Shown here in pieces: positions 1 through 64,000 of a stretch of 64,000 nt of DNA. A program made the translations under genes and the position numbers. Location of the stretch: NCBI GenBank assembly GCA_964016885.1, contig OZ024762.1:21638001-21702000 (forward strand). Reading direction: 5' to 3'. Each line of letters begins with the position of its first letter. Position 1 is the first letter of the stretch. The notes under the pieces are model-generated. The model did not search any database. It saw only the letters and a program-made list of their open reading frames with translations, and was not told where the DNA came from. The stretch comes from Eledone cirrhosa (Eukaryota).

Positions 1-12744: not shown

Positions 12745-12764
12745 CATGTGTTTACACGCAAAGG

Positions 12765-12947
12765 TTAACCCACAATTACTACTGGTACACGCTATTTTTG
12801 TTTTCAGCTGAGTGGAATGTACTAGAGCAAATGGAGACGACAAGAGTCCAAGAGTCTTGTTCAAGTACACAACGCGCTGTCCGCCTTAGGACTCACGGTT
12901 TAATGATCGTGAGTCCAACATCCTAACCACTAGGCCATGCGCCTTCC
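12765..12947 (-). mobile_element. SINE family 2 (diverged)
   Basis: Minus strand reads ggcgcatggcctagtggttaggatgttggactcacgatc...ccactcagctg. Confidence 0.65.
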
Positions 12948-13366
12948 ACACAAGGAAGTAGAGCTAGTCTTTGTTTTTCTCTTTTGTTTGGTTGTGTTTT
13001 TTTCCGGTGTACATTTGAAAAAAAAACCCAAAAAAACAAGAAGTCTTAATAAGTGAACAAGCGTTCATCATATTTTTCAGGTTGGCTTGAACACTGATGC
13101 ATCTTGGGTTATGAATTCTGTACTTATATTCATATATCAACTGACATTATATTGTATATAGTCTTGCTATTTATATGAACGCCTCAATGTAGACATGAAA
13201 TAATCCCCTGTTTTGTCATATTATATTTTAAAAAAACATATATTTATACATACAGCCACATATATACGTATATATATATAAATACATATATATTATACGC
13301 ACATATATATAATATATCTATAGAGAGAGTAGATTTATTTATATATATATATGTATGTATACATAC

Positions 13367-13456
<90 letters not shown>

Positions 13457-13507
13457 CGTAAAATAAGAAAATTTTAAAAGAAATTTTAAAAAATTAACTT
13501 ACAAAAT

Positions 13508-13543
<36 letters not shown>

Positions 13544-13594
13544 CGTAAAATAAGAAAATTTTAAAAGAAATTTTAAAAAATTAACTTACAAAAT

Positions 13595-13655
<61 letters not shown>

Positions 13656-13919
13656 GCATTGTGAGATACGTAATTCAGAATGTAATGCAAAAAAGTCGGA
13701 TCAATGCGAATAGGAAATATAGTTGTGGAAATAGGATAAAGTAAGAATGGCAAAACAAAACAATTTCTGTTTTCTTTCGAAAAAGAGTTTCTAACCTCGA
13801 AATATTATGAAATGTAGGTTAAAAACTCTTGTCCTATTTTAACATTCTGACTTTATTCTACTCTAGTTCAACAAGTATTCACATTGTGCAGGTATTTCCA
13901 TTACATTATTAATCATATA

Positions 13920-13952
<33 letters not shown>

Positions 13953-15750
13953 CTATACACACATTTATACATATATATATATATATAAAGTAGATTTAAT
14001 CATATTCTTACAACATGGACCATGATGTTTCAGCAAATTGTGTGTGTGTTTGTTGTTGAAATCTTCGTCGTAGGTATGTTGTAAATATATGAACAAATCT
14101 AGTTATACAATTTGAGTTCTTCCTTTTTTGTAATATATATATATATATATATTCATATATATATATATTCATGTATAGATATATATATATACATATACAT
14201 ATACATATATACATATACATATGATATCCACTGTAGAATTTTATGATACCATGTAAATAGTGAACGTTTTTCTTGGAGGAAACCTAATGGATTGTGTTTT
14301 TAATTATGTATATGAATGACGAAATAAATATACTCCATAAACATTTTTATTTCATCTTAAAACTTATATTCATTTATATTCACTAGGAATTTTTCGAATG
14401 ACAAAAAACAACTTTTGTTAAGTGAGATCATTTTATTTTCGTTTGATGTAAAACGAATGAGTATAAGAAAATTACCGCTCAAAAGTTAGTGTTATTCTCA
14501 TAAACTTGAAACGCCAGCCAGCCTCAAGTTTAAACCTCAACTCCAGATCCTGCTGTTATTTATTTAATTTTTTTTTTTTCAGTCGTGAGAAAAGGATTTT
14601 TCTTGCTGAAGACTTCAATCAACATGGCCGATCTCTCGGTCCAGGCAGAGAAGCGATGACCTTAAATGATCGTTAGTCTAACACACTAACTCCTTGACTG
14701 CGCGTCTTTGAATAAACAGACTTATACCTCTCACTAGCAACACGAAGAATGCTACTGCTAATTAATGCTATCTCAGTGAAGCACGGACTATATGTAAATG
14801 AACTTTTCCGGCAGATATCGTTTATTTTAATCATCACTGACGATGAATTAAAATTTCTGAAACACAAGTGACTACCGTTCTCCCATTGCTACCAAGAAAG
14901 CTGTGACATATTCACAGTTTCAAGCCTCCACAGCGAGATTTATATGTGTTTATTATACATGACAATGGTGTATACTCGTTGTTATACATACATGCCTGTA
15001 TGAAATAATCAAAATCATTTGCTATTCTAGAGATAGTTTTAATGGAGAATAAATGTTATTTCAGAAGCAATGTCTTCACTTAAAAGATAAGAAACTTGTA
15101 AGCTTCTTTTAAGATTTTACTGGCTACAGAGTACATTAAAGTGAGGGTGGAGATTAAAGTCCCATTAAATAGAAAAGGTCAGTGAAGTAGAGAAAGACAA
15201 GAAAGAATTTTCTAATCTTCTTTCTTTTCAAATTTTCTTAAACAGGATACATTTAAATATTTCAGCTGTTAAACATAAGGCGGGGGAATAGAAGTAATTT
15301 TATAGTCTTCTCTTCAAAGCGTCATAGACAGATCACGTTTAAATATTTTAGATGTTAAGGATTAAGAGTTGGTGTAGTTCTTAGAATACCGAGTAAAATG
15401 GTTTGAATTCAGAATACAAATGCTGTCATTGGTCCTTGAATATCAATGGAGTCGTAGGCGTTCCGCCATGTGACACAGCGTAACTTGCGCACTATAAACC
15501 AGGTCAAAACTTTATTTTAGTGTTTTGTCAAAGAAATGAGGGCTGCACCCGTAGATTTAGCAATGTAATCCCTGTGGCATGTGCAAGACCTGTGGGCTTG
15601 GTAAGGGTAGGAGAGAATGAAGCTATCACTCCAGCGTGGCAGCTTTTAAGATTTTTATATAAATTGTTTCTTTCAAAAACAAAACAAAACAGAAAAAAAA
15701 ACCCAAAACCAATATCTATCTATCTATCTATCTATCTCTATCTCTATATA

Positions 15751-15845
15751 TAACAAAGAGGGTGTGGTAAGATACCAGGTGGACCATAACGCACTAGAGT
15801 ACTCAATACTTAGGGTAGTAGAGTAGGTCCTGACACTTTTCCTAT
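15751..15845 (-). mobile_element. Family A 3'-end fragment
   Basis: ggtggaccataacgcactagagtactcaatacttagggtagtagagt, ending in cctat plus (at)n. Confidence 0.7.
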
Positions 15846-15861
15846 ATGTATATAAATATAA

Positions 15862-15949
<88 letters not shown>

Positions 15950-16006
15950 TAATAAGAGTTTCTTATACAAGCACAAGGGGGAAGTCGATTAAATCGACCC
16001 CAGTGT

Positions 16007-16141
16007 TAGTGATTAGAGCATTGGGCTTGCAATCGACAGGTACAGGTTGTGAGTTCAATTCTCGGACCGGGTGATGTGTTGTGTCCTTGAGCAAGACACT
16101 TTATTTCACATTGCTCCAGTTTACTCAGCTGTAGAAATGAG
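16007..16141 (+). mobile_element. SINE family 2 nested in a family 1 SINE
   Basis: gagttcaattctcggaccggg...ccttgagcaagacactttatttcacattgctccag. Confidence 0.7.
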
Positions 16142-16269
16142 ATGATAGGAGTGGGAGCTCCTATCATTAAATCACCCAAGACACCTTCAACGAGATATAC
16201 CTTCGCGGAGGCCAGCTAAACCTGCATAGAGGTGTGAGCTGTCACACACACACACACACACACTGTGTG

Positions 16270-16413
16270 ATCGGTACTTTATTTTATCGACCCCGTAAAG
16301 GTGAAAGGAAAAGTTAACCTCGGCCGGATTTGAACTCAGATCATAAAGGGCCGTAACTCTTTCCTGCAAAGCATGGCGTCCGACCCGCTACTGCTACTGC
16401 TAACCCACCGCCC
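16270..16413 (-). mobile_element. SINE family 1, 5' part; its 3' part lies at ~15965-16005
   Basis: Head and core on the minus strand, separated from the 3' part by a family 2 SINE. Confidence 0.75.
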
Positions 16414-16687
16414 TCACTAATAAGGTTACTTGTTTATATCTGTGCATTGATGAATACAGCAATAAACTATCTATAAAGATAATTATCTTGCTTCAGATTA
16501 GAGGTTACTACTTGTAGATTAAACACGAGTAAATCTGTTACTTTAAGAGATAACAATCTCCCATAATATACTCTGTTTAATTAGAATCTCATTTATCAAC
16601 ATTCATGGCATCAATAAAGCTAACAAACTACCTCGGCGCAATGCAGTCTTTATATGAACTATATACTCGTATACTAGATAGATTAGA

Positions 16688-16755
<68 letters not shown>

Positions 16756-16807
16756 ATATATATATGTAAATACATATATATATATATATATATATATGTA
16801 AATACAC

Positions 16808-16838
<31 letters not shown>

Positions 16839-16872
16839 TATATAGATGGATATATACATATATATATGGGTG

Positions 16873-16905
<33 letters not shown>

Positions 16906-16987
16906 ATGGAAATACATATATATATATATATATATATATGTGTAAATACAGATATATGTATATGTATATATATATATGTAAATACAC

Positions 16988-17019
<32 letters not shown>

Positions 17020-17539
17020 AGATGGATATATACATATATATATGGGTGTATATATATATATATATGTGTGTGTGTGTATATATATATATGTGTGTGTGTA
17101 TGTATACACAAACACATATATATATATATATATAAAGTTGTGCGCTATATATATAGAGAGAGAGAGATAGAAAGGGAGAGAGTGAGATAGATGGAGACGG
17201 AGGAATAGAAAAAGATGAAGTAGAGGGTGTGTGTGGGAGAGAGAGGGGGGTATGGGGGAAAGTGAGAGCTTGAGTGATTTTAAATGAAAAGTTATTTACT
17301 CTCTGAATGATAAAGTCTAAATTTTAGACATTATCATTAATTATTCAGACAGGGGGCCTGAGAGTGGGGAGGGGGTAGAGGGGGGGGGGATAGATAGGTA
17401 GGTAAGTAGGTGATTAGGTAGGTATGATATGTATGTATATCTATCTATCTATCTTTATATATATATATATATATGTAAATATATATATATATATTTATAT
17501 TTATATATATATATAAATATATATATATTTATATACATA

Positions 17540-17571
<32 letters not shown>

Positions 17572-17572
17572 C

Positions 17573-17668
<96 letters not shown>

Positions 17669-17959
17669 TAATTGTTAGAGAATTGTTACCGAATTCTTGG
17701 ACAAATATATTTATTGGTTTACAATTGTTTCAGAAATCAGATCAAAATTCAGTTCATGGAAATAAAAATTATCGATTATATAATCGATAAGAACAGATGA
17801 TAATAAAATTGAACTAAAAACTGGTCTCATCTTCAGAACCAAAAAGAAAATAAACATAAAATTTAAAAATACATGTCAGTGATGGTGGAGACTACATAAA
17901 ACATGAAAGGCAAACAGAAGTAAAATAAATTCTAAAATCAAAGAAGTTAAACGTTTAAA

Positions 17960-18045
17960 TAATTGTTTCTACTTTTGGCACAACGCAAGCAATTACCCTG
18001 TACATTACAGGTACTTTATTTTATCGACCCCGTAAGGATGAATGG
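17960..18045 (-). mobile_element. Truncated SINE family 1
   Basis: Core plus tail on the minus strand. Confidence 0.7.
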
Positions 18046-18296
18046 AGGAGTTACTGGCTTGTAATTTTCACAACTAATCTCCTATCTCTCCTTCTTGATT
18101 GGTTTGTACACATACTTTTGATATATATTTATATATATATATTGTTATACTTAGGGAGGGTCATATTGTTATGATATTGCCAGAAATAATAACAGAACAC
18201 ACTCACTGTTTGGTTTGGGTTGGTTTTCGCTTCTGTATCTTTTATATCTCCATAATTAATTTATTTGGTAATCAATGCTTATCATTGATTGACCAA

Positions 18297-18355
<59 letters not shown>

Positions 18356-18987
18356 CTTCTAGATTTAATAGTTAACTAATTAATTTAATTAGACAATTTC
18401 GTTGATTGGTTAATTATTAGTGTTTGTTTTATAACATCTAGTCGAGAGCTTATCATGATGTTTAGCGGGAATTTTAAATATTTCCTTTTTCGCTAACTTT
18501 TTGAATAACCGCCTGGGACCGGGGTTATTTCCCTTGCCGGAATTAGCACGTGATAATTATAGATTCGATTAGCAGCTTATTGCAGCAACATATAATTTAT
18601 CACTTCCATCTCAAGAAGGACGATAAACCTGTTGAAAAATTGAATCCAACGTTCGGTCATCAATTGCCAGGAGCTTGCCTTACAAGTAAGTCGGATATTT
18701 GATTTTGGATTCAGAGAAACACTTTAAAAGTCTATTCGTCTAATTTGTCTTAAACGTCTATTCGTCTAATTTGTGCAGGTGTACTTTTTCTCAACCTGAT
18801 TAGTGCTATCGTTGCTCTGGTATACATATTGGGTTTAGCCTACCACAATGTTCGATTTGTCAAGCTTTTTAAACGTATGTTATTGCTCTAAGGACCTATC
18901 TTATCGAGTGCTTTGCTAACTCATCATTTCATATAAGTAGGCCGAATTCACTTGCAAACCGCCAGAGATTCGATTTTACTGATTTCC

Positions 18988-19333
<346 letters not shown>

Positions 19334-19502
19334 AACAAGTATGACCCCGGCTTATATATATATATATATATATATTAATTATTAAAATAACAGATTAAAG
19401 TTTAAGCAAAGAATCGCTGCTTTCACCCTTAACGGTGATATATATTTATCCTTATCGAGCCCTCTTTGGATTTTAGTCTTCACATTTATTATTATTACTA
19501 TA

Positions 19503-19602
<100 letters not shown>

Positions 19603-19929
19603 CTAAACCACCCGTAATCCGTTGGGTCACGTTCACTTAAAAATATTTTTAAATAATTAAAATATACACAGACATGTCTCTCTTTCAATTTACTCTCTCA
19701 CAACCTTTATTTCTTTCACTCTGTTTTTCTCTCTCTCTTTTTATGAAGGTTCCCGGAAAACCCCGTATCTCGGGAACCCGTGCTCCGATTTACGCGAGTC
19801 TTGTTTTATTCCATTTGTATTCCCATTTCAGGGGCAGCATGCTTTCAAAGTATTTTCCCATTATGCGCCGTTTTGGCTGTATTTCATTACATACAAGCAC
19901 ACAATCACAGAGTTTTAGTAGTATATAGA
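19603..19929 (-). mobile_element. Non-autonomous Helitron-like element
   Basis: The minus strand starts TC and ends with a small hairpin plus ggtggtTTAG then T; homologous to 61842-62132. Confidence 0.6.
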
Positions 19930-20089
19930 CAGAGAGAGAGGGGCGAGGAACTCAGACCGACATAGATAGAGAGAAAGTGGTAGATATAGAGTCAGCAAAA
20001 ACTGAGACGACCTAATAAGGTCAATTATGTCTTTAAACTCTGATAATATATAATCGATCAACTACGATCAAGGAAATATATTAATAAGT

Positions 20090-20585
20090 GGAGGTGGAGT
20101 GAGTGGGGGAGGAAGAACGGAGGGAGAGTGAGTGAGGGTGAGAAGGAGGGGACGGAGGAATTGAACGGTGAAGGTGGGAGGGAAGGAGTGGTGGAGGGGA
20201 GGGAGAAAGTGAACGGCGGAGAGTGAGTGTGGGAATGAGGGAAGAGGGGGAGTGAGGGAGTGAGTGAAGGAAGGAAGGAGTGGGGCAGGGAGGGAGTGAG
20301 TGATTGAGTGAGTGAAGGAGGGAAGGAGAGAGAGAGGGAATGACTGAGTGAACGATGAACGAGTCAATGAAGGAGGGAGGCAGTGAGCGAGTGAGGGAAT
20401 CACTGGGGAAGGAAGTGGGTGAACGAGTGAGTGAGGGAGGGAGAGAGTGAGCGAGTGAGGGAATGAGTGAAGAAGGGTGTGAGGGAGTGAACGATTTAGT
20501 GAGTGAATGAGTTAGTGAGCGAACGAGTGAGTGAACTAGTGAGCGAGTGAGGGAATGAGTGAGCGATGGAGGCAGTGAATGAGAA
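20090..20585. repeat. Purine-rich (GAGT/GGGA)n low-complexity tract
   Basis: Seen directly in the sequence. Confidence 0.85.
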
Positions 20586-21256
20586 GTTCAGAACAATAAA
20601 TCAAATTGAATGTGCAAAGGTAGCTTAGCTGTGGTACATGTAATAGATTTGGCAGTAAAATAATGGCCGTTTTTTCCATACATGATGGTAATTTCTCCTC
20701 CTATATGAAGAAGCTTCAGGTGCAATAAAATATAGATAAATAGATGATTAAAAAAGTAGATAATTCGAAAGGAAATAACATAAAAATGAAAAGTAAAATT
20801 CAAATCAAAAGAACGAGCAATGGCGGCTAGTAAAATTCACTGTCACACTGACAGCTAGAGTTTATGACGTCAATTGTATGTAGAAATGTAACTATAGCAA
20901 GAGAGCTTGTCAGTACACACACACATACATATACACAGACACACACACACACATACATACAAACACACACATACATACAAATACACAGACACACACATAT
21001 ATATATATATACACATACACACATACACACACATATTTATATATATGTGTGTGTGGGTGTGCGTATGTATATGTATATTATGTATATAATATATATATGT
21101 GTGTATCTGTATACATATATGAATATACGAATGCACACACACACACACACACAACACTCTCTCTTTCTCTCTCTCATACACAAATATATATATTAACATA
21201 TATCTACATACATATATATGTGTGTGTATATATATATATATATTAATATATATATT

Positions 21257-21289
<33 letters not shown>

Positions 21290-21396
21290 ATGTATGTATT
21301 GTATGTATATATGTATATATGTATATATATATATATATATATATAAATATATATAATATATATATAAATATATATAATATATATCTATATCTATAT

Positions 21397-21514
<118 letters not shown>

Positions 21515-21716
21515 AATGAAAATAGAGAAATTAATGTGAGCCAATAGGAATTCATACATATAAGTGACTATTACCCCAAGATGGTAAATATTTTACGTGA
21601 GATATGGGAAAAATAATTCAATCTCAATTAAAAAAAAGTCAAGACAGAAATTTTATCCACATATTTTGTGTAACCCAGGGAAAAAAACCAATAGAGTCTT
21701 AACTCAGAATAAAATA

Positions 21717-21773
<57 letters not shown>

Positions 21774-22125
21774 TATATATATATATGTATGTGTATATAT
21801 ATATAAATGTATATATATGTATATATATATATATAATATATAAGATCAAAAGATGGTTAAATGAGTTCCAGGTATTTTATTATGTGCATTTCAAAAACAA
21901 ATATCATCATGCAATAACATTTGTGTTTTCATCAGATAAAATAGGAGGACATGATATGAAGGTTAAAAAACACTTGTGGATAGTGCAGTTTTAAATCAAC
22001 ATATATGGAACTCATTTAACCATCTTTTGATCTTATATATTATGTATACTCCAGTCCTACAAACTGTAGAGTGCTTCTTATCCGATATCTGCATTGCTTT
22101 ATTGTACTACAATAAAACTCACCTC

Positions 22126-22174
<49 letters not shown>

Positions 22175-22401
22175 TATATTTCTTCAGCTAAACCCTTTAC
22201 ACGAGGAATCAATTTCCGAGTGACTTTTACAACATCTTTTCTATCGAGGATCTCTAATACAAGATTTAGCCTGAGCATATATCGATTTAGCCTGAGCATA
22301 TATCGATTTATACTAAAATAATAACAACATCATAATAATAATATTGATGATAATATAATAACAACACAGACACATAGATATACACACACACAGACACACA
22401 C

Positions 22402-22502
<101 letters not shown>

Positions 22503-22607
22503 TATAAATGTATATATACGTACATATATGCATCTAATTATGTAAGGTTGTTATATATATCTCTATATATATATATACATATATATATCTATGTATGTAT
22601 ATACACA

Positions 22608-22639
<32 letters not shown>

Positions 22640-22647
22640 CATGTATA

Positions 22648-22726
<79 letters not shown>

Positions 22727-22740
22727 TATGTGTATGTATG

Positions 22741-22831
<91 letters not shown>

Positions 22832-22864
22832 TGTACCGTTGTTATTTCTGTTTACCTTTTAAAT

Positions 22865-22987
<123 letters not shown>

Positions 22988-23800
22988 AAGATCGAAAGAT
23001 ACCTATACGTGTATATATATGCATGAAATTATTTAAGCTACACATATATATATATATATATATTATCAGGTGTTAATATTCATCTCAGATGTCATTTAGC
23101 ATATACTTAGCATATTTCAATTCAACAGAAAGTAATCGGATTTGGAAGAATTACACGGATGTAAATGTAGTAAAAAGAAGAACAAAATGAAATCAATAAA
23201 ATTTAAAGAATCATTTATGTCCGCCATTAAATCTTGTAGCGGGTGTCGTTATTTCTCGCTATAGTGCAGAGGATAACATCTTTGACAAAGATGTATACAT
23301 ACGTTGCGGTGTCCTTACATGGCCGCAGTCCAATGATTGAGACCAGTAAATGTGTAAAAGGATAAAAACAATATTATACGTGCGTATTTATAGTGGTGTA
23401 TTCAAAGTATTAGAATCACAGTCTTTCACGACGTTTAGTGCGCATGCTCATATAATGCGCCCGATGAATTTGAGAAGAAAATTTCTTGCAAAAAGACAAA
23501 ATAATATAAAAAGGTAACTAAAGACATATAATAATTATAGCTGTTCTCCAGAGGAATAATGTCACTAAATGATGTCACAAGGCAGTTTACAAGACCAATT
23601 CTTTTATAACAAAAATAATTACGTGTTATATGCCGTGAAATTCAGTAATTAAGGTTAGAGTTATGTTCTAAGTGTCGTCACCAAAACAAGTTCATTTCCT
23701 TCCTTTCTAAAGCCAGGCTAAATAGAAAAAAAAATCGAAAAATTGGATGCCCGTAGCGCATTGTCTTTAGGTAAGATGAGCAGGATGACAACAATAGGTT

Positions 23801-24174
23801 AAACTGGAGAAAAAGCTAGACGGGGCTTACACACGTATGCTCCGCGCTGCTTTAAACGTGTCTTGGAGGGAACACCCAACAAATAAGGATCTCTATGGCA
23901 ATATACCACCTATCAGCAGGTCAATACGTGGACAGAGACTCAGATTTGCTGGCCACTGTTGGCACAGCAAGGAAGAAATAGCAATGTGATGTGTCGTTAT
24001 GGAGTCCATCTCATGGAGCAAGAAACGCTGGTCGTCCCAAGAAGACATACGTCAAGCAACTTGAGGACGATACTGGATGCACTGCGGAAGAACTGGCAAA
24101 CGCTATGAGAGACAGAGATGGATGGAGGAAACGTGTCATAGAAAGCCGAACAAGCTCGACCTGATGATGATGAT
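23801..24174 (+). mobile_element. RTE-clade LINE 3' end with (TGA)n tail
   Basis: EKKLDGAYTRMLRAALNVSWREHPT...RLRFAGHC...GRPKKTYVKQLEDDTG...MRDRDGWRKRV, followed by tgatgatgat. Confidence 0.85.
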
Positions 24175-24419
24175 ATTGCTGAAGAATTTCTAAAGGGTTT
24201 AAGCTTGACCGTAAGGGTTCTATGTATTGTAATATCTACACACTTCTTAAACTATGGGATAATAAGTTGAATAATGGTCCTGATAATTTCAATAAGTAAC
24301 ATATTTATGGTAAAGGAGTGGTAATGAATACATATGTGGGAACTGTTAGCGAGTGCTTGTTAGTGTGAATGCATATCTATGCGTGCGGGTATGTATATGT
24401 CTCTCTTTCTCTTAATTTC

Positions 24420-24866
24420 GAGTACATTTTCACCGGCCACCTTCCTGGTGGCAAGGATGTAAAAGAAAAAAAAATGATCATCCTTTGAATCACAAGAATG
24501 TTTTGAAAATTTTGAAGGTGCCAGCTATCGCAGCCATTTGTAGTCTATGAATTAGGGAGCTGCGCTCTTTGTCCACAAATCCAAGTTCAGTTACACTTTG
24601 GTCCAAGCGGGTTGGTATATAACCTCTAACTCCAATAATAATGAGTGTGAAGCTGAAGGTGTATCTTGGATACTGGATCTGCAAACTCCTCATCAATGGC
24701 CCGTAGATGTCCGCCTTCTCTTGTGTTTTCCTTACAACTTTGACATCAATGTGTGGTCCCATACAACAATATCAGGCCGATTGTGTTTTAATTTGGTGGC
24801 AGTTTTTATTTCCAGGTTCCACCAGTATTCTTTAGTGCCAACTATCTCAACATATTCCCCCTCATG
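24420..24866 (-). mobile_element. R4/Dong-like non-LTR retrotransposon 3' end (restriction-like endonuclease remnant)
   Basis: YWWNLEIKTATKLKHNRPDIVVWD, then a frameshift/deletion, then EKADIYGPL...IIIGVRG...LQMAAIAGTFKIFKTFL*. The RPD motif is typical of the RLE domain. Confidence 0.75.
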
Positions 24867-24877
24867 TATGTATATAT

Positions 24878-24990
<113 letters not shown>

Positions 24991-25140
24991 TTAGTATATC
25001 TACTAACATATGCGTACAGATGTACGCTAATGCTAGCAAATACATAAGTTATGTCATAGTACCTAGGTGGTTCAATGCAGGAGGATGCAGAACAATAATA
25101 TGAAGGACGTAAAATAAGAAAATTTTCTTATTTTACGTCC

Positions 25141-25185
<45 letters not shown>

Positions 25186-25292
25186 ATAATAATAAATTTG
25201 AAGACTAAAATCCAAAGAGGGCTCGATAAGGATAAATATATATCAAATATATAAGAACCGTAGAGCAAATATTTATTAAAATAACAGATTAA

Positions 25293-25343
25293 AGTTTAAG
25301 CAGAGAATCGGTGCTTTCACCCTTAACGGGATCTTCTGAAACT
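25293..25343 (-). ncRNA. Hammerhead-like motif with CAGAAGA core variant
   Basis: Minus strand reads agttt-CAGAAGA-tccc-gttaa-gggt-GAAA-gca...tgc-TT-aaact. All three stems pair, but U4 is replaced by A. Confidence 0.45.
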
Positions 25344-26185
25344 AATATATATATTGGTAACAATATTAAACAGACATTCATTCTTTACAGATCCCTGTTT
25401 GTACTTTAGAGGTCTCATGAATTAGACCAAACCTAGACACTCTGCCGCCTTGGCAATACAACTATAGCGGAACTATTTCATATATCGCAACAACAATATA
25501 TATTCATACGTGATTTGGTTAAACAAACGAATCGTTTTAGATCGCGTATGAATACATTGTTGCCGCCTCATTATAAAACCTTCTGATTCACCAGAGAGAG
25601 AACTCTCTTGGACAGCGAGATGAAAAGACCTACTACAGGATAACTCCTACTGTGATCCTCCTATAATCCTGCTATGAGGAATTGAACATTTAGGAACAAA
25701 GCATGTTCCACATTTCTTGAATTGCTCTTCTACGTTATGTTTTCTATATGAGATATTCTACTGTGTGTATAGAAATTTGGTCTTCTACAATAAATTTATG
25801 TTTATGGCGAATTGAGTGTCGAAAAGGATAATTGTTTATATCACGATGTCAGAAGCATGTCACAGCAAGTACGGAGGAAGGAATACACCAACCAAGGTAT
25901 TTTTTTTTGCAATTGTTTGTGATAACAAAGTCATTGGATGGTTCAACTTGTAGTTATTAAAAGGAATAAATAATCATTTTACTCCTCTTTTCCCTATACA
26001 ACAATTTGTTCACTCACGGCTAATATTTTAACTATTATTCATACAATATTAATTATTTCGTTACTATAGTCCTACCGAAAGAGACTGTCCGTTGTTTGTA
26101 AATAATTTTGAAAATAATCGAGAATTTGAAGGGGTTTAGTAGTATATATTCTCACTGTCTATATGTTAACTATAATTCAGACAGT

Positions 26186-26361
26186 GCAGTATCGGTAGAG
26201 GGTCGTATGCCATGCTTTGCAGCAAAGAGTTACGGTGCTTTATGATCTGAGTTCAAATCCCGCCGAGGTTAACTTTGCTTTTCATCCTTACGGGGTCGAT
26301 AAAATAAAGTACCAGTAATACACTGTGATAATTGCTGGTCTTGTGCCAAAGGTAGAAACAA
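26186..26361 (+). mobile_element. SINE family 1
   Basis: Head, core and tail present. Confidence 0.8.
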
Positions 26362-26519
26362 ATATTAAGTGTTTCTTTACTATATTTCTTCTGAAATATA
26401 CTGCTTAAAGTGTTCAGTTTGAGATCGTTGTGGAAATCGGACCCTCGTAAAGACCTGAAGATCCGTCTCTTCATGGCCACAGTGGAGTCGGTGCTTGGAG
26501 TACGGGTTTGAGACTTGAA

Positions 26520-26885
26520 CACTGACCAAGAAACTCACTCAGATGCTACAAGAGAATACTGAGGAGGGCTCTGAACATTAATCAGTAAACACCGAGGATG
26601 AAGAACTCACAGCTATACGGGAGCCTTCCAAAAGTCAGCGGAGACAGAGGAGACTGAGGTTAGCTGGACATGTTCACCGACATTCAGAGTTGGCACTGCA
26701 CTCAGTGCTCCAGTGGGAGCTTCTGCACGGACACACTAGAAGAGGGAGACCGAGGTTGACATATATTGATGCCCTAAGGACAGACACTAGTCTTTGGGAG
26801 ACGCAGCACATGGTGGCAATGATGAGGGACAGAGACCACTGGAGAGAACTCGTCCATGGATCTCTGGAATTTTACCCGCACAAGA
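26520..26885 (+). mobile_element. RTE-clade LINE 3' fragment, same family as 7320-7639
   Basis: RRLRLAGHV...LQWELLHGHTRRGRPRLTYIDALRTDT...MRDRDHWRELV. Confidence 0.8.
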
Positions 26886-27359
26886 TAGATAGGAAATGTT
26901 CAAATGATTTTGAAAATAATCGAGAATGTGGATGTATTCAGTAGAATATTTACTCACTGTCTCTATATTAACTGTAACTTAGACAATATTAAATGTTTCG
27001 TTACCTGATTTCTAGTGAAATATACTGCCTAAAATTTTCAAATAATTTTGAAAATAATCGAACATTTGGAGGGACAAAGTAATATAAATGACTATCTAAT
27101 TATTAAGCTGCCAGTAATTCAAATTTTGTGTTTCATTTTACCGATGTCTATAAAATAAAGTATTAGTCGATTGCTTGGTCGTTTTAATCGACTTTCTCTT
27201 CCCTCATATTGTTAGACAGGGTTATTAAACTGATAGTGTTTTTTTCTTTTCTTGCTGTTACTTAATCAAGCTGGATTCACAACTTTTCAAAAGACAAAAT
27301 AATTTTTAAAAAAACATACTTTATTAACATTCATAGTGACTGAATGACTGAATAATTTG

Positions 27360-27435
<76 letters not shown>

Positions 27436-27510
27436 TGATGTCTTCCAAAAGTAACGGTCGCATTTTGAAAGGGTACGTCAAAGTTTATTTATAAAACTGG
27501 TATATATTGT

Positions 27511-27573
27511 ATTTTGTCTGATGAAGGCATACCATAGTTTAACTTGGTATCCTTGTAATATGTATAATGAAAT
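27511..27573 (+). ncRNA. Decayed paralogue of the 8801 hammerhead (GAAA changed to GTAA)
   Basis: Same family, with shared downstream tatggttttataaatatagtttccattt. CTGATGA is intact, stems are kept via G-U pairs, and the core GAAA is mutated. Confidence 0.5.
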
Positions 27574-27613
27574 AAATATGGTTTTATAAATATAGTTTCC
27601 ATTTGTTAATATC

Positions 27614-27662
<49 letters not shown>

Positions 27663-27731
27663 ACCAGCGATTCGCTGGGGAAATTGCTGGCCTTGTGCCA
27701 AAAGTAGAAACAATTATTATAGCTTCAACTA

Positions 27732-27950
27732 GGGCGGTGGATTGCCAGTATCGGTAGAGGGTCGGACGCCATGCTTTGCAGCATAGAGTTACGGTCCTTT
27801 GCGATCTGAGTTCGAATTCCGCCAAGGTTAACTTTGCCTTTCAGCCTTACGGGTTCGATAAAATAAAGTACCAGTCACGCACTGGAGTCGATTTAATCGA
27901 CTTTCCCCCCTCCCCCAAAATTGCTGGCCTTGTGCTTATATAAGAAATCA
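27732..27950 (+). mobile_element. Full-length SINE family 1, preceded by a tail fragment at ~27657-27720
   Basis: gggcggtggattgccagtatcggtag through ttgctggccttgtgc. Confidence 0.85.

Positions 27951-45274: not shown

Positions 45275-45276
<2 letters not shown>
45209..45276 (-). ncRNA. Minimal hammerhead motif with CCGACGA core variant
   Basis: Minus strand reads tcttat-CCGACGA-a-cgaatgaggacg...cgtcttattcg-g-GAAA-cctctgg-TA-atgagg; stem III resembles that of the 3647 motif. Confidence 0.5.
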
Positions 45277-45315
<39 letters not shown>

Positions 45316-45406
45316 CGAAGGAAATGTGGTAAGGAACCAGGTGGACCATAACGCACCAAAGTACTCAATACTTGAGGTAGTAGAGTGGGTAATAGGAACC
45401 AGTAAG

Positions 45407-45500
45407 ACCCCGACAGCTGAGCTCAAGCCGTTTCGACGGCTAATTCTGGACTAAATGAAAATTTATCCTGGTATTTAAATAGCCGATCTTCTCAAGGGGT
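45407..45500 (-). ncRNA. Mirror copy of the U3:A8 hammerhead in the opposite inverted-repeat arm
   Basis: Reverse complement of 46497-46590. Confidence 0.7.
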
Positions 45501-46496
45501 AATTCCATATATGGTCAAAGTGGTTGTCAAAAATCAGTAGTAATTCTGTGGTTGCAAATTAGTAGGGGAGATGGTGGCTAAACCTGCCAGTAGGAGAAAG
45601 AGGGGAGGGGTGGAGTAGCCCCAATCAAGCGTTTGTAGTGCCAGCTACAGCTGGGCATGAGGTCAAAGAAGATACAGGGGAGGGGGGAGGGAGGGGGGGG
45701 GGGAAGTCGGAACGGTAGGTAGAACAATGGGGGGTAGAAATAATACTGAGAGTGAAGAAGAGCAAATAAGTGTAAAGAAAAACAAATGAGTGTAAAGAAA
45801 AAAGTACTTTTACTTCGTACGAACTTTCATGTAGCTTGTTTTAGATCTTTTAGAGTTAGCATTAGTATATATTTTTCTCGGGACTCAGAATTATTATCTC
45901 GTATTAGTTCACTTTGCTGCACTGGGTGGTTGCCGGAATTGTGCCCGGGATGGAAACCTTTATTGTTTATTTCGTGGTAGTCTCTTTAGTATTTTAGCCC
46001 CTTTTGTTGACCCGTCACCGTATCATTTACGTACTTATACCTCTTAAAAGGGTATTCGCCTATACCGTCCCACCTAGTTCTTTTACTTATTTCGTTATTT
46101 CTTTATTTCTTTCTTTACTTCTTTCTTTCTTTCTTTATTTATTTTTTCTAGACTAACAATAGCTAGAGACCTAGGTCGTAGAATTTAATTTACTTTACTT
46201 TTTTCTTTACACTCATTTGTTTTTCTTTACACTTATTTGCTTTTCTTCACTCTCAGTATTATTTCTACCCCCCATTGTTCTACCTACCGTTCCGACTTCC
46301 CCCCCCCCCTCCCCCTCCCCTGTATCTTCTTTGACCTCATGCCCAGCTGTAGCTGGCACTACAAACGCTTGATTGGGGCTACTCCACCCCTCCCCTCTTT
46401 CTCCTACTGGCAGGTTTAGCCACCATCTCCCCTACTAATTTGCAACCACAGAATTACTACTGATTTTTGACAATCACTTTGACCATATATGGAATT

Positions 46497-46590
46497 ACCC
46501 CTTGAGAAGATCGGCTATTTAAATACCAGGATAAATTTTCATTTAGTCCAGAATTAGCCGTCGAAACGGCTTGAGCTCAGCTGTCGGGGT
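46497..46590 (+). ncRNA. Type I hammerhead ribozyme, U3:A8 core variant
   Basis: Stem I acccc/ggggt; core TTGAGAA 46502-46508; stem II ga(t)cggcta/tagccgtc; GAAA 46563-46566; stem III cggc/gctg; GUC site ending at 46585. Confidence 0.7.
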
Positions 46591-46994
46591 CTTACTGGTT
46601 CCTATATATATATATATATATATATATATTAGTCAACACTATCTTTTAAAAAACAAACAAACAATAAGTAAATCAATAAGAAATACCTAGTAGCCTCCCT
46701 TGAAATATAATGGACTTTCCAGTATAAGTTATGCACCTTAGATATATATTTTTTCGTTTATTTTCCCTTCAATAGTTACGTTTTCTTGTAATTTTTTTTT
46801 TTTACCGATCATCTGCTATTCGTATTACGCATTGTATTACGCTTATACTGGTGTATCACATTCAATGATTTTGTTTATCAAATTCCATTTACAAGGGTAT
46901 TGTTTAAGCCAAAGCTACAGCAGAAGATACGTCGCAGTGGGATTAAACCCGGAACCACTTGGTTAAGATCCCGCAGCTATAGCTGCGTCAATAT

Positions 46995-47177
46995 GTGGAT
47001 TGGCAGTATCGGTAGAGGGTCGGACGCCATGCTTTCCAGCAGAGTTACGTCCCTTTACGACCTGAGTTCAAATCCCGCCGAGGTTGACTTTGCCTTTCAT
47101 CCTTACGGGGTCGATAAAATAAAGTACCAGTAATGCACTGGGTAATTGCTGGCCTTGTGCCTAAAGTAGAAACAAAT
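46995..47177 (+). mobile_element. SINE family 1
   Basis: Near-identical to 7974-8160. Confidence 0.85.
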
Positions 47178-47359
47178 ATATATATATATATATATATTTG
47201 TGTGTGTGTGAGAGGGTGTGAGTGTGTGAGTGAGTGTGTGTTTGAGTGACTGTGTGTGTGTTTGTATGTGTGCATCTGTATGCACGCACACACACAAAAC
47301 ACACACACATATATATATATAGGGACATATGCATACACCAGACATGATAACTGTCACTT

Positions 47360-47700
47360 CTTTACAGAAGAGGGTCATCTCTCCAGCGTTGTGCTAAACG
47401 GCCATGAGCCCGCCAATGACTCTGCAACCTACCTCGCTTCTGCATACTTATTGAGAGATGTGATAAGGCCTTTGGATAGTATTGAATGTAACTTGCTCCT
47501 TATGCACTCTTCAGTCCAGCAGATAATCTACAAACGTTGTAGCTAAACTGACACCTATACCCCTCAGATATTTCAGGGAGAACCCCAACATAATCGGCTC
47601 CAGTCTGCTGATTGCTGTGACCTCTTAAATGACTAGCAAGCCCAACTCGAGAAAGAATAACCTTTCCGCAGATGTTATAGACAATCTGAGTATACACCAC
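47360..47700 (-). mobile_element. RTE-type 3' fragment with two degenerate C2H2 fingers
   Basis: ICGKVILSRVGLASHLRGH...YRCQF.YNVCRLSAGLKS; shares ggagagatgaccc with the element at ~239-251. Confidence 0.55.
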
Positions 47701-48212
47701 CTTTCCTAAGTCTTCTTTTAACCGTTTAGCATATACATTACTCTATATATACGGTTATATTTTCACAGTAAAGGCTTTACCTCACATAATTATCTCACAT
47801 AATATCTAATCTATGAGATTTTGATATTATTTATTTTGAGAACAATACCTTAACATCAGTATGAGTGGCCAGTTACAGCCATTTTCGTCAGAAAGAAGTG
47901 AGAGAATTCTGGTCGGATATGGCCGGTTTAAATGCTCAAAATTTTTGACCCCAAATCGATTAGAATCATTCATAAACCAGCCTTCGCCAACCAGATCTAC
48001 ACTTCCTCGATATGCTAAATAGTGGATTCGAACCAGGCAGCAAATGATTGCAAAGTGGGCTTCTTAAAAATTCGGATATCCTACGTTCAATAGATTATTT
48101 ATTTAATGTATATAAACAATGATAAACAATGAAAATATACTACACACTGACGAGGTAAAATAAATAGCAAGAATAAAATTTCTACAAGGGAGATAACCCC
48201 AAAAAATTGAAA

Positions 48213-48288
48213 ATGACTTGGGTTGTCTCCCTTGGACTGGTCGTCTGCGTGTTACGTTTTTCCAGCGTTCGTGATCCGAGCATATGTG
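48213..48288 (+). CDS. Candidate first coding exon with signal-peptide-like N-terminus (MTWVVSLGLVVCVLRFSSVRDPSIC-G)
   Basis: aaaATG start, hydrophobic stretch, and a strong phase-1 donor G|GTGAGT at 48288/48289 in unique sequence. No downstream exon was identified. Confidence 0.3.
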
Positions 48289-48513
48289 GTGAGTTTTGTT
48301 GTTGCGCTGCCGTTATATTTATTGTTATTATTGTTGTTCCTTCTGTTGTTGTTGATGCTGCTGCTATCGTTGTTGTTGTTGTAGTTGTTGTTGTTGCTGT
48401 TGAAGATGCTGTTGCTGCTTCTGTTGTGATTGTTGTTGTCATCGTTTTAGTAATAGTAGTAGTTGTTTTACTGTTGTTGATAATCTTGCAGTGGCAGTAT
48501 TAGTAGTAGTAGA

Positions 48514-48592
48514 TCCTTACGGAATCGATAAAATAAAGTACCAGTAATACACTGTTTTATTGCTGGCATTGTGCCAAAAGTAGAAACAATTA
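48514..48592 (+). mobile_element. Truncated SINE family 1
   Basis: Core plus tail only. Confidence 0.7.
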
Positions 48593-48604
48593 TTATTATT
48601 ATTA

Positions 48605-48816
48605 TTAGTAGTAGTAGTAGTAGTAGTAGTAATAGAAGCAGTGGTAGTAGTAGTGGTAGTAGTAGTAGTAATAGTAGTAGTAGTAGTAATAGTAGTAGTA
48701 GTAAGTAGTAGTAGTAGTAATAGAAGTAGTAGTAGTAGAAGTAGAAGTAGTAGTAGTAGAAGTAGTAGCAATAGAAGTAGTAGTAGTAGTAGTAGTAATA
48801 GAAGTAGTAGTAGTAC

Positions 48817-48854
<38 letters not shown>

Positions 48855-49085
48855 ATAGAAGTAGTGGTAGTAGTGGTGGTGGTGGTGGTGGTGGTAGTAG
48901 TAGTAGTGGTGGTAGTAGTAGTAGTGGTGGTAGTAATAGAAGTAGTAGTAGTAGTAATAGAAGTAGTAGTAGAAGTAATAGAAGTAGTAGTAGAAGTAAT
49001 AGAAGTAGTAGTAGTAGTAGTAGTAGCAGCAGCAGTAGAATTAGTAGTAGCTGTAGTAGTTGTAGTAGTAGTAGAAGTAGCATCA
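48605..49085. repeat. (AGT)n compound tract
   Basis: Seen directly in the sequence. Confidence 0.95.
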
Positions 49086-49353
49086 TCATCATCAACAGTA
49101 GTAGTAGTATCATTTGTTGTTGTTGTTGTTGATGATTATGTTGCTTTTGTTATTGTAGTAGTAATAGTATTAGTAAGGTATGGTCTCATAACTCCCGATA
49201 GAGTCGTAGGGGGGCGCTGTAGTGGCATACGTCATTTCTTGGGCATTGTAAGCCTGGAGGGGTCCATCTCCTCTCTAAGTCTGAACACAGCAGATTCCTT
49301 CCAGAGAAGTGTGAGAGAGGAATTGTGAAAGAAATATGGAGAGAAAGAAGTGG

Positions 49354-49990
49354 CCCCAGTATGAGACTGGTACTTTTGTTAACGACCTCGCAAGTATGAA
49401 AGACAAAGTTGACCACGACGGGATTTGAACTCAGATAAGAGTAGAGAGTGAGAGAGAGGAGGTTAGAAAGAGATACAGAGGAAGATTTGACCCCAGTATG
49501 AGACTGGTATTTTTCTTATCTACCTCGGAAGGATTAAAGACAAAGTTGACCAATGCGGGATTTGAACTCAGATAAGAGTAGAGAGTGAGGGAGAGAAGGT
49601 TAGAAAGAGATACAGAGGAAGATTTGACCCCAGTATGAGACTGGTATTTTTCTTATCTACCTCGGAAGGATTAAAGACAAAGTTGACCACAGCGGGATTT
49701 GAACTCAGATAAGAGTAGAGAGTGAGAGAGAGGAGGTTAGAAAGAGATACAGAGGAAGATTTGACCCCAGTATGAGACTGGTATTTTTCTTATCTACCTC
49801 GGAAAGATTAAAGACAAAGTTGACCAATGCGGGATTTGAACTCAGATAAGAGTAGAGAGTGAGAGAGAGGAGGTTAGAAAGAGATACAGAGGAAGATTTG
49901 ACCCCAGTATGAGACTGGTATTTTTCTTATCTACCTCGGAAGGATGAAAGACAAAGTTGACCACCAAAGTTGAACTCAGATAAGAGAGAG
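49354..49990. repeat. 137-bp tandem repeat (~4.6 units) derived from a SINE family 1 body
   Basis: ccccagtatgagactgg recurs at 49354, 49491, 49628, 49765 and 49902. Confidence 0.9.
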
Positions 49991-50058
49991 TCGGAAGGAA
50001 TACCGCAAAGAACTCTATCCGACGTTCTGACTTTTGTCAATCCAGCGCCATTATAATA

Positions 50059-50245
50059 ATTGTTTCTACTTTAGGCACAAGGCCAGCAATTACCCAGTGC
50101 ATTACTGGTACTTTATTTTATCGGCCCCGTAAGGATGAAAGGCAAAGTCAACCTCGGCGGGATTTGAACTCAGATCGTAAAGGGACGTAACTATGCTGGA
50201 AAGCATGGCGTCCGACCCTCTACCGATTCTGCCAATCCACCGCCC
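50059..50245 (-). mobile_element. Full-length SINE family 1
   Basis: Reverse complement of the 7974-8160 type. Confidence 0.85.
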
Positions 50246-50299
50246 TTATAATAATAAAAGCAGTTAATGTTGTTGCTCATGTGGTTTGTATTGTTGTTA

Positions 50300-50330
<31 letters not shown>

Positions 50331-50331
50331 C

Positions 50332-50362
<31 letters not shown>

Positions 50363-50412
50363 CAGCGGATAATGAAATTGATGCTGTTGTTGAAGTAATA
50401 ATAGCAGTTGTA

Positions 50413-50443
<31 letters not shown>

Positions 50444-50617
50444 AACTCATATCAAATGTTGGTGTAACATGAAACAGAGGTCAACTGGGAGCTCTCACCA
50501 CAAACAACAACAACTACTACTACTACTACTACTATTACAGAAAAGAAATAACATATCGATAAACAAAAACAACAGATCGAACGAGAAGCATTTAATAAAA
50601 ACAACTTTCTGATGGCT

Positions 50618-52055
50618 CCACCACCACCACCTCAGCCAACACCACTACAGCCAACACCACCACCACCATCTCCTCAGCCAACACCACTACAGCCAACACC
50701 ACCACCACCACCTCAGCCAACACCACCACCACCATCTCCTCAGCCAACACCACTACAGCCATCACCACCACCACCTCAGCCAACACCACTACAGCCATCA
50801 CCACCACCACCACCACCTCAGCCAACACCACTACAGCCACCACCACCACCACCACCATCTCAGCCAACACCACTACAGCCATCACCACCACCACCACCAC
50901 CACCTCAGCCAACACCACTACAGCCACCACCACCACCACCACCACCACCTCAGCCAACACCACCAACACCACTACCACAGCCATCCCCACCACCAACCAC
51001 AACCTCAGCCAACACCACCAACACCACTACCACAGCCATCCCCACCACCAACCACAACCTCAGCCACCACCACTACCACAGCCACCACCACCACCACCAC
51101 CACCACCACCACCACCTCAGCCACCACCACCACCATCATCACCACCACCACAGCAACTGATACCACCACCACCACCACCACCACAGCGACTGATACCACC
51201 ACCACCACCACCACAGCGACTGATACCACCACCACCACCACCACCACCACCACAGCGACTGATACCACCACCACCACCACCACCACGACCACCACTACCA
51301 CCACCACCACCACCACCACCACAGCGACTGATACCACCACCACCACCACCACCACTACCACGACCACCACTACCACCACCACAGCGACTGATACCACCAC
51401 CACCACCACCACCACCACCACCACCACCACCACCACCACAGCGACTGATACCACCACCACCACCACCACCACGACCACCACTACCACCACCACCACCACC
51501 ACCACCACAGCGACTGATACCACCACCACCACCACCACCACCACCACCACCACCACCACTACCACGACCACCACTACCACCACCACCACCACCACCACCA
51601 CAGCGACTGATACCACCACCACCACCACCACTACCACGACCACCACTACCACCACCACCACCACCACAGCGACTGATACCACCACCACCACCACCACTAC
51701 CACGACCACCACTACCACCACCACCACCACCACGACCACCACTACCACCACCACCACCACCACCACCACCACCACCACCACCACCACTACCACGACCACC
51801 ACTACCACCACCACCACCACCACCACCACAGCGACTGATACCACCACCACCACCACCACCACCACCACAGCGACTGATACCACCACCACCACCACCACCA
51901 CCACCACCACTACCACGACCACCACTACCACCACCACCACCACCACCACCACAGCGACTGATACCGCCACCACCACCACCACCACCACCTCTCAGCCACC
52001 ACCACCACCACCACCACCACCACCACAGCGACTGATACCGCCACCACCACCTCCA
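50618..52055. repeat. (CCA)n-based compound repeat punctuated by cagccaac and cagcgactgatac motifs
   Basis: Seen directly in the sequence. Confidence 0.95.
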
Positions 52056-52286
52056 CCGCTGCCTCAGTCGCTGCCACAGAAAAGAAAATCATAGTCAAAT
52101 TAAATGTAAGAAAGCCGATGCCGAGAAAATTGGAAAGAATGTGTGTGTGATAGTCCTGTGAGAGTACTGCTTAGTAAAGCTGACAGCTCAGATATCTCGA
52201 GATGGAGAGCAGTACAGCTGTGGACGCTGGTCTGTGTATATGGATATGGATATATATGTATGTGTATGTGTGTATATATATGTGTG

Positions 52287-52324
<38 letters not shown>

Positions 52325-52387
52325 GTGTGTGTGTGTGTATGTATTTATATATATGTATGCATTTATATATGTATGTATATATATATA

Positions 52388-52420
<33 letters not shown>

Positions 52421-52433
52421 TTATGTATATATG

Positions 52434-52471
<38 letters not shown>

Positions 52472-52476
52472 TGTAT

Positions 52477-52515
<39 letters not shown>

Positions 52516-52946
52516 TGTATGTATGTATATATGCATGTATGTATATATGCATGTATATATATATGCATGTATGTATGTATGTATGTATATATGCATGTAT
52601 ATATATATGCATGTATGTATGTATGTATGTATGTATGTATGTATGTATGTATGTATGTATATATGCATGTATATATATATATATATGCATGTATATATAT
52701 ATGTGTATGTGTATGTATAAATATATATATATATGTATACATATATATATATATATATATATATGCATGTATGTATGTATATATGCATGTATGTATATAT
52801 GCATGTATATATATATGCATGTATGTATGTTTGTATGTATATATGCATGTATATATATATGCATGTATGTATGTATGTATGTATGTATATATGCATGTAT
52901 ATATATATATATGCATGTATATATATATGTGTATGTGTATGTATAA

Positions 52947-52988
<42 letters not shown>

Positions 52989-53130
52989 GCATGTATATAT
53001 ATATATATATATGTGTGTGTGTATGTATAAATATATATATATATAGAGAGAGAGATAAATGGGGGAGGCGTCTGTGTGTGTGTGTCTATGGATGTGTGTA
53101 TATATAGGTATATAAATGTATGGGTACCTG

Positions 53131-53175
<45 letters not shown>

Positions 53176-53347
53176 CGACATGTACAATATGTCACGCCTT
53201 TTAACGTATGTTTATTACTCTACGATGTTCTTATTGAGTGCTTCGTGCAAAACTTCCGAATATTGTCTTCTTGTGGATACTGGCCGAGCGCCGCAACTTC
53301 AATTTTATTCACTTCCACTCCTATATATATATATATATATATATATA

Positions 53348-53540
53348 TAGGAAAAAGTAAGACCCCGACGGCAGAGCTCAAGTCGTTTCGACAGCTATTT
53401 CTGGACTGAAATAGCCGTCGAAACGGCTTGAGCTTTGCCGTCGGGGGTCTTGCTTTTTCCTATTTCCCACTCTACTACCCTAAGTATTGAGTACTCTGGT
53501 GCGTTATGGTCCACCTGGTTCCTTACCAGACTTTTTTTGT

Positions 53541-53542
<2 letters not shown>
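53348..53542 (+). mobile_element. Family A 3'-end fragment with fold-back
   Basis: taggaaaaag...ctggactgaaatagccgtcgaaacgg...ttcctat, followed by the family A tail. Confidence 0.75.
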
Positions 53543-53589
<47 letters not shown>

Positions 53590-53927
53590 CAGAACACTAC
53601 GGCCACGATGACACACACACACACACACAAACACACCTACACCTACACGCACATACACCTATACACACATCTAAACCTACAGACACCCACACACCCACAC
53701 ACAATACCTCTACATACACACCTACACCTACACACATCTCACATATACATGCTCACATAAACTAACAAATACACACATCACGACATGCATATATATACAT
53801 ACATATACACACACACAAACACACACATATATATATATATATGTGTGTGTGAGTGTGTGTGTATGTGTGTGTGTGTAACACCAAGGCCTTAGTTTGTCCT
53901 TGTCAGGGGAGAGTGTGTGTGTGGGTA

Positions 53928-53980
<53 letters not shown>

Positions 53981-54412
53981 CATTGATACCTTAGTGTGTC
54001 GTTCTCTGGAGAAGTGCGTTTGCGTGTGCGTATGCGCTCGTGTGTGTGTGTGTATGTATATCTATTGGTTGTGTGTGTATGTGTGTATATTTGTGTACGT
54101 GTGTGCGAGGCTATGTACAGCAATAGCAAAGAATATATAAGTCTGTGATGCAGGCGTATGTATATGTCAATTACTCTATGTGTGTTTGTGTGTATGTGTG
54201 TGTGTGTGTGTGTGTGTGCATGTATGTATATGCGTGTGTGTCTGCATGTCATCGGTGTCGAAGTGTGTGCTTGTCTCTCTCTATATGTATGTGTGTGTGT
54301 TGCTCTCTCTATATCTGTGTACGTGTGTGTGCGAGCTATGTATAATGAAAGCGGATGAAGAGTTGTGGATATATATATATGTGTAGTGTGTATGTATATG
54401 TATATGTATATG

Positions 54413-54443
<31 letters not shown>

Positions 54444-54454
54444 GTATGTGTGTG

Positions 54455-54503
<49 letters not shown>

Positions 54504-54711
54504 GGGTGTGTATGTATATGTATATATATATATATATATGTATATGTATGTGTGTGTATGTTTCTGTATATATATATATATATATATTATACGTATGTGT
54601 GTATATATGTATGTGTGTGTATGTAAATGTATATATATATATATATATTATATGTATGTGTGTGTATATGTATATATATATATATATGTGTGTGTGTATA
54701 TATATATATAT

Positions 54712-54760
<49 letters not shown>

Positions 54761-54869
54761 TATATATATAAATATATATATATTAATATATGTATATATT
54801 TATATATGTATATATATATATATATATAAATATATGTATATATTTATATATATATAAATATATGTATAT

Positions 54870-55004
<135 letters not shown>

Positions 55005-55038
55005 TATGTATATATTTATATATATATGTATATATATG

Positions 55039-55089
<51 letters not shown>

Positions 55090-55356
55090 GTATATATATA
55101 TATTTATATATATGTATATATATATATTTATATATATGTATATATATATATTTATATATATGTATATATATTTAAATGTATATATATATTTATATATTTA
55201 AATGTATATATATATATATTTACATATGTATATATATTTACATATGTATATATATTTATATATGTATATATATATATTTATATATGTATATATATATATT
55301 TATATTTGTATATATATATATATATATATTTATATTTGTATATATATATATATTTG

Positions 55357-55403
<47 letters not shown>

Positions 55404-55530
55404 TTACATATGAATATATATATATTTATATATGTATATATATATATATTTACATATGAATATATATATATTTATATATGTATATGAATATATATATATT
55501 TATATATGTATATGAATATATATATATTTA

Positions 55531-55577
<47 letters not shown>

Positions 55578-55690
55578 TTGTATATATATATATATATTTA
55601 TATTTGTATATATATATATATAAATATTTATATTTGTATATATATATATATATTTATATTTGTATATATATATATATAAATATTTATATT

Positions 55691-55735
<45 letters not shown>

Positions 55736-55764
55736 ATATATATGTATATATATATATTTACATA

Positions 55765-55802
<38 letters not shown>

Positions 55803-55860
55803 TATATGTATATATATTTATATTTATATATAAATGGAGTGAGATATAGAGAGAAAATTT

Positions 55861-55997
55861 AGTCCAGATATAGCCGTCGAAACGGCTTGAGCTCTACCGT
55901 CGGGGTCATACTTTTTCCTATTTCCCACTCTACTACCCTAAGTATTGAGTACTTTGGTGCGTTATGGTCCACCTGTTTCCTTACCACAATTCCTTTG

Positions 55998-56000
<3 letters not shown>
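55861..56000 (+). mobile_element. Family A 3'-end fragment
   Basis: Starts at agtccagatatagccgtcgaaacgg and ends at cctttgtta plus (ta)n. Confidence 0.75.
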
Positions 56001-56042
<42 letters not shown>

Positions 56043-56053
56043 GAGATAGGTAG

Positions 56054-56084
<31 letters not shown>

Positions 56085-56217
56085 TAGGTAGATATATATA
56101 TAAAGAGAGATAGGTAGATATATATATATATGTAGAGAGAGAGTGATAGGTAGATATATATATAAAGAGAGATAGGTAGATATATATATGTATATATAGA
56201 GAGAGGGAGATAGGTAG

Positions 56218-56248
<31 letters not shown>

Positions 56249-56530
56249 TAACTATATATTTATATATATAGAGAGATAGATAGGGAGGTAGATAGGTAGG
56301 TAGAGCGAGGTATATGTTGGAGGAGGAAAAGAAGATAGTGAAATATTTCACAACTCCGAATCAATGGCTGGGATATTAAACATTCAAAGAACATAGGAAC
56401 ACATTACTAGATTTGAATGTGTGGCACATACACACACACATATACAGACCCCCCCCCACACACACGAACAAACACACACACACAAAGAAACAAACGAACA
56501 AATACATATAGATATACATCAACACGCAAT

Positions 56531-56595
<65 letters not shown>

Positions 56596-56621
56596 TATAT
56601 ATATATTATATATATATTATA

Positions 56622-56725
<104 letters not shown>

Positions 56726-56727
56726 AT

Positions 56728-56793
<66 letters not shown>

Positions 56794-56928
56794 AATATAT
56801 TTATACACACACATATATATATATATATTTATATATGTTTATACACACACATATATATATTTATATATATATTTATATATATTTATACACATATATATAT
56901 ATATATTTATATATATTTATACACACAC

Positions 56929-56986
<58 letters not shown>

Positions 56987-57115
56987 ATATATATATAGAT
57001 GTATGTATATATGTATGTGTGTATGTATTAATGTATGAATATATATATATGTATGTATATGGATACATATGTGCATGTATATATATGTATATATATATAT
57101 GTCTATGTATATATA

Positions 57116-57176
<61 letters not shown>

Positions 57177-57816
57177 ATATTGCGGAATTGTCATGTTGCC
57201 AAAGTTGCCAATAAACAGAAACACACGCACCATATAATATTCACTTTATCTTTGTTTATTGCTCGTTATTCATTGATTTATCAAAATTGTTTAGTCACAC
57301 ATTATGTGACCTCTTCAATGATTATCTGTTTTCTGCATATATTTTTTCTCGTCTTAAACTTCTACTCCATCTAGTCTATTTGTTGGTAACATGACCTTCC
57401 CCAAATACAACAGTATCGGTTTCAACACACGATTTTACATCAATAATCTTGCAAAACAAATACGTATATACATATATTTACATTCACACACGCATACACA
57501 CACGTATTTACATACATATATATATATATTTATATATAACTAATGACCATGGGATTTGAATCTAAAGAGTTCCCCGCCGTGGCACAAGTCTGGGAAAGGT
57601 TGTTTGTGGAAGACCAGATATACATTTGTATTTTAACTTTTATTTTCCACTTGTTTTATTTTTGTTTTATTTTTTCCTCGCTAACTCCACCCTCACTCCC
57701 TCTCTCGATGAAGGACTTATGCCCGAAACGTCGCGCCCACATCCTTCACTCTCACTAAGCGTGAACCTAATACCTTTTATAACTTGTACTCCTGCTTGTT
57801 GTTTTTTTACTTTCCT

Positions 57817-57893
<77 letters not shown>

Positions 57894-58025
57894 GTGTGTG
57901 TGTTTGTATTAGGATATGTGTTTAAAATGCCAGTATACTCAAAAGATGCAAATATTTACTGACAAAGCTGAAGTTTCGATGTCACTGTCATTTATCGACA
58001 TACACAATAACATTTCATACAAACA

Positions 58026-58127
<102 letters not shown>

Positions 58128-58292
58128 TATATACATCTTCCTGCTATATCAAGCGTTAACTTAATATATACCTTCCATATACTGTACCGATTGTGTTGTT
58201 ATTTCTGTTTACCTTTTACACACACACACACACATATATATACTATATATGTGTATGTATATTTTATTTATTTATTTATATATGTATGTGTG

Positions 58293-58323
<31 letters not shown>

Positions 58324-58328
58324 GTATG

Positions 58329-58359
<31 letters not shown>

Positions 58360-58396
58360 GTATATATGCATTTATATGTATATATGCATATATATG

Positions 58397-58428
<32 letters not shown>

Positions 58429-58869
58429 ATGTATATATGTATATATATATATACATATATATTTTTTTTTATGTATATATATATATGTATATATATGTAT
58501 ATATATATATATATGTATATATATGTATATATATATATATGTATATATAATGTATATATGTATATATATATATATATATGTGTATGTGTAAGTATGTATG
58601 TATATGCATATATATACATACATAGGCCGTGACATCGTTGATGCGTAACACGAAGGTTTCGTAGATATCGTGTTTATTTGTCCATCAGTCTGCCATATCT
58701 CAGTGTCTGCCTGTCCATCCATGCCCTTCCCACACATCACCCCTGCTCTTCCTTCGTGCACCTCTCACTTTTAGCCAGGCCGCCATTGGAACGGGCTGAC
58801 AACTTCAGTGGACATTAGGCAAATGGCGTCTGTTGCTTTTTATACTGGTCTTCTTTTTCCTTTCCATAC

Positions 58870-61303
<2,434 letters not shown>

Positions 61304-61415
61304 CGTGTTGTGAGAAAAACCACAGACCCTCCATCTCAACTGATTTCAGTAGAAAGCGACACATCAAGATATCATGTTATCCTAGAACCGGAAGTTAATG
61401 GTTGTTGATGGGTGG

Positions 61416-61690
61416 GGAGACACGTGACCTAGTTGTTAGGCCAGGTATGGGCTACATTTTTCGAGCAGTGGGCCGCATAGGATGTGGCTTATCATGTGGC
61501 GGGCCACACTACTAAAAAAATACAGAGCAATTTTGGAATTAGGCGTCTCATTCAGAAAGCGAAACGGGCCACATGAGGCTCGCGGGCCGCAGTTTTCCCA
61601 TGACTGGGTTAGCGTATTGGATTCACGTTCGTAAGATTCGTAGGTTCGAGTTCTTGACTGTGGCTGGGCACTGTGTAACATTGAGCAACA
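61416..61690 (+). mobile_element. SINE family 2 head interrupted by a hAT MITE
   Basis: ggagacacgtgacctagt[...]ggttagcgtattggattcacg...ggttcgag. Confidence 0.55.
61442..61606. mobile_element. hAT (Charlie-like) MITE
   Basis: Ends caggtatgggc / ttcccatgactg, internal gggccgca repeats, and an imperfect 8-bp TSD tgttaggc/ggttagcg. Confidence 0.65.
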
Positions 61691-61841
61691 ACAATAACAG
61701 CAAGAACAACAACCACCGCCTCCATCCAACACAAATATTTATGAAGCCAGAATCGGAATGGATCTAAACTCCTTTGATACCGGACAGCTTACCACCCCAC
61801 CTGACACAGATTCGATGATACAAAACTTTATTTTTGAAGTG

Positions 61842-62132
61842 TTTATATACTATTAAAACTCTGTGATTGCTTGCTTGCTTGTCTGTCATGTAATACAGTC
61901 AAAATGGTGCATAATGGGGAAAATACTTTGAAAGGAAGTTGACACTGAAATGGGAATACAAATGGAATAAAACAAGTTTCGGGCAAATCGGAGCACAGGT
62001 TTCCGAGATATGGGGTTTTTCCGGATGCCTTCATAAATAGAGAGAGCGAGAGAAAGAGATAGTGATTGTGAAAGAGTAGATTGAAAGAGAGACATAGAGA
62101 GAGAGGGGGGAGGGAGACAGAAGGTGGTCTAG
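61842..62132 (+). mobile_element. Non-autonomous Helitron-like element, second copy
   Basis: Inverted homologue of 19603-19929, ending ggtggtCTAG then T. Confidence 0.6.
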
Positions 62133-62206
62133 TATTTATTTAAAACTTCCCATAATTATTTTAGATAAAAACCTTCAAGTTTTGTTGTAAATGTCAGTTT
62201 TATAAT

Positions 62207-62422
62207 CGTTTCTGATTTAGACACAGGGCTACCAATTCCGAGGGAGAAGAAAGTCGATTTAATCGACTTCAGTGCGTTACTGGTACTTTATTTTACCGAC
62301 ACCATAAGGATGAAAGACAAATGTAAACCCGGCACGATTTGAACTCAGAACTTAAAGGGTCGTAATACTATGCCACGAAGCACGGTGTCCGACACCCTAC
62401 TGATACTGTCAATCCACCGCCC
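62207..62422 (-). mobile_element. Diverged full-length SINE family 1
   Basis: Head ccaccgccc, core and tail are recognisable on the minus strand. Confidence 0.75.
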
Positions 62423-62569
62423 GACCCCAACTTAATAATGAGAAAAGTTATATATATTTCTAAATCGCTGTAAATTCTTTTTATTATTTTCAAAATTATT
62501 TGAAAATTATAGACAGTGTTTTTCATTAGAAATATGATTGCAAAAGGGTTTAAACCGATCAGGATGACT

Positions 62570-63610
62570 CTAAAGACCAGAAGTGTATTTTCTTTTACTC
62601 AGCTTAGGTGACACTTACTAACAGACAGCTTACTGCTGAGGACCAGAGAAGTATTTTTACTGCTCAGCTAAGGTAGCACTGACAAACACAGTTGACTGCT
62701 AAGGACCAGAGATGTGGTTTTACAGCTTAGCTAATGTAACACTGACAAACAGATGACGGCTAAGGTCTAGAGATGTGGTTTTAACTTCTCACCTAAGGTA
62801 ACACTGATCAACAGACTGCTCAATACTTAAGGCCAGAGATGTGTTTTTACTGCCCAGTTAAGGCGCCATTAATTTTCGTTTCAATCTGTAAAGGGGCTAT
62901 GACTTTAATTAAAAATAAAATACTAACAATCAGACAGCCGACTACTAAGGACCAGAGATGTGGTGTTACTGCTCAACTAGGATGACACTGACCAACAGTC
63001 TTCTGACTATTAATGATCAGAGGTGTGGTTTTACTGCTCAGTTAAGGTAACACTGACTAACAGACAGCTGACTGAAAATGTCTAGAGATGTGGTTTTAGT
63101 GCTCAGCTAAGATGACACTGACTAACAGTCTTCTGACAGCTAAGGACCAGAGATGTGCTTTTAACTGCTCAGCTGAGATGACCCTGACTAACACACTGCT
63201 GATAACTGAAGGCCAGAGATGAGTTATTACTGCTCAACTAAGGCAACACAGACAAACAGCTGACTGCTAAGGTCCAGAGGTGAGTTATTACTGCTCAACT
63301 AAGGCAACACAGACAAACAGCTGACTGCTAAGGTCCAGAGGTGAGTTATTACTGCTCAACTAAGGCAACACAGACAAACAGCTGACTGCTAAGGTCCAGA
63401 GGTGAGTTATTACTCCTCAACTAAGGCAACACAGACAAACAGCTGACTGCTAAGGTCCAGAGGTGAGTTATTACTGCTCAACTAAGGCAACACAGACAAA
63501 CAGCTGACTGCTAAGGTCCAGAGGTGAGTTATTACTGCTCAACTAAGGCAACACAGACAAACAGCTGACTGCTAAGGTCCAGAGGTGAGTTATTACTCCT
63601 CAACTAAGGC
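62570..63610. repeat. ~61-66-bp minisatellite; homogeneous 61-bp units at ~63210-63610
   Basis: Unit ctaaggtccagaggtgagttattactgctcaactaaggcaacacagacaaacagctgactg; older diverged units lie upstream. Confidence 0.9.
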
Positions 63611-64000
63611 GCTATCAATTTTCGTGTCGATCTATTAAGAGATTACCGTGTCAATCATTCATGACTTTTTTTCACCTATTTTTTATTTTATTTTTGCATT
63701 ATCCCACCTTAAGGCCCCTGGTGCAATGCTCTGATACCCGCATGGCCAGTCCACTTCTGTGTATTTTGATGAGCTTAACATCCAGTGAGAAATCGTAGAC
63801 GACCAATTGTTGAATTAAGCTGTCAATGAGAATGTTGTACAATTCCTCGTATTTATGGTATAATTATCGTCTGCTTCCGTTACGTTATCTATGGCTTTTG
63901 CTGTTGTTGCTTGTTCAATTGATCGTCTCGTGTTGAAACATTGCTGTCGTCTGCTTCTATCATTTATAAAAAGTTTAAATAAACGTATAGGTAATACATG

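What the first reader, a model, noticed from the sequence alone, without database searches (positions are those of the whole stretch)
46497..46590. Covariant U3:A8 hammerhead ribozyme with expanded stem II in a (TA)n-embedded non-coding element
Seen: stems I, II and III, GAAA and a GUC site are all correctly placed, but the core reads TTGAGAA rather than CTGANGA. Established: positions 3 and 8 form a Watson-Crick pair in the active hammerhead fold, so C3:G8 to U3:A8 is compensatory rather than decay. Stem II has a 1-nt bulge and a ~37-nt loop, and the stem III loop holds the palindrome tgagctca (possible dimer-dependent cleavage). Inference: this is a self-cleaving RNA of a Penelope-like or retrozyme-type family that strict CUGANGA searches would miss.
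Basis: partly seen in the sequence, partly recalled or inferred. Interest (0 to 1): 0.85.

Follow-up and report, generated by a model that had tools for sequence, protein, structure and literature searches.

The report
Variant hammerhead in active Penelope retrotransposon
This is a hammerhead-ribozyme motif with a known rare core variant, sitting in the end repeat of a young, very abundant Penelope-like jumping gene; the places where its genomic copies break off suggest that the ribozyme likely cuts its RNA in living cells and that transcription likely starts inside its large loop.

Summary
The motif is present as described. It is the type I hammerhead of the pseudo-LTR of a Hydra-clade Penelope-like retrotransposon, not a non-coding element. 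The family has a 3.54-kb unit, an intact 717-721-aa RT/GIY-YIG ORF, (TA)n targets and over 10,000 exact partial matches. U3:A8 cores are already published, including in PLEs.

'Covariant' is only partly right. Genome-wide counts are U3/A8 5,241, C3/A8 1,720, U3/G8 45 and C3/G8 10, so positions 3 and 8 do not covary within the family. The source lineage appears to have amplified through U3:A8, U3·G8, U3:A8, C3·A8, then U3:A8. Stem II does covary.

Two results are new:
(1) 5' junctions are about tenfold enriched exactly at the predicted cut (about 216 against about 20 at a control site). Both arms often end there, and one copy has poly(A) inserted at the cut. This suggests cleavage in vivo.
(2) Truncated arms start sharply inside loop II, at an initiator-like hexamer, the likely transcription start.

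No RNA data or assay confirms either result.

The parts
46497..46590 (+). Type I hammerhead motif (stems I-III, U3:A8 core, predicted cut after C46585)
46502..46508 (+). Core box U3 U4 G5 A6 G7 A8 A9; across the family position 7 is free, position 8 is nearly always A, position 3 is U or C
46518..46554 (+). 37-nt loop II, variable between subfamilies, with a weak inner hairpin
46543..46548 (+). Initiator-like hexamer TTAGTC; A46545 is the modal 5' end of truncated arms and the likely transcription start (inferred; Inr consensus recalled)
   Evidence: 22 of 114 truncated arms start at 46545, 16 at 46546, 113 within 46541-46555; T[TC]AGT[TC] in 144 of 159 full copies
46572..46579 (+). Palindrome TGAGCTCA in loop III; the GAGCTC core is kept in most subfamilies; possible dimer contact
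   Evidence: (dimer -61.9 vs 2 x monomer -45.4 kcal/mol)
46585..46586 (+). Predicted scissile bond C17/G1.1; hotspot of 5' junctions in other genomic copies
45805..46602 (+). 5'-truncated PLE arm (3' UTR plus pLTR), ending 17 nt after C17, without tail; about 91% identical to the full unit in L062
45315..45806 (-). Inverted 5'-truncated arm of the same insertion, with the 80-nt tail
   Evidence: (I1, I3)
45407..45500 (-). Second complete copy of the hammerhead, in the inverted arm
44906..45043 (+). Short arm starting exactly at the initiator-like A (equivalent to 46545): 3' half of the hammerhead plus tail
   Evidence: (D9)
45074..45147 (-). Shorter tail-only arm
46603..46629 (.). (TA)n target tract; further tracts at 44850-44899, 45044-45073 and 45281-45314

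Best explanation
This is the type I hammerhead motif in the pseudo-LTR of a young Hydra-clade Penelope-like retrotransposon that inserts into (TA)n; it likely self-cleaves after C46585 in a minority of transcripts, and the element's own transcripts likely start inside its loop II. SHOWN in DNA: a 3.54-kb tandem unit; an RT plus C-terminal GIY-YIG ORF starting 191 nt after the cut site; two fixed 3' ends (+17 and +97 from C17, both followed by TAT in the element); inverted truncated pairs in (TA)n; and two sharp classes of 5' end, at 46541-46555 (mode A46545) and at G46586. INFERRED by analogy with the Anolis PLE studied in vitro (PMC11167929): the protein nicks (TA)n and starts reverse transcription at two internal sites. 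When it primes on the pLTR at the 5' end of the RNA it runs off that end after 60-140 nt, giving the mass of short hairpin insertions. RNAs started at A46545 lack the 5' half of the ribozyme. Read-through RNAs (tandem units or host promoters) carry the whole ribozyme; cutting gives a new 5' end at G1.1, which is recorded in roughly 2% as many arms as the exact 3'-half matches. Cleavage is likely accessory rather than required: nearly all copies span the uncut site, and lineages with U3·G8 and C3·A8 cores also amplified.
For: PLE identity: intact ORF with RWR, DKT, YRDD, CxCX5C, GIY-YIG, CxxC and CxH motifs, matching the Hydra definition; 29 of the top 30 ORF loci are intact; tandem units of 3542-3543 bp. 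3' ends: 86 of 100 fall on two alignment positions. Structure under selection: stem II two-sided changes in 11, 12 and 10 of 48 sequences at three pairs; 35 such cells against 19.3 in shuffles, 0 of 500 as high; position 7 free. Cut-site footprint: a purine in place of C17 occurs 308 times, 21 of 30 inspected being junctions (about 216; 95% interval 156-263). The same test three bases upstream gives 47, 13 of 30 junctions (about 20; 12-29). Both arms end at G1.1 within 2 nt in 11 of 18 distinct junction loci, against 1 of 13 (possibly 2) in the control. L092, found by the protein search, shows the same double end. L266 has 2 nt plus 28 A between C17 and G1.1 of a complete U3:A8 copy, with no target duplication. 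Start site: 113 of 114 truncated arms begin at 46541-46555; Penelope has an internal Inr/DPE promoter in its pLTR (PMC2377424). U3:A8 hammerheads are reported active in vitro (PMC3088659 section 8).
Against: No RNA evidence: the one RNA run held 5% of the words and did not cover the ribozyme. There is only one control position; positions downstream of the cut were not tested, so a step rather than a peak is not excluded. G1.1 is also just outside stem III, where RT could stall without cleavage. The junction estimate rests on 30 loci per set, the first listed by position. The hammerhead fold has only about 0.17 ensemble probability, with a GAAA-burying rival at about 0.25. Stems I and III show no recurrent two-sided change, and related sequences inflate the shuffle test. 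1,720 matches with C3·A8 show that the 3-8 pair was not strictly needed for spread. None of 25 arms with the downstream signature typical of the main C3·A8 subfamily began at the cut, but that is too few to test a 2% class. A cap-derived extra G before A46545 was not clear (8 of 22, several explained by the partner arm). In Anolis, ribozyme mutants did not affect insertion in vitro, and no reads began or ended at the cut.
Confidence: 0.68

Rival explanations
1. The motif is a catalytically dead or negligible hammerhead relic, kept as a folded RNA element or promoter. Both junction hotspots come from reverse transcriptase stalling at helices (stem III entry; the loop II hairpin), not from RNA ends.
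For: C3·A8 and U3·G8 lineages amplified; competing fold; both hotspots lie at helix entries; metazoan PLE hammerheads cleave poorly in vitro.
Against: Both arms ending on the same base in 11 of 18 loci, single-base sharpness and the poly(A) insert at the scissile bond fit a hard RNA end better than random stalling. U4, G5, A6 and A9 were invariant in alignment A1, though partly fixed by the search patterns; the youngest lineage returned to a paired U3:A8.
Confidence: 0.2
2. Cleavage is an essential step: it releases unit-length RNA from tandem or host transcripts, possibly followed by circularisation, and all amplified core states, including C3·A8, are active. C3·A8 might work through a slipped C3:G7 pair.
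For: 95 of the first 100 C3/A8 matches have G7, against 54 of 100 for U3/A8, and C3 and G7 appear on the same branch. L266 looks like a cut, tailed and rejoined RNA. Long tandem arrays exist.
Against: The C3/G7 link is one branch, so shared ancestry explains it. The vast majority of copies span the uncut site or start at the loop II hotspot; 3' ends are at +17 and +97, not at the cut. The ribozyme was dispensable in vitro for the Anolis PLE.
Confidence: 0.1
3. A stand-alone non-coding retrozyme or SINE-like family, or a chance fold.
For: The window copy has no ORF; folding z-score 0.37; no Rfam hit.
Against: The sequence is the 3' UTR/pLTR of a coding 3.54-kb unit; there are no short tandem monomers; same position and architecture as Hydra hammerheads.
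Confidence: 0.02

Closest known systems
Hydra clade of Penelope-like elements (Craig et al. 2021, PMC8557442), including Hydra-1_Obim
   Same: Single ORF, RT then GIY-YIG; DKT, RW(K/R), CxCX5C linker, CxxC and CxH; (TA)n targets; type I hammerhead near the 3' end; inverted truncated copies and a tail.
   Different: All 26 Hydra motif rows in supplement S2 have C3:G8 and short loop II; here U3:A8, with a 37-nt loop II and a 6-bp stem III. The unit is 3.54 kb (theirs generally under 3 kb) and the tail 80 nt (30-40 described). It is not Hydra-1_Obim: different hammerhead, and 23 of 44 N-terminal residues alike by eye. Copy number here is in the thousands.
Schistosoma mansoni U3-A8 minimal hammerheads of Cercyon PLEs (Cervera and de la Peña 2014, PMC4209133)
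   Same: U3-A8 core in a PLE, long stem II, palindromic helix III region, mostly scattered single motifs.
   Different: Those are minimal motifs essentially without helix III; this one has a full stem III. Different PLE family and host; no in vivo footprint was reported in the parts read.
Poseidon PAc of Anolis (Frangieh et al. 2024, PMC11167929)
   Same: Two internal RT start sites define a tail; AT-rich target; hammerhead at the pLTR-ORF junction.
   Different: Canonical C3:G8 and protein-assisted; no reads were found at its cut site, whereas here genomic junctions cluster at the predicted cut.
Natural U3:A8 hammerheads (Perreault et al. 2011, PMC3088659)
   Same: Same core change, described as natural covariation and active in vitro.
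   Different: Here the same family also amplified with U3·G8 and C3·A8.
Metazoan non-LTR retrozymes
   Same: Type I hammerhead, PLE-related.
   Different: Retrozymes are short non-coding tandem units; this is an autonomous coding element.

Membership tests
Type I hammerhead ribozyme | Three stems around the core, open stem I | tested here: met
   MFE fold; stem II covariation; stems I and III conserved but without recurrent two-sided change
Type I hammerhead ribozyme | Core U4 G5 A6 N7, A9, G12 A13 A14, A15.1:U16.1, H17 | tested here: met
   N7 takes all four bases
Type I hammerhead ribozyme | Canonical C3:G8 | tested here: not met
   U3:A8 in this copy; a published functional variant; Rfam models do not match
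Type I hammerhead ribozyme | Positions 3 and 8 covary as a Watson-Crick pair | tested here: not met
   5241 / 1720 / 45 / 10 for UA / CA / UG / CG, Fisher p = 0.35; paired in this copy and relative to other Hydra families
Type I hammerhead ribozyme | Self-cleavage after H17 | not testable with these tools
   Indirect only: junction excess at G1.1 and a poly(A) insert
EN+ Penelope-like element | Single ORF with PLE-type RT and GIY-YIG endonuclease | tested here: met
   (motifs read from the alignment; Pfam and PDB scans gave no hit)
EN+ Penelope-like element | Tandem or partial-tandem pLTRs, inverted 5'-truncated copies, tail | tested here: met
Hydra clade | DKT in place of DKG; RWK motif | tested here: met
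   DKT present; RWR in this family, RWK/RWR among relatives
Hydra clade | C-terminal EN, CxCX5C linker, CxxC and CxH around the conserved E and N, no CCHH | tested here: met
   against the definition
Hydra clade | Insertion into (TA)n | tested here: met
Hydra clade | Canonical hammerhead; generally under 3 kb (descriptive traits) | tested here: not met
   U3:A8 core; 3.54-kb unit
Hydra clade | RT phylogeny places it within Hydra | not tested
   Reference Hydra proteins were seen only as cut text in a supplement
Non-LTR retrozyme | Short non-coding tandem monomers | tested here: not met
   The repeat unit is 3.54 kb and coding

The most novel reading that the evidence does not exclude
This family keeps a genomic fossil record of a PLE hammerhead cutting in vivo, including cut, polyadenylated and rejoined RNA. 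Its transcription start is nested in the ribozyme's loop II, so that promoter-born transcripts carry a split ribozyme that is completed only by read-through or by the 3' UTR half. The source lineage stayed transposition-competent through U3:A8, U3·G8 and C3·A8 cores, so either the 3-8 pair is dispensable here (perhaps through a slipped C3:G7 pair) or cleavage was tuned on and off.
Probability: 0.3. Interest if true: 0.75.

Novelty: new variant of a known kind. Interest (0 to 1): 0.5.

Why it matters
The role of hammerheads in Penelope-like elements is called unclear in PMC8557442, and the one in vitro PLE system found no reads at the cut site (PMC11167929). A young family with thousands of copies, many intact ORFs and junctions at the predicted scissile bond makes the question testable by counting and by simple assays. 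It also offers a natural series of 3-8 core states that were each amplified, and a candidate reason for the enlarged loop II. The U3:A8 variant itself is known, and only reminds that CUGANGA and Rfam searches miss abundant ribozymes.

Tried and rejected
Rfam at gathering and E-value thresholds: no hammerhead. DNA similarity search of the own genome returned nothing because common words are skipped; exact patterns were used instead. Pfam and PDB sequence scans of the ORF: no hit. RNA evidence: run X1 held 5% of the words, and its one contig lay at 46220-46300 under 90% identity, so there is no evidence for or against expression; no joints were listed in any run. The 5'-end map was biased by patterns spanning the cut and was not used for the cut-site test. 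Cap-G signature before A46545: inconclusive. Alternative register with G46509/A46510 as G8/A9: rejected, because the base after G46509 varies (A/C/T) and G46509:C46562 behaves as G10.1:C11.1. Slipped C3:G7 pair: kept only as a weak idea (one branch). Cut-site footprints in C3·A8 subfamilies: not testable with the few arms in hand. Only pyrimidine at 3 and purine at 8 were counted genome-wide; other states were not searched (run X2 showed no other variant at 10% or more). Earlier scan findings: none. Przybilski and Hammann 2007 and Lünse et al. 2017 are not held, so measured rates of C3·A8 or U3·G8 mutants and further PLE core variants there could not be checked.

Full report
OBSERVATION. The hammerhead fold is the minimum-energy structure of the motif (-22.7 kcal/mol). 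Its probability with an open core is about 0.17, against about 0.25 for a hairpin that pairs the 3' strand of stem II with the 5' strand of stem III and hides GAAA. Energy alone is unremarkable (z = 0.37) and Rfam has no hit.

CONTEXT. The motif ends an 800-nt arm (45805-46602, +) that is joined head to head to an inverted arm (45315-45806, -) holding a second full copy; both run into (TA)n. A third arm (44906-45043) holds only the 3' half. The genome is 3.0 Gb and the window is rich in microsatellites; that it is a cephalopod is my inference and was not tested. Exact patterns give 10,271 matches for the 3' half and 2,092 for the 5' half, with controls at 0. Tandem arrays have a 3542-3543-bp unit with one ORF starting 191 nt after C17; 29 of the 30 best ORF loci are intact, at 717-721 aa. 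The protein has RWR, DKT, YRDD, a CxCX5C linker, a C-terminal GIY-YIG, CxxC and CxH, which is the published definition of the Hydra clade of Penelope-like elements (PMC8557442 section 11). So the window holds 5'-truncated 3' ends of a young, autonomous PLE. Of 100 mapped 3' ends, 86 fall on two positions, +17 and +97 from C17, each followed by TAT in the element. This matches the two internal RT start sites that define the PLE tail in vitro (PMC11167929).

THE CORE. U3:A8 is published: as natural covariation, active in vitro (PMC3088659 section 8), and as about 1,300 hits in Schistosoma, first seen with a Cercyon PLE (PMC4209133). All 26 Hydra motif rows in the supplement of PMC8557442 have C3:G8, as do the hammerheads seen in 5 of 8 related metagenome loci, which represent two distinct sequences. 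Against these relatives the double change is real.

Within the family there is no covariation. One anchored pattern gives U3/A8 5,241, C3/A8 1,720, U3/G8 45 and C3/G8 10, against 13.6 expected (p = 0.35). A public run, possibly of the same source and so not independent, shows T>C at 46502 in 24% of depth and no variant at 46507 above 10%. In older subfamilies the first 100 of 262 matches are U3/A8 78, U3/G8 19, C3/G8 3 and C3/A8 0; all 13 of one subfamily are U3·G8 (counted by hand).

A tree was built from 131 of 159 full copies (near-duplicates removed, positions 3, 7 and 8 masked; pattern-selected sample, midpoint root, bootstrap not converged). It is a ladder with end branches shortening towards the window copy: U3:A8, U3·G8, U3:A8, C3·A8, U3:A8. 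The window's U3 therefore seems to have re-paired a C3·A8 ancestor. C3 arrives with G7 (95 of 100 against 54 of 100, counted by hand), which allows a slipped C3:G7 pair but is a single event. Stem II has two-sided changes at three pairs (11, 12 and 10 of 48 distinct sequences; 49 of the 159 copies were aligned); stems I and III have no recurrent ones. Relatedness inflates these counts.

DOES IT CUT? I asked whether integrated copies begin at the predicted scissile bond. A purine in place of C17 occurs 308 times; 21 of the first 30 loci are junctions (about 216; 156-263), 5 carry an extra G and 4 are point changes. The same test three bases upstream gives 47, with 13 of 30 junctions (about 20; 12-29). 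In 11 of 18 distinct cut-site loci both arms end at G1.1 within 2 nt, five of them with one untemplated A between; one has 319 nt of ORF sequence between the arms. In the control this happens in 1 of 13, possibly 2. L092, reached through the protein search, has the same double end. L266 is a complete U3:A8 copy with 2 nt plus 28 A between C17 and G1.1. This is the expected trace of a cut RNA whose 5' piece was tailed and then rejoined or template-switched, but it is one case, in a set selected for a purine there. Limits: there is one control position, none downstream of the cut; RT stalling at stem III is a rival; and there is no RNA support. The class is small, roughly 2% of the 3'-half count.

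LOOP II. Of 114 arms lacking the 5' half, 113 begin at 46541-46555, with the mode at A46545 (22) and 46546 (16) (7 at 46541 may include older subfamilies that mismatch upstream). In 34 hairpin insertions the longer arm starts at 46545-46546 in 19. A46545 is the A of TTAGTC, which resembles the insect initiator (consensus recalled, from no call); T[TC]AGT[TC] is kept in 144 of 159 full copies while the rest of the loop drifts. Penelope has an internal Inr/DPE promoter in its pLTR (PMC2377424). I infer a transcription start inside loop II. Promoter-born RNA would then lack the 5' half of the ribozyme, and only read-through RNA, or pairing with the 3' UTR half, would complete it.

MECHANISM AND RIVALS. 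Best reading (0.68): target-primed insertion into (TA)n from two internal start sites, with run-off at two kinds of RNA 5' end, capped (46545) and ribozyme-cut (46586); cleavage real but accessory. Rivals: dead relic with RT stalls (0.2); essential cleavage with all core states active (0.1); retrozyme or chance (0.02). A homodimer through the palindrome is favoured in silico (-61.9 against -45.4 kcal/mol), but stem III has six pairs, so dimer dependence is open.

LITERATURE SEEN. PMC4209133 parts 1-2 of 4; PMC8557442 passages, section 11, supplement part 2 of 59 and supplement searches; PMC11167929 parts 1-2 of 4; PMC3088659 passages and section 8; passages of PMC3884650, PMC7151607, PMC6765202 and PMC2377424; bioRxiv 10.64898/2026.07.22.740005 part 1 of 5. 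Przybilski and Hammann 2007 and Lünse et al. 2017 were not available and may already cover mismatch cores or such variants; supplements of PMC4209133 were not seen. Searches listed no paper on this family, on genomic junctions at a PLE hammerhead cut site, or on a start site inside loop II; the library lacks most subscription papers.

VERDICT. A real motif in a known element class, with a known core variant and no 3-8 covariation inside the family. The added value is the junction evidence for cleavage in vivo, the likely start site in loop II, and the amplified series of core states. New variant of a known kind; interest 0.5.

Noticed in passing
L266:1473-1502: Two bases plus 28 A inserted exactly between C17 and G1.1 of a complete hammerhead copy, with no target duplication.
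   Followed up: partly
window 30025-30224, 53347-53544, 55857-56004, 9578-9720, 15712-15828, 19143-19267: Further short arms and hairpin insertions of older subfamilies of the same PLE, beside (TA)n tracts.
   Followed up: partly
L252, L259, L264, L265, L268: An extra G at the cut site (five G instead of four) in 5 of 30 loci; slippage or an untemplated base at a rejoined cut.
   Followed up: no
L062/L063 (G000:C1 about 91.47-91.49 Mb); L070/L071; L075: Head-to-tail arrays of full 3.54-kb units with intact ORFs, up to five hammerhead repeats in a row; likely source loci.
   Followed up: partly
window 6816-7239, 46990-47180, 48513-48593, 49340-49963: A dispersed SINE-like repeat family, with a 226-bp dimer and a 137-bp tandem array of related sequence.
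   Followed up: no
L031:186-1376 (-): 396-aa fragment of an unrelated non-LTR reverse transcriptase with a Cys-rich insert, next to the PLE insertion.
   Followed up: no
L277-L279, L281-L282: Metagenome contigs with related PLE ORFs (37% identity for L277-L279) and canonical C3:G8 hammerheads after the ORF match.
   Followed up: partly
window 44841-44908: Perfect 34-bp inverted repeat centred on a (TA)n tract at the 5' end of the short arm (I15).
   Followed up: no
window 37485-40539 and 50618-52026: Very long simple repeats: about 3 kb of (AT)n and about 1.4 kb of (CCA)n.
   Followed up: no
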